From an uncultured Trueperaceae bacterium (GTDB lineage Bacteria; Deinococcota; Deinococci; Deinococcales; Trueperaceae): a DNA stretch of 64,000 bases. The notes beneath the pieces are model-generated. The model saw only the letters and a program-made list of their open reading frames with translations. It searched no databases and had not been told where the DNA came from. The DNA is taken from positions 192,001-256,000 of the forward strand of contig CAVSGP010000005.1 of NCBI GenBank assembly GCA_963727505.1. Reading direction: 5' to 3'. Position numbers and translations under genes: made by a program. This document shows positions 1 through 64,000 of this stretch, piece after piece; position 1 is the first letter of the stretch; every line of letters starts with the position of its first letter.

Positions 1-1204
1 TGTTGCACAGGGCCGCCACCTCGAGGGCTTCGCGCAGGTGCGGCAGGCGATCCAGCTCGGCCGGAGCCCCATCGAGCGTGAAGCCGCCCCCCTGCTCGGA
101 GGGCTGTGCCCGTCCCTCGGCCAGCCACAGGCCGGCGACCGCCATACGGTTCTCGGTCAGGGTGCCGGTCTTGTCGCTGAAGATCACGCTGGTCGCGCCC
201 AGCGTCTCGACGGCCGAGAGACGGTTGACCAGGGCGTTGCGCTCCGCCATCCGGCGCATGCCGCGGGCCAGCGTGATGGTGGCGATGATGGGCAGGCCCT
301 CGGGCACCGTCGCCACGGCCAGCGCGATGGCGGTCTCCAGGATCAGCAGCCAAGGCTTCCCGGCGACGATGCCGGTGACCGCGATGACCGCCGCGACGCC
401 CAGCGTCACCCACACCAGCCGTTGGCCGAGGCGGTCCAGGCGCCGCTCCAGCGGCGTCGTCTCGTCCTCGGCCTCGGCCACGAGCTGCGAGATGCGGCCC
501 AGCTCCGTCTCCATGCCGGTGGCGACGACCACGCCCTCGCCCGACCCGCGACTGATCGAGGTGCCCTTGTAGAGCATGCAGGCGCGCTCGGCCAGCGGAG
601 CGTCTTCCGCCACCGGCTCCGCTCGCTTGCCCGCAGGCAGGGACTCGCCGGTGAGCGTCGACTCGTTGGCCTGCAGCTTGGACGCCTGCAGCAGTCGAAC
701 GTCGGCGGTGACCACGTCGCCGCCCTCGACCAGCACGATATCCCCGGGAACCAGCGCGTCGGCTTCCACGGTGTCGAGGCCACCGTCGCGCCGGACGGTG
801 GCGTGTACGCGACCGAGACTGCGCAACGCTTCCATCGAACGCACGGCGCGCAGCTCCGTCATGAAGCCGATGGCGGCGTTCAACACCAGCACCACCACGA
901 CGGCCAGCGCCTCCACCCACTGTCCGAACAGCGCCGACAGCAGAGCCGCTACGGCCAGCAGCGCCACCAGCAGGCTGCGGAACTGCGCCACCAGCACCTG
1001 CCAGGCGCTGCGCCGCGGCGCCTCGCGCAGCGTGTTGGGACCGAAGCGCTCGAGCCGCCTGGCGACCTCGTCGGCGTCGAGCCCGCGCGTCCGTTCCACG
1101 CCCAGGGCCCGCGCGACGTCGCTGGCGGTCTCGGCCCAGGGCGATGCCGGGTCCCCAGGGGCGGGGGCTCCGGGTCGTGCCCGCGGGACGTCGGGCGCGC
1201 TCAT
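1..1204 (-). CDS. Cation-transporting P-type ATPase (P-IIA/Ca2+-like), N-terminal part; runs off the window start
   Basis: Manual minus-strand translation from ATG at 1204: RLERFGPNTL, ANESTLTGES, VPEGLP, IFSDKTGTLTENRM. Not in the ORF track because the stop lies outside the window. Confidence 0.95.
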   Translation of the reverse strand, partial: MSAPDVPRARPGAPAPGDPASPWAETASDVARALGVERTRGLDADEVARRLERFGPNTLREAPRRSAWQVLVAQFRSLLVALLAVAALLSALFGQWVEALAVVVVLVLNAAIGFMTELRAVRSMEALRSLGRVHATVRRDGGLDTVEADALVPGDIVLVEGGDVVTADVRLLQASKLQANESTLTGESLPAGKRAEPVAEDAPLAERACMLYKGTSISRGSGEGVVVATGMETELGRISQLVAEAEDETTPLERRLDRLGQRLVWVTLGVAAVIAVTGIVAGKPWLLILETAIALAVATVPEGLPIIATITLARGMRRMAERNALVNRLSAVETLGATSVIFSDKTGTLTENRMAVAGLWLAEGRAQPSEQGGGFTLDGAPAELDRLPHLREALEVAALCN

Positions 1205-1378
1205 AGGACCAGCCTAACGGCGGGTCCCGGAGTCGGCGAGGGGCGCCCGCCCCTCGCCGACGTTCGTGTCGCCCGTGACGCACGCGCGGCTGCAGGCGCT
1301 CGGGTAGGCTCGACACCGCGCAAGCTCTGCCGCGACGCCTCGACGCGTCGCCGCTGAATTCGAAGGAGGCGGTTGTCC

Positions 1379-2377
1379 ATGCAGTATCGTTCTCTCGGTT
1401 CCTCCGGCCTACGCGTGTCGGCGCTATCGTTCGGCGCCTGGGTCACGTTCGGCGACCAGATCGGCGAAGACACTGCCCTGGAGATGATGACGGCCGCTTA
1501 CGACGCGGGCGTCAACTTCTTCGACAACGCCGAGGCCTACTCGGCCGGCAAGGCCGAGACGATGATGGGCAACGTCATCAAGCGGGCGGGCTGGAAGCGC
1601 TCCGACCTGGTGCTGTCCACCAAGATCTTCTGGGGCGGCCCCGGGCCGAACGACCGCGGTCTGAGCCGCAAGCACGTCGTCGAGGGCACCGCCGCCGCCT
1701 TGAAGCGCCTCCAGACCGACTACGTCGACCTGGTCTTCTGTCATCGCCCCGATCGCTTCACCCCCATCGAGGAGACCGTGCGGGCGATGAACCATCTCAT
1801 CGACCAGGGCATGACCTTCTACTGGGGCACCAGCGAGTGGACCGCCGAGGAGATCCGCGAGGCGCACGAGGTGGCGCGCCGCGAGCACCTGGTCGGCCCC
1901 ACCATGGAGCAACCGCAGTACAACATGCTCCACCGCGAGCGCGTCGAGCGAGAGTATGCGCGGCTCTACGATGCCTTCGGGCTCGGCCTCACGGTGTGGA
2001 GCCCGCTGGCCAGCGGCATCCTCACCGGCAAGTACGACGACGGCTTCCAGGAGGGCACGCGCTTCGCCCTGGAGGGCTACGAGTGGCTGCGGCAGCGCCT
2101 GGAGTCCGAGCAGGGGAAGCGCGAGCGGGAAGCCGTCAAGAAGCTCAAGCCCATCGCCGACGACCTCGGTATCAGCCGGGCGCAGCTGGCCTTGGCCTGG
2201 GCGCTCAAGAACCCGAACGTGAGCACCGTCATCACCGGCGCCTCGCGGGCGGAACAGGTGCGCGAGAACATGAAGGCCGTCGACGCGGCCGAAAAGATCA
2301 CTTCCGACGTCATGGAGGCCATCGACGAGGTGCTGGGCAACAAGCCGGCCGCGCTGGAGGGCTTCGGGCGCGACTGA
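1379..2377 (+). CDS. Aldo/keto reductase (Kv-beta-like subfamily)
   Basis: [62 protein letters not shown] upstream. Confidence 0.95.
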
Positions 2378-2421
2378 TCCTGCCTTCTCCGCACGCGCCA
2401 GGCGATCTCGACATGCTTGTT

Positions 2422-2453
2422 CGGGCCCGGCCGCATCTTCGCGGCCGGGCCCG
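2422..2453. terminator. GC-rich hairpin between convergent genes (possible bidirectional terminator)
   Basis: CGGGCCCGGCCGC-atcttc-GCGGCCGGGCCCG, 13-bp stem. Confidence 0.65.
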
Positions 2454-2531
2454 GATCGTGGACGATGGAGGGACCGCTTCGCCCGACCCGCGCCGGGAGA
2501 TCGGCCAGGGGCGCCCCGCGCACGACCAGGT

Positions 2532-3878
2532 TCAGGGAGCGGTCGTGAACGTCGAGTCCTTGGACAAGGTGGACCAGCTCGGCATGTCCGGCCCTGCGAT
2601 CGAGATCGGTCCGGACCCTCCGCCGAAGATGCCTTCGAGCTCCAACAAGGGACCCGCCATCCCCGCCGGACCGGCCACGGCGTCCATCGACGCGTAGGGT
2701 CCTACGGCTTGGACCCAGAAGGAGTAACCCGCGCTATTCGGGAGTGCTCTGTTGATGGCGGTGAGATCCGGGAGGGTCGTCGAGGTATCGGTCGTTACGA
2801 TGTGGAGCTGGGTCCCGGGCCCGGCCGGGTCGAGCGTCAACAGATAGACCGATCCCGTCAGCGCCGTCCAGCTGAAGGTGGCGCCGGGAGCCACGTTCGT
2901 TGCTCCGGAGGCGGGCGCGGTGGGCATCGCGACGTTGGGCAGGATGAGGGAGGCCGACGGGTTCGGTGCCGTCACTGCGTCCCATGCTGTGGTGGAGTCG
3001 CCCGCACCGTCGGTCGCCGTCGCGGCCAGTCCGTGACTGATGCCGGTGGCGATCGGCACCATGGTGTTCGAGAACGAGCCGGACGGGTTGACGCTCGCAA
3101 GCTGGAGCCCCAGGAGCGCGCCGGCCGAGGCCGGTCCGAATCGGATCACCGCACGGCCGTCGGCGAGCGTGTAGCCCGATGGCGCCGTCAGGCTCCCACT
3201 CAGGGCCCCTGTCGATACGGAGCTGGCGGGGATGGTGACGCCCGTGAGCGCGTCACCGTCATGCAAGGTGACGTCGGTAGAGCCGTAGCCCGTGTAGCTG
3301 GTCGGGTTGCCACTTCCGTCGACGATGGCGCGGATCCCGTAGAGCGTGGTGTGCAGTGGATCGGTCGTGCTCCACTGGACCGTGCCGGGCCCGATGGTCG
3401 AGCTGCCGGTGGAGCCGCCCGCGCCACCGAACGCGAGCTCGGAGCCGCCCGGGAACATGGCGCCGGTCTCGTTCGACTGGAACGGAGCGGTGCCGATCGT
3501 GCCGGCGACGGTCGCCTGGTGGCCGGCCGGGAACCACAAGACCTGGACGGTCGGGTCGGCCCTCGTCAGGCCCTCGTAGACCCAGACCTCGGAGTCGCCC
3601 GCGAAGCTCAGGGTGACGTCGTAGGGCGCGTGGACGTCCGCTACCGTGAATGTCCCGTCGGTTGCGGTGCTCGTGACCTTACCGTCGAGGAGGACGTTGG
3701 CGTTGGCGATGGGGCCGGAGAAGTCGATCACCCGCCCTTGCACGGTGATGACCGACGGCGCCGCTGGCCCGCCGCAGCCCGTCAGGAGCGTCAGGACCGC
3801 GAGGACTGCGAGGCTCGCGATGGCCAGTGGCGAGCGGATGGCGGTGTGGGAGCGGGACGAGCGTGGCTGGTCGGACAT
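2532..3878 (-). CDS. Lipoprotein with an N-terminal carboxypeptidase-regulatory-like domain and further Ig-like/Fn3 beta-sandwich domains
   Basis: Hydrophobic signal plus lipobox LLTGC; VITVQGRVIDFSGPIANANVLL..TDGTFTV; G/T/S-rich beta composition; PASGATNV..FSW segment; GGAGG RBS before ATG 3878. Confidence 0.8.
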   Translation of the reverse strand: MSDQPRSSRSHTAIRSPLAIASLAVLAVLTLLTGCGGPAAPSVITVQGRVIDFSGPIANANVLLDGKVTSTATDGTFTVADVHAPYDVTLSFAGDSEVWVYEGLTRADPTVQVLWFPAGHQATVAGTIGTAPFQSNETGAMFPGGSELAFGGAGGSTGSSTIGPGTVQWSTTDPLHTTLYGIRAIVDGSGNPTSYTGYGSTDVTLHDGDALTGVTIPASSVSTGALSGSLTAPSGYTLADGRAVIRFGPASAGALLGLQLASVNPSGSFSNTMVPIATGISHGLAATATDGAGDSTTAWDAVTAPNPSASLILPNVAMPTAPASGATNVAPGATFSWTALTGSVYLLTLDPAGPGTQLHIVTTDTSTTLPDLTAINRALPNSAGYSFWVQAVGPYASMDAVAGPAGMAGPLLELEGIFGGGSGPISIAGPDMPSWSTLSKDSTFTTAP

Positions 3879-3963
3879 GCGCACCTCCGGAGGGGTGGTC
3901 CGCGGCGCCGTCCGAACCGATCGGGGCACGAGGCAGGACGCGGGCACGATCCCCCACGCATAC

Positions 3964-3996
3964 AGGATGGCAGGGCACCGTCTAGCCTGCGTCTAG
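3964..3996 (-). promoter_or_regulatory. SARP-type heptamer direct repeat plus -10 upstream of the lipoprotein gene
   Basis: Minus strand CTAGACG-cagg-CTAGACG-N9-CATCCT; heptamers at 3990-3996 and 3979-3985, 11-bp period. Confidence 0.7.
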
Positions 3997-4009
3997 CCTG
4001 TGCCCGACG

Positions 4010-4180
4010 TCACCAGTTCCGCAGCGTCTCCACCAGCAGGCGCACCCCGAAGCCCGTCGCGCCCTCCGGCCGGTACCCATCGGCGCGCTCGGCCAGCACC
4101 ATGCCGGCGATGTCCAGGTGGGCCCAGGGGTAGGCCGCGAACTCCTTCAGGAAGGCGGCCGAGGTGCCGACGCCGCCATC
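4010..4180 (-). pseudogene. pepA: C-terminal remnant of an M17 leucyl aminopeptidase
   Basis: GGVGTSAAFLKEFAAYPWAHLDIAG..GATGFGVRLLVE matches the M17 C-terminus; upstream sequence is not homologous. Confidence 0.8.
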
Positions 4181-4275
4181 GCCAGGGTGCCGCCCCCGAG
4201 CTCCAGCGCGCGGGCCCAAGGCGGCGTCGCGCGGGTGCTTCCGCGGCGTCGGGCCGTCCACTATCCTGGAGCCCG

Positions 4276-5343
4276 ATGTTCCTAGGTCCTGACGAGCTCT
4301 ATCCAGAAGGCGCGGGCGTGGCGGCACGGACGTTGATCGACGTGCGCGCCCCCGTCGAGGTGGCGCGCGGCGCCATGCCCGGCAGCCACGCCCTGCCGCT
4401 GATGAGCGACGAGGAGCGGCGCGAGGTCGGCATCCGCTACAAGGAGGCCGGCCAGGAAGCCGCCGTCGCGCTGGGTTACGAGCTGGCCGGTCCGCATCTG
4501 CCCGGCCGCATCGAGGCCTGGCGAGACGTGTGCGCGCAGGGCCCGAGCGCGGTGGCGTGCTGGCGCGGCGGCCTGCGCAGCGAGCTGGCGCTGTCGTTCA
4601 TCGATCGTGGCGACGTGGCGCGCGTGGCGGGCGGCTACAAGGCGCTGCGCCGTCACGTGATGGAGGCGTTGCCCCGTTCGTTGAGCCGCAAGGGCCTGGT
4701 GGTCCTGACGGGGCTCACGGGCTCCGGCAAGACGCGTCTGCTGCGTGCCCTGCCGGTCGACGACGGTCTGCAGGTGCTCGATCTGGAGGGCGCGGCGCGT
4801 CACCGCGGCAGCGCCTTCGGGGCCGAGGACGTGCCGCAACCCAGCCAGCAGACCTTCGAGAACGCGCTCGCCACCGAGCTCCTGCTCAGCCCGGCCGAGC
4901 GGTTGGTGGTGGAGGATGAGTCGCGCTACGTCGGTCGTCGCACGCTTCCGGACGACCTGATGGGGGCGATGCGAGACGCGCCGCTGGTGGTGCTCGAGAC
5001 CCCCATGGCGGAGCGGGTCACGGCCATCGTCGAGGAGTACGTCCTGGCCATGGCGCGGCGCCACGGCGTGCGGGCCGCGCGCGAGCGGCTCGAGCACGAC
5101 ACCCGGCGCATCCGCAAGCGCCTCGGCGGCGGTCGCACCGACGGCGTGGTGGCGGCGCTGCACGCCGCCGAGCAGGCGGACGCCTGGTTCGAGCCCGACG
5201 TCCATCGCTGGTGGGTGCAGACGTTGCTCGAGCACTACTACGACCGCCTCTACCGGAAGGCGACCCTGCGCCACGAGCGGCCCGTCGCCTTCCGGGGTGA
5301 CGCCGTGGCGGTGGCCGACTTCCTGCGGAGCGGTCCCGCGTGA
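4276..5343 (+). CDS. selU: tRNA 2-selenouridine(34) synthase
   Basis: Rhodanese domain IDVRAPVE..ER.EVGIRYK..CWRGGLRS..GGYK; P-loop GLTGSGKT; DLEGAARHRGSAFG; QPSQQTFEN; VEDESR. Confidence 0.95.
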   Translation: MFLGPDELYPEGAGVAARTLIDVRAPVEVARGAMPGSHALPLMSDEERREVGIRYKEAGQEAAVALGYELAGPHLPGRIEAWRDVCAQGPSAVACWRGGLRSELALSFIDRGDVARVAGGYKALRRHVMEALPRSLSRKGLVVLTGLTGSGKTRLLRALPVDDGLQVLDLEGAARHRGSAFGAEDVPQPSQQTFENALATELLLSPAERLVVEDESRYVGRRTLPDDLMGAMRDAPLVVLETPMAERVTAIVEEYVLAMARRHGVRAARERLEHDTRRIRKRLGGGRTDGVVAALHAAEQADAWFEPDVHRWWVQTLLEHYYDRLYRKATLRHERPVAFRGDAVAVADFLRSGPA

Positions 5344-5369
5344 GCCGTCGAAGCCTCAGAGGAGCGAGC

Positions 5370-6425
5370 ATGGAACCAGAACCGGCCGTCGCGCCGATCC
5401 GCCTGACCCACACGGTGAAGAAGGGCGGCTGTGCCGCTAAGATCGCGGCCGGTACCCTGAGCGACCTGTTGCGCTCCTTGCCGCGGCAGAGCCACCCCGA
5501 CCTGCTGGTCGGTAACGACATGCTGGATGACGCCGCGGTGTGGCGCGTCTCGGACGACGTGGCGATGATCCAGACGCTGGACTTCTTCACCCCGATCCTC
5601 GACGACCCCGCCGACTTCGGTGCGGTGGCGGCAGCCAACGCGCTCTCCGACGTGTTCGCCATGGGGGGCACGCCGACCACGGCCCTCACGATCCTGGCCT
5701 ATCCCCTCGGCATCCTGCCCGACGAGGTGCTGGGCACCCTGATGGCCGGGGCGACGGCCGTCATCAACGACGCCGGCGCTTTCCTGGTGGGCGGCCACTC
5801 CATCGAGGACGACACCCTCAAGCTGGGCTTCAGCGTGACCGGACTGGCCCACCCGGACCGGCTCTGGAGCAACAGCGGGGCGCGCGCCGGCGACGTGCTG
5901 ATCCTCACGAAGGCGGTCGGCACCGGCACGCTCTCGGGCGCGCTCAAGAACGACGAGATCGCTCCCGATGCCATGGCGCCGGCCATCGCATCGATGCGGC
6001 AGGTCAACCGCCTCGACCTGGACGACGGACTCCACCGCGCCGTCCACGCCGCCACCGACGTGACCGGCTTCGGCGTGCTGGGGCACGCGTTGCACGTGGC
6101 CGAAGGCTCGGCCGTGACGCTGCGCATCGACACCGGCGCGTTGCCGTTGCTGCCCGGCGCCGAGGACACGCTCAGGCGCGGCATCCTCACCAAGGCGCAC
6201 ACCACCAACGGCCGTTATGTGCAGCAGCGGGTGAGCGGCCGCGAGAGCGTGGACCCGGTGCGGTGGCTGGCGGCGGTGGACCCGCAGACGAGCGGCGGCC
6301 TGCTGCTCAGCGTCGCCCCGGAGCGTGCCACGGAGCTGCTCGCGGCCGTGGGCGAACGGTTCCCGGCGGCGTGCGTGGTGGGCGAGGTGACGGCGCGCGG
6401 CGCGTGGCCCCTCCAGGTGGTCTGA
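5370..6425 (+). CDS. selD: Selenophosphate synthetase (Cys-type)
   Basis: RLTHTVKKGGCAAKI, DDAAV, QTLDFFTPILDDP..FG, NALSDVFAMGG, GGHSIED, TDVTGFG, DPQTSGGLL. Confidence 0.95.
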   Translation: MEPEPAVAPIRLTHTVKKGGCAAKIAAGTLSDLLRSLPRQSHPDLLVGNDMLDDAAVWRVSDDVAMIQTLDFFTPILDDPADFGAVAAANALSDVFAMGGTPTTALTILAYPLGILPDEVLGTLMAGATAVINDAGAFLVGGHSIEDDTLKLGFSVTGLAHPDRLWSNSGARAGDVLILTKAVGTGTLSGALKNDEIAPDAMAPAIASMRQVNRLDLDDGLHRAVHAATDVTGFGVLGHALHVAEGSAVTLRIDTGALPLLPGAEDTLRRGILTKAHTTNGRYVQQRVSGRESVDPVRWLAAVDPQTSGGLLLSVAPERATELLAAVGERFPAACVVGEVTARGAWPLQVV

Positions 6426-6473
6426 GCGGACGCGGTCTCGTGGCTCCGCTTCCGAAGGTCGCGCGGTGGCCGC

Positions 6474-6674
6474 TCAGGTCTCGCCCCCGTCGTCTGCGAC
6501 GCTGCCGCGCAGGGCGATGAAGTCCGCCAGGTCCCTGGGGGAGGTGAAGTACGCGGCGGCACCGCTGGCGACGTCGCGTACCGAGCCGCGCAGGGCGGGC
6601 GGGCCGGACGACGCGGGCTCGAGCCACACCCGCACGACGAAGACCCACTGCTTGCGTCTGCCGGCATCGTCCAC
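6474..6674 (-). CDS. Small hypothetical protein (66 aa, predicted beta-beta-beta-alpha)
   Basis: FVVRVWLE..LRGSVRDVASG..YF..DLADFI; GGGAGGG RBS before the GTG start; co-oriented downstream of the SARP-STAND gene. Confidence 0.75.
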   Translation of the reverse strand: MDDAGRRKQWVFVVRVWLEPASSGPPALRGSVRDVASGAAAYFTSPRDLADFIALRGSVADDGGET

Positions 6675-6706
6675 GTCCGCCCTCCCAGTCTGCGACTCCC
6701 ATGGCC

Positions 6707-6739
6707 AGCATGCCGGGGCTGCGTCTAGGTAGCGTCTAG
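6707..6739 (-). promoter_or_regulatory. SARP-type heptamer direct repeat plus -10 upstream of the 66-aa gene
   Basis: Minus strand CTAGACG-ctac-CTAGACG-N9-CATGCT; heptamers at 6733-6739 and 6722-6728. Confidence 0.7.
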
Positions 6740-6767
6740 TCGCGCGCCCGCGGTGCTCCGGGGTACG

Positions 6768-9700
6768 TCACGGCCAGGGCGCGCCGTCCGCCGCCTCCGC
6801 GATCTCGCGGTTGAACTCCATGTCCAGGAAGGCGGCCCGCGCCGTCTCTCCGTCGATCGCGTCGGCCATCGTGCGCAGGCGCTCGCTGGCGCGCCTCGCC
6901 AGCGCCCGCGCCGCCGCTTCTTCGCCCTGGCCGTGACGGACGCGCGCCGCGACCCACGCGACCTGTTGCGGGTGGAGCAGCTCGTCGTCGCGCTTCTCGA
7001 GGAGCGCCAGGAGCTCGTCGGCAGCGGCCGACGCCTGCTCCAGGCGACCCTCCTCGAGATAGGCCAGCGCCAGCTCGCACAGCGCGTTGGCGGAGCTCGC
7101 GTCACGTCCCAGGCGTCGCTCGATGGCCAGCGCCTGGCACAGGTGTTCGATGGCGTCGTCGCGCGCCCCCAGGTGGCGCTCGGCGTCGCCGAGGTTGCTG
7201 AGGGCGGAGGCCGCCAGGAGGTCGTTTCCGGCCCCCCGCGCCAGCGCCAGCGCGCGCAGTGCCGCGCGGCGTGCGTCCTCGTGGCGGCGTCCGTACAGCA
7301 GGGCCGAGGAGCCGTTCAGCACGCACAGCGTCTCGCCGCGCCGGTCGCCGAGCCGCGCGAAGAGCTGCGCGGCGCGCTCCAGCCGCTCGGCGGCTGCGGC
7401 GTGATCGCCCAGCCGCAGGTCGAGCACGCCGCGGTTGAGCGAGACCGCGGCCAGGCCCTGGGGCCTCTCGAGTTCCCGGTAGAGTCTCTCGGCGACACGG
7501 TAGTGCGCCTTCGCCTCCGCCAGGCGCGTCAAGCGGGCGGCGCTCACGGCGCGGTACTGGTGAGCGTCGGCCTCCAGGCTGCGGTCGCCCGTGTCGAGGG
7601 CAAGGCGGAGCACGCGGGCGGTGAGCTCGAAGGCGTCTTCGAAGGCTTCCTCGCCGATGGCGGCCTGCAGGGCGGCGCGCAAGGCCTCCGCCACGAGCTC
7701 GGGCTCGTCGGCTGCGCCGGCTTGCTGGGCCGCGTCGAGGTGCTGGTGGACCTGCTCGGGCCGGCCGGCCGCGAGTGCAACGTGGACACCGAGACAGGCG
7801 GCGGCGAGGCTCAGGCGCCGGTCGTGGATCTGCTCGGCGAGCGCCGCGGCTTCGCTCAGGCGCTCCTCGGCGGCCGACGGGTCGCCGAGCGCCAGATCGT
7901 AGCCGGCCCGCAGCAGCGCCGCGTGCGCCCGCCACGCGGGACGGCCGTCGGCGGTTGCGCGGTCCGCCAGGCGCTCCAGGAGCTCCGCTTCGGCGGCGCG
8001 CCGGCCCAGCTCGCGCAGCAGCGCCACCCGCCTTACGTCGGCATCGAAGGAGGCCTGTTCGTCGCCGAGTGCTTCTGCCAGGGCGCTCATGGCGTCGAGC
8101 TGGAGGCGCTGTTGTTCGCGGTCCCCGCGCCGGCGTGCGGCGTCCTCGGCCAGCCGGTGGAGCTCGATCCGCAGCCGCGGCTCGCGCGCCAGCGTCAACG
8201 ACCAGGAGGCCAGGCTTCGCGCCTCCTCGCCGGCCCCGGCCTCCAGAGCCTCGCGGGCCGCCCGAAGGCCGTGCCGGGCGGCCCGGTCGGGCTCACCCCC
8301 GAGGTCGTAGTGCCTGGCCAGGGTCGCAGCGCTCGCGTCCGACATGCCGACGCGCTCCAGCGCATGCGCAGCGCGGCGGTGGTAGCGGGCGCGGGCGGAG
8401 GGGTCGACGCTCCGGTAGATGGCCTCGCGCATGAGCTGATGGCCGAAGGTGAAGGAGCCTGCGCGCCGTTCGCGCAGCAGGCGGGCGTCGAGCAAGAGGT
8501 CGAGGGCGTCGAGGGCCTCGCGCTCGTCTAAGGCCAGCACGTCGCGCACCGTTTCGAGGCGGAAGCTCTCGCCCACCACTGCCGCTGCCCCCGCGAAGGT
8601 GCGCGCTTCGGGGGTGAGGTGCTCGAGGCGCGCGGTGACCCGGCGGCGCACGCCGTCTGGGACCAACTCGGACCAGTCGGGTCCGGTGCGCGGAAGCATG
8701 GGGGCGCAGGGCGCGGGCGGGGTCGTGGTGTCGACGCCGCCGGTGTCGACACCGCCGGCGTCGGTGGCCGCCTCGTGGAGGAGCTCCGAGATCAGCAGCG
8801 GGTTACCGGCGCTGGCCGCTTCCAGCGCGGCCACCTCCTCGGGTGCTACCGCCGCAGGCTCGAGCCGGGCCAGGAGTGTCGCGATGGCCTCCGTGTCGAG
8901 CCCGGCGAGTGCGATCGCATCGAGGGAGCCGGCCTCCTCCAGCCGGCGTCGCAGGGCACGGAGCGGGTGGCCCGGCCCGAGCCGGTCGTCGCGGTAGGTC
9001 GCGACGATCAAGAGGGGGGCGTCGCGGGCGCGCTGCGCGAGGTGCTCGAGCAGCGCCACGCTCGCTTCGCCGGCGCCCTGCAGATCCTCCAACGCCAGCA
9101 GCAGGGGACGTGTGCCCGCCAGGTCGAGAAGCGCGCGACTGACGGCATGGAAGAGACGGGCGCGCTCCCGGTCGGGCGGCAGCTCCGGGAGCGGCGGTCC
9201 GGCTGGCATCGTCGGTGTCGCCGCCGGCAGCGCCCCCGCGAGCACCCGTCGCCACGGAGCGCTCCTGTCGCCGGCGGCGACCAGCAGGTTGAAGACGGGG
9301 CGTAGCGCCTCCGCTACCGCCTGGTACGGGCTCGCTTCCGGTTCGGAGGTGCCCCCCGCCAGGGCCCGGCCCTCGTCCGTCTCCGCGCGCTGAGCGAGCC
9401 GCCGCAGCAGCCTGCTCTTGCCGATCCCGGCGGGCCCCGCCAGCAGCACCAGACCGCCGCGGCCGGCGCGAGCGCGGTCCCAGCGGTCGCCCAGCGCCGC
9501 GAGCTCGCGCGCGCGTCCCGCGAAGGGGAGTTGCGGCGGAGCGCCGGCGCGGGCGGGTGCCGCCTCGCTCGGCGGGTCCAGCTCGCGAACCAGCGCCTCG
9601 AACAGGGCGCGCGTCTGCTGCATGGGTTCCACGCGGAGCTCGGTGGCCAGCAGGTCGGAGAACCGGTCGTAGACGGCCAGCGCCCCCGCCCGATCGCCGG

Positions 9701-10283
9701 CGCTGTAGCGCACGCGCATCGCCAGCCGCACGGCGTCCTCCCGCAGGGGATCCTCCCGCAGAAGCCGGTCCAGCACCGCCAGCGCTTCCGGACCGCGACC
9801 GGCCCCCAGATAGCGTTCGGCCAGCTCCAGCAGCACGCCGAGCAGCACGGCCCGCAGGCGTTCGCGCTCGACGAGCAGCCACTCGTCGTCTTGGTCCGTC
9901 AGGAGGTGGTCGGCGTAGAGGGCGGCGGCGCGCTCGAGGTCCCCGCGGGCGGCCGCTTCCTCGAACGCGCATGCGTCGACCCACAGGTTGGCGTCGCGCA
10001 TGAGCCCGACGCGCGAGCCGTCGGTGAGGACCCACGTCCCGGCTGTAGGATCGGGCAGCGCCTGCTTGAGGTAGTGGAGGTGGCGCCGAAGGTTGGTGCG
10101 CGCCTGGTCGGGATCGCTGTCGGGCCACAGCGCCCCCGCAACCGTGCGCCGGTCCTGCGGCGTCGGGTGCAGCGCCAGGTAGGCCAGCAACGGACCGGTG
10201 CGCGGCGGAGCGGAGAGCGGGAGGGGCCGCGCATCGACAGCGACCCTGAGCGGGCCGAACAGGTACACCCGCATCCTACCCAT
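6768..10283 (-). CDS. AfsR/SARP-family STAND regulator: wHTH + BTAD + P-loop NTPase + TPR repeats
   Basis: VYLFGPLRV..LLAYLAL..LWPD..ARTNLR; BTAD EWLLVERERLR, DPLREDAVRLAMR; FAGRARELAAL, Walker A GPAGIGKS, Walker B LLALEDLQ, GNPLLISEL, FGHQLMREAIY; TPR-like C-terminal half. Confidence 0.92.
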   Translation of the reverse strand: MGRMRVYLFGPLRVAVDARPLPLSAPPRTGPLLAYLALHPTPQDRRTVAGALWPDSDPDQARTNLRRHLHYLKQALPDPTAGTWVLTDGSRVGLMRDANLWVDACAFEEAAARGDLERAAALYADHLLTDQDDEWLLVERERLRAVLLGVLLELAERYLGAGRGPEALAVLDRLLREDPLREDAVRLAMRVRYSAGDRAGALAVYDRFSDLLATELRVEPMQQTRALFEALVRELDPPSEAAPARAGAPPQLPFAGRARELAALGDRWDRARAGRGGLVLLAGPAGIGKSRLLRRLAQRAETDEGRALAGGTSEPEASPYQAVAEALRPVFNLLVAAGDRSAPWRRVLAGALPAATPTMPAGPPLPELPPDRERARLFHAVSRALLDLAGTRPLLLALEDLQGAGEASVALLEHLAQRARDAPLLIVATYRDDRLGPGHPLRALRRRLEEAGSLDAIALAGLDTEAIATLLARLEPAAVAPEEVAALEAASAGNPLLISELLHEAATDAGGVDTGGVDTTTPPAPCAPMLPRTGPDWSELVPDGVRRRVTARLEHLTPEARTFAGAAAVVGESFRLETVRDVLALDEREALDALDLLLDARLLRERRAGSFTFGHQLMREAIYRSVDPSARARYHRRAAHALERVGMSDASAATLARHYDLGGEPDRAARHGLRAAREALEAGAGEEARSLASWSLTLAREPRLRIELHRLAEDAARRRGDREQQRLQLDAMSALAEALGDEQASFDADVRRVALLRELGRRAAEAELLERLADRATADGRPAWRAHAALLRAGYDLALGDPSAAEERLSEAAALAEQIHDRRLSLAAACLGVHVALAAGRPEQVHQHLDAAQQAGAADEPELVAEALRAALQAAIGEEAFEDAFELTARVLRLALDTGDRSLEADAHQYRAVSAARLTRLAEAKAHYRVAERLYRELERPQGLAAVSLNRGVLDLRLGDHAAAAERLERAAQLFARLGDRRGETLCVLNGSSALLYGRRHEDARRAALRALALARGAGNDLLAASALSNLGDAERHLGARDDAIEHLCQALAIERRLGRDASSANALCELALAYLEEGRLEQASAAADELLALLEKRDDELLHPQQVAWVAARVRHGQGEEAAARALARRASERLRTMADAIDGETARAAFLDMEFNREIAEAADGAPWP

Positions 10284-10383
10284 CCCCCCTCCGTTGTGGA
10301 TGGCGACACCCTAGCACCGCTTCGTGAAGCACGGCGAGGCAGATGTCGCATCGGCTCGGGGAGCCCTCAGGCGGGCAGCTGGG

Positions 10384-10707
10384 TCAGTTCTTGGAAGGGC
10401 GGGCGCGCTCCAGGAGCATCGCTACCGACACCGGCTCGCGCGGCTGGAGTCCGTCGATGATGCCGCCGCGGGCGACGAAGGCGGCCACCGTCTCGTAGGC
10501 CTGCTGCGCCTCCTCGGCGCTCTCGCTGTCGAACAGCACGGCCTCGCGACCGGACGGCAGGACCGCAACCAGCTCGAGGTAGTCCGGCTCGAGCGTGTCG
10601 TCCTCCGCGCCATCGAGCTCGGTGCCTTCGGGGAAGACCTCCAGCAGCTCGATGCTCTCTACCAGCGCGACGTTGATGAGCTTGGCGTCCAGCGTCCACA
10701 TCCACAC
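10384..10707 (-). CDS. Acidic hypothetical protein
   Basis: GTG start with AGGAGA RBS; MWMWTLDAKLINVALVESIELLEV..., globular composition. Confidence 0.7.
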   Translation of the reverse strand: MWMWTLDAKLINVALVESIELLEVFPEGTELDGAEDDTLEPDYLELVAVLPSGREAVLFDSESAEEAQQAYETVAAFVARGGIIDGLQPREPVSVAMLLERARPSKN

Positions 10708-10828
10708 GGTTCCGTCTCCTTGGGGCGCCGCTGGGCCACGGCCGGCGCATGTCATCCGCGGGCCGCTCCGGCGCGTCCGCGCCAGAGCATAGCGCACCGC
10801 CGCGAACCTTCGCACCGGGCAGGCGTTC

Positions 10829-11650
10829 TCACGGGGTCGGCCCCACGCGCTCGATCTCCACGGCCCGGCCGCCGCGCGCCCGGACCAGTACCGCCCCGAG
10901 CTCCGCCGGTCCCTGCGCGAAGCCGCCCCGCCCCCGGACCGGGCGGCGGTGGCGCAGGGCGTCGACGAAGACCTCGGGGGCGTAACCCTGCATGCCGCCA
11001 CCAGGTCCGGTCATCCCCACGTCGCTGACGTAGGCGGTGCCGCCCGGCAACACGCGGTCGTCGAGCGTGGGCACGTGGGTGTGTGTGCCCAGCACCGCGG
11101 CGACGCGCCCGGCCACCGACCAGGCGAAGATCTGCTTCTCGCTGACCGATTCGCCGTGGAAGTCGACGAGCACCAGATCGACCGGCTCCGCGCGCCAACG
11201 CTCGAGCTGTCGCACGAGGGCGTCGTAGGGCGCCTGCACGCCGGGCATGGCGGTCGCGCTGACCAGGCTGACCACGCCCAGCCGGACCCCCGCCCGCGCC
11301 ACCACGACCGCCCCGCGACCGGGCGCCTCGCCGTGGATGTTGAGCGGTCGCGCCACCTCGGGCTCCGCCAAGGCGGCGATGGTCTCGGCACTGTCCCAGG
11401 AGTGGTTGCCGCCGGTGATGGCGTCTACGCCGAGCGCGCGCAAGCGCTCCACGTCGTGGCGCGTCATGCCCGCGCCGGCCACCGCGTTCTCCCCCGTGAG
11501 CGAGGCGTTCTCGGCGTTGGCGACAACGAAGTGGGGGTGCAGCCGTTGCCGGAGGCGGGGCAACGCCACGGCCAGCAGATCGAGCCCCGCATCGCCGACG
11601 ATGTCGCCGATGAACAGCAGGTGGATGTCGCGGTCGGCCGGCGCGGCCAT
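10829..11650 (-). CDS. ymdB: YmdB/TIGR00282-family metallophosphoesterase
   Basis: LFIGDIVG, NAENA, GNHSWD, VDFHGESVSEK, GTHTHVPT, SDVGMTGP. Confidence 0.92.
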   Translation of the reverse strand: MAAPADRDIHLLFIGDIVGDAGLDLLAVALPRLRQRLHPHFVVANAENASLTGENAVAGAGMTRHDVERLRALGVDAITGGNHSWDSAETIAALAEPEVARPLNIHGEAPGRGAVVVARAGVRLGVVSLVSATAMPGVQAPYDALVRQLERWRAEPVDLVLVDFHGESVSEKQIFAWSVAGRVAAVLGTHTHVPTLDDRVLPGGTAYVSDVGMTGPGGGMQGYAPEVFVDALRHRRPVRGRGGFAQGPAELGAVLVRARGGRAVEIERVGPTP

Positions 11651-11733
11651 GGTCGAGTCCAGTGTCGCACGCCGCCGATCCTAGCCTGCGTGTAAGAGTT
11701 CCGTGCACGCCGGGTTCCTACACTTCGGGAACG

Positions 11734-13443
11734 ATGCGACGCCTGCTCTTCCTGGTCGCTCCCCCCGTCTTCTGGAGTGCATACATCGTGGACTTCCCGT
11801 ACCTCTATGGTCACATCGGGGACCACACCCGCCTGGTGGGTCTGGCGTTGGTCGCCGTCACCGCCTGGTTGTGGGGGACCCCCGGCGGGCTCCTCAACGG
11901 CCTGATCGGCCTGGTGCTGAGCGAGGGGCTGATCTCGATCATGCAAGGCGGGGCCTTCACCCTCCCTGCCGTGGCGGGCGGCGACGATCTGTTCAAGGCG
12001 CTCGCCTTCGGTGGCGCGGGCCTCGGGTTCGGCTACCTGCGCAACGCGCGCGACCAGATGGAGCACCATCGCAGCGCCTTCGAGCTGGCTCAGCTCGACC
12101 CCCTCACGGGCCTGCTCAACCGGGCGGGTTTCCACGAGAAGCTCACCGAGGTGTTGGAGCAGGCGCGCGAGGAGGGCACCCTGGTGGCGTTCCTGTTCGT
12201 CGACCTCGACCGCTTCAAGTTCGTCAACGACACCTACGGTCACGAGGTCGGCGACGCGCTGCTCAAGAAGGTCGGGCGGGCGCTGCGCGACAGCGTGCGC
12301 GACGACGATCTGGTGGGGCGCCTGGGCGGTGACGAGTTCACCGTGGCCCTGCTGCACCTACACGATGCCAAGGACGCCAGCCTGGTGGCACGAAACATGG
12401 TGCGCGTGCTGAGCGCCCCGCTGTCGATCGACGACCGCGAGCTGCGCATCTCGGCCAGCGTCGGCGTCAGTCTCTTCCCGCGCGACGGCGATAACGTCGA
12501 GGCGCTCACCCGCAGCGCCGACACGGCCATGTACGAGGTCAAGGACGGTGGCAAGAACTCCTTCCACTTCTCCTCCATGGAGATGCGCTCGCGCGTCAGC
12601 CGCCGGCTCGAGCTCGAGCGCGAGCTGCGTGATGCCATCACGAACCAGGAGTTCGAGCTGGTCTACCAGCCGCAGGTCGAGCTGGATTCGGGCCGGCTGG
12701 TGGCTTTCGAAGCGCTGCTGCGCTGGTCCAACCCGAAACTCGGCAAGGTGTCGCCGGGCGAGTTCATCCCGGTGGCGGAGGAGGCGGGCTACATCGGCAA
12801 GCTCGGTCACTGGATCCTGCGCGAGGCCTGCTTCCAGTCGCGGGCCTGGCAGAAGGCGGGCCTGAGGCCGGTGCGCATGGCGGTGAACGTGTCCACGCTG
12901 CAGTTCCGGCAGTTCGGGTTCCTCGCCACCGTTCAGGGCGCCCTTGCTGACAGCGGCATCGACCCGTCGCTGCTCGAGATCGAGATCACCGAGAGCGTGC
13001 TCGCCAAAGAGTACGAGCTGGCCATGAACACCGTCACGCGGCTCGGCCGCATGGGCGTGCGGACCGCCTTGGACGACTTCGGCACCGGCTACTCCTCGCT
13101 GGCGTACCTGCAGCACCTTCCCATCGCCAGCCTGAAGATCGACCAATCGTTCGTGATGGCGCTCCACAACGCCCCCGGCATCGATCACGTGAGCGCCGTC
13201 CCGATCGTCGAGGCGATCGTGGCGATGGCCCACAAACTGCGTAAGACGATCGTGGCGGAGGGCGTCGAGACCGAGGCACAGCGACGCTTCCTCCAGCAGC
13301 TCGGGGTGGACTACGCCCAGGGCTTCCACTTCGCCAAGCCGATGACGCGCCAGCGGGCAGAGCGCCTGCTGGAGCGCAAGGAGCGCGACCGCACGCCGAT
13401 CCCCGACATGCAGGATCCAACCCCCCTGCTGCTGCTCGACTGA
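11734..13443 (+). CDS. Membrane-anchored diguanylate cyclase/phosphodiesterase (GGDEF-EAL)
   Basis: N-terminal TM helices; DPLTGLLNR, DLDRFKFVND, RLGGDEF; FEALLRW, DDFGTGYSS, AEGVET, QGFHFAKP. Confidence 0.95.
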   Translation: MRRLLFLVAPPVFWSAYIVDFPYLYGHIGDHTRLVGLALVAVTAWLWGTPGGLLNGLIGLVLSEGLISIMQGGAFTLPAVAGGDDLFKALAFGGAGLGFGYLRNARDQMEHHRSAFELAQLDPLTGLLNRAGFHEKLTEVLEQAREEGTLVAFLFVDLDRFKFVNDTYGHEVGDALLKKVGRALRDSVRDDDLVGRLGGDEFTVALLHLHDAKDASLVARNMVRVLSAPLSIDDRELRISASVGVSLFPRDGDNVEALTRSADTAMYEVKDGGKNSFHFSSMEMRSRVSRRLELERELRDAITNQEFELVYQPQVELDSGRLVAFEALLRWSNPKLGKVSPGEFIPVAEEAGYIGKLGHWILREACFQSRAWQKAGLRPVRMAVNVSTLQFRQFGFLATVQGALADSGIDPSLLEIEITESVLAKEYELAMNTVTRLGRMGVRTALDDFGTGYSSLAYLQHLPIASLKIDQSFVMALHNAPGIDHVSAVPIVEAIVAMAHKLRKTIVAEGVETEAQRRFLQQLGVDYAQGFHFAKPMTRQRAERLLERKERDRTPIPDMQDPTPLLLLD

Positions 13444-13527
13444 GGCCGTACCTGTCATGACGGTATGCGCTCGGTAGGATGGAGCGCGGGTGCCGCGGTG
13501 CGGCGCCCTTCGAAAGGCAGGCGTTCC

Positions 13528-14979
13528 ATGACCGACCAAGCTGCCGACATCGGCCTCATCGGCCTTGCCGTGATGGGGCAGAACCTCGTACTCAACATGG
13601 AGGAGCACGGTTTCCGCGTGGCCGTGTACAACCGCACCCGGCAGAAGACGGACGACTTCCTGGCGGGCCCCGCCAGGGACCGCGCCATCGTGGGCACGGG
13701 GAGCCTCGAAGAGATGGTGGGCGCCCTGAAGCGACCCCGCCGCGTCATGCTGATGGTGCAGGCCGGCCGGGCGGTGGACGCCGTCCTCGACGAGCTGACG
13801 CCCCTGCTCCAGGAGGGCGACATCGTCATCGACGGCGGGAACTCCTTCTTCGAGGACACCATCCGGCGCGAGCGCGCGCTGCGCGAGAAGGGCCTGCACT
13901 ACCTCGGCGCCGGCGTCTCCGGCGGCGAGGAGGGCGCCCGCCACGGCCCCTCGATCATGCCCGGCGGCCCGGCACAGGCCTGGGAGCCGGTGAGGACGAT
14001 CCTGCAGGCCATCGCGGCGCAGGTCGACGGCGAGCCCTGCTGCGACTGGCTGGGCGAGGACGGTGCCGGTCACTTCGTGAAGATGGTGCACAACGGCATC
14101 GAGTACGGCGACATGCAGCTCATCGCCGAGGCGTACGACCTGCTCCGGCACGGCGTCGGCCTGACGCCTCAGGAGCTCCAGCGGGTGTTCGCGGGATGGA
14201 ACGAGGGCGACCTCGACTCCTACCTGATCGAGATCACCCGCGACATCCTGGGTACCTACGACGACGACGGGAAGCTCGTTCTCGACGTGATCCTGGACGC
14301 GGCGGGCCAGAAGGGCACGGGCCGTTGGACCGCGGTGACCGCGCTGCACCAGGGCATCCCGGTCACGCTGGTGACCGAGGCGGTGTTCGCGCGCTCGCTG
14401 TCGGCGCTGAAGGAGGAGCGGGAGGTGGCGTCCGAGCACCTGAGCGGACCGGACGCGGCCTTCGAGGGCGACCGCGACGCCTTCGTGGCGGACGTGGGTC
14501 GCGCCCTGTACGCGGCCAAGATCGCGAGCTACGCGCAGGGCTTCATGCTGCTGTCCGCTGCGGCAGCCGAGCACGATTGGTCGCTCGACCTCGGCAAGGT
14601 GGCCATGCTGTGGCGCGGCGGCTGCATCATCCGCTCGCGCTTCCTGCGCGACATCCGCGACGCCTACGCCGCCGATCCGAAGCTCCCCAATCTGCTGCTC
14701 GCCCCCTACTTCCGGGACGCCGTGGTGGGCGCGCAGGACGCCTGGCGGCGCGTGGTGGGAGAGGGCGCGAAGCTGGGCATCGCCATGCCGGCGTTCTCGG
14801 CGGCACTCGCCTTCTACGACGGCTACCGCCGCGGCCGCCTGCCGGCCAACCTCATCCAGGCGCAGCGCGACTACTTCGGGGCGCACACCTTCGAGCGGGT
14901 CGACCGCCCGCGCGGCGAGTTCAGCCACTTCGACTGGACCGGGCACGGCATCGCCACCTCGGGGAGCTATCAGGCGTGA
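13528..14979 (+). CDS. gndA: 6-phosphogluconate dehydrogenase (decarboxylating)
   Basis: IGLIGLAVMG, GVSGGEEGARHGP, KMVHNGIEYGDMQ, QKGTGRW, QAQRDYFGAHTF. Confidence 0.97.
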   Translation: MTDQAADIGLIGLAVMGQNLVLNMEEHGFRVAVYNRTRQKTDDFLAGPARDRAIVGTGSLEEMVGALKRPRRVMLMVQAGRAVDAVLDELTPLLQEGDIVIDGGNSFFEDTIRRERALREKGLHYLGAGVSGGEEGARHGPSIMPGGPAQAWEPVRTILQAIAAQVDGEPCCDWLGEDGAGHFVKMVHNGIEYGDMQLIAEAYDLLRHGVGLTPQELQRVFAGWNEGDLDSYLIEITRDILGTYDDDGKLVLDVILDAAGQKGTGRWTAVTALHQGIPVTLVTEAVFARSLSALKEEREVASEHLSGPDAAFEGDRDAFVADVGRALYAAKIASYAQGFMLLSAAAAEHDWSLDLGKVAMLWRGGCIIRSRFLRDIRDAYAADPKLPNLLLAPYFRDAVVGAQDAWRRVVGEGAKLGIAMPAFSAALAFYDGYRRGRLPANLIQAQRDYFGAHTFERVDRPRGEFSHFDWTGHGIATSGSYQA

Positions 14980-15118
14980 GGGCCGCGCCCCGTGCGGGCC
15001 GCGTCGTCCAGCGGGACAAGTGCACGCCGGAAGGCGTGCTACACTAGCTGCTTGCGGGTCGCGCTGCCTTCCCGGGCACGGGAACGCCGGGAGCGGGAGC
15101 GCCCCGCGCAGCGATGCC

Positions 15119-15187
15119 CGATTCCAGCGACGATTCCATCGACACCGGATTCCATGACGCGAATTCCATGACGCCGATTCCATGACA
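15119..15187. repeat. Five degenerate repeats with ATTCCA core in the rpoD leader
   Basis: ATTCCA at 15121, 15133, 15149, 15163 and 15177, mostly followed by TGAC. Confidence 0.8.
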
Positions 15188-15217
15188 GCACGAGCCAAGA
15201 CCAAACGGGGAGGGACG

Positions 15218-17065
<1,848 letters not shown>

Positions 17066-17082
17066 CGCGCGTCGCGCGCTGA

Positions 17083-17118
17083 GCGAAGGGCCCCGGTCTG
17101 CCGACCGGGGCCCTTCGC
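17083..17118. terminator. Terminator hairpin between rpoD and convergent dedA
   Basis: GCGAAGGGCCCCGGTC-tgcc-GACCGGGGCCCTTCGC, 16-bp stem. Confidence 0.8.
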
Positions 17119-17138
17119 ATGCGTGACCTCGCACGAGG

Positions 17139-17735
17139 TCACGAGCGCAGGTGTCGGTAGACGTACCACCCCGCAGCGGCCACGACCAGTGCGACGATGA
17201 CCACGTCGAATCGGTGGAACCAGCCACCGAGCGTGTGCCAGTGCTCCCCCAGCAGCTCGCCGATCCAGGCGAGCGCGAGCGACCACACGAACGAGCCGAC
17301 GAACGTGTAGGCGTTGAAGCGCCACAGGTTCATGCGCGTCATGCCGCCCGGGAAACCGATGTAGGTGCGCACCACGGGGAGCATCCGGCCGACCAGGATG
17401 GTGAGGTCGCCGTGCCGCTCGAACCAGCGGTCCGCGCGGTCGAGGTCATCGATCGAGACCAGCACGTACGACCCGTAGCGCTCCAGCAAGGGCCGGCCGC
17501 CCCAAGCGCCCAGGGCGTAGGCGGCCATCGAGCCCACCACCGATCCCGTGGCGCCGGCCAGCGCGACAAGCCACAGGGAGAAGCGGCCGGTGGCGACGAG
17601 GTAGCCGGAGAACGGCAGGATCACCTCGGAAGGGAGCGGGATGCAGGCGCTCTCGATGGCCATGAGCCCCGCGACACCGAGGTACCCGAGACTGGAGATG
17701 GCGTGGGTGATGAAGGATGCGATGGTCGCGAGCAT
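17139..17735 (-). CDS. DedA family membrane protein
   Basis: LMAIESACIPLPSEVILPFSG, GRMLPVVRTYIGFPGG, FNAYTFVGSFVW. Confidence 0.93.
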   Translation of the reverse strand: MLATIASFITHAISSLGYLGVAGLMAIESACIPLPSEVILPFSGYLVATGRFSLWLVALAGATGSVVGSMAAYALGAWGGRPLLERYGSYVLVSIDDLDRADRWFERHGDLTILVGRMLPVVRTYIGFPGGMTRMNLWRFNAYTFVGSFVWSLALAWIGELLGEHWHTLGGWFHRFDVVIVALVVAAAGWYVYRHLRS

Positions 17736-17897
17736 GGTCGGCGTGACTCCTTGAGGATGGCGGGGTTCCGTTGCCGGGCCGCCGTCGGGGACGCGAGGCG
17801 ACGCCCGCGGGTGAGGATACTCCGGTTCCGGGCGCCGCGTCGGTAGCGCCGAAGCCGGAGCCGGTAGACTGGGCGGGATGCAGCCCGAGGGGGGACG

Positions 17898-18818
17898 ATG
17901 CGCGTCGTTCGAGTAGGGATCGTGATCGTGGTGGTGCTGGCGGCCGCGTACGGCGTGCTGGCGCTGGTGGTGAAGCCGCGCCCGCGCGCGGCCTACCTCG
18001 ACGCTCTGCCCAGGGGGGTGACGGTGCTGGCGCACCAGGGCGGTGACGGACTGTGGCCGGGGGACACCCTGTATGCGTTCCGCCACGCCGCGGCGCTCGG
18101 CGCCGACGTGCTCGAGCTCGACATCCACGAGAGCGCCGACCACCGTATCGTGGTCATCCACGACGACACCGTCGACCGGACCACCGACGGCCACGGCGAC
18201 GTAAAACTGATGACGCTGGCCGAGCTGCAGGCGCTGGACGCCGGCTACCGCTGGTCGCCCGACCGGCAGGGGCAGACCTTCCCCTACCGCGGTCAGGGCA
18301 TCCGCATCCCGACCCTGCAGGCGGTCTTCGACGCCTTCCCCGGCAAGCCCATCAACATCGAGATCAAGCCCGACGACGTGCGGGTGGCGGGCGACCTGTG
18401 CCGGCTGATCCGCTCGAACGATCGCCAGAGCACGGTGATGGTGGTCTCCTTCCACGCGACCGCCATCCGCGCCTTCCGCAAGGACTGCCCCTCGGTGGCC
18501 ACGGCGGGCGACCCCACCGAGATCGAGGTGTTCTACGCGCTGGCGCGCGCCCGCCTGGCGCACGTCTTCACGCCGCCGACCGACGCGCTGCAGGTGCCCG
18601 AGAGCCAGGCCGGGCTGACGGTGGTCACGCCCCACTTCGTGAGCGCGGCGCACGACCGGGGGGTGCTGGTGCACGTCTGGACCATCGACGGCAAGACCGA
18701 CATGCAGCGCCTCATGGCCATGGGCGTCGACGGCCTCATCACCGACCGTCCCGACCGTCTCCTCGAGCTGCTGGGGCGCCCCCACGACGTGACGCTGGCA
18801 CCCGGCGTCGCGCCCTGA
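17898..18818 (+). CDS. Glycerophosphodiester phosphodiesterase (exported or membrane-anchored)
   Basis: N-terminal TM; AHQGG, ELDIH, VVIHDDTVDRTT, NIEIK, WTID, GVDGLITDRPD. Confidence 0.92.
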   Translation: MRVVRVGIVIVVVLAAAYGVLALVVKPRPRAAYLDALPRGVTVLAHQGGDGLWPGDTLYAFRHAAALGADVLELDIHESADHRIVVIHDDTVDRTTDGHGDVKLMTLAELQALDAGYRWSPDRQGQTFPYRGQGIRIPTLQAVFDAFPGKPINIEIKPDDVRVAGDLCRLIRSNDRQSTVMVVSFHATAIRAFRKDCPSVATAGDPTEIEVFYALARARLAHVFTPPTDALQVPESQAGLTVVTPHFVSAAHDRGVLVHVWTIDGKTDMQRLMAMGVDGLITDRPDRLLELLGRPHDVTLAPGVAP

Positions 18819-18901
18819 GCGGGGACTGCCCGCCGGTCGTTGTCGCACGGCGCCTGGTGCCGAAACGCCGCTGCCCGGGTGCGGGATAGACTGCTCCCAC
18901 G

Positions 18902-20131
18902 GTGCTCGACGGCCTCTTCGTGCTCGATCTCAGCCGCGTCCTGGCGGGTCCCTACTGTACGCAGCTCCTCGCCGATCTGGGTGCGCGCGTGGTCAAGGTG
19001 GAGTCGCCCCGCGGCGACGATACCCGCGGTTGGGGACCGCCCTTCGTGGGTCGGGAGAGCGCCTACTTCCTTTCGGTCAACCGGGGCAAGGAGAGCGTTG
19101 CGGTCGACCTGAAGGACCCCCGCGGCCGCGACGCGGTGCGGCGCCTGGCAGAGCGCGCCGACGTCGTGGTGGAGAACTTCAAGGTGGGTGATCTCGCCCG
19201 CTACGGCCTCGACTACGCTTCGCTCGTCGACCGGAACCCCGGCCTGGTGTACGCCTCGATCACGGGTTTCGGACAGGACGGCCCGCGCGCGCCCGAACCC
19301 GGATACGACGCCGCTCTGCAGGCGCTCAGCGGCCTCATGGAGCTGACCGGCGAGGAGGGTCGCCCGCCGGTCAAGCTGGGCGTGGCCTGGATCGACGTGC
19401 TCACCGGCTCGCACGCCGCGACGGCGGTGCTGGCGGCGCTGGTCGCGCGGGGCCGGAGCGGGCGCGGTGCCCATCTCGACATCGCGCTGTTCGACGTTGC
19501 GCTGGCGAGCCTGGTCAACCAGGCGCAGAGTGCGCTGGCCACCGGTGAGGCCCCCCGGCGGCTGGGCAGTGCCCACCCCAGCATCGTGCCCTACCAGGCG
19601 TTCCAGGCCGCCGACGGCGCGCTCATGATCGCGGTGGGCAACGACGAGCAGTTCCGCCGGCTGTGCGAGGCGCTCGAGCTCCCCGAGCTGGCGCACGACG
19701 CCCGCTACGCCAGCAACGCCGGCCGCGTGCAGGCGCGCGACGCGCTGGTGCCCGTGCTGGCCGAACGCCTGAAGGACCGTTCCCGGGACGCCTGGCTGGA
19801 GGCGCTCCGCCGCGCCGGCGTGCCCGCCACCCCGGTGGCGACGCTGCCGGAGGCGCTGGCCGACCCGCAGACCGTCGCCCGCGGCCTGCTGGTGCAGGGC
19901 GAGCACCCCGGCATCGGAAGACTTCGCATGGTGGGGAGCCCGCTGTGGCACGCCCGCGGGCCGGACGGCGAGCCGCTCGGCCTGATGCCGGAGGCGGGCG
20001 CCAGCCCGGTCCCGCCGCGCCTGGGCGAGCACAGCCGCACCGTGTTGCGGGGCGACCTGGGCATGAGCGCCGGGGAGATCGACGCGCTGGTGAGCGCCGG
20101 CGTGATCCGCGCCGGCCCGCCCGACGGCTGA
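18902..20131 (+). CDS. CaiB/BaiF family III CoA-transferase
   Basis: VLDLSRVLAGP, LADLGARVVKVE, NRGKES, DVVVENFK, SITGFG, PPRLGEHS. Confidence 0.95.
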   Translation: MLDGLFVLDLSRVLAGPYCTQLLADLGARVVKVESPRGDDTRGWGPPFVGRESAYFLSVNRGKESVAVDLKDPRGRDAVRRLAERADVVVENFKVGDLARYGLDYASLVDRNPGLVYASITGFGQDGPRAPEPGYDAALQALSGLMELTGEEGRPPVKLGVAWIDVLTGSHAATAVLAALVARGRSGRGAHLDIALFDVALASLVNQAQSALATGEAPRRLGSAHPSIVPYQAFQAADGALMIAVGNDEQFRRLCEALELPELAHDARYASNAGRVQARDALVPVLAERLKDRSRDAWLEALRRAGVPATPVATLPEALADPQTVARGLLVQGEHPGIGRLRMVGSPLWHARGPDGEPLGLMPEAGASPVPPRLGEHSRTVLRGDLGMSAGEIDALVSAGVIRAGPPDG

Positions 20132-20219
20132 CCGGGCGCCGGGGCCGCCGCAGGTCTAGCCAAGAGGACCGCCGCTCAACGCCACCGGGTTGGAGCAAGC
20201 TGGTTGTGGCGGGACCTGC

Positions 20220-21359
20220 TCAGCGCAAGCGGCTGGCGCCGTCGGCGGGGCGGCACACGTAGACCGCGGAGCGGCGCTCGGGCGTGTCGTAGCAGCCGGT
20301 GACGGCGCGCACGAAGGCGTCGACCGCGCCCTCCTCGACGAGAGCCACGGCGCAGCCGCCGAAGCCCGCGCCGGTCATGCGGGCGCCGAGGCAGGCGGGG
20401 TGGCCCCGGGCGCAGGCGACGATGGCGTCGAGCGCGGGGGACGACACCTCGAAGTCCTCTTGCAGGCTGGCGTGCGAAGCGTTCATGAGCCGGCCGAGCG
20501 TCGCCGCGTCGCCGCGGCGCATGGCCTCGGCCGCGGCCAGCGTGCGAGCGTTCTCGCCGATGACGTGCCGCGCGCGCTTGCGGGGCAGCTCCTCCAGCCC
20601 GGCGGCGCCCGCCTCGAAGGCTTCCGGCGTGACGTCGCGCAGGGCGGGTACCCCGAAGTGCAGCGCGGCCTCCTCGCACTGGGCGCGCCGCTCGTTGTAG
20701 GCCGAGCCCACCAGGCCGCGCCTCGTGCCGGTGTCGAGCACCACCACCACGTGTCCCGCCGGCAGCGGCACGGCTTCGCCCTCCAGCGTGCGGCAGTCGA
20801 GCAGCAGGGCGTGGCCCTCGCGGCCGAGCGCGGAGATGAGCGGGTCCATGATGCCGGAGTTCACGCCCACCCAGCCGTTCTCGGCGCGCTGGCACAGGCG
20901 CGCCATGGCCGTGGGCTGCCACGGAAAGCCGGAGCTCGCCTGGAAGGCGCGGCAGGCGGCGAGCTCGAGCGCCGCCGAGGAGGAGAGCCCCGCGCCGCGC
21001 GGGACGTCGCCGGCCAGCACGCCGTCGAAGCCGGACAGCGTGACGCCGTCCTCGGCGAGCGCCCAGGCCACTCCCTTGAGGTACTCCTGCCAGCCGTCGG
21101 CACGCTCGAGCGCGCCGAGCGAGAAGCTCGCCTCCTGCTCGATGTCGACGGCGTAGACCCGCACCGTGTCGTCGACGCGCGGCCGCAACGCGATGCGGAT
21201 GTCGCGGTCGATCGCCATGGGCAGCACGAAGCCGTCGTTGTAGTCGGTGTGCTCACCGATGAGGTTGACGCGCCCGGGCGCACGCACCACGGCGGTCGGC
21301 GCCTCTGAGAAGCGCGCTTCGAAGGCCGCCTCGATCGCGCGCGGTCCGCCCGTGCTCAC
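20220..21359 (-). CDS. galK: Galactokinase
   Basis: [42 protein letters not shown] start overlaps the galT stop. Confidence 0.96.
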
Positions 21360-22399
21360 GCCGGCTCCCGGTCGCGGCCTTCGGACAGAGCGCGCAGGCG
21401 CCCGGCCGCCTGCTCGGCGGTGAGGTCGCGCTGCGGCTCGCCGAGCATCTCGAAGCCGACCATGAACTTGCGCACCTCGGCCGAGCGCAAGAGCGGCGGG
21501 TAGAGGTGGGCGTGGAGTTGCCAGTGCCCCCGCTCGTCCTCGCCGTAGGGGGCGCCGTGCCAGCCGAAGGAGTAGGGGAACGACGTCTCGAACAGGTTGT
21601 CGAGCTTGACCAGCATCGGCTTGAGCAGCGCCGCCAGCGCGTCCCGCTCCTCGCCCGTCAGGTCGGGCATGCGCGGCACGCGTCGCCGGCGCGGCAGCAC
21701 CAGCAGCTCGAAGGGCCACACCGCCCAGAAGGGGACGACGGCCAGCCAGTGCTCGTTCTCGACCACCACGCGCTCGCGTCGCTCGTCCTCGAGCGCGGCG
21801 TAGTCGAGCAGCAGGGGCGTGCCGCGCTCGGCAAGGTAGGCGCGCTGGCGGGCGTCTTCCCTCGTGGGTTCGGACGGGACGACGTCGAGCGCCCACACCT
21901 GACCGTGCGGGTGGGGGTTGCTGGCCCCCATCTGCGATCCCTTGTTCTCGAACACCTGCACCCAGCGCCAGTCGCGTCCGAGCGCCTCGGTCCGCTCGGC
22001 CCACAGCTCCACCACGCGCCGGATGCCGGGCACGTCGAACTCCGCCAGCGTGAGGTCGTGGCGGGGCGAGAAGCAGATCACCTCGCAGGTGCCGCGCACC
22101 CCCCGCACGCGCATCAGCGGCGCCTCGGGTTCCGGTGCGCGCGGCGCCTCCGGCAGCAGCGCCGCATAGTCGTTGGTGAAGACGAAGGTCTCCTCGTAGT
22201 CGGGGTTCCTGGCGCCGCCGGCGCGCTCGTTCCCGGGGCACAGATAGCAGGCCGGGTCGTGGCGCGGCTTGCGGTTCTCGCGCGGCCGCTCGGTGTGGCC
22301 CTGCCAGGGCCGCTGCAGGCGGTGCGGCGAGACCAGCACCCAGTCGCCGGTGAGGGGGTTGAAGCGGCGGTGGGGATGCTCGGTGGGGTCGAAAGGCAC
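21356..22399 (-). CDS. galT: Galactose-1-phosphate uridylyltransferase
   Basis: [52 protein letters not shown]. Confidence 0.96.
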
Positions 22400-22516
22400 G
22401 GACCCCTCCTTTCGGAAGGACGCGGGGCGGGCGGAGCGGGCGTACACCGAGCGCCACCCAGACGAGTCTAGCAGCCGGTGTCGGTGGCAGCGATGTCGGG
22501 CGGGAAGCGGCGGGGC

Positions 22517-22569
22517 GGGGCAGCGCTGCCGGGCGGGAGCGCTGACCGGGGCAGCGCTGCCGGGCGGGA
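22517..22569. repeat. Duplicated ~22-bp element containing the palindrome GGCAGCGCTGCC
   Basis: GGGGCAGCGCTGCCGGGCGGGA occurs twice between the beta-galactosidase gene and galT. Confidence 0.65.
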
Positions 22570-22589
22570 AGCGGTCAGGCCGCCGCGCC

Positions 22590-24557
22590 TCAAACCGGCG
22601 GGTCGAGGAACGCCACCCCATGACCGGGCACCCGTACGCCGTCGACGGTGGCGTCGTCGGCGCCGAAGTTGAGCAGCGCGCCGCGGCCGACGCGGCTGCG
22701 ACGCACGGCCTCGGGCAGGAGCGTGGTGGCGACGCCGGCATCGGCCAGCAGTGGCTCGAGCACGGCGCTCAGCAGGCCGGGTTCGCCCCAGGCCCCGAGG
22801 GTGAGGCACGCCCCCTTGCCGACGGCGCGGCGGGTCAGCGCCGCGGCGCCGCCGTAGGCCGGCTCGCGGTAACGCGCGAGCACCTGGGCTGCCCCGGGCT
22901 CGGAAGTGTCCTCCACCTCGAGCAGATCGGCCCAGGTCGTGAAACCGAGGACCGCACCGTCGAGCTCGACCTCGCCGGTCACGCCTGGCCGTAGTGCGTC
23001 GACGCGGTCGATGCGCACCCCGCTGAGGCTCCGCAACGGGCCGGGGGCGGGCGCCTGGGCGACGTTGCTGCGTGTCTTGGCGCCGCTGCGGGGCCCGAGC
23101 AGGAGGAGGCCGCCCGCCTCGACGTAGCGCTGCAGGCGCTGCGCGCGCGCCTCGTCCATGAGGTGAAGCGAGGGCGCGACCACGAGCGAGAACGCCGCCA
23201 GATCGCGATCCGGGTGGGTGATCGCCACGTCGACGCCGAGGGCGCGCAGCGCGCCGTAGAAGGCGAGTTGCAGGCCCCAGTAGCTCCAGCCTTCGGCGTG
23301 GGGCTGGAGCTCGGTGGCCCACAGGTCCTCGTAGTCCAGCAGCAGCGCCACCCGGGGGGGCGTGCCGGAGATCGGCGCCAGCTCCGTGGCCACGCGGCGG
23401 ACCTCGGTACTGGCGGGTGCCGGGCGGCCGTCGTGGAGCTCGAGCCCGGCATGCATCAGCTCCTGCGCGCCGAGGGCGGCGCGCCACCGGAAGTACGACA
23501 CGACCTCGGCGCCGTGCGCGAACGCCTGGTGCGCCCACAGTCGCACGGCCCCGTCGGCCGGAAGCGGGTTCGTCTTCGCCCAGTTCACCGCGCCCGGTTG
23601 CATCTCCATCACCCAGAAAGGCCGGTCCTTGAGGCCGTGCAGGAGGTCGTGGTTGAAGCCGATCAGGTCGGGGTGGCCGACCCGCAGGTAGCGCTCCTTC
23701 ACGGCTGCCGGCAGCGGGCTCTCCTCGAGCATGCCGAGCGGGTAGGCGTCCCAGGCCAGGAGGTCGAGGTCGGCGGCCAGCGCGAAGGCATCGTAGTCGC
23801 CGAAGAACCCCATGGTGTTGTGGAGGATTCGACGGTCCGAGTGCTCCCGCAGGAGTTCGACCTGCAGGCGGTTGTAGCGGGCCACTTGATCGGAGGCGAA
23901 GCGGTAGAAGTCGAGGCTGTGGCTGGGGTTCGCTTCGGTGACCGCCTGGCCCGGCAACTCCACCTCGTCGAAGTGGCGGACTTCCTGGCTCCAGAAGACG
24001 GTCCACCACGCCTCGTTGAGGGCGTCTACGCTGCCGTAGCGCTCACGCAACCAGTCCTGGAAGGCGCTGCGGCAGCGCGGGCAGTAGCAGCGCACGGTGT
24101 CGTGGCAGCCGTACTCGTTGTCGGTCTGCCAGGCGCCGACGCCGGGGTGCGCGCCGTAGCGCCCGGCCAGCAGGGTCACCATGCGGCGTGTCTCGCTCCG
24201 GTAGGCGGAGCTGCTGAAGCACACGTGGCGGCGCGAGCCGAAGCCGCGCACGCGGCCGTCGCGGCCTACCGGGAGGATCTCCGGATGGCGATCGACCAGC
24301 CACTTGGGCGGCGTGGCGGTGGGGGTGCCGAGCACCACCTGCAGGCCCGCGTCGGCGAGGGTGTCGATGGCGCGGTCGAGCCAGCCGAAGGCGAGGCGGC
24401 CGGGCTCGGGCTCGAGCCGGCTCCAGGCGAACTCGCCGACGCGCACCCAGCGCAGGCCGAGATCGGCCATGCGCCGGGCCTCGCGCTCCCAGCCCTCCTC
24501 GGGCCAGTGCTCGGGGTAGTAGCAGACGCCGAGGGCGGATGACGGCAACTCGGGCAT
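22590..24557 (-). CDS. Beta-galactosidase, GH42 (Thermus BgaA-like)
   Basis: [58 protein letters not shown]. Confidence 0.95.
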
Positions 24558-24586
24558 GGGGTCCTCGATCCAGCGGGTGGGGCCGG

Positions 24587-25417
24587 TCAGTCCTTGACCG
24601 CGCCCGCGGTGATGCCCGCTACGAAGAAGCGTTGCAGGAACAGGAACAGCACCAGGAAGGGCACCGTGGCGATGGCGGTGCCGACCATGATGCCGCCCCA
24701 GGACACGCGGGTGAGACCCACCAGGGTGCCCAGCGCCACCGGGATGGTGTAGGCCTGCTTCTGCGTCAGGATGAGCAACGGCCAGAAGAAGTCGTTCCAC
24801 TGGAACAGGAACACCACGATCGCGACGGCGGCCAGGGCCGGTCGCATGATCGGCAGCACCACCTGCAGGAAGATGCGCGCCTCCCCGGCGCCGTCGATGC
24901 GAGCGGCCTCCAACAGCTCGCTGGGCACCGAAAGCATGTTCTGGCGCATGAAGAAGATGCCGAGCGGGTAGGCGAGCCACGGCAGGATGACGGCGATCCA
25001 GGTGTTGGACAGGCGCAGGTCGCGCGCGATGAGCAGGTACTGCGGGATGGCGCGCACCTCGAACGGGATGGTGAGCGCGGCGACCACCACCATGAACAGT
25101 GCGGCGCGGCCGCGGAAGGAGAACTTGGCGAAGGCATACCCGCCCATGGCCGAGATCATGGTGGCGAACAGCGTGAAGATCGAGGCGATGGCGACGGAGT
25201 TGAAGACGTTGCGCAGGAACGGCAGATCGCTGTTGAGGTCCTTCCAGTTGGCCGCCAGACTGGTACCCGGCGCCAGGCTGGGCGGGACCGACAGGATCTC
25301 GTGGTTGGCCTTGGTGGCGGCCACGATCATCCACACGATGGGCATCAGGAAGGCGAGTGCCAGCACCAGCATGCCGGCGTTGAGCGCGATCGCCTGGACG
25401 AGCCGCTGGCGCCTCAC
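24587..25417 (-). CDS. Carbohydrate ABC transporter permease
   Basis: TM helices; EAA loop ELLEAARIDGAGE; FLFQWNDFFWPL. Confidence 0.95.
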   Translation of the reverse strand: MRRQRLVQAIALNAGMLVLALAFLMPIVWMIVAATKANHEILSVPPSLAPGTSLAANWKDLNSDLPFLRNVFNSVAIASIFTLFATMISAMGGYAFAKFSFRGRAALFMVVVAALTIPFEVRAIPQYLLIARDLRLSNTWIAVILPWLAYPLGIFFMRQNMLSVPSELLEAARIDGAGEARIFLQVVLPIMRPALAAVAIVVFLFQWNDFFWPLLILTQKQAYTIPVALGTLVGLTRVSWGGIMVGTAIATVPFLVLFLFLQRFFVAGITAGAVKD

Positions 25418-26331
25418 GGTTCCCGCCCCCCGACCACGCGGATCTGGATGAACGAGAAGACGGCCGCGATCAGCGCCACGGTGTAGGCGATGGCCGAGGC
25501 GTAGCCGAAGTTGAAGGAGCGGAAGCCCTGCTTGTACAGGTAGGTGATGAGCGTCTCGGTGGCGCCGCCCGGCCCGGTGCTGGTGATCAGCCAGGGCTCG
25601 GTGAAGAGTTGCAGCGTGCCGATGGTCGAGAGCACGAAGCAGAACAGCAGCACCGGCCTGAGCAGTGGCAGCGTGATCCGCAGGAACTGCTGCCAGCCGC
25701 TGGCCCCGTCGATCCTGGCTGCTTCGTAGAGCGACAGCGGGATCGATTGCAGGCCCGACAGCAGGATGATGGCGTTGTAGCCGGTCCAGCGCCAGGTGAT
25801 GGCGATCATCACCGTGATGAGTGCCGGTGTCCCCTGCGACAGCCAGTTCACCGCCGACAGCCCTAGGACGTGCAGGCCGTAGTTGAGCACGCCGAACTGG
25901 GTGTTGAAGATCAGGCGGAAGACGGCGGAGTACGGTACCGCCCCGAGCACGAGCGGTGCGAAGAAGGCGAACCGGAAGAAGCCCTTGAGGCGTAGCAGGT
26001 CGCTGTTGAAGGCGATCGCCAACGCCACGGCCAGCACGAGCATCACCGGCACCTGCACCACCAGGATGGTCAGGGTGTTGCCGAGCGCCTTCCAGAAGAA
26101 GGGGTCGTGGATGAGCCGGTCCCAGTTGAACGACCAGCTGAAGGTCCAGGGGCGCCGCCGGGTGTTGACGAACGAAAGATAGAACGAGTACGCGATCGGG
26201 TAGATCCAGAACATCGCGAACAGCGCGAAGAACGGGCTGAGGAACAGATAGGGCGTGAGGGGACTGCGGCGGCGCCGCGAACGGTGCGTTGCCCCGGGGG
26301 GTGCGGCCGCGCGGCCGCTGCCGAGGCTCAC
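25414..26331 (-). CDS. Carbohydrate ABC transporter permease
   Basis: YLFLSP, WRWTGYNAIILLSGLQSIP, LYEAARIDGAS, FGYASAIA. Confidence 0.95.
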   Translation of the reverse strand: MSLGSGRAAAPPGATHRSRRRRSPLTPYLFLSPFFALFAMFWIYPIAYSFYLSFVNTRRRPWTFSWSFNWDRLIHDPFFWKALGNTLTILVVQVPVMLVLAVALAIAFNSDLLRLKGFFRFAFFAPLVLGAVPYSAVFRLIFNTQFGVLNYGLHVLGLSAVNWLSQGTPALITVMIAITWRWTGYNAIILLSGLQSIPLSLYEAARIDGASGWQQFLRITLPLLRPVLLFCFVLSTIGTLQLFTEPWLITSTGPGGATETLITYLYKQGFRSFNFGYASAIAYTVALIAAVFSFIQIRVVGGREP

Positions 26332-26472
26332 GGGGCGCTCCGCTGGCGTGACGGGAGCGAGGCGTGGGTCGCTGGCGGGCGCGTGGACATGGACGCTGCG
26401 TTCATGGTCGGCGGGCTCGACGGGGCCGGTGGGTCCGGCGCGCGCGTGGTACGCGCGCCGGACCCCGTCCGG

Positions 26473-27741
26473 TTACTTCGCGACCGGCAGGCCCGTGGCC
26501 TGCGAGATCTGCCGGGCCGCGGTATCGAGCGCGGTCTTGGCGTCGGGGTACTTGCCGTCGAGGTAGTCGTTGACGACGGCGATCATGACGTTGCGCGCTT
26601 CCTGGAAGAACTGCGTCCCCACCACGGGCGGGACGTCGCCCAGGGTGCCGATGATGGTCTTCCAGATCGGTTGGTTGTCGAAGTAGGGCACGCCCTGGTC
26701 GAGCCGCGGGTCGTTCATGACGGACAGCAGGGAGGGCGTCAGGCCGTAGTTGAACAGGATGTTGATCTGGTTGTCCTTGTTGGCCAGCGCGTTGGTGACG
26801 AAGTCGTAGGCCAGCTTGGGGTTCTTCGACGAGCTCGGGATGGCCAGCGCGGAGCCGCCGAGGTTGGAGGCGCGCACGCCGCCCGGCGTCAGCGCCGGGG
26901 TGATGTAGACGCCCCACTTGCCGCTCTGGTCGGGCGCCTCGGACTCGATGGTGCCGGCGTACCAGGAGCCGAAGAAGGCGGACGCTTCCTTGCTCTGCTG
27001 GAAGAACTGGATCTGGTTGCCCCAGTCGCCGGGCCACAGGATGCCGGCGTCCCACAACTGCTTCATCGTGGACATGGCGGTGACGCAGCCGGGCTGGTTG
27101 ACCGTGACGTTGTTGCCGGCGTTGTCGAAGTAGAAGCAGCCTGCCTGGTTGGCGAGCATGCGGAACCACTCGTCGTCCGTGCCCTTGGCGATGGTCCCCA
27201 TCTTGACGTCGCCGTTGAAGAGGGTGACGAGCTTCTTGCCCTCGGTGGCGAAGTCGTCCCAGGTGTTGATGGAGGCGGGGTCGATGCCGGCCTGCTGGTA
27301 GAGGTCACGGCGGTAGAAGATCGCCGTGGGGCCGGAGTCGTAAGGGATGGCGTAGACGGCGCCGTCCTGGGTGAGCTCCGCCCACTTGAAGGCTGGGAAG
27401 TCCGGCTTGAGGCTGTCGGCGCCGAGCGTGCGCAGGTCGGTGAAGCAATCGGGGAACTGCGCCCAGAACACCTGGGCCTCGTTGTTCTCGACCAGGTACA
27501 CGTCGGGCATGTCGAGCCCGCCGGCGGCGCAGCCGGCCAGGCCGCGATCGTAGACGTTCTGGTTGCCGAGGTCCTCGACGTTCACCTGGACGCCGGGGTG
27601 CATCTGCTGGAAGCTGGCGACGGTGCTCTCCAGCGCCGCCTTGTTGATGTCCCACACCCAGACGTCGAGGGTCTGGGCGCTGACCAGGCCGGTCAGCACG
27701 AGCGTGGCGAGAACGAGCGTGATCCTTCTCAACCGATCCAC
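26473..27741 (-). CDS. Sugar ABC transporter substrate-binding protein
   Basis: Signal peptide; PDVYLVE, YAIPYDSGPTAIFYRRDL, NLGGSALAI. Confidence 0.93.
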   Translation of the reverse strand: MDRLRRITLVLATLVLTGLVSAQTLDVWVWDINKAALESTVASFQQMHPGVQVNVEDLGNQNVYDRGLAGCAAGGLDMPDVYLVENNEAQVFWAQFPDCFTDLRTLGADSLKPDFPAFKWAELTQDGAVYAIPYDSGPTAIFYRRDLYQQAGIDPASINTWDDFATEGKKLVTLFNGDVKMGTIAKGTDDEWFRMLANQAGCFYFDNAGNNVTVNQPGCVTAMSTMKQLWDAGILWPGDWGNQIQFFQQSKEASAFFGSWYAGTIESEAPDQSGKWGVYITPALTPGGVRASNLGGSALAIPSSSKNPKLAYDFVTNALANKDNQINILFNYGLTPSLLSVMNDPRLDQGVPYFDNQPIWKTIIGTLGDVPPVVGTQFFQEARNVMIAVVNDYLDGKYPDAKTALDTAARQISQATGLPVAK

Positions 27742-27941
27742 CTCCCTCGGTTGGCACGCGTCCCGACGCCGGTAGCCCGTCCGTCGTGGGTCGACGATCG
27801 GGGTGTTGTGGCGCAGATCGTGCCAACCGTGACGGCGCCGTCACCCCCTCCGGGTGGTCGCTGGGACGGGTGGGATCTGAAACCGAGGTCCCCCGCCCAG
27901 GACGGTTCCGGTGCCGACTGCGCAGGTCGCGCGCTGTCTCG

Positions 27942-27970
27942 ACAGTAGCCACGCCCTTGCCGGCCGTCAA
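27942..27970 (-). promoter_or_regulatory. Sigma-A promoter of the galactoside operon
   Basis: TTGACG-N17-TACTGT on the minus strand. Confidence 0.7.
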
Positions 27971-28026
27971 AGGCGATTGTCCCGAGGGTCGGGCCGGGCG
28001 CCGACGGCCCCTCTGGAGGGGCTCGG

Positions 28027-28074
28027 TGGAGGTTCTGGCTGGAGGTTCTGGCTGGAGGTTCTGGGTGGAGGTTG
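28027..28074. repeat. 13-bp tandem repeat (TGGAGGTTCTGGC), about 3.7 copies
   Basis: Read directly, immediately downstream of lexA. Confidence 0.85.
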
Positions 28075-28076
28075 AG

Positions 28077-28700
28077 CTAGCTGGGTTGTTCGAGCAGCGC
28101 GTCGACCAGGGCGCCGCGCAGCAGGCCCCGGTAGACGCCGTCGATGACGAGGTCCTCGGCGGCCACCTCGACGGTGGGGTAGCGCGGGTTGTGGGGGCGC
28201 AAGGCGTAGCGCCCCGGATCGAGCCGGTCGAGGTACTTGAGGGTGACGTCGCTCCCCTCGACGCGCACGGCGCAGATCTCACCGCTGCGCTGCGGCGGGC
28301 GCTTGTCGAACAGCACCACGTCGCCGTCCTGGATGAGGTCGGCCATGGAATCGCCCTCGACGCGCAGCGCGAAGCTGCCATCTTGCAGGCCGCTCAGCGG
28401 GAGGTAGCCCTCGGCCTCGGCCAGCGCCTCGCTGAGCGCGCCGGCGGGGATGCCACCGAGGACCGGCACGCCGGTGGCGCCCGCGGGCAGTGCCAGGTGG
28501 GGGGAGCGGCCGCGGCCGCGGCTCTCGAACACCAGGAAGCCCTTGCGATCGAGGGCTTCAAGGTGCTGCTTGAGCGAGACGTAGTGGACGCCCATCGAGC
28601 GAGCGAACGCCGACAGCTCCGGCATGGTGCCGGTGCGTCGGTGGTGGTCGCGCAGGCGCTCGTACACCTTGCGTTGCGTAGGAGAGAGGTCTTCCTTCAC
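28077..28700 (-). CDS. lexA: LexA-family repressor
   Basis: N-terminal wHTH (LSPTQRKVYE..HLEALDRKGF); cleavage site IPAG; catalytic Ser GDSM and Lys VTLK. Confidence 0.9.
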   Translation of the reverse strand: MKEDLSPTQRKVYERLRDHHRRTGTMPELSAFARSMGVHYVSLKQHLEALDRKGFLVFESRGRGRSPHLALPAGATGVPVLGGIPAGALSEALAEAEGYLPLSGLQDGSFALRVEGDSMADLIQDGDVVLFDKRPPQRSGEICAVRVEGSDVTLKYLDRLDPGRYALRPHNPRYPTVEVAAEDLVIDGVYRGLLRGALVDALLEQPS

Positions 28701-28701
28701 G

Positions 28702-28740
28702 TTACCTTAAATGGTAAGGTGAAGATGTGGGCGCTGTCAA
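28702..28740 (-). promoter_or_regulatory. lexA promoter with overlapping palindrome TTACC-N6-GGTAA
   Basis: TTGACA-N18-TACCAT on the minus strand, ending 10 nt before the GTG; inverted repeat at 28702-28717. Confidence 0.7.
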
Positions 28741-29014
28741 CGGCGGGCACGTCGCGCGCGTCCGCCGGCCCGCCGGAGTCGGGCCCGTTCCCCCGACCCC
28801 GACCGGGTGCGACCGAACCCGCACGGGGCACGAAAACGAGGGAGGAATACCGTGCAGCACGTGAGAGAAGGCTTGAGAACCGGCCCCGGAGGGGTAGACA
28901 AGGCACCCCCTGTACTGCTATAGTTTCTGTAGTTGGTTCGCTCTCTCCGCGTCCTCAAGCATGGACGCGTTTTTCCACATGTGACAACGAACCGTTCGAG
29001 AAGTTGAAAGGATC

Positions 29015-29728
29015 ATGATGCTCGACACTTTCGAATCGCTCGAGACGCCGTCGAACTGCGAAGCACCGGATATCGTCCCCCGCGGGTTGGCCCTGCCGAC
29101 TCGTACGTTGGAGCCGGGTCAGGTGTTGTTCGAGGCGAATCGGGAGGCGAGCAGCCTGTACGTGGTGAACTTCGGGGTGCTGAAGGCGGTGGTGCCCACC
29201 AGCCTGGGGCGCGATCGCATCGCCGATCTGTACGGCGCCGGGGACGTGCTCGGCTTGAGCGCGTTGGACGGCGGCCTGCACGCCGAGACGGTGACCGCGG
29301 TGCACGACGCTTGCCTCACCCCCATCGACCCGCAGCAGGCGATGAACGATCGCAGCCTGCGCGATTACGTGCTGCGGAGCCTGGCGCGGCAGCTCCGACG
29401 TTCCCGCGAGATGCTCGACGAGGCCGAGATGCCGGTCGGTGCGCGCGTCACCCGCGCGTTCCTGCGGCTGGCGCGGCAGTTCGGGCAGCCCAGCGACCGT
29501 GTCGGCGAGCATCTCGAAGGCGGCGGCATCGACGGCGGCGTGAAGCTGCCGCTGGCGCTGACGCACGAGGACCTGGCGGACCTCACCGGCTCGAGCCGCG
29601 TGACCATCACCCGCATCCTCGGCGAGCTGCGGGCCGAGGGCGCCCTGGAGGGCACCCGCGGCGTGTACGTCGCCAACCTCGACGGGCTGGAGCGCGCCAC
29701 CGACCACTACGTCATGCAGGTGCTCTGA
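29015..29728 (+). CDS. Crp/Fnr family transcriptional regulator
   Basis: cNMP-binding fold (LEPGQVLF..LYVVNFG.LK..GDVLG); HTH LTHEDLADLTGSSRVTITRILGEL. Confidence 0.93.
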   Translation: MMLDTFESLETPSNCEAPDIVPRGLALPTRTLEPGQVLFEANREASSLYVVNFGVLKAVVPTSLGRDRIADLYGAGDVLGLSALDGGLHAETVTAVHDACLTPIDPQQAMNDRSLRDYVLRSLARQLRRSREMLDEAEMPVGARVTRAFLRLARQFGQPSDRVGEHLEGGGIDGGVKLPLALTHEDLADLTGSSRVTITRILGELRAEGALEGTRGVYVANLDGLERATDHYVMQVL

Positions 29729-29769
29729 GCCCGCACCCCCGCGAACCGCTCCGCGAACCCCGCACACGC

Positions 29770-29803
29770 ACCGCCCCGGCCACGAAGGCCGGGGCGGTTG
29801 TTC
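29770..29803 (+). terminator. Terminator after the Crp-family gene
   Basis: ACCGCCCCGGCC-acgaa-GGCCGGGGCGGT followed by TGTTC. Confidence 0.7.
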
Positions 29804-29838
29804 GTCGTGGAGGACGCGACGGGCCGGGGCCCTCGGGA

Positions 29839-29913
29839 GCTCTGGAGTCGCCGGCTCTGGAGTCGCCGGCTCTGGAGGACCCGGCCCTGGAGTCGCCGGC
29901 TCTGGAGGGCCCG
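29839..29913. repeat. 15-bp tandem repeat x5 (GCTCTGGAGTCGCCG consensus)
   Basis: Units at 29839, 29854, 29869, 29884 and 29899. Confidence 0.9.
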
Positions 29914-29967
29914 GCGTAGGGTGGAGCGGCGCACCGCGCCGGCGAGGCTCCTATACTCGGAGGTGGC

Positions 29968-30552
29968 ATGCTGACCTTCACCGATACCGCCCGCACGCGC
30001 GTTGCGCACTTCCTCGAGATCCAGAAGGACCAGGAGGTAAGCGCGCTGCGCATCGCCGGCGACCGTACGTCGCAGCGGCTGTGGCTGGTCAAGCCCAGCG
30101 ACCGCGAGGAGACGGACGCCGTGTTCCGCGTCGACGACTTCGAGGTCTACCTGGATCCCCTCACCTCGGATCGGCTCTCCGGCGCCACTGTCGACTTCGT
30201 CGAGGGCGTCATGCAGAGCGGCTTCCGGGTGTTCTTCCCGAGCCCGAGCTGGAGCGACCCCCTGGCCCAGAAGGTGCAGGAGGTCATCGACACCGTCATC
30301 AACCCCGGGGTGGCCGCGCACAGTGGCAACGTCAGCCTGGAGGGTGTGGAGGATGGGGTCGCCTACATCTCGTTCGGCGGGGGGTGCCAGGGCTGCGGGG
30401 CGGCCGACCTCACGCTCAAGGGCGGGGTCGAGCGCATCCTGACGCAGCACGTTCCCGAGATCACCGCCGTGCGCGACAGCACGGATCACGCCGCCGGCAC
30501 CAGCCCGTACTACGTGTCGACCGACGGCGCCACGGAATCGCCGCTCTCCTGA
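29968..30552 (+). CDS. nfuA: NfuA-like Fe-S carrier (degenerate A-type domain + NifU domain)
   Basis: MLTFTDTA..VYLD..GATVDF; INPGVAAHSG, GGGCQGC, DSTDHAAG. Confidence 0.85.
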   Translation: MLTFTDTARTRVAHFLEIQKDQEVSALRIAGDRTSQRLWLVKPSDREETDAVFRVDDFEVYLDPLTSDRLSGATVDFVEGVMQSGFRVFFPSPSWSDPLAQKVQEVIDTVINPGVAAHSGNVSLEGVEDGVAYISFGGGCQGCGAADLTLKGGVERILTQHVPEITAVRDSTDHAAGTSPYYVSTDGATESPLS

Positions 30553-30568
30553 GTCCGGCGCGCCGGGG

Positions 30569-30949
30569 TTAGCTGGCCGCGAGCAAGGAGCTGATAGCGC
30601 CGCGCAGGTCGGTGCCGGTGAGTGGCTTGTTGAGGAACAGGTCGGCGCCGGCATCCTCGGCGCGTCGGCGGGTGGCGTCGTCGCTCAGCGCCGTCATGAT
30701 GATGACCGGCACGCCCTGCAGGCGTCTCAGGCGGCGGGCCCGCGCGCACACGTCGAGGCCCGTCATGAACGGCATGTTCACGTCGAGGATCATCATGTCG
30801 GGTGTGTGCGATTGCAGATAGGTGAGGGCGTCGTGCCCGTTCTCGACGCTGATGACGTCGAATTTGTAGGCGCCCAGGACGAGTTCCAGCAAACGGAGGT
30901 GACCGGGGTCATCGTCCGCGACCAACACGGTACGGCTGGGCGGGCCCAT
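30569..30949 (-). CDS. Single-domain response regulator (CheY-like receiver)
   Basis: VLVADDD, ILDVNMP, IIMTA, FLNKP. Confidence 0.92.
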   Translation of the reverse strand: MGPPSRTVLVADDDPGHLRLLELVLGAYKFDVISVENGHDALTYLQSHTPDMMILDVNMPFMTGLDVCARARRLRRLQGVPVIIMTALSDDATRRRAEDAGADLFLNKPLTGTDLRGAISSLLAAS

Positions 30950-31126
30950 GCCGGAGCATAGGGGCGGGGTTCTTACAAGATTCTGACAACAGCGTGTAGG
31001 ATGGCGTATAGGACAGTGTTCCTGGGCGGCGTCCAGGGCTCGTTCCCTCATCGGCGGTTGCGGGCGAGCGGCTGACCCGGCGGTATAGTCGCCCAATCTG
31101 ACCTCCGGCCGATCAGGACGGTGCCC

Positions 31127-32923
31127 ATGCCTTTCAGCCGATCGAAGCCGCAAGACAGCCACGCGATCACGACCGACGAGATCCGTTATGCCGTCGATGT
31201 GGCGGCCGGTAGGCGGCCGGCAACGCTGCTGCTCAAGGACGCGCGCCTGCTCAACGTCTTCGACGGGCGCATCCGTCGGGTCTGTGTTGCCATCGCCGGT
31301 CGGCTCATCGCCACGGTCGGGAGCGCCGACGAGGCCCCTGCCGCCGAGACCACGGTCGACCTGCACGGCGCCTACCTGACGCCGGGACTGATCGACGGCC
31401 ACGTGCACATCGAGTCGTCGCTGGTGACCCCCTCGGCCTACGCCGAGGGGGTGGTGCCACGCGGCGTCACGGGGGTGGTGTGCGATCCGCACGAGCTCGC
31501 CAACGTCGCCGGGGTACCGGGAGTGCAGTGGTTGCTCGAGCGCTCCCGCGACCTGCCGATGGACGTCTGGGTGACGGTGCCCAGCTCGGTCCCCTCCACC
31601 ACCATGGAGACGGCGGGGGCGGCGCTGGGCCTTCAGGAGATCGAAGATCTGCTGGAGCACCCCCAGGTCGTCGGCGTGGCCGAGATGATGAGCTTCCCGG
31701 CGGTGGTGGCGGGCGACGAGGTCGAGCTGGGCAAGGTGGCGCTGGCCGAGGCCGCGCGCAAGACGGCCGAGGGGCACGCGCCCGCGCTCGGCGGTCGCAT
31801 TCTGCAGGCCTACCTGGCCAGCGGCATCAGTTCGGACCACGAGAGCACCACGCTGGAGGAGGGCCGGGAGAAGCTCGCTGCCGGCGTGTTCCTGATGGTG
31901 CGCGAGGGCTCCGTGACACGCGACCTCGACGCCCTGCTGCCGCTGGTGCGCCCGGAACATGCCGACCGCATCGGCTTCGTGACCGACGATCGGCTGCCGC
32001 ACGACCTGCTCGAAGAGGGCGGGGTGGACTGCCTGGTGCGCCGCGCCATCCAGGCCGGCGCCGACCCGGTCTACGCCGTGCGCTGCGCCAGCTACAACGT
32101 TGCCCGCCACTACGGTCTGCGGCGCCGCGGCGCCGTGGCCCCCGGCTACCTGGCCGACCTGGTCGTGATCGACGACCTCGCGGCGTTCCGGGCGCACGCG
32201 GTCTACAAGGGCGGGCGGCGCGTCGCCGTGGACGGGCGTCTGGAACCCGACGGTGCGAGCGGGGGTGCCCCCGAGGCCGGCTCGAACGACGCGGTGCTGG
32301 GCACCGTGCGGCTCCCACGGCTCGAGCTGGCGGACCTTCGCCTGGAAGATCCGGGCGGGCCGGTGCGCGTGATCCGCGCGCTCCCCAACCAGATCCTCAC
32401 CGGCACTGTCGAGTTGCGCCCGTCGGTGGAGGGCGGCGCCGTGGTGGCCGACCCGTCGCGCGACCTGCTCAAGCTCGTATGTGTGGAGCGGCACGGCCGC
32501 CACGGCGCCGTGGCCCTCGGCCTGGTGTCGGGCTTCGGACTGCAGCGGGGCGCCCTGGCGTCCACCGTGGGGCACGATCACCACAACCTGTTGGCGGTCG
32601 GCGTCGATGACGAGGCCATCCTGATGGCGGCCGCGCGGCTGCAGGAGTTGGGCGGCGGCTTCGTGGCGGTGGAGGGCGGCCGGGTGCTGGCCGAGCTGCA
32701 GCTGGAGATCGCCGGGCTCGTTACCGACGCCCCACTGGCCGACGTCCGCAGGAGCATGCGGGCCCTGGACGAGGCCGCCGTGACGCTGGGCGCGACGCTG
32801 CCATCGCCGTTCATGGCGCTGTCCTTCCTGGGGCTGCCGGTGATCCCGGAGCTCCGCCTCACCGACCGTGGCCTGGTGGACGTGCTCGCGGGGCGCATCG
32901 TGCCGTTCGCCGTCGAGAGCTGA
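31127..32923 (+). CDS. ade: Adenine deaminase
   Basis: PGLIDGHVHIESS, DPHELANV, AEMMSFP, SDHE, VREGS, TDD, GHDHHNL, LSFLGLPVIPEL. Confidence 0.95.
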   Translation: MPFSRSKPQDSHAITTDEIRYAVDVAAGRRPATLLLKDARLLNVFDGRIRRVCVAIAGRLIATVGSADEAPAAETTVDLHGAYLTPGLIDGHVHIESSLVTPSAYAEGVVPRGVTGVVCDPHELANVAGVPGVQWLLERSRDLPMDVWVTVPSSVPSTTMETAGAALGLQEIEDLLEHPQVVGVAEMMSFPAVVAGDEVELGKVALAEAARKTAEGHAPALGGRILQAYLASGISSDHESTTLEEGREKLAAGVFLMVREGSVTRDLDALLPLVRPEHADRIGFVTDDRLPHDLLEEGGVDCLVRRAIQAGADPVYAVRCASYNVARHYGLRRRGAVAPGYLADLVVIDDLAAFRAHAVYKGGRRVAVDGRLEPDGASGGAPEAGSNDAVLGTVRLPRLELADLRLEDPGGPVRVIRALPNQILTGTVELRPSVEGGAVVADPSRDLLKLVCVERHGRHGAVALGLVSGFGLQRGALASTVGHDHHNLLAVGVDDEAILMAAARLQELGGGFVAVEGGRVLAELQLEIAGLVTDAPLADVRRSMRALDEAAVTLGATLPSPFMALSFLGLPVIPELRLTDRGLVDVLAGRIVPFAVES

Positions 32924-32924
32924 G

Positions 32925-34271
32925 ATGAGCGCTCCGGCGTTGCTGCGGGGGACCGTGATGCACGTCCCGCGCGACCCGTTCCGGGACGGTGGAGCGCTGG
33001 AGGCCTTCGGCGACGGCGCGCTGGCGCTGCACGACGGCCGCGTGCTGGCGAGCGGGGACTACGCGGCGCTGCGCAGGCGCTACCCCGGCGCTCCGGTCGA
33101 CGACCGCCGCGGCGCGGTGATCCTGCCCGGCCTGGTGGACGCCCACGTGCACTACCCGCAGGTGCCGGTCGTGGGCGCGGTGGGCATGCGGCTGCTCGAC
33201 TGGCTCGAGCGCCGCACGCTGCCCGAGGAAGAGCGCTACGCCGATCCCGACTACGCCGCCGCCCGCGCCGACGCCTTCCTGCGGCTGCTGGCCGCCAGCG
33301 GCACCACCACGGCCCTGGTGTTCGGCGCACACTTCGCGCCCGCCATGGAGCGCTTCTTCCAGGCCGCGGAGCGCTCCGGGCTGCGCGTCGCGGCCGGGCT
33401 GACCGTGGCGGACCGCAACCTGCGCCAGGCGCTCCACACCACCCCGGAGCGGGCGCTGGCTGACGGGCTCGGGCTGGCCCGCCGCTGGCACGGCCGCGGC
33501 CGGCTGCGTTACGCGGTCACCCCGCGCTTCGCGCTGTCGTCGAGCGAGGCGTTGCTGGAGGCGTGCGGGGAGCTGCTCGGCACGGGTCCCGACCTGCTGT
33601 TCACCACCCACCTCAACGAGAGCGTGGAGGAGATCGAGGCGGTGAAGGCGCTCTTCCCCTGGGCCGACGACTACCTGGCGACCTACGAGCGCTTCGGCCT
33701 GGTGGGGGAGCGTTCGCTCTTCGCGCACGACGTGCACCCCGACGAGGGGGAGCTGGGGCGCCTGGCCGCCGCGCGCGCCAGCGTGGTGCACTGCCCCACC
33801 AGCAACGTCTCGCTCGGCAGCGGGCTGTTCCCCCTGCGCCGACATCTCGACGCCGGCGTGCGGCTGGCGCTCGGCACCGACGTCGGGGCGGGCACCGGCT
33901 TCGGCCTGCTCAAGGAGGCGCTGGCCGCCCACCAGGTCCAGATGTTGCGCGCCGACGGCGGGGCGCTCGACCCCGCGAGGCTGCTCTACCTGGCCACCGG
34001 CGCCGGCGCCAGGGCGCTCGGGCTGGGCGGCGTGGTGGGGGACTTCGCGGCCGGGCGCGAGGCCGACCTGCTGGTGCTGCGTCCGCGGCCGGGCTCGACC
34101 CTGGCCGAGGTCCTTGCGCACGCCCAGGACGCCTCCGCGGCGCTGGCCGCGCTGATCACGCTGGCGGGCGAGGAGAGCGTCGAAGAGGTCCGGGTGGCGG
34201 GCGAGCGCGTGCACGGCGGGCCTTCCGCGGGGGGTGCCGGACTTGACGCGGGCCCCGCCGGCGGGCCATAA
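32925..34271 (+). CDS. guaD: Guanine deaminase
   Basis: PGLVDAHVHYPQ, LLDWLE..LPEE, VTPRFALS, THLNES, HCPTSNVSLGSG, GTDVGAG. Confidence 0.93.
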   Translation: MSAPALLRGTVMHVPRDPFRDGGALEAFGDGALALHDGRVLASGDYAALRRRYPGAPVDDRRGAVILPGLVDAHVHYPQVPVVGAVGMRLLDWLERRTLPEEERYADPDYAAARADAFLRLLAASGTTTALVFGAHFAPAMERFFQAAERSGLRVAAGLTVADRNLRQALHTTPERALADGLGLARRWHGRGRLRYAVTPRFALSSSEALLEACGELLGTGPDLLFTTHLNESVEEIEAVKALFPWADDYLATYERFGLVGERSLFAHDVHPDEGELGRLAAARASVVHCPTSNVSLGSGLFPLRRHLDAGVRLALGTDVGAGTGFGLLKEALAAHQVQMLRADGGALDPARLLYLATGAGARALGLGGVVGDFAAGREADLLVLRPRPGSTLAEVLAHAQDASAALAALITLAGEESVEEVRVAGERVHGGPSAGGAGLDAGPAGGP

Positions 34272-34279
34272 CCTACGGG

Positions 34280-35080
34280 ATGCTCCTCCACCTCGTCGCG
34301 GACTTCGGTGTGGGCGACCTGGCGTTCGCCGAGGTCGCGCAACGTCTCAAACGCAGGCTCCCCGAAGCGGAGCTGGTGCTGACGGCCGTCCCTCCCTTCG
34401 CCACCCTGGCCGCCGGCTTCGTCAGCGCGCAGCTCGCGCTCAACGAGGCCCCGCCGGGGACGGTGGTGTTCCACAACGTGGCGCCGCGGCGCGACGACGA
34501 GCGGCCGCGTGCCGACAACGCCGGCGAGCGGCTGGTGGCCGCGCGCCTGCCCGGCGGCAGCTGCGTGGTGGGAGTGCACGCCGGACACGCCTTCTCGTTC
34601 TTCAAGCAGGCGGGCGTCGAGCTCCACTACGCGCAGGCCGGGGCGGCCGGCTCGCAGTTCCGTTCGCGCGACGTCTTCCCGGACGCGGTGGCGGCGCTGG
34701 CGCGCGGCGAGGCGCACGCTCTGCACGAACCGCTTCGTGCCGATGCGGTGCCGGACGTGCCCGAGGGGCGGGTGGCGTACATCGACGGTTTCGGCAATCT
34801 CAAGACGACGTGGGCGGCCCCCGGCCCCTTCGCGCCCGGCACGCGCGTCCGCGTACGTGTCGGGGAGGCCGAGCGCATCGCCTTCGTGAGTGGCGGGAGC
34901 TTCTCGGTGCCGGCTGGCACGCTTGCGTTCGCGCCCGGCAGCAGTGGCTGGCCGCTGGTGGGCGGCGGCAGCGTGCGCTTCATGGAGCTGTTCCTGCGCG
35001 GCGGCAGCGCCGCCGAGGCGTTCGGCCGTCCCGCCGTGGGCGCGCGCGTCGAGGTCGCCCTCGACGCGGTGCCGACCTGA
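34280..35080 (+). CDS. SAM hydrolase / SAM-dependent halogenase superfamily protein (DUF62-like, divergent)
   Basis: LVADFG..D, QFRSRDVFP, VAYIDGFGNLKT, ELFLRGGSAAEAFG. Confidence 0.85.
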   Translation: MLLHLVADFGVGDLAFAEVAQRLKRRLPEAELVLTAVPPFATLAAGFVSAQLALNEAPPGTVVFHNVAPRRDDERPRADNAGERLVAARLPGGSCVVGVHAGHAFSFFKQAGVELHYAQAGAAGSQFRSRDVFPDAVAALARGEAHALHEPLRADAVPDVPEGRVAYIDGFGNLKTTWAAPGPFAPGTRVRVRVGEAERIAFVSGGSFSVPAGTLAFAPGSSGWPLVGGGSVRFMELFLRGGSAAEAFGRPAVGARVEVALDAVPT

Positions 35081-35084
35081 ACCA

Positions 35085-35672
35085 TCAGTCCAGCTCGATC
35101 TCCAGGCCCTGCAGCAAGGCAGTGGCGTCCGGCAGGGAGAAGTGCGCGCCCCGCACGCGGGTGCTGCGCACGTCGATGGCGTAGTTGCGCGCCTTGCGCA
35201 GGTCGGCGCCGCTGAGGTCCGCGCCCTCGAAGTTGGCGCCGGCGAAGTCGGTGCCCCGACACACGGCGTCGACGAGCACGGCCTGGCGGAAGTCGCACTC
35301 GTGGGCCACGCAGTGATGGATGCGGCGGCCTTCCAGGGCGCAGCCCTGGAAGATCGCGAAGTCGAGGATGCAGTCCCGGAAGTCGACCTCCAGTGGGTCG
35401 TGGAGGGTGGCGGTCGCGCGCGCCCAGTTCACCCCCGTGAGGTTGCAAGCATCGAAACTGACGTCGCGGAAGGCGCTGCCGCCGACGTCGACCAGGCTCA
35501 GGTCGCAGGCGACGAACGAGGAGGCCAGGAAGCGGCAGTCCCGGAACGCGATCTCGCGCAGATGGGCGTCGTCGAAGGTGCAGCCCACGAAGGTCGAGCC
35601 CTCGATGGAGTGCGTCTGCTCGAGGTCGCGGAAGGCGGTGTCGCGGTAGTGACGTCCGCTCTCGATGGGCAT
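35085..35672 (-). CDS. Pentapeptide repeat protein
   Basis: Five-residue periodicity: FVGCTFDDAHL, FVACDLS, FAGANFEGADLSGADLR. Confidence 0.9.
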   Translation of the reverse strand: MPIESGRHYRDTAFRDLEQTHSIEGSTFVGCTFDDAHLREIAFRDCRFLASSFVACDLSLVDVGGSAFRDVSFDACNLTGVNWARATATLHDPLEVDFRDCILDFAIFQGCALEGRRIHHCVAHECDFRQAVLVDAVCRGTDFAGANFEGADLSGADLRKARNYAIDVRSTRVRGAHFSLPDATALLQGLEIELD

Positions 35673-36301
35673 CAGGGTGCGCACGGATCGGCTCCTCGCC
35701 GCAGGTCGTCCGGCCGGTTGACGTTGCTCAGCACCGAGCGCCCGCAGGCCGCTTCGACCTCGCGGCGGTCGACCTCGACCAGGGGGAGCGCGTGTAGCAG
35801 CCCCTGCATGTCGAGCAGCCCGCCGTCGAGCCGTGCGCGGGCCTCGGTGAGCGCGGAGCGCGGGTAGAGGGTGGCGAGGGGCTCGAGCCGCCCCTGCGGG
35901 TCGCGCACCACGACCGCCCGGCCGTCCCGGGCGTGGCTGCAGAGCAAGCGCCAGAAGCCGGTGGTGAGGCAGGGGAGGTCGCAGGCGGCGAGCGCCAGCC
36001 AGGCGCTGGCGGCCGCTTCCAGTGCCGTCTCGAGGCCGCCCAGCGGTCCCTGGCCCTGCCGCAGGTCCGGGACGAAGCGGGCTCCGTCGATCGGGTACGG
36101 CCTTCCCACCAGCAGCCGTTCCTGGGCGGGCGCCAGGCTGGCCAGCACGCGGTCGAGCAGCGTGCGCCCGCCGATCACGTGCAGCGCCTTGTCGGCGCCG
36201 AAGCGCGAGGAACGGCCTCCGCACAGCACCGCCGCCGTCACCTCCTCGAGGCGGAGGGGGCGGCGGTCGCTCTCCGCGGGGTCGTTAGGAGACCTGCCCA
36301 T
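35672..36301 (-). CDS. mobA: Molybdenum cofactor guanylyltransferase
   Basis: VLCGGRSSRFGADKA, GPLGGL, ACDLP, EPLATLY, NVNRPDDL. Confidence 0.92.
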   Translation of the reverse strand: MGRSPNDPAESDRRPLRLEEVTAAVLCGGRSSRFGADKALHVIGGRTLLDRVLASLAPAQERLLVGRPYPIDGARFVPDLRQGQGPLGGLETALEAAASAWLALAACDLPCLTTGFWRLLCSHARDGRAVVVRDPQGRLEPLATLYPRSALTEARARLDGGLLDMQGLLHALPLVEVDRREVEAACGRSVLSNVNRPDDLRRGADPCAP

Positions 36302-36375
36302 GCGTGCGTCATTCTAGGCCGAGCGGGCGCTCCGCACCCGGCAGCACGTCCCGGAGGGACACCGTAGACTGGCGC

Positions 36376-37158
36376 ATGCCGCGTTCGCCGGCCGTCCGCA
36401 AGGGGGTCGCGCTGCTGCTATGGCTGGCGCTGCTGACGGCGTTCCTGGCGGCAGCCGCGCGCCATCCGGGGGGTGTCGTGGGCGTGCTGGAGACGGCGCT
36501 ACGGACCGTCCGGCTGTCGCCCGGGGGCCTGCTGCTGCTCGCCGGCATCTACCTCGTGCGTCCCCTGCTGCTGCTTCCGGTGACGGTGCTGACCGCGTTC
36601 TGCGGCTTCCTCTTCGGTCCCTTGTGGGGCATAGCGGTGGCGCACGTCGCGGCGCTGGCCTCGGCCTCGATAGGCTACCTGCTGGTGCGCCAGTGGCGGG
36701 GCCTGCGCCCCGCAGGTGCAGCGGACGGGAGCCTGGACGCGGCGACGGGGTGGATGGGACGGCTGCGGCACGGGACCTTCGAGACCGTGCTGGTGAGCCG
36801 CCTGAGCTTCGTACCGGGTGACCTGGTCAACGGCGCGGCCGGTGCCCTGGGCCTGCCGTTCGTGCCGTTCGCGGCGGCCACCGCGCTGGGCGGTCTGCCC
36901 GGAACGGTGGTCGGGGTCCTGGCCGGGGCGGGCATGCGCGGGCAGGATTTCCGGGCTGCGGCGATCGCGCTGCGGCCCGGATTCATCGTGGCCTCGCTGG
37001 CGCTGGCGCTCGTGAGCCTTGCCCTGGCGGTCACGTTGCGCCGGCGCCAGCGTCCCCCTGGGGCGGGGACCGGTGAGGGAGCTTCAGAGCGCGAAGCGTT
37101 CGTCGGCCAGGTCGGAGAGGTGCCTGCCGATCGCCAGCGAGGCGGTCGCGGCCGGTGA
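36376..37158 (+). CDS. TVP38/TMEM64 (VTT domain) membrane protein
   Basis: YLVRPLLLLPVTVL..GFLFGP..G, SRLSFVPGDLVN, ATALGGLPG; leaderless TAGACT -10. Confidence 0.85.
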   Translation: MPRSPAVRKGVALLLWLALLTAFLAAAARHPGGVVGVLETALRTVRLSPGGLLLLAGIYLVRPLLLLPVTVLTAFCGFLFGPLWGIAVAHVAALASASIGYLLVRQWRGLRPAGAADGSLDAATGWMGRLRHGTFETVLVSRLSFVPGDLVNGAAGALGLPFVPFAAATALGGLPGTVVGVLAGAGMRGQDFRAAAIALRPGFIVASLALALVSLALAVTLRRRQRPPGAGTGEGASEREAFVGQVGEVPADRQRGGRGR

Positions 37159-38295
37159 GGGTGCGTTCAGGACGTGGATGGCGCGGTGGCTCTCGCGGAT
37201 GACGAAGTCGTCGAGCAGCTTGCCGTCGCGGCCCATCGCCTGGGCGCGCACCCCTGCCCCGCCGCGCCGCACGTCGGCCACGTCGATCTCCGGCAACAGG
37301 CGCTGGATGGCGCGCACGAAGGCCACCTTCGAGAACGAGCGGTAGTACTCGTACAGCCCGATGCCCAGGAACGAGCGCGCCATGCGCCACAGCCCGGGGA
37401 AGGTGAGGCTATCGGCGGTGTCGCGCAGGCTCACGTCGAGCACGCTGTAGCCCTCACGGTCGAAGGCCAGCACGGCGTTCGGGCCTGCCTCCACCTCGCC
37501 CGCCACGGTGCGGGTGAGGTGCACGCCGAGGAAGGGCAGCGCCGGATCGGGCACCGGGTAGATGAGGCCGCGCACCAGCGCGCGGCGCTCCGGGGCCAGC
37601 ACCATGTACTCGCCGCGGAAGGGGATGATGCGCACGTCGAGGTCGACGCCCGCCATGCCCGCCACGCGGTCGGCGTAGAGTCCCGCGCAGGTGATCAGGT
37701 GGGCGGCGTCGACATCGCCCGCACCCGTATCGAGATGGACGCTGTCGGCGTCGGCGCGGATGCCGTGAACGGCAGCGCCCGTCAGCACCTGGCCGCCCCG
37801 CCGCTCGAACTCGCCGCGCATCGCGCGCGTCACCGCGCCGTAGTCGGTGATGGCGGTCGAGGGGGAATGGATGGCCCGCAGGCCGGTCGCGTGCGGCTCG
37901 ATCTCGCGCAGCTCCTGCTCGTCGAGCATGTGCAGGCCGGGCACGCCGTTCTCGGTGCCCCGCGCCAGGAGGTCGTCGAGGCGCGGCAGCTCGTCGGTGC
38001 GCGTCGCCACGATCACCTTCCCGACCGCATCGAAGGGGATGTCGTGTTGCTCGCAGAAGGCGCGCAGCAGGCCGACGCCGTCCACGCACAGACGAGCCTT
38101 CAGGGATCCGGGCCGGTAGTAGATGCCGGAGTGCACCACGCCGGAGTTGTGACCGGTCTGGTGCCGGCCGACCTGCGACTCCTTCTCGAGCACGGTGAGC
38201 TGGAGTTGCGGGTGGCGGTCCTGCAGCGAGAGCGCGGTGGCGAGGCCGACGATGCCCCCGCCGAGGATCGCGATGTCGGGATGGGTGGGGTCCAT
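37084..38295 (-). CDS. lhgO: L-2-hydroxyglutarate oxidase
   Basis: GGGIVGLATA, HQTGHNSGVVHSGIYY, PFRGEY, YPVPDP..PFLGVH, GVRAQA, NAPSPAATASL. Confidence 0.94.
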   Translation of the reverse strand: MDPTHPDIAILGGGIVGLATALSLQDRHPQLQLTVLEKESQVGRHQTGHNSGVVHSGIYYRPGSLKARLCVDGVGLLRAFCEQHDIPFDAVGKVIVATRTDELPRLDDLLARGTENGVPGLHMLDEQELREIEPHATGLRAIHSPSTAITDYGAVTRAMRGEFERRGGQVLTGAAVHGIRADADSVHLDTGAGDVDAAHLITCAGLYADRVAGMAGVDLDVRIIPFRGEYMVLAPERRALVRGLIYPVPDPALPFLGVHLTRTVAGEVEAGPNAVLAFDREGYSVLDVSLRDTADSLTFPGLWRMARSFLGIGLYEYYRSFSKVAFVRAIQRLLPEIDVADVRRGGAGVRAQAMGRDGKLLDDFVIRESHRAIHVLNAPSPAATASLAIGRHLSDLADERFAL

Positions 38296-38301
38296 GACGT
38301 C

Positions 38302-38586
38302 CTAGACCGCGCGCTGGAAGGGGTAGATCTCGACGTCCTGCCAGACACCCTCGCGGCTGTAGATGTCGTTGTCGATGAAGTCGCGGGCGGCGTCGGCGCT
38401 CTCGGCTTCCAGGAGCAGCACGGAGCCGATCATGGTGCCGGCGTCGTCGAGGATGGCGCCGCCGAGCTGGAGCATGCCGGAGTCCACTGCGGGCCGGATG
38501 CCCTCGAGGTGGGTGGCGCGGACGCGTTGGCGGCGCGCTGCCGCCTCGGGGTCGGAACCGTCGTGGGCGAGGGCGATGTAGAGCAT
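38302..38586 (-). CDS. YciI family protein
   Basis: RQRVRATHL, GGAILDD..IGSVL, DIYSREGVW. Confidence 0.9.
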   Translation of the reverse strand: MLYIALAHDGSDPEAAARRQRVRATHLEGIRPAVDSGMLQLGGAILDDAGTMIGSVLLLEAESADAARDFIDNDIYSREGVWQDVEIYPFQRAV

Positions 38587-38754
38587 GGGACCTCCTGGAC
38601 CGGGTGCTGACGCCACTGTACCGCGGCGGTCGGAAGCGGCCGGGGGTTGTCCCCGGCACGTGCGAGACTGCGCATCGATCCGAGGCTGGAGGAGGCCGGC
38701 AGCGGGTGAAGTCGGCCGCGCCGGCCCTCCGCGGACGCCCGCGCCTCGCGGAAA

Positions 38755-38843
38755 CTTGATACGACCGCACTCATATCTGTTGACAATGGGGCGCTGCCTG
38801 GCTATACTCGCTAGCAGTGAGGTTTGCGTCGACTATACTCAGG
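38755..38843 (+). promoter_or_regulatory. dnaK promoter flanked by two HAIR-like (HspR) inverted repeats
   Basis: TTGACA(38780)-N17-TATACT(38803); CTTGATA-N7-ACTCATA (38755-38775) and TTTGCGT-N7-ACTCAGG (38823-38843) versus consensus CTTGAGT-N7-ACTCAAG. Confidence 0.75.
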
Positions 38844-38905
38844 TTTTGTGACGCACGATGTAGGTTCGACCTGAGAGCAATCCCGAGGCAAGAGGAGTTC
38901 CAATC

Positions 38906-40807
38906 ATGGCAAAAGCAGTAGGCATCGACCTCGGCACCACCAACAGCGTCATCGCCATCATGGAGAGCGGCGAGCCGACCGTGCTGGTCAACAGCGAGGG
39001 CAATCGCACCACCCCGTCTGTGGTGGCATTCAAAGACGAGAACCGCCTGGTCGGGCAGGTCGCCAAGCGGCAGGCCGTGCTCAACCCCAAGGGCACGTTG
39101 TTCGAGGTGAAGCGCTTCATCGGCCGCACCTGGGACGAGATCAAACACGAGGCCGAGCGTGCTCCCTACGAGGTGGTGCGCGGTGACGACGGCGGCGTGC
39201 GCTTCGTCGTCGGCGACAAGAAGTACACCTCCGAAGAGGTGTCGGCCATGGTTCTGCGCAAGATGGTCGACGACGCCAGCGAGCGCGTGGGCGAGAAGAT
39301 CAACAAGGCGGTCATCACCGTTCCCGCCTACTTCAACAACTCGCAGCGCGAGGCCACGCAGAACGCCGGCAAGATCGCCGGGCTCGACGTGCTGCGCATC
39401 GTCAACGAGCCCACGGCGGCGGCGCTCGCCTACGGCATGGAGAAGAAGGGCAACGAGACGATCCTGGTCTTCGACCTGGGCGGCGGCACCTTCGACGTGT
39501 CGGTGCTGGAGGTCGGCGACGGGGTGTTCGAGGTGCGGTCGACCAGTGGCGACACCCATCTCGGCGGCTCCGACATGGACCACGCCATCGTCGACTGGAT
39601 GGCGGAGGAGTTCAAGAAGGAGTACAACGTCGACCTGCGCAAGGACAAGCAGGCGCTCCAGCGTCTCATCGAGGCGGGCGAGAAGGCCAAGATCGAGCTC
39701 TCCGGGCTGCCCGAGACCACCATCAGCCTGCCCTTCATCGCCATGGATCCGGCCTCGAACGCGCCGCTGTACCTCGAGCAGAAGCTCACCCGCAGCAAGT
39801 TCGAGGAGCTGGTGGGCCCGCTGCTGCAGCGTTTGCGTCACCCGGTCGAGCAGGCGCTGGCCGACGCCAAGGTGGGCAAGGGCGAGATCAACGAGATCAT
39901 CCTGGTCGGCGGCTCCACCCGCGTGCCGGCCGTCAAGCGCATCGTCAAGGAGCTGCTGGGCAAGGAGCCCAACCAGAGCGTCAACCCGGACGAGGTCGTG
40001 GCGCTGGGTGCGGCCATCCAGGCCGGCGTGCTCACCGGCGACGTGGAGGACATCGTCCTGCTCGACGTCACCCCCCTCAGCCTGGGGGTGGAGACCAAGG
40101 GCGGCGTGTTCACCAAGTTGATCGAGCGCAACACCACGGTGCCGGTCCGCAAGACCGAGACCTTCACCACCGCCGACCACAACCAGACCGGTGTCGAGGT
40201 GCACGTGTTGCAGGGCGAGCGTTCGATGGCGAACGACAACAAGTCGCTCGGCCGCTTCAAGCTCGACGGTCTGCCGCCCATGCCCTCGGGCATGCCGCAG
40301 ATCGAGATCACCTACGACATCGACGCCAACGGCGTGCTGCACGTCACGGCGAAGGAGAAGTCGAGCGGCAAGGCCGCCAACATCACCATCCAGAACACCA
40401 CCACCCTCGGTGACGACGAGGTGGAGAAGATGGTGGCCGACGCCAAGTCGCACGCCGACGAGGACCGTCAGGCCCGCGAGCTCGCCGAGTCGCGCAACCA
40501 GCTCGACAGCCTGCGGCTGCAAGCGCGCAAGGCGGTCGACGAGGCCGAAGGAGCCACCGAGGAGCAGAAGAAGCCGGTGGAGGACGTGATCCAGCAGGCG
40601 CAGCAGGCGCTCGATCAGAGCGCGGCCAAGGACGCCCTCGACGCCGCGACCAAGACGCTGGCCGAGGCCCTGCAGGCCTTCCAGCAGGCGACCGCTGCAC
40701 AGCAGAGTGGCCCGCAGGACGGAGAGCCCGGCGCGTCATCCGAGGCCTCCGGCGGCGACGCCGAGGACGAGGAAGTCATCGACGCGGACTTCAAGCCGGC
40801 CGGCTGA
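38906..40807 (+). CDS. dnaK: Molecular chaperone DnaK
   Basis: [43 protein letters not shown]. Confidence 0.99.
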
Positions 40808-40878
40808 GCCGGGGCGAGCGACACGCAGCGCGCGGCGCCGCCTCGAGCGCGTCGCGCGCTGACCCCTAGGACGATGCT

Positions 40879-41535
40879 ATGAGCGATCCGAAGAACCATG
40901 ACGACAGCAGGGTCGGCGCCGTCGACGAGGGCGGGCCGGGCGACGAGACGAGTGCCGCGGAGGTGCGCGTGGATGTCGCCCCCGACGGCAACGGCGGGGA
41001 ACCCGCCACGGCGGCCGCGGCGGCCGACCAGGAGGTGGACATCCTGCGCAGGGAACTGACCCGGACGCAAGAGCAGCTCGGCGAGGCGCAGCGGGAGGCG
41101 GCCGAGTATCGCGACCGCTTCCTCCGCAGCCGTGCCGAGCTCGAGACCTTCCGCCGCCGCGTCTCCGACGACGTCGAGCGTGCCCGCGAGGCGGGTCTCG
41201 ACAGTGCGGTGCTGGCGGTGCTGAGCGTGTTCGACGACCTGGGGCGGGCGCTGCAGGCGGCCGAGACCACCGACGATCCGGCCACCATCGTGCCGGGGGT
41301 GCGGGCGGTCAAGGAGTCGCTCGAGCGCAACCTCGAGAACCTCGACATCCGGCCCATCGGCGAGCCCGGCGAGCCCTTCGACCCGAACCAGCACGAGGCG
41401 CTGACGGCGGTGCCGCTCACCGAGGGCGCCGAGCCCGGCACCATCGCCGACGTGTTCCAGGCGGGCTTCAAGCGCGGCGACCGGTTGGTGCGCCCGGCGC
41501 GCGTGGTGGTGTACAAGGACCCGGAGCAAGGCTAG
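40879..41535 (+). CDS. grpE: Nucleotide exchange factor GrpE
   Basis: RAELETFRRR, DDLGRAL, FDPNQHEA, GFKRGDRLVRPARVVV. Confidence 0.96.
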   Translation: MSDPKNHDDSRVGAVDEGGPGDETSAAEVRVDVAPDGNGGEPATAAAAADQEVDILRRELTRTQEQLGEAQREAAEYRDRFLRSRAELETFRRRVSDDVERAREAGLDSAVLAVLSVFDDLGRALQAAETTDDPATIVPGVRAVKESLERNLENLDIRPIGEPGEPFDPNQHEALTAVPLTEGAEPGTIADVFQAGFKRGDRLVRPARVVVYKDPEQG

Positions 41536-41582
41536 GCCCCGGCCGGGCCGCGGCGCGCGCCCGGCGCGGGAGGTGATTCGAC

Positions 41583-42566
41583 GTGGCAGGCTACAAGGAC
41601 TACTACGAGATCCTGGATGTCCCGCGCGATGCGTCGCAGCAGGACATCAAGGCTGCCTTTCGCAAGCTCGCCGCCAAGCATCACCCCGACCGCAATCCCG
41701 GCGACGCCGGCGCCGAGGACCGCTTCAAGGAGGTCAACGAGGCCTACACGGCGCTCTCCGACCCCGAGAAGCGCAAGATCTACGACCAGTACGGAACGAC
41801 CGGAGACGTTCCGCCGTTCGCCCAGCAGGGTGGCGGTGGGTTCCGCACCGTGTCGGCCGAAGAGTACGCCGGCTTCAGCGACTTCTTCCAGTCGCTGTTC
41901 GGCGGCATGACGGGGGGCCGCGGCTTCACCACCGAGAGCGGTTTCGGCGACGTGTTCGCGCAGGGTGGCTTCGGTGCCACGCAGATGCGAGGTGCGCAGG
42001 CCCGCCGGGCGCCGCGGGGCGTGGAGGCGGAGCTGGAGGTCGGCCTCGAGGAGGCCTACCGCGGCGGCGAGACCACCTTCCGGGTGGACGGCAAGGCGCT
42101 CACCGTCACGCTGCCGCGGGGCGTGCACCGGGGCGCGCGGCTGCGCCTGCGCGGCCAGGCGCCTGGTGGTGGCGATCTCATCTTGATCGTGCGGCACGCC
42201 CGCCATCCGGTGTTCACGGTCCAGGGCGACGACGTCCGGGTGCGCGTGGAGGTGCCCGACTACCGTGCCGCCCTGGGCGGCAGCGTGCGCGTGCCCACCC
42301 TCGACGGTGAGGTCGAGATGACCCTGCCTGGAGGCACCAAGAGCGGGCGGGTGTTGCGCCTGCGGGGGCAGGGCTGGCCCCGCAAGGACGGCGGTCGTGG
42401 CGACGAGATGGCCGAGGTCCGGGTGGTGGTACCCAAGAAGCCGACGGCCGAGCAGCAGGAGCTCTACCGGCAGCTCGAGGCGCAGGCCGAGGGCGAGACC
42501 TCCGGGGACCCCTCGGGCGACGCCGAGCGCGAGGGCGCGCGTCGCAGCAAGGAAGCCGCTGCCTGA
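41583..42566 (+). CDS. dnaJ: DnaJ (class B, no zinc finger)
   Basis: [23 protein letters not shown]-rich region; C-terminal domain without CxxCxGxG. Confidence 0.93.
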
Positions 42567-42662
42567 GGGCGCGGCTTCGCGGGCCGCGAGCCGGGGCGAC
42601 CCCTTGCCAACGTGTTTCGGCCCCACGCCGATCGACCGGGGTGGGGTGGTAGGCTTGCGGCC

Positions 42663-43784
42663 ATGACTCGATTCCCCACGCGGCTCCGCCGCTTGTTGCC
42701 GTCACTGCTGGCTCTTGCCGTGGTGGCGGGGCTCGCGAGCGCCCAGAGCACCAACCAGAGCACGTCCCAGAGCACGACCGCGACCAGCGCCTCCGGCAAG
42801 GACCCGGTCGTGATCCAGCTCGGCGACCAGACCGAGACCTTGAGCGACTTCGAGGCTCGTTTTGACATCGCCATCCGCAGTCTGGCCGCCCAGCAGCGCA
42901 TGCCGATGACGCCGCAGCTCCGTCAGCAGCTGGCGGTGTACCAGCCCAAGTACCTGCAGCAGCGGGCGAGCGAGATGGTGCTGCTCGGCAAGGCCAAGTC
43001 CGACGGCCTCACGATCGACCAGAAGCACGTCGACTCCGTGCTGTCGCAGGTCGAGGGGAACGTCCCCAAGGGCAAGAAATTGCAGGATCTGCTCGACCAG
43101 GCAGGCTTCAAGGACAAGGCCCAGCTCGTCAAGTTGATCGGCGAGTCCGACCTCATCAACCAGGAGATGCAGAAGCTGAAGGACGGCGTCAAGCTGACCG
43201 ACGCCCAGCTCAAGGGCTACTATCAGGCGCACAAGTCGGACTACACGACGCCCGAGCAGGTCTGCGCCAGCCACATCCTGGTGAAGACCGAGGCCGACGC
43301 CCAGGCGGTGATGAAGGACCTGGCCGGTGGCGCCGACTTCGCGCAGGAGGCCAAGGACAAGAGCACCGGCCCGAGCGCCCCCAAGGGCGGCGATCTCGGC
43401 TGCTTCGGCAAGAACCAGATGGTCCAGGCCTTCGCCGATGCCGCCTTCAAGGCCCAGGTCGGCAAGGTCGTGGGCCCGGTCAAGACGCAGTACGGCTACC
43501 ACGTGATCCTGGTGAGCAAGCACACCCAGGCCACCACCAAGCCGTTCGATCAGGTCAAGAGCGACGTCGCGTCGAAGCTCCGCCAGGAGCACGCCAACCA
43601 GCAGGTGCAGGCGCTGGTCAAGAGCTCGGGCGTGAAGACCTTCCCCGACCGCCTCCCGGCGCCGCCCCAGCCTTCGGGCTCCACGCCCTCCGGCGGCGGC
43701 TCGGCTCCGGCCGGTGGCGCGGGTAGTGGCGGCACGTCCGGCGGTTCCAGCGGCGGCAGCAGCTCGAGCGGGTCGGGCAACTAG
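42663..43784 (+). CDS. Exported parvulin-type peptidyl-prolyl isomerase (PrsA/SurA-like)
   Basis: Signal peptide; ASHILV, GGDLGCF, MVQAF, VKTQYGYHVI. Confidence 0.92.
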   Translation: MTRFPTRLRRLLPSLLALAVVAGLASAQSTNQSTSQSTTATSASGKDPVVIQLGDQTETLSDFEARFDIAIRSLAAQQRMPMTPQLRQQLAVYQPKYLQQRASEMVLLGKAKSDGLTIDQKHVDSVLSQVEGNVPKGKKLQDLLDQAGFKDKAQLVKLIGESDLINQEMQKLKDGVKLTDAQLKGYYQAHKSDYTTPEQVCASHILVKTEADAQAVMKDLAGGADFAQEAKDKSTGPSAPKGGDLGCFGKNQMVQAFADAAFKAQVGKVVGPVKTQYGYHVILVSKHTQATTKPFDQVKSDVASKLRQEHANQQVQALVKSSGVKTFPDRLPAPPQPSGSTPSGGGSAPAGGAGSGGTSGGSSGGSSSSGSGN

Positions 43785-43911
43785 CTCCCGCTCCCGATCC
43801 AGCACGCGTCGAGGCGGCGCGCAGGCCCATCCGGGCGGCGCGCCGCCTCGCTTGCGTCGTGCTGGCGTGGAGCTCGGCGCTCGCCGCGCCCGGCGAGCGC
43901 CGACTGGCCGG

Positions 43912-44547
43912 TCACGGGAAGAGCCGCTCGACCCTCCAACCGCCCCCTGCGGTCCGGTACACGAAGCGGTCGTGGAGGCGGTTCTCACGCCCCTGCCAGA
44001 ACTCGATGCGCTCGGGGGACAGGTGGTAGCCGCCCCACGTCGGGGGGCGCGGCACCCTGCCCTCGGGATAGCGCGCCGCCATGGCCTCGAAGGCGCGCTC
44101 GAGCTCGGCGCGGTCGGCCACCGGGCGGCTCTGCTGCGAGGCCCAGGCGGCGATCTGGGAGCCGTAGGGACGACTGGCGAAGTAACCGTCGCTGACCGCT
44201 TCGGGCAGTCTCGCGACGGCGCCCTCGACGCGTACCTGGCGCTCCAGACGGTCCCACCAGAAGCAGGCAGCGGCCTGGGGATGGGCCTCCAGGTCGCGCC
44301 CCTTGCGGCTGCCGTAGTTGCTGTAGAACTCCAACCCGCCGTCCACGATGCCTTTGAGCAGCAGCATGCGCGACGACACCCGACCGCCGTGGTCGACCGT
44401 GGCCAGGCTCATGGCGTTGGGTTCCGGCATGCCGGCGTCGGCGGCCTGACGCAGCCAGCGCTCGAGCTGGCGCAGCGGATCGTCGTCCAGTTCGGTGGGT
44501 CGCAGGGTTCCCCTGCGATAGCTCGTGCGCGGAGCATCGGCGGCCAT
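43912..44547 (-). CDS. pdxH: Pyridoxamine 5'-phosphate oxidase
   Basis: [40 protein letters not shown]. Confidence 0.96.
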
Positions 44548-44625
44548 GCGGCCAGTCTACGGGCGTGTGCTCCGCGTCGCCACCGAGTAAGAACGCTGTA
44601 AGGCCGCAGGGCGTATGGTCCTTTC

Positions 44626-44750
44626 AAGGCGTTGGATTCCCTGCTGCTAAGCCTCCTACTTCCTGTTGCGTCTTCATCCAGCGCGATACCGGTTCCTCCC
44701 CTTGAACTTGGTCGTACGTCCCGCCCGGGAGATTCCTGGGCGGGATGCGT
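44626..44750 (+). ncRNA. Candidate small regulatory RNA
   Basis: Lower-GC intergenic stretch with TATGGT -10 (44614), an upstream GTAAG direct repeat, CU-rich motifs and a terminal hairpin TCCCGCCCGGGA-gat-TCCTGGGCGGGA. Confidence 0.45.
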
Positions 44751-44804
44751 CGTCTCGCAGGGGAGGAGCCGCCCCTAATTTTGGGGACCTGCTACGGTGA
44801 CGCC

Positions 44805-46904
44805 ATGTCCAACCGCCTGGCGGACGCCACCAGCCCCTACCTTCTCCAGCACAGCGAGAACCCGGTCGAGTGGCGCCCCTGGGGCGAGGAGGCGTTCGAG
44901 CTGGCGCGCCAGCGCGACCTGCCGGTGCTGCTCTCGATCGGCTACGCCGCTTGCCACTGGTGTCACGTCATGGCCCATGAATCGTTCGAGGACGAGCGGG
45001 TGGCGGCGTTCATGAACGAGCGCTTCGTGTGCGTCAAGGTCGATCGCGAGGAACGCCCCGACGTCGATGCCGTGTACATGAACGCCGTGCAGGCGATGAC
45101 CGGCGGTGGAGGGTGGCCTCTCACCGTGATCGTCACGCCCGACGGCGCTCCCTTCTTCGGCGGCACGTACTTCCCGCCGCAGCCGCGTTGGGGACAGCCG
45201 TCCTTCCGGCAGGTCTTGGAGGGGATCAGCGGGGCCTGGCGGGAGCGGCGCGGGGAGGTCGAGGAGGCCGCCCGCGGGCTGCATGAGCAGCTGCGGGTGC
45301 TCGAGGCTCCCTTGGGTCCCTCGTCGGAAGCGTCCGACGGAACGGGCGGGGCGCCGACCGACCCCGAAGCCGCGGCCGGACACGCCCTGAGCGCGCTGGC
45401 CGCTACCTTCGACGCCGAGCGAGGCGGCTTCGGCGGCGCACCCAAGTTCCCGCCGCACGGCGCCCTGCGCTTCCTGCTGGGCCGGCCCGAGGAGCACGCT
45501 CTCGCCATGGCCACGACCACCCTCGACGCCATGGCGGACGGCGGCATCCACGACCAGCTCGGTGGCGGCTTCGCGCGCTACAGCGTGGACGCCCGCTGGG
45601 ACGTTCCCCACTTCGAGAAGATGCTCTACGACAACGCCCAGCTCCTCCAGCTCTACGCCGAGGGCTACCGCCGCACCGGACGGGCGCGCTACGCGGCGGT
45701 GGCCGAAGGCATCGTGAGTTGGCTGGCACGCGAGCTACGCTCCCCCGAAGGCGCCCTGTCCAGCTCGCTGGACGCCGACAGCGAGGGGGAGGAAGGGCGC
45801 TATTACACCTGGACCGAGGAGGAGGTCGAGGCCGCCTGCGGCGCCGATGCGTCCGTGGCCCTGCGCCACTTCGGCGTGCGCACGCCGGGCCCCTTCGAGG
45901 GGCGGAACGTGCTGCGCGTCGCCCAGCCGCTGCCGGCGGCGGCCGCCGCCCTCAAGCTCGATGTGGCAGAGGCCGGTGCGCGCCTGGAACGCGGCCGGCG
46001 CGCCCTGACGGCCGCCCGCGAGGGCCGGCCGCGTCCCTCGTTGGACGACAAGGCGCTCGCCTCCTGGAACGGCCTGGCGCTCGTTGGCCTGGCCGACGCC
46101 GCCCGCCTGCTCGGGTCGGAGCGTGCGCTGGGAATGGCGCGCGACGTGGTGCGCTTCGTTCGGACGCACCTGTGGCAGGGCGGACGTCTGCTGCACGTCT
46201 GGCGGGGTGGCACTGCGCACGTCGAGGGGCTGCTGGAGGACTACGCCTACCTTGGGCTGGGCCTGCTGGCGCTCCACCGCATCACCTTGGACGCGCCGCT
46301 GCTCGAGCTGGCGCTCGACCTCGCCGCCGTCGTGCGCCGCGACTTCGAGGCGGAGGACGGCGGCTTCTACTCGACCTCGCGTCGCGGCGAGCGTCTGCTG
46401 GTGCGCCCGCGCTCCCTGGCCGACGCCGCCGTCCCGTCCGACAACGCCGCCGCCGCCGAGCTGCTGGCGCGGTTGGCCCGCCTGACGGGGGACGGTGCGC
46501 TGGAGGAGGCGGCCGAGCGTGCCGTCCGACCCCTGGAGGGCCCCATGCAGCGGCATCCCCAGGCCTTCGCATCGGCGCTGGCGGTCCACCGCATCCTGGC
46601 CGAGCCGCCGCGTGAGGTGGTGCTGGTGGGCGATCCGCGCGCCGCCGACACCGCCGCGCTGGCGGCCGCCTGGCGCCGGCGGGCGGACCCTTCGGTGGCG
46701 GCGCTGCTGGTGAGCGGGCCGGACGATGCGTTGGCGCGGCGCTGCCCGCTGGCGCAGGGCCGTGAGCGGCTCGAGGGGCGTGCCAGCGCCTACGTGTGCG
46801 AGGCCGGTGCCTGCCGCCTGCCGGTTGCCGAGGTGGCGGCGTTCGAGCGCGAGCTCGACGCCATCGGACTGGCGCCGCTGCCGATCCCCCCGTCCTCCGG
46901 GTAG
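44805..46904 (+). CDS. Thioredoxin-domain protein, YyaL/SSP411 family
   Basis: [57 protein letters not shown]. Confidence 0.95.
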
Positions 46905-46913
46905 CCGCTGAGC

Positions 46914-46971
46914 TTGACAGCGAGAGGGCGACGCGGCATGCTGGCCCTCTGGCTGACCGACCGGTCGGTCA
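46914..46971 (+). promoter_or_regulatory. MFS promoter with a perfect 18-bp TetR-type operator
   Basis: TTGACA-N17-CATGCT, then the palindrome TGACCGACCGGTCGGTCA at 46954-46971. Confidence 0.8.
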
Positions 46972-47046
46972 CTCGTCGCGGTTGTGGCGGCCACGCCTGG
47001 CGGAGGTGCGCTCCGCGACCGGAAGCCACCCTGGGAGGGAGTGGAC

Positions 47047-48429
47047 ATGGAAGAGAAGGCCCGTAATCGGCTTCTGGCCGTGCTTTTCGTGGGCGTGCTC
47101 ATGGGCGCGCTCGACATCGCCATCGTGGGGCCGGCGCTGCCGGCGATCCAACGTGGTTTCGGCGTCGGGAACGCCGCCATCGCCTGGGTCTTCAGCATCT
47201 ACGTGCTGTTCAACCTGATGGCCACGCCGCTGATGGCGAAGCTCTCCGACCGCTTCGGGCGGCGCCGTGTCTACACCCTCGACGTGGCGCTCTTCGGCGT
47301 CGGCTCGTTGGTCGTGGCGCTCTCGCCGAGCCTCACGGTGCTGCTGGTGGGCCGGGCCATCCAGGCCACCGGGGCCGGCGGCATCTTCCCGGTCGCCAGC
47401 GCCGTCATCGGCGACACCTTCCCGGCCGAGAAGCGCGGACGGGCGCTGGGCATCATCGGCGCCGTGTTCGGTCTGGCGTTCCTGGTGGGCCCGCTGCTGG
47501 GCGGCCTGCTGTTGCAGTTGAGCTGGCACTGGCTGTTCCTCATCAATCTGCCGGTGGCCGCCTGGCTCATCGTCGCCAGCCAGCGGCTCGTGCCCGACGT
47601 GCGGGCCGCCGACAGCCCCCCCTTCGACTGGACCGGTGTGAGCGTGCTGAGCCTGATGCTGGCGGGACTGGCGCTCGGGCTCAGCCGCCTCGACAGCGCG
47701 GCCCTGTTGCCCAGCCTGTTGAGCTGGAAGGTGGGCCCCTACCTGCTGCTGGCGCTCGTGCTGCTCCCGCTGTTCTGGTCGGTCGAGCGGCGCGCGGCCG
47801 ACGCCGTGCTGCGGCCGCGCCTGCTGGAGTCCAGGCAGGTGAAGCTGGTCGGCCTGTTCGCCGCCGGCGCCGGCCTCAGCGAGGCGGCCATGGTCTTTCT
47901 GCCGTCGCTGGCCGTGTCCTCGCTGGGGGTAGGGGAGGCCACCGCCAGCTTCATGCTGCTGCCGCTGGTGCTGGCCCTGGCGATCGGATCGCCGACGGCC
48001 GGCCGCGTCCTCGACGCGCTGGGCTCGAGGATCGTGGTGGTCGCTGGGCTCGCGCTGACCGCCGCGGGGCTCTTCGTATTCGGCGCCGCCTCCACGAGCC
48101 TGGCCGGCTTCATCGTGGCCTCCGTCCTCACCGGCCTGGGGCTGTCGGCGCTCCTGGGCGCGCCGCTGCGCTACATCCTGCTGCGCGAGGCGGGCGAGGC
48201 CGACCGGGGGGCTTCGCAGGGCCTGTTGACGGTGTTCACCAGCATGGGACAGCTCGTCGGGGGCGCCCTGGTGGGAGCGGTGGCGGCCTCCTCGGTCGGC
48301 GGATTCCCCCAGGCGCTCACCGTGCTGGCGGTGGTGATGGCCGTGATGCTGGTGCCGTCGTTCGGCCTCAAGGGGCGGCGCCAGGAACAGGCGTCGGGCC
48401 CGGAGGGGAGCGAAGGGGCCGCGAACTGA
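47047..48429 (+). CDS. MFS drug:H+ antiporter-like transporter (DHA2-like)
   Basis: MGALDIAIVGPALP, KLSDRFGRRRV, GRAIQATGAGG, GPLLGG, FLINLPV. Confidence 0.93.
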   Translation: MEEKARNRLLAVLFVGVLMGALDIAIVGPALPAIQRGFGVGNAAIAWVFSIYVLFNLMATPLMAKLSDRFGRRRVYTLDVALFGVGSLVVALSPSLTVLLVGRAIQATGAGGIFPVASAVIGDTFPAEKRGRALGIIGAVFGLAFLVGPLLGGLLLQLSWHWLFLINLPVAAWLIVASQRLVPDVRAADSPPFDWTGVSVLSLMLAGLALGLSRLDSAALLPSLLSWKVGPYLLLALVLLPLFWSVERRAADAVLRPRLLESRQVKLVGLFAAGAGLSEAAMVFLPSLAVSSLGVGEATASFMLLPLVLALAIGSPTAGRVLDALGSRIVVVAGLALTAAGLFVFGAASTSLAGFIVASVLTGLGLSALLGAPLRYILLREAGEADRGASQGLLTVFTSMGQLVGGALVGAVAASSVGGFPQALTVLAVVMAVMLVPSFGLKGRRQEQASGPEGSEGAAN

Positions 48430-48511
48430 GGCAGAATGGAGCAGGACAACCGCGGCAGCGCAGGGTGCGGCCCTGCCTGTGCGCTTCGACAGCGAGAGGA
48501 TCGACGCGATC

Positions 48512-48952
48512 ATGTACACATTCCTGCTGGACCTCCACAACCTCCTACGTTGGGTGATCGTCATCGTCGGCGTCATCGCGGTGGCCATGGCCCTGCGAGG
48601 CGCCTTCACGCGCGGGGCCTGGACCGGCCAACAGAACTCGCTCGGGCGGGTGTTCACCATCTCCGTCGACGTGCAGCTCCTCGTGGGCCTGCTGCTGTAC
48701 TTCGTGTTCAGCCCTATCACGACCGGCGCGTTCGCGAACTTCAGCGCCGCCATGCAGAACGACCAGACCCGCTTCTTCCTGGTCGAGCACCTGCCCCTGA
48801 TGGTCATCGCCATCGCCCTCATCCATGTGGGGGCCGCGCGCGCGCGCAAACTGAACAGCGCCCGTCCGGCGGCGATCTTCTACACCGTCGCGATGGTCCT
48901 GATGGTCATCGCCATCCCTTGGTGGCGGCCGCTGGTCCCCGGGATGGGGTGA
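48512..48952 (+). CDS. Four-TM hypothetical membrane protein with TM His residues
   Basis: LHNLLRW, DVQLLVGLLLY, RFFLVEH.PLM, IPWWRPL. Confidence 0.8.
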   Translation: MYTFLLDLHNLLRWVIVIVGVIAVAMALRGAFTRGAWTGQQNSLGRVFTISVDVQLLVGLLLYFVFSPITTGAFANFSAAMQNDQTRFFLVEHLPLMVIAIALIHVGAARARKLNSARPAAIFYTVAMVLMVIAIPWWRPLVPGMG

Positions 48953-49031
48953 GGGCGGGCGTGACACGCGCCCCGTGCCGACCGGACGACGCCGGTCCGC
49001 GGACCGTGGGCCGCCCTCTCGTGAGGCCGTG

Positions 49032-49610
49032 GTGACCCATCCCGGAGCCGGCGAGAACGTCAAGGACCGGATCCTCGACGAGGCGGCCGGTCTCTTCATC
49101 ACGCACGGTTACCACGGGCTGTCGATGCGCCAGATCGCCGAGGCGGTGGGGGTGTCCAAGGCGGGGCTGTACTACCACTTCGAGGACAAGGAGACGCTCT
49201 TCCTGGCGATCCTGCTGCACCACATCGAGCGGGTGGGGGTGCTGGTCGACCGGGCCCGTGCCGGCGGCGGGAGCGCGCGCGACCAGGTGCGCGCGGTACT
49301 GACCAACATCCTCACGCACATGCGTGGCAGCCAGCGTTTCATCCGGCTCGCGGAGCAGGACGCCGTCAGCCTGCACCCAGCGTCGCGCGAGCAGATGCAT
49401 CGGGCCTACCGCCAGCGCTTCCTCGGGCCCATCGAGGCGATCCTGGAGCAGGGCGTCGACAGCGGCGAGCTGCGTCCGCTCGACCCCGCCCAGACGACCT
49501 GGCTGTTGCTGGGGCTGGCCTTCTCCGGGTTGTCGGCCAGTCCGGAGCGGGTGCCCGCGGTGGTGAAGCTCATCGAAGGGGTCTTCTTCGAGGGCGTCGA
49601 GGCGCGCTGA
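49032..49610 (+). CDS. TetR/AcrR family regulator
   Basis: RILDEAAGLF..GYHGLSMRQIAEAVGVSKAGLYYHFEDKE. Confidence 0.95.
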   Translation: MTHPGAGENVKDRILDEAAGLFITHGYHGLSMRQIAEAVGVSKAGLYYHFEDKETLFLAILLHHIERVGVLVDRARAGGGSARDQVRAVLTNILTHMRGSQRFIRLAEQDAVSLHPASREQMHRAYRQRFLGPIEAILEQGVDSGELRPLDPAQTTWLLLGLAFSGLSASPERVPAVVKLIEGVFFEGVEAR

Positions 49611-49664
49611 GCAACGCCTGGGGCGGCGACGCCGGTGCCGAAGCGGCGCTGATAGCATGACCGG

Positions 49665-52148
49665 GTGGCACTGTCGCTGCTCGTCGGGCCGCCGGGATCG
49701 GGCCGCACCCACGCCTTGCTGGCGCGCGCTCGCGAGGCGTGCGCGGCGGGGCAGCGCGTGTGGTGGGTGGGCCTGCCGGCGCAACGCGATGCCGTCTACC
49801 GGCGGGCGACGCTGGAGGGCTCGGCCCCAGCCTCGGGTGCGACCCAGCGTGGCGCAGCCGCCGGCGCCGCGCTCCTCGGTCTCGAGTTCCTGACGCTGCA
49901 ACAGGTCTACTACCGGATGCTGGCGCGCGCCCGCGCGTTGCACCCGCTCGTCATCGGCAGCGGCCGCCTGGTGCTGGTGGGGGAGGCTCTGGCGGAGGTC
50001 GCCGGGGCGGTGCCGGCGCCCGGCGAAGCGCGGCTCTTCGCGCAGGCCATCGCCGAGGCCAAGCGCTACGCCGTGGGGCCGGACGGCGTGACCGGCGACG
50101 GGGGCCTCGGCGACGGGGGCCTAAGCGACGGGGGTCTGGGCGACGGGGGTCTAGGCGACGACGACCCCGAGCGCCGCAGGCTGGCGCGTGTCTTCGCCGC
50201 CTACGAGCGCCGCAAGCGCGCTTCCGACGACGCCTGGGACTACGACGACTTCCGCGCGGGCGCCCGGCGGCTGGCCGAGACCGCGCCCGAGGCGTGCGAG
50301 GCGGACCTCATCATCGTCGACGGCTTCCGGGAGCTGGGCCCGCTCGAGCTGCGGCTGTTCCGGGCCCTGGGGCGGCATCGCGAGGTCCACATCGCGCTGC
50401 CCGAGGCGCCCGCAGGTCTGGCGTGGGCGGACGTGGCGCCCGCGCCCGGTGCACCGCAGCGCACCGTCGAGCGCTACCGCGCTCCCAACCCTGTCGCCGA
50501 GGCCCGCTGGGTGCTGCGTTCGCTCAAGCGCGACCTGGCCGAGGGCGGGTACGACCCGCTCGAGCTGGCGCTCATCGCGCCTCCCGAACGGGTGCGGGCG
50601 CTCGACGCGCTCGCCGACGAGTACGGCGTTCCGCTGATCGACGAGACGCCGATCTCGCTGGCGGACGCGCCGGCGGGGCGGGTGCTGGTCGAGCTGCTCG
50701 AGCTACCCGACCACCCCACGCCCGCGGGCCTGCTTGCGGTGCCGGAGCTGGCGGAGCTGGCCGACGCCGCCCTGGACGCCGGCGTGGCAGGCGGCGACGC
50801 CATCCTGGCGCTGGCCGAACGGCTCGGTGTGCACGAACGCTACCGCGACTGGCTGGCCACCCTGGAGGCGCAGGGCGAGCCGCTGGCGTGGGCGCGGCAC
50901 ATGCTGGCTTCGGTGCTGCCGGCGGTGCTGTTGAGGGCGCCGGAGGGGGCCGACGGCGGGCTGGAGGCCTTCCGGGAAGCGGCGCTGCGCGCCGCCCAGG
51001 AGGCGTCGCAGCTCGCCGAGGGACCCGGCTTCCGAGCCTGGTGGGCGGCGCTGTTGCGTCAGGGGCGGCTGCCCCGCGAACGGCCCGGGGGGGTGGCGCT
51101 CCTCACGTCGACGCTGGCGAGCGGACGCCACTTCCGCAAGGCCTACCTGCTGGGCGCCGTGGAGGGCGCCTACGGCGCCGGCGAGCGCGAGGACTACTTC
51201 GTGCCCGAGGACGACCGTGCGGCGTTGGACGCGAGCAACGAACGCCTGGGGCTGCCGCACCGCTTCCAGGGCCGCGACGCCGCCGTGCTCGAGGAGCTGC
51301 TGGCGCGGGCCGACGTGCTGGTGGTGACGGCTCCCGAGGCCGACCAGGGCGGCCCGCTGGTGGCGGAACCCCGCCTGGTGGGTGAGAAGGCTCCGCCGCT
51401 GCCGGAGGTGCCCGCCGGCAGCTCGCTCGAGCTCCCCGCCGACACCCGCTACCGGGCCGAGCTGGGCGCGGTGGAGCTGGGCGCGTCGACCGTCGAGGCG
51501 CTCCACCGCTTCGACACCTGCTCGTTGCGCTACTGGGGCGAGCGCCGGCTGCAGGAGCGGAGCCCGGACGCGTCGCCCTGGTGGGAGACGCTCAGGCGCG
51601 ATCTGTGCCGCGACCGGACCCTGACGCCCGAGCGGCGCGCGGCCCTGGCGGCCGCTTACCCGGACGCCGCGGCCTGGATCGAGCGGCAGGGCGCCGCGCT
51701 GTCGGCGCTGACCTTCGGCGTGCGCCTGCCCTCGGACACCAGCGCTCAGGCGGGTGCGACCGTCCAGGCCCGCCTCGACGCCGCCGTCCGCGAGGGCGGG
51801 CACGCCACGCTGGTGCGCTTCGTCGCGCCCGATGCGGTGGCCGACGCGGCCGAGGCGGAGCGCTACGTGAAGGATCGCTGGACCGAGCTGTGGGCGGCCG
51901 GGCACCTGCTCGAGCGCTACCGCGGCCGTGTCAAGCGCGTCGACGTGCGGGTGTGGCCGCTGCTGGGCGAACCGATCGACGTGTTCGAGCGCGGTATCAC
52001 CTACCGCTGGCGTCAGATCGAGACGCGCGCCCGCCGGGCTTCGGCCGCCCTCGAACGCTTCGAGCGCGGCGAGGTGACACCCCAGCCCGGGTTCCACTGC
52101 CGTAGCTGCCCCATCTTCGACGTGTGCCGCGAGGGCCGGGCGTCGTGA
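49665..52148 (+). CDS. AddB-like subunit (degenerate helicase + Fe-S staple nuclease-like domain)
   Basis: N-terminal GPPGSGRT; IIVDGF; EARWVLR; DTC...PGFHCRSCPIFDVCR four-Cys pattern; coupled to the downstream helicase. Confidence 0.75.
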   Translation: MALSLLVGPPGSGRTHALLARAREACAAGQRVWWVGLPAQRDAVYRRATLEGSAPASGATQRGAAAGAALLGLEFLTLQQVYYRMLARARALHPLVIGSGRLVLVGEALAEVAGAVPAPGEARLFAQAIAEAKRYAVGPDGVTGDGGLGDGGLSDGGLGDGGLGDDDPERRRLARVFAAYERRKRASDDAWDYDDFRAGARRLAETAPEACEADLIIVDGFRELGPLELRLFRALGRHREVHIALPEAPAGLAWADVAPAPGAPQRTVERYRAPNPVAEARWVLRSLKRDLAEGGYDPLELALIAPPERVRALDALADEYGVPLIDETPISLADAPAGRVLVELLELPDHPTPAGLLAVPELAELADAALDAGVAGGDAILALAERLGVHERYRDWLATLEAQGEPLAWARHMLASVLPAVLLRAPEGADGGLEAFREAALRAAQEASQLAEGPGFRAWWAALLRQGRLPRERPGGVALLTSTLASGRHFRKAYLLGAVEGAYGAGEREDYFVPEDDRAALDASNERLGLPHRFQGRDAAVLEELLARADVLVVTAPEADQGGPLVAEPRLVGEKAPPLPEVPAGSSLELPADTRYRAELGAVELGASTVEALHRFDTCSLRYWGERRLQERSPDASPWWETLRRDLCRDRTLTPERRAALAAAYPDAAAWIERQGAALSALTFGVRLPSDTSAQAGATVQARLDAAVREGGHATLVRFVAPDAVADAAEAERYVKDRWTELWAAGHLLERYRGRVKRVDVRVWPLLGEPIDVFERGITYRWRQIETRARRASAALERFERGEVTPQPGFHCRSCPIFDVCREGRAS

Positions 52149-55036
52149 GGGTCCGCGTGGCGTCGGCCGGCACCGGCAAGACCACCAGTCTGGTGGCGCG
52201 CTACCTGCAGCTCGTCGACGGCGGCCGGCCGCTGCGGCGCATCGCCGGCGTCACCTTCACCCGGGCGGCCGCCGACGAGCTGCGGCAGCGCGTGGGCGCC
52301 GGCATCGAGGAGGTGCTGACGGCGGGCGGCTACCTGGGGTCGGTCTTCCGCCCGTCGGGCGAGCTGGCCCCGTTCCGGCGGGCCCGGAGGGAGCTCGACG
52401 GCGCCGTGATCAGCACCATCCACGGCTTCATGATCGCGACCCTGCGGCTATCGGCGCCGGTGCTCGGGCTCGACCCCGACTTCGGCGTGCTGGGCGAGTG
52501 GGAGGCCGCCGCCATGTTCGAAGAGGAGGTGCGCAGCCTGCAGCTCCTCGCTGCCGACCCCGGCCACCCCCGCCACGCCGACGCCGCCGCGCTGGGCGAG
52601 CGGGCCGGCGAGCTGCTGCTGGCGCTGTTCGGCAAGCGCTCGCTGGCGCCCGATCTGGCGCCCGGGCCCCAGCCGCAGGACCGCGCCCTGCTGGCGCTGT
52701 TCCGCGTCGCCTACGAGCGCTACCTGGCGCGGCTGTCGGGGGCGCTGGTGGCGCCCGGGGAGGTCGAGCGCCGGGCGCTCAAGGCCCTCGACGTGCCGCA
52801 GGCGCGCGCCCGCGTCGTGGCGCGTTTCCCGGTGGCGCTCGTCGACGAGTTCCAGGACGTCAACCCGGTGCAGGGCGCCTTCTTCCGGCGGCTGGAGGAG
52901 GCGGGCGTGCAGGTCGAGGTGGTCGGCGACCCCAAGCAGTCGATCTACGGGTTCCGCAATGCCGACGTCGAGGTGTTCCGCACGGCGCTGGACGACGCCG
53001 AGCGCACCGGCGAGGTGCAGCCGCCGCTGACCGACACCCGCCGTCACGCGCGCGTCGTGACGGCGTTCCTCAACCGCCTCACCGACGGGCTGGCCCGCCG
53101 CTCGCTGGGGTTCGGGCCGCGCGAGGCACCCCCGGTGCATGCCGCCGGCGGCCAGGCGGAGAAGGAAGGGCGGGTGGCGCTGCACTGGGTGGTGGGAGAC
53201 GACCGCATGGCCCTCCTGCGCGCCCGCGAGGGCGCCGTTCTGGCCGAGGCGCTGCAACGTCACCACGCCGCCGGCACCGCCTACGGCGACATGGCTGTGC
53301 TGGCCCGCAGCTACGGAGGGCTGGCGGTGGCCGAGGAGGCTTTGCGCGGCGCCGGCGTGCCCTGCGTGATGCTCCAGGGCCGCGGCTACTACGAGCGCAG
53401 CGAGATCCGCGATCTGTACCACGCCCTGCGCGTCGGTATCCGGCCCGAGGGGGTGAGCCTGCCCGCCTTCCTGCGGGGCCCCTTCGCTCAGCTCGAGCTG
53501 CCGCGGGTCGACGCCGTGATGCGCGCCGAGCGCCCCCTGCAGGCGCTGCGCGAGGTCGCCCCGGCGGTCGCCGAGCGCATCGAGGCGCTGCAAGCCATCG
53601 CGCGGCTGGCGCCCCTGGAGGCCGTCAAGCGGCTCGTGCGCGATCCCCTGGTGGACGGCCGTCGCTACGTCGAGTTCCTCGACGAGCGCGCCCGCCAGAA
53701 CGTCGATGCGCTGCTGTTCGAGGTCGCGGCGAGCACCCCGCGCGACCTCGAGGTGCTGCTCGACCGGCTCGAGCTGCTCAGCCGCCAGGCCGAGGCCGGC
53801 GATGTCCCGCAGAGCGGCGCCGGCGTGCGGCTGCTCACGGTGCACCGTTCCAAGGGCCTCGAGTTCCCCCTGGCCGCAGTGTTCGATGCCGGCCGCATGC
53901 TCGTGGCGCGCTCCGATGCGCTCTACCTCGATCCGCGCGACGGCCGCCCGCTGCTGGCGGGTAGCGAAGGCTACGAGGAGGCCCGCCGCCGCGCGCAGGA
54001 GCGCGACGAGCAGGAGAGCTACCGGCTGCTCTACGTCGCGGCCAGCCGCGCGCGCGACACCCTCGTCCTGACCGGCAGCGTCAAGGCGGGCGACCCTCAG
54101 GGTTGGGCCGCGGCGCTGGCGGCGATCGGCTTCGGACCCGACGGCAGGGCGCCCGACGGCAACTCACCCGACGGCAGGGCGCCCGGTGACGCTCGTGACG
54201 ACGCGTTGGGCGTGACGGTCCACACCCACGCCGCCGCCGAGCTCGAGCCGCTGCAGCGCGCCGGCGAGGAGGCCCCAGCCGCCGGGCTGCCGGCCGCGCC
54301 GTGGCTGACGCGCCGCTTCCCGCCGCACCGCTACCCGGCGGTGTACAGCCCCTCCCGTCTGAAGCGCGAGGTCGACCGGAAGGCCGCGCCCGATCCGGCC
54401 ACCGATCCGTTGTCTGATCCGTTGTCTGATCCGTTGTCTGAGCTGGCGTCTGAGCCGGCGTCCGAGCCGGCCGCCGAGCCGCTGCCCCCCTCCGACCCCG
54501 ACGTCGCCTCGGTGCTGCCGGGGCGCGGCCCCGTGGTCGGCACGCTGGTGCACTACGCCATCGGCCAGGGCTGGGACCCGGACGAGGCAGCCACCCGCGC
54601 CAACCTGGTGGCGCAGGAGGTGATGTTCGCCTTCGCGCCCGACGAGCGGCGGGTGCTGCTCGACGAGGTGCTGGCTCTGCTGCGGCGCTACCGCTCGCTG
54701 TTGGGGGGTGCGCTGCCGGCGCTGGCTGCGCGCCAGCACGACCGAGCCGAGCTGCCGGTGGCGGTGCCGTACGGCGGCACCGTGTGGCAGGGGGTCATCG
54801 ACCGGCTGTATCGGGTGGACGGGGAGTGGGTCGTGGAGGACTACAAGACCGACAGGACCGTACGCCCGGAACGCTACGCCTTCCAGCTCGCGCTCTACGT
54901 CCACGCCGTGGAGCGCGCCCTCGGGGAGCGCCCGCGCGCACAGCTCGTCTATCTGCGCGAGGGCACGGTCGTTCCCGTCGGCGACGCCGCCCTGCGCGAG
55001 GCGTTCGCCCGCGCCTTGGAGGGGGAGCGCGCGTGA
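52145..55036 (+). CDS. AddA-like UvrD/REP helicase with a C-terminal PD-(D/E)XK nuclease
   Basis: [76 protein letters not shown]. Confidence 0.9.
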
Positions 55037-55458
55037 GCGGGGCCTCCCCGTCGCGACTCACCCTCGAGCTCCAGGTGCAGGACGCAGATCTGGACGAGCT
55101 CGAGCACGTCAACAACGCGGCCTACCTGCGCTACGCCGAGGAGGCCGCCCGCGCGCACTCCGCCGCCCGCGGCTTCCCGCTGGAGGCCTACATGGCCCTG
55201 GGAGCGCTGCCGGTGGTGCGCCGCCACGAGATCCGCTACCGCCGGCCCGCCCTGCCCGGCGACACGCTGGCCGTGACCACCGAGGTGCGCCGCTTGGACG
55301 GACGGCGGGCGGTGCGGCACACCGACATCCGGCGCGCCGCAGACGGCGCGTTGCTGGCCGAGGCCGACACCGAGTGGGTCTGGGTGGACGCCGAGCGCGG
55401 CCGGCCCGTGCGTGTGCCGGAGGCCGTGCTGGCGGCCTTCGAGGTCGCCGGTGCCTAG
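55033..55458 (+). CDS. Acyl-CoA thioesterase (hotdog fold, 4HBT-like)
   Basis: [31 protein letters not shown]. Confidence 0.9.
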
Positions 55459-56150
55459 CCGGGCGTCCCGGGCGGGGAGGCGGTGCGGTAGAGCACCGCG
55501 TTGCCCTGTTTGCCCACCGGCTCGATGAGCTCGAGCGCGCGAAGGCAGTAGGCGGCCTCCTGGGCCGTGCGCCGGGGCAGCTTGCCGAGCGTCGCCAGGT
55601 CTGCCGTGCCGAAGGGTTCGGGCAGCGCGTCGGGCAGGAACGCCAACAGATCGCTCGGTCGCTCGAGGCGCCGGCGTTCGTGAATGGCGAGCAGCTCGCG
55701 CCCCACCACCACCCAGCCGCGCCGGCGCCATGCCTTGCCGGGCTGGTGGCGCCGCAACTCCTCCTGCTCGGTCAGCGCCATTTCCACCTCGAAGTTGGGG
55801 TGCGAGAGCAGGTCGGGGATGCTGACCAGCTCGCGGAAGATGTCCTCGGCACGGCCGCGCTTGGGCGAGCGGCGCCGGCTACGGCTGCCGTCCTCGTAAC
55901 AGCGCACGATCCACTTGCGCTCGGCGACGGGGAGCACCAGCCGCAGGCGGTGGTTGGGAAGCAGGGCCGCCAGCTTGGAGCGCATGCCGGCAACGTTGCG
56001 GGTCTGGATCTCGATCAGCAGGTCATCGGCCACGATGTCCACGACGTAACCGTCGACGTCGACCTCGAAGCGGCTGCCCGGAGGCGCCAGCCGTTGCTTG
56101 AGTGCGGCGTGCAGGGGTGTCTCGTTGAGCGAGCCGATGACCCGGGGCAC
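55455..56150 (-). CDS. Hypothetical protein with a PD-(D/E)XK-like motif and possible C-terminal winged helix
   Basis: [52 protein letters not shown]; leaderless TACCAT -10. Confidence 0.7.
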
Positions 56151-56232
56151 GGGCCATGGTATCCGTCCAGGCGTTCTAGGGTTTTGCCTAGTTACCGACC
56201 ACGCCGCCGCGCGGTTCTGGCACACTCGCTCC

Positions 56233-56493
56233 ATGGATCTCACCGAACGACCGGCAACCTTGGGCGGCATGGAGGGCGTTCTCATCGGCACTGCGGAGGA
56301 CGGGTGGGTGTGGCGCACGGAGGTCCCGGCGGGCAAGCTCGCCACCTTCCTCGGCGGCACGGCCGCGGGCTCGGTGCTCGAGCTCCGCTCGGAGTCGGGC
56401 GTGTGCCACGCCGACGTGCGCCGCTGCTGGGTGGACGTGGGCGACGAGGCCTTCACCCTGCGCGTGGCGTTGCAGGCGCGCCCGGTGGCCTGA
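56233..56493 (+). CDS. Small hypothetical protein
   Basis: Beta-rich ORF with CACACT -10 six nt before the ATG. Confidence 0.55.
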
Positions 56494-56588
56494 GGCGCCC
56501 GCCTGCCTGCCCGGCCGCCTGCCCAGCTGCCTGCCCGACTGCCTGTTCTGCCGCGTGCCCGCCGGTGCGCCGCAGGCGGCGCGCGCTC

Positions 56589-56617
56589 TTGCCAAGGGGC
56601 CTCGCAGGCCCTAGACT
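56589..56617 (+). promoter_or_regulatory. Promoter of the cold-shock gene (long 5' UTR)
   Basis: TTGCCA-N17-TAGACT, about 145 nt before the ATG. Confidence 0.65.
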
Positions 56618-56762
56618 GCTCTCGTCCGGAAAGGGCGTCCGTCACGCCCTTCGCCGGCATCCCGCCCGGTCGGCCCCAGGGCGCGTGCGCGCTGCGACCG
56701 TCCGCCGGGATGAACTTTTCGGGTCCGCGCCTTCCAGGGTGAGCGGACCGGTAGGGAAGATC

Positions 56763-57014
56763 ATGGCGACAGGCAAGGTGAAGTGGTTCAGCAACGAGAA
56801 GGGCTACGGCTTCATCGAGCAGGATGGGGGCGGGGAGGACGTGTTCGTCCACTTCTCGGCCATCCAGGGCGACGGTTTCCGTTCGCTGGGCGAGGGTGAC
56901 GCCGTCAGCTTCGACATCGAGCAGGGCCGTAAGGGGCCGCAGGCGCAGAACGTCGTCGTGACGGCCGCCGGCAGCCCGCAGCCCAGCGCAGGGGGTCGCC
57001 GCGAACGCTTCTGA
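56763..57014 (+). CDS. Cold-shock protein
   Basis: [37 protein letters not shown]. Confidence 0.97.
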
Positions 57015-57032
57015 CAGGTCGCTCGAACCTCC

Positions 57033-57068
57033 ACGGGCCCGGTGCGTGCACCGGGCCCGTTCTTCGTT
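57033..57068 (+). terminator. Intrinsic terminator after csp
   Basis: ACGGGCCCGGTG-cgtg-CACCGGGCCCGT followed by TCTTCGTT. Confidence 0.8.
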
Positions 57069-57130
57069 GTGGGAGCTAGAATGCCGTGGGGACCGGCCCC
57101 TGCGGGTGCGGGCCCCGGATGGGAGGTGCC

Positions 57131-57337
57131 ATGAGCGAGCACGTCTACAAGAAGATCGAGCTGACCGGGTCCTCCGAGAAGAGCCTCGAAGACGCCATCA
57201 AGAACGCTGTCGCCAAGGCGGCCGAGACGATCCACGACATGCGCTGGTTCGAGGTGGTCGACACCCGCGGCCACATCGAGGACGGCCGGGTCGTTCACTA
57301 CCAGGTCACCATCAAGATCGGCTTCACGCTGGACTGA
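57131..57337 (+). CDS. Dodecin (flavin-binding)
   Basis: [33 protein letters not shown]. Confidence 0.95.
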
Positions 57338-57467
57338 GGCCGGTGCGGGGCGGGCGCTCGCCTACCCCGGCGGACCCCGACGCCAAGGGCGTGCGGCCCG
57401 GCGCGCGAGCGCCGGGCCGAAGCTTCGTGGCTCGGCGGCGCCGGATGGAGCGGGGATAGACTCGGGC

Positions 57468-58640
57468 ATGAGCGAACGACTGCAGGGCATCCTGGCGCTT
57501 CCGACGGGGCTGGCGGCGGGCACTCTGGCGTACGGCGAGCGCATCGAAGCGATCGACGCGCAGAGGCCGGCCACGACCGGAGCGGCCATGGCGACGCTGC
57601 TGGGCGCAGTCCGTCGCGGCGACGCTCCTCTGATCCTGCCCGGCTTCGTCGACGGGCACGTGCACGGCGGCGGCGGCGGCGACACCATGGACGGACCCGA
57701 CGGCGTGCGCACGCTCGCCGCGTTCCATCTGCGACACGGCACCACCACGCTGCTGCCCACCACCATCACCAACCCGTGGCCCGACGTGCTGCGGGCGTTG
57801 CACGGCGTGCGCACGGTCATGGACGATCCCACGGCGCCCGACGGCGGCCCGCTCCCTTCCATCGTGGGAGCGCATCTGGAGGGGCCGTTCATCAGTCCGC
57901 AGAGGCTCGGCGCGCAGCCCCCCATGACGCTCACCCCCGACCCCGATCGCATCGACGCGGTGCTGGCAGCGGGCGTGGTGCGGGTGGTGACGCTCGCGCC
58001 CGAGGTGGAGGGCGCGCTGCGGGCCGCGACGACGCTGGCGCGGGCCGGCGTGCGGGTGAGTATCGGACACACCGATGCGGGCTACGACGAGGCGCGCGCG
58101 CTCATCGAAGCGGTGCGCGCCGAGGGCGGCACCGTGGGCTTCACGCACCTGTTCAACGCCATGACCGCGCTGGGGAGCCGGGCGCCGGGCACGGTCGGAG
58201 CGGCACTGGCCGACGAGGACGCCTTCGCCGAGCTGATCCTCGATCTGCATCATGTGCACGCCGCCAGCTTCCGGGCGGCCGCGGCGGCCATGAGCGGCCG
58301 TCTCCACCTCATCACCGACGCCATCCGCGCCTGCGGCATGCCGGAGGGGGAGACCGAGCTGGGTGGGCAGCGTGTGCTGGTGAAGGGTGGGGCGGCGCGG
58401 CTCCCGAGCGGCTCGCTGGCAGGCAGCGTGCTCACCCTCGACGCCGCCTTCCGCAACGCCGTGGCTTCCGGGCTCTCCGTCGTTCGGGCCAGCGCCCTGG
58501 CCTCGGGTGTGGCCGCGCGCTACCTGGGGCTGGACGATCGCGGGGAGCTGGCCGTGGGCAAGCGCGCCGACCTGCTGACGCTCGACGGCGAGCTGGCGCT
58601 GCGCTCGGTGGCGGTCGGCGGCCGGGCCGTGCGGCTCTAG
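57468..58640 (+). CDS. nagA: N-acetylglucosamine-6-phosphate deacetylase
   Basis: PGFVDGHVHGGGG, GAHLEGPF, TLAPE, GHTDA, THLFNAM, ITDA, LAGS. Confidence 0.95.
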   Translation: MSERLQGILALPTGLAAGTLAYGERIEAIDAQRPATTGAAMATLLGAVRRGDAPLILPGFVDGHVHGGGGGDTMDGPDGVRTLAAFHLRHGTTTLLPTTITNPWPDVLRALHGVRTVMDDPTAPDGGPLPSIVGAHLEGPFISPQRLGAQPPMTLTPDPDRIDAVLAAGVVRVVTLAPEVEGALRAATTLARAGVRVSIGHTDAGYDEARALIEAVRAEGGTVGFTHLFNAMTALGSRAPGTVGAALADEDAFAELILDLHHVHAASFRAAAAAMSGRLHLITDAIRACGMPEGETELGGQRVLVKGGAARLPSGSLAGSVLTLDAAFRNAVASGLSVVRASALASGVAARYLGLDDRGELAVGKRADLLTLDGELALRSVAVGGRAVRL

Positions 58641-61255
58641 CCGCCCGCGAGCGCCTCCGCCACCAGCCGCTGCACCACGGTCGGCTCGGCGCGCCCCTGC
58701 GTGCGACGCATCACCTGGCCCACGAAGAAGCCCCGCAGACCCTCCTTGCCGCCGCGGTAACTGGCGACCTCAGCCGGATGGTCGGCCAGCACGCTCGCGA
58801 TGATCTCGCGCACGGCGTCCTCGTCGTCGAGGCGCTCGAGGCCGCGCTCATGCACCAGCATCTCCGGGTCGGTGCCGGTGCGGACGACCTCCTCGAACAG
58901 CTCGCGTGCCACGGGTAGCGTCACCGTGCCGCGCTCGACCAGCCTCACCAGGTGCGCCAGGCGCTCGGGCGTGACGCCCAGCTCGGCCAGCGGCCGGTCC
59001 TTGAGCGCGCGCACCAGATCGTTCACCACCCAGTTGGCGATCGCCATCGGGTCGGGCTGTTCGGCGACGGCGGCCTCGAAGAAGCCGGCCAGCTCGTCCC
59101 GCCCGGCGATGAGGGCGGCGTCGTCGACGGCCAGGCCCAGCTCGCGGCGGTAGCGCTCGAAGGTCTCGCGCTGGCGGGGCTCGAGCCCCGCCAGCGGATC
59201 GGGCTGCGCACTTCCGGCGTCACTTCCGGCATCACGGCCGGCCTTCTCGCCTGCACGGTCGCCCGCACGGCCCCCTGTACGGTCGTTCGCACGGTCGCCC
59301 GCACGGCCCCCCGCACGCTCGCCCGCGTCGGGCGACGCCCCTGCGCCCTCCTCGGTAGCCGCGCCGGCCTCCACCGACGCGCTGGCGCGCCGCCACGTCC
59401 CGTCGCCGCTCGCCGAACCGTCCGTCGAACCGTCGGTCGAACCGTCCGTCGAACCGTCCGGGTTCGTCGCACCGTCGGCCGCACGGTCGCCGGGCCGGGA
59501 GGCTGCGCCCTGCTGGGCTGGCGCGTCTCGGCCCAGGTCGCGACGCGCCTTCTCGCGGCGCGCCCAGGAGTCCTTGAGCGTGATGATGCGGTTGAAGACC
59601 AGCGCCTCCCGGCGTCCCTCCTCGGGGTCGCGCCAGAAGTAACCGAGGCGCTCGAACTGGTAGCGCGTGTCGGCGTCGTCGCCGGCCAGGCTCGGCTCCA
59701 CGAAGCCGTGCCGCACCACCAGCGAGGCGGGGTTGAGGTGTTCGAGGAAGTCGCTGCCGTCGGCTCCCGGTTCCGGCACGGTGAAGAGCCGGTCGTAGAG
59801 CCGGAACTCGGCCGGCAGGGCGTGGTCGGCCGACAGCCAATGGATGGCGGCGCCGACCTTCACCCCGTCGGGATTGCGTCCCAGGGTGCCTTCCAGCAGG
59901 CTGCAGCGCAGCTCGCGCACGCTGCCGTCGGCGTCCTTCACCACCTCATCGCAACGGATGACGTAGGCGTGGCGCAGTCGCACCGCGCGCCCGGGTGCCA
60001 GCCGCCGGAAGCCCTTGGGCGGGTCCTCGGCGAAGTCCTCGCGGTCGATGAGGAGCCGGGGGCCGAAGGGGACCGGGCGCTCCCCGTGCTTGGGTACGTC
60101 CGGCGGCCAGTAGGGGGCGGTCAGGGTCTCGTCGGCCGTGACGTTGGTGAGCACCACCGGCAGGGGGTCGGTCACGGCCATCACGCGCGGCGCGCTGGTG
60201 TTGAGATCGTCGCGCACGGAGTGCTCCAGCAGCGCCACGTCGACCGTGCGGTTGGTGCGCGAGACACCGATGCGCGCCGCGAAGTCGCGGATGGCCCCGG
60301 GCCGCACGCCGCGCCGCCGCAGGCCCGCCAGGGTGGGCATGCGCGGGTCGTCCCAGCCCACGACATGACCCTCGTTCACCAGCCGGATGAGGCGGCGCTT
60401 GCTGACCACCGTGTACTCCAGGTTGCGCCGGCCGAACTCGTACTGATGGGGGCGCTCCTCGCCCGGGAACAGGCGCGACACCAGCCAGTCGTAGAGCTCC
60501 CGGTTGTCGAGGAACTCGAGCGAGCACAGGCTGTGCGTCACGCCTTCGATGGCGTCGGAGAGCGGGTGCTGGAAGTCGTAGAAGGGGTAGATGCACCAGC
60601 CGTCGCCGGTGCGGTAGTGATGCGCGTGCACGATGCGGTAGAGCAGCGGGTCGCGCAGCTTCATGTTCGGGGATGCCAGGTCGATCCTGGCGCGCAGCAC
60701 GTGGGCGCCGGTCTCGAACTCGCCGGCGCGCATCCGCCGGAACAGGTCGAGGTTCTGCTCCACCGAGCGCTCGCGGAAGGGGCTCGGGGTGCCGGGCTGC
60801 TCGACGCTGCCGCGCATGCGCTGGATCTCGTCCGTCGGCAGGCTGTCGACGTAAGCGTCCCCCATGGTGATCAGCGTCTCGGCCAGCGCGTAGAGCCGCT
60901 CGAAGTAGTCCGAGGCGAAGCGCGTGGTCTCCCAATGCCAACCCAGCCAGCGCATGTCCTCCTCGATCGAGGTGACGTAGCGCATCTCCTCGACCTCGGG
61001 GTTGGTGTCGTCGAAGCGCAGGTTGCAGACGCCCCCGTAGTCGGCGGCGAGCCCGAAGTCCAGGAAGCTGGCGAAGGCGTGCCCGATGTGGGCGTAGCCG
61101 TTCGGCTCCGGGGGGAAACGCGTGACAACGCCCCGAGGGCGCCCGCTCTCGAGGTCGCGGTCGATGATGTCGGTGATGAAGTTGGGTTGCACGCGCCGCG
61201 GGTGGTCGTCGTTCGTCCCGGGGCTCGGCGCGGGGTCCTCACGAGGGGCTGTCAC
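58637..61255 (-). CDS. glnS: Glutamine--tRNA ligase with C-terminal YqeY/GatB-like domain
   Basis: TRFPPEPNGYAHIGH, RFDDTNP, VVSKR, WDDPRMPT, YQFERLGYF; C-terminal ANWVVND..GFFVGQVMR..G. Confidence 0.96.
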   Translation of the reverse strand: MTAPREDPAPSPGTNDDHPRRVQPNFITDIIDRDLESGRPRGVVTRFPPEPNGYAHIGHAFASFLDFGLAADYGGVCNLRFDDTNPEVEEMRYVTSIEEDMRWLGWHWETTRFASDYFERLYALAETLITMGDAYVDSLPTDEIQRMRGSVEQPGTPSPFRERSVEQNLDLFRRMRAGEFETGAHVLRARIDLASPNMKLRDPLLYRIVHAHHYRTGDGWCIYPFYDFQHPLSDAIEGVTHSLCSLEFLDNRELYDWLVSRLFPGEERPHQYEFGRRNLEYTVVSKRRLIRLVNEGHVVGWDDPRMPTLAGLRRRGVRPGAIRDFAARIGVSRTNRTVDVALLEHSVRDDLNTSAPRVMAVTDPLPVVLTNVTADETLTAPYWPPDVPKHGERPVPFGPRLLIDREDFAEDPPKGFRRLAPGRAVRLRHAYVIRCDEVVKDADGSVRELRCSLLEGTLGRNPDGVKVGAAIHWLSADHALPAEFRLYDRLFTVPEPGADGSDFLEHLNPASLVVRHGFVEPSLAGDDADTRYQFERLGYFWRDPEEGRREALVFNRIITLKDSWARREKARRDLGRDAPAQQGAASRPGDRAADGATNPDGSTDGSTDGSTDGSASGDGTWRRASASVEAGAATEEGAGASPDAGERAGGRAGDRANDRTGGRAGDRAGEKAGRDAGSDAGSAQPDPLAGLEPRQRETFERYRRELGLAVDDAALIAGRDELAGFFEAAVAEQPDPMAIANWVVNDLVRALKDRPLAELGVTPERLAHLVRLVERGTVTLPVARELFEEVVRTGTDPEMLVHERGLERLDDEDAVREIIASVLADHPAEVASYRGGKEGLRGFFVGQVMRRTQGRAEPTVVQRLVAEALAGG

Positions 61256-61401
61256 GTCGTCGACTCCTTTGATCCAGCGCGCCGCCGTGCCGTAGGCACG
61301 AGTCGGCCACGCCAGGCGCATCCTGCGCCGTTGCCAAGCTTAGCGTACGAGACCGCTCGGGCACGAAGTCCGGTCGCGCTGTCGCGCGGACGTGCGGGCC
61401 C

Positions 61402-62331
61402 TCAGCGCAGGATCACCAGCGTGACGAAGTAGTAGGTCACGGGCACTGCGAACAGGGAGCTGTCGATGCGGTCGAGGACCCCGCCCTGGCCGGGCAGGAA
61501 GATACCGGCGTCCTTCACCCCCACCCAGCGCTTGACGAGCGACTCGAAGAGGTCGCCGAGCTGCGCGGCGCTGCCGACCAGCAGGCTGAAGAGCAGCCCG
61601 TCGTAGAGGTCGACGTGGAGGTGCGCCACCCGCTCCAGCGCGAAGGTGGCGGCGGCCACCACCCCTACCGATAGGATCAGGCCGCCGAGCGAGCCCTCCA
61701 CGGTCTTGTTGGGGCTGATGAGGGGCGCGAGTTTGCGCCGTCCCAGCCAGGACCCGATGGCGTAGGCGCCGACGTCGGAGGCCACGATGGCCAGCATCGG
61801 GAGGGTCAGGTACCACAGGCCCAGAACGCCGTCAGGGGTGTAGCGCAGGGTGACGATGTAGCCGAACAGCCAGGGGATGTACAGGTAGGCGAACAGCGAG
61901 TAGACGATGGTGTTGACCGAGTCGTGGCGCGGCGCCACCATCTCCACCCCGATGAGGTAGAGCGCGAACAGCCCGAGCAGCAGCTCGCGCCAGCTCACGC
62001 CGGCGACGAGGGGCTGCATGCCGGGGTAGGTGGCGGGCAGGGAGGCGGGTAGGGTCAGGACGGCGGCTACCCACAGGCTGCGCTTGCGTACGCGGATGCC
62101 TCGCAGCGCTACCATCGACGCGAACTCCTGCACCGCGATGAGCGTCAGTACCAGGTAGAGGGGCGCCAGTAGCGGCAGCCCCACCCAGAACACGATCAGG
62201 GCAGCCAGGAAGGCGGCGAAGGCGCTGGCGATGCGGGCCACGTGGACGCCCTCCCTGCGACGCGGCGGGGTCTCCTCGACGGCCGTCAGTGCCAGGCGTT
62301 CGCGGCCCGTGCCCTCGACGCGCTCGTTCAC
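61402..62331 (-). CDS. cdsA: Phosphatidate cytidylyltransferase
   Basis: SDVGAYAIG, ISPNKTVEG, GDLFESLVKR..VKD..LPGQGGVLDRIDS. Confidence 0.94.
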   Translation of the reverse strand: MNERVEGTGRERLALTAVEETPPRRREGVHVARIASAFAAFLAALIVFWVGLPLLAPLYLVLTLIAVQEFASMVALRGIRVRKRSLWVAAVLTLPASLPATYPGMQPLVAGVSWRELLLGLFALYLIGVEMVAPRHDSVNTIVYSLFAYLYIPWLFGYIVTLRYTPDGVLGLWYLTLPMLAIVASDVGAYAIGSWLGRRKLAPLISPNKTVEGSLGGLILSVGVVAAATFALERVAHLHVDLYDGLLFSLLVGSAAQLGDLFESLVKRWVGVKDAGIFLPGQGGVLDRIDSSLFAVPVTYYFVTLVILR

Positions 62332-62430
62332 GCGTTCGCCGCCCCCCCGTTCACGACCACTTCACGCCGTCCCTCGCGCGCACGTCGCCCATGGGCCCGA
62401 CCTCCCAGCCACTCGCCACCCCGAAGTCCG

Positions 62431-62985
62431 TCACACGGCGAGGATGTCCTCTTCCTTGCCCTTCACGCGGTTGTCGACGTCCGCCGTGAACTCGTCGGTC
62501 AGCTTCTGCACCTCGGCCTCCCCGTGGCGCAGATCGTCCTCGGTGATGTCGTTCTCCTTCTGCATGCTCTTGAGGCTGTCGTTGCTGTCGCGGCGGATGT
62601 TGCGGAGCGCGACGCGCGCCTCCTCGGCCATGTTGTGGACGGCGCGCACCAGGTCGCGCCGGCGCTCGTCGTTGAGTGCCGGCACGCTGATGAAGATGGC
62701 GTCGCCCTGGTTGTTCGGGTTGAAGCCGAGGTCGCTCTCCTGGATCGCGCGCTCGATCTCCTTGGTCGCAGACTTGTCGAACGGCGTGATGAGCAGGGTG
62801 CGTGGATCGGGGCTGGAGATGGAGGCGAGCTGGGCAAGCGGCACGCTGCTGCCGTAGTACTCGACCATCACGCGATTGAGGATGGCGGGGTTGGCGCGGC
62901 CGGTCCGCACGGTCGCGACGTTCGACTCGAAGGCCTCAAGGGACTTCTCCATGCGTTCCCGCGTTTCCTTCAGGACGCTCTTCAT
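62431..62985 (-). CDS. frr: Ribosome recycling factor
   Basis: VRTGRANP, VEYYG, LNDERRRDL, ARVALRNIRRD. Confidence 0.97.
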   Translation of the reverse strand: MKSVLKETRERMEKSLEAFESNVATVRTGRANPAILNRVMVEYYGSSVPLAQLASISSPDPRTLLITPFDKSATKEIERAIQESDLGFNPNNQGDAIFISVPALNDERRRDLVRAVHNMAEEARVALRNIRRDSNDSLKSMQKENDITEDDLRHGEAEVQKLTDEFTADVDNRVKGKEEDILAV

Positions 62986-63102
62986 CAGCGGTACCTCCTG
63001 CCGTTCGCTTCGTCTGGCGCCCAGTCTACCGCGTGGGGCGCGATTTCACCCGGGGGACGGCGGGATCGGCAGGGCGCTGTCAGCGAGAGGATGCAGGTTG
63101 CG

Positions 63103-63834
<732 letters not shown>

Positions 63835-64000
63835 CTACTCCCCGATGGCGATGCGCGTGAAGCGCCCCACCTGGATGTTCTCGCCGATGGTCGCGATGGT
63901 TTCCTTGATCAGGGTGTCGACCGTCTTCTTGTCGTCCTTGATGTAGGGCTGCTCGAGCAGGCAGATCTCGGCGAAGAACTTGTTCAGCCGCCCTTCGGAG
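63835..64000 (-). CDS. tsf: Elongation factor Ts, C-terminal end (partial)
   Basis: [42 protein letters not shown]; tsf-pyrH-frr synteny. Confidence 0.95.

Follow-up and report, generated by a model that had tools for sequence, protein, structure and literature searches.

A large SARP-type protein of an uncultured Trueperaceae bacterium most likely switches on surface lipoproteins through paired copies of the heptamer CTAGACG, and the 66-aa protein encoded beside it may be an overlooked control partner of SARP activators. Judged from sequence comparison, the scheme as a whole, in which the activator would act at the CTAGACG pairs on lipoprotein genes and on the gene of the 66-aa protein, is very probably the best explanation of the region. 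The relevant features of the window (the whole 64,000-nt stretch that was analysed) are as follows.

2532..3878, minus strand: 448-aa lipoprotein with tandem beta-sandwich (Ig/Fn3/carboxypeptidase-regulatory-like) domains, predicted target (ATG at 3878; lipobox LTGC, Cys35; orthology)
3964..3969, minus strand: weak -10-like hexamer CATCCT, 9 nt after the heptamer pair, predicted start site near 3957
3979..3996, minus strand: heptamer pair CTAGACG-CAGG-CTAGACG, 5' of the lipoprotein gene (motif search)
4010..4192, minus strand: 3' remnant of pepA (M17 aminopeptidase), last ~61 codons (Pfam PF00883)
4276..5343, plus strand: selU/mnmH, tRNA 2-selenouridine synthase, syntenic neighbour (TIGR03167 above cut-off)
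5370..6425, plus strand: selD, selenide water dikinase, syntenic neighbour outside the regulon (TIGR00476 above cut-off)
6474..6674, minus strand: small protein of 66 aa, member of an unnamed beta3-alpha family; predicted to be a target of the activator and its feedback partner (GTG at 6674; orthology)
6707..6712, minus strand: weak -10-like hexamer CATGCT, predicted start site near 6700 (from afsS geometry)
6722..6739, minus strand: heptamer pair CTAGACG-CTAC-CTAGACG, predicted box for two SARP domains, 5' of the small gene
6768..10283, minus strand: SARP-STAND activator, 1171 aa (Pfam and structure-chain matches; orthology)

Paired heptamers and their conservation

The first-pass annotation had described two CTAGACG-N4-CTAGACG pairs on the minus strand, each with CATCCT or CATGCT 9 nt on, and both were recovered at their coordinates. 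Its statements that CTAG is scarce and that no further tandem pair exists agreed with our counts: the observed/expected ratio of CTAG was 0.33, and the window held no other pair even at 2 mismatches, a tolerance at which shuffled sequences gave a mean of 0.31. The genome-wide scan that it had proposed returned exactly two exact pairs in the 3.26-Mb genome (G000), both in this region, where they flank the activator gene. The count remained two at any spacer from 0 to 30 nt, and the single heptamer occurred 35 times in the genome. A third site, with one mismatch (G000:C2:297042), lies 5' of a beta-helix lipoprotein gene remnant; the ORF behind it was at first read as a signalling peptide, which was rejected because it is a deletion remnant of that lipoprotein. 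Autoregulation gained no support from the window search, in which no CTAGACG pair preceded the STAND gene. The promoter scan found no sigma-70 consensus promoter in the region, as expected for promoters without a -35 element, and Rfam gave no match in 1-16000.

Across nine orthologous small-gene promoters, picked by the exact pair, the heptamers were invariant and the spacer was variable. The pair before the lipoprotein gene was kept in G002, G003, G005, G006 and G008, and with one mismatch in G007; in G003 and G008 three heptamers stand there. G005 has no pair before the small gene, which there directly adjoins the STAND gene. At 21 of the 24 genus-level sites (26 rows minus two upstream windows of triplets) A2 and T6 of the hexamer (xAxxxT) stood at N9, with one site at N10 and two without them, against a background of 2.3%. 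Exact pairs occurred in 8 of 111 family genomes, that is, in all seven with an activator orthologue (E<1e-90) and in one of the 104 others; these carriers form one genus and are thus not independent. The sole exact pair outside the carriers was a lone match in G026 without a -10, and a reversed control pattern gave 2 matches in the same scan. In G009, the sister of carrier G006 (UFBoot 93), the best pair of the lipoprotein gene had 5 mismatches in 14, and neither the activator nor a close small gene was found in this 89%-complete, 600-contig assembly, a single event; the contigs flanking the position of the two genes overlap by 9 nt. Outside the clade the bare 18-mer is not diagnostic, since the exact-pair scan of GTDB genomes returned at least 123 stretches, mostly from unrelated taxa. 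Among the matches listed, four loci had a SARP match and none a small-gene match, and A2/T6 stood at N9 in 27 of 149, many of them low-complexity TAGA repeats.

The same layout was evident around relatives of the 66-aa protein. At 63 small-gene loci, repeats followed by YAnnnT were most frequent where the period was 11 and the offset 15-18; offset 16 accounted for 31, and no other cell exceeded 11. The same repeat count over the whole G000 genome gave no such peak (5 at offset 16). In the small-gene promoters of Chloroflexota and Eremiobacterota, period 11 occurred almost alone; an exact repeat was present in 9 of these 49 non-Deinococcota promoters and missing from 40, and many small-gene loci had no site under a strict rule. 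The helix RxNLRRH paired with xxGACG heptamers in three phyla, NLAQALRR with GTCATGC and NLRQALFT with CTAACGC. To judge from these pairings, recognition helix and heptamer vary together across the loci that join a SARP gene and a small gene. The earlier proposal that the repeats are SARP-type activator boxes before a weak -10 thus gains comparative support from spacing, conservation and AfsR-box geometry.

The lipoprotein signal, a hydrophobic stretch followed by LTGC, was recognised by pattern match and is conserved in the alignment. The protein gave a weak Pfam match to PF13620, below cut-off, and an AlphaFold model (pLDDT 85) that is nearly all beta; Foldseek returned tandem Ig/Fn3 and pilin/adhesin chains at low TM (0.10-0.19), and its Atlas neighbours were unnamed or CarboxypepD_reg-like. 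In other carriers, all seven distal sites with an A2/T6 -10 stand before genes that have a lipobox but belong to unrelated types (L152-L157, L036), which argues that the Ig-like lipoprotein is exchangeable cargo. Of the three-part system first proposed, its occurrence outside Streptomyces and both flanking genes as predicted targets were retained, but a fixed trio was not, the lipoprotein cargo being non-homologous elsewhere. The neighbourhoods of homologues likewise pointed to the SARP gene and the small gene as a conserved pair, without a constant Ig-like lipoprotein.

The system had also been taken to be now interrupted by the block of pepA remnant, selU and selD. This view had to be abandoned, as the block is genus-wide synteny and pepA is intact in most relatives: in G002, G003, G005 and G007 the block lies between the genes with a pepA of 497-501 aa, and G008 has an intact pepA beside the lipoprotein gene on a separate contig. 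The remnant reflects a ~1.35-kb deletion relative to G003 (blastn break at 4192/4220 versus 7813/9173 of L047), with no other pepA copy in G000; pepA is lost or cut in G000, G006 and L371. An uninterrupted form does exist, since in L373 the STAND gene, site, small gene, site and lipoprotein gene are contiguous.

The activator and the reading of the boxes

The activator consists of an OmpR-type wHTH with BTAD (aa ~1-234), an AAA_16 NTPase (aa 253-427) and a TPR sensor region. Pfam matches were above cut-off for BTAD (E 2.5e-19; 70.5 bits, cut-off 22.1), AAA_16 (E 1.8e-29) and TPR_12 (E 6.4e-10); a separate wHTH match was not among them. Its N-terminal 241 aa matched the chains of EmbR (E 8.7e-9) and AfsR (E 1.5e-7), with aa 2-234 aligned. 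The motifs that define STAND proteins were present, namely Walker A (GPAGIGKS), Walker B (LLLALED) and GxP (AGNPLL), with the sensor repeats after them. We take the NTPase to be of the MalT/LAL-like class. The description of the activator as NLR-like is apt in a loose sense only: NACHT scored below cut-off, NB-ARC was not among the Pfam matches and PADLOC gave no match. The AfsR equivalog model NF053617 scored 52.1 bits against a cut-off of 1430.

This neighbouring protein is the likely reader of the boxes, and both flanking genes are its likely targets. That the two sites are by-products of local duplication, or chance, without a regulatory role is hardly credible: two similar 33-bp stretches do lie 2.7 kb apart, but the spacers differ and the flanks fail to align, the heptamers are kept in relatives while neighbouring bases drift, and unlinked copies stand before lipoproteins at the same spacing. 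It is improbable, too, that the sites are real SARP boxes read mainly by another SARP, with the STAND protein a contributor or bystander. G000 encodes four other SARP-domain proteins (five SARP-domain genes with the activator); that at C2:58640 has a recognition helix similar to the activator's (QARTNLRRELHH), and that at C9:201935 adjoins CTTGACG pairs, one base from CTAGACG, so that cross-reading is possible. In addition, G004 has a CTAGACG/CTAAACG site and no activator orthologue was found there, but this 81%-complete assembly lacks the whole region. The exact pairs, moreover, follow the orthologue through the family genomes, RRH-helix relatives in other phyla occur among xxGACG boxes, and the module at C9 comes with CTTGACG sites of its own. 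The STAND plus TPR architecture would fit an NLR-like (Avs-type) module of anti-phage defence, with the STAND part sensing phage proteins, but this reading appears slightly more improbable still: none of the three proteins had a PADLOC match, the output domain is a transcription activator (SARP) and no toxic effector, and the predicted targets are surface lipoproteins and, at other loci of SARP and small genes, contractile-injection-like operons. As the signal of the SARP-STAND activator, an envelope or conflict response to phage is possible.

The family of the 66-aa protein

The 66-aa protein had no Pfam, NCBIfam or PADLOC match. With E<=0.001 as threshold its family comprised 325 clusters, and of the 150 listed 2 proved to be repeat artefacts. 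Members were present in Deinococcota, Chloroflexota and Eremiobacterota. At 68 of 80 small-gene loci, chosen as the highest-scoring matches to a profile that started from this protein, a SARP gene lay within 10 kb, compared with a control of 3.9% from one genome; 10 of the 60 Deinococcota loci had none within that distance. A search through 8000 scored candidates, weak as evidence, found no fused, longer forms, and hhalign (probability 0.5%) led us to reject the family as a split piece of the SARP domain. The open-access literature searched yielded no description of this system or family. The AlphaFold model (pLDDT 85) has three strands and one helix; fold searches of PDB and BFVD gave no significant match (best VIA Z 4.9, Foldseek PDB E>0.4), and a sequence search of PDB nothing convincing.

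Three heptamer regulons of G000 each contain a small-gene paralogue, G005 retains the small gene despite the loss of its own box, and the neighbours of the family include SARP-only proteins of 309-351 aa. These observations suggest a feedback role, and the most likely single function, put forward tentatively, would be a negative-feedback brake on the SARP domain or its promoter complex. The protein could instead be a positive co-activator or amplifier that, as a functional counterpart of AfsS, works on sigma or RNA polymerase; this we consider unlikely. The order of activator, box and small gene mirrors afsR-afsS as presented in passages of PMC10972967, and in G000 a second RpoD-like sigma gene is immediately followed by one of the paralogues. 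Such a sigma-linked paralogue, however, occurred in only 1 of 201 genomes, so that a general link of the family to sigma genes is not supported; among 201 Actinomycetota genomes, members of the family turned up in only 3, and there were none in the Streptomyces genome searched. The small proteins also track their adjacent SARP lineage (rank correlation 0.47 over 47 pairs, 0 of 500 permutations), though linkage alone gives that. Still less likely is a nucleic-acid-binding protein that competes for the heptamers or is their true reader. Three-stranded sheets bind nucleic acid in MBD, AP2 and integrase arm domains, the sheet carries an invariant R29 and the almost invariant R15 and W17, and Foldseek gave weak rows to MBD and Cren7 (E>1). 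These structural matches are not significant, however, and the specificity is already explained by the way in which the heptamer changes with the recognition helix of the SARP. Roles other than brake, co-activator and DNA-binding competitor are together rather doubtful, falling between the last two in likelihood.

Proposed mechanism and known regulators

By analogy with AfsR, the NTPase and TPR parts would hold the activator off until a signal permits ATP binding. Two wHTH-BTAD domains would then occupy the two CTAGACG repeats, at 11-bp period, in a head-to-tail arrangement, the repeats would stand in for the -35 element, and the bound SARP domains would keep the housekeeping sigma holoenzyme on the weak CATnCT -10. 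The outputs would be whichever surface lipoproteins gained a box, here the Ig-like one, and the 66-aa protein.

Among solved structures, the wHTH-BTAD part matched EmbR of Mycobacterium tuberculosis (2fez) best; EmbR has an FHA domain at its end, unlike the NTPase-TPR end here. MalT of E. coli, also a STAND transcription activator, binds DNA via a C-terminal LuxR HTH, whereas the DNA-binding part here is an N-terminal SARP; the activator has a weak TPR_MalT match (E 0.0033). Passages of PMC10936776 cite MalT as dependent on ATP binding.

The closest likeness in layout is to AfsR of Streptomyces coelicolor, also a SARP-NTPase-TPR activator, with similar box geometry, an adjacent small gene as target and a SARP domain that matches in sequence. 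Passages of PMC10936776 and PMC10972967 describe two 11-bp direct repeats that replace the -35 and are followed, some 16-17 nt on, by a suboptimal CAnnnT -10; in the afsS promoter this -10 is CACTGT (PMC10936776). In contrast to AfsR, the NTPase here scores as AAA_16 and not NB-ARC, heptamer and recognition helix differ, the targets are lipoproteins and not antibiotic clusters, and the host belongs to Deinococcota, with relatives labelled Deinococcales. The small protein, from a family with a beta3-alpha fold, has no apparent relationship to AfsS. In the SARP-LAL proteins PimR, SanG and PolR, according to passages of PMC5930380, the SARP is joined to a LAL/MalT-type ATPase and the heptamers have 4-nt spacers, with two needed for binding and sometimes three, as in the triplets of G003 and G008. 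The box here overlaps the -35 region like those of SanG and PolR, whereas the same passages place that of PimR upstream; Pfam detected no cyclase-like part in the activator, a further difference from these proteins. A 2024 review (PMC10972967) describes SARPs, in the passages concerned, as found exclusively in actinobacteria and linked with antibiotic clusters. Neither mark of the family, an actinobacterial host and control of a secondary-metabolite cluster, applies here.

SARP promoter logic can thus be read from sequence in three phyla beyond actinobacteria. The correspondence of helix to heptamer predicts targets and could yield orthogonal activator-promoter pairs, and for the tuning or shut-off of these STAND switches the unnamed small family provides a concrete candidate. 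More broadly, and as a conjecture somewhat short of even likelihood, the 66-aa family may represent widespread, undescribed cognate regulators (anti-activators or adaptors) of SARP-type activators, each switched on by its own activator. Combined with a modular code in which the helix specifies the heptamer, these regulators would make up a general circuit for envelope or conflict responses, shared by Deinococcota, Chloroflexota and Eremiobacterota, through which surface lipoproteins and injection-system operons are rewired. If this is true, the SARP biology of Streptomyces would largely lack the small cognate-regulator part.

Paired heptamers and the activator gene

The first-pass annotation had joined three genes into one regulon through identical promoters; the features concerned are as follows.

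2532..3878 (-), lipoprotein gene
3979-3996 (-), CTAGACG-N4-CTAGACG pair
4010-4220, 3' remnant of pepA
6474..6674 (-), small gene, 66 aa
6722-6739 (-), CTAGACG-N4-CTAGACG pair
6768..10283 (-), SARP-STAND activator gene
10384-10728 (-), upstream of the STAND gene: acidic protein of ~107 aa, conserved in all carriers of an activator orthologue and in G009; no Pfam match

Both pairs were confirmed, as were the weak -10 hexamers CATCCT and CATGCT 9 nt past them, and the window held no third pair with up to two mismatches. A scan of the 3.26-Mb genome (G000), allowing any 0-30 nt spacer, returned only the same two exact copies. To judge from the label of a relative, the host belongs to Deinococcota. 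Since their flanking sequences do not align to one another, the two pairs are not a local duplication. In nine orthologous small-gene promoters, chosen by the presence of an exact pair, spacer and flanks have drifted. The sites are conserved in the manner of a binding box, and binding is predicted. The scanned genomes gave 26 rows with no more than one mismatch, or 24 distinct sites once two upstream windows of triplets were dropped. A hexamer with A2 and T6 followed after 9 nt in 21 of these sites and after 10 nt in one, and was absent from two; its background rate is 2.3% per position. The CTAGACG pair also occurs, several times per contig, within recurring TAGA-rich repeats of Pelagibacteraceae contigs (L166, L167, L234, L237-L239), unrelated to the activator system.

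The exact pair was present in 8 of 111 family genomes, namely all seven with an activator orthologue and one with a lone match lacking a -10 hexamer; because the carriers are kin, this co-occurrence represents one lineage's signal rather than seven trials. G009, the sister of carrier G006, retains selD-selU-pepA-lipoprotein. No activator was found in G009, where the contigs flanking its expected position overlap by 9 nt, and no pair precedes its lipoprotein gene (best candidate, five mismatches). G009 provides a partial natural test of the pair-activator link; its fragmented assembly makes the result no more than suggestive. G001 and G004 lack the entire region and are uninformative.

The activator and a recurrent promoter layout

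The activator (1171 aa) combines BTAD, AAA_16 and TPR domains, and its residues 1-241 match EmbR and AfsR. By analogy it would work like AfsR-afsS of Streptomyces, but orthology to AfsR was rejected (52 bits versus 1430 needed). PADLOC did not identify it as an anti-phage NLR. In a tree of 19 rows, whose sampling was steered by similarity to the window's small protein, the SARP domain (wHTH-BTAD) clustered with Chloroflexota and Eremiobacterota proteins (support 100/98), away from most Deinococcota. This grouping suggests that the module may have been transferred.

For PimR, binding requires two heptamers with a 4-nt spacer (PMC5930380), a geometry that the window sites share. We infer that transcription probably follows the mechanism of known SARPs, with start sites predicted near 3957 and 6700. 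As judged from sequence, the regulon is real and a variant of known SARP control. A 2024 review treats SARPs as exclusive to actinobacteria (PMC10972967).

Across 63 small-gene loci, exact 7-mer repeats that lie in non-coding DNA ahead of a YAnnnT peaked at period 11 and offsets 15-18 (18, 31, 18 and 27), with at most 11 in any other cell, long repeats being counted in several cells; the whole G000 genome showed no such peak. Outside Deinococcota, 9 of 49 promoters tested (from 50 loci) carried an exact repeat, period 11 being almost the sole one. The heptamers are locus-specific and vary with the recognition helix: RxNLRRH corresponds to CTAGACG, TTGGACG, TCGGACG or GAGGACG, NLAQALRR to GTCATGC and NLRQALFT to CTAACGC, a pattern read by inspection to which shared ancestry contributes. 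The same promoter layout thus recurs across loci, while its sequence changes with the activator.

Two further regulons of this type occur in G000, one with four ATAACGC sites and one with three CTTGACG sites; both include a small-gene paralogue.

G000:C9:201935-204700 (L149), gene for an 814-aa SARP, a paralogue of the small gene that looks degenerate, and two CTTGACG pairs plus their -10 hexamers; genes for a membrane protein and for large secreted proteins lie downstream
G000:C9:215155, third CTTGACG site, upstream of a lipoprotein
G000:C4:211971, C5:25769, C6:47949 and C10:50550, ATAACGC/GTAACGC pairs with TAnnnT; the genes behind them encode a lipoprotein in three cases and a secreted protein in one, and the small-gene paralogue belongs to the C6 member

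The activator of the ATAACGC regulon is likely the 1109-aa SARP-STAND protein at G000:C4:216753. An Eremiobacterota locus (L346, genome G501) carries at least seven TCGGACG pairs in 19 kb around an RRH-type SARP-STAND gene, preceding many small secreted or lipoprotein genes, and is a densely packed case of this regulon.

Lipoprotein targets and gene order

The lipoprotein (448 aa) is a predicted chain of beta-sandwiches. Seven sites in other carriers are unlinked and have a -10 hexamer; all of them lie upstream of lipobox genes of unrelated kinds, including beta-helix/DUF1565 proteins and unnamed ones. In G000, a third site (C2:297042-297311; L046 7043-7312) consists of a one-mismatch box followed by the 55 codons that a deletion has left of a beta-helix lipoprotein gene; G004 has an identical ORF. 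On this pattern the Ig-like lipoprotein is cargo. From the kind of cargo, the signal sensed by the TPR part may belong to a response concerned with the envelope, adhesion or conflict.

The system had been described as now interrupted by pepA'-selU-selD. An uninterrupted form does exist, since a metagenome locus (L373) has activator, box, small gene, box and lipoprotein homologue contiguous; the block itself is genus-wide. The identities of selD and selU are as described earlier. The pepA gene is intact in G002, G003, G005, G007, G008 and G009, missing from this place in G006 and L371, and truncated through loss of ~1.35 kb in G000, whose assembly yielded no second pepA. Between selD and the small gene, four relatives (L353 26-135; L373 8233-8291; L049 11763-11842; L050 10370-10469), but not G000, share a short stretch of conserved non-coding sequence that contains hairpins and may be a small RNA.

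The small-protein family

The small protein matches no model in Pfam, NCBIfam or PADLOC, and structure searches gave no specific match to its predicted fold of three strands and one helix. At 50% identity, the hits of a profile search fell into 325 clusters; the alignment comprises 138 rows, two repeat artefacts of 150 listed clusters and some long or redundant rows being omitted. Within the host phylum, 104 of 301 genomes carry the family (E<=1e-4; the unpublished G260 is counted), as do 19 of 151 Chloroflexota and 13 of 81 Eremiobacterota genomes (E<=1e-8), and 3 of 201 Actinomycetota genomes (E<=1e-6, different profile).

We sampled 60 loci from the Deinococcota matches that scored highest, plus 20 loci in Chloroflexota/Eremiobacterota. 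A SARP gene lay within 10 kb of the small gene in 50/60 and 18/20, and within 700 bp in 23/60 and 17/20, respectively; as a control, taken from G000 only, 3.9% of randomly placed 20-kb windows contained a SARP gene. The neighbour is in some cases a SARP-only protein (309-351 aa), which makes the SARP domain the probable shared element. Of the three-part system proposed earlier, the activator-small gene link stood, recurring across loci, whereas the lipoprotein is exchangeable cargo; what regularly accompanies the activator is the small protein.

Other settings were also seen. In L336, L127, L119 and L337, SARP-only genes and a small gene lie beside other operons: the next genes of L336 resemble, by motif, those for contractile-injection tail sheath and tube proteins, and another gene cluster, uncharacterised, is common to L119 and L127. 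At L133 9835 and L138 9884, a small gene and a TGGAAGC pair head an operon with molybdenum-cofactor genes and a 1255-aa gene that we take to be molybdoenzyme-like; the 20-kb stretches contain no complete SARP gene. A 75-aa paralogue, found in 1 of 201 genomes, directly follows a second RpoD-like sigma factor gene (G000:C2:229183-230678; L148), whose product shares 57% identity over 297 aa with the RpoD of the window.

For the small protein we tentatively favour the role of a putative negative-feedback partner of the SARP domain, because each regulon is predicted to switch on a small gene of its own and because G005 has retained the gene despite losing its box. A role as co-activator seems unlikely, and one as DNA-binding competitor rather improbable. 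Searches of the open-access literature, at the level of listings, turned up no account of this regulon or of the small family. The most interesting part of the system is this undescribed companion family, for which negative feedback on the SARP domain may be the role.
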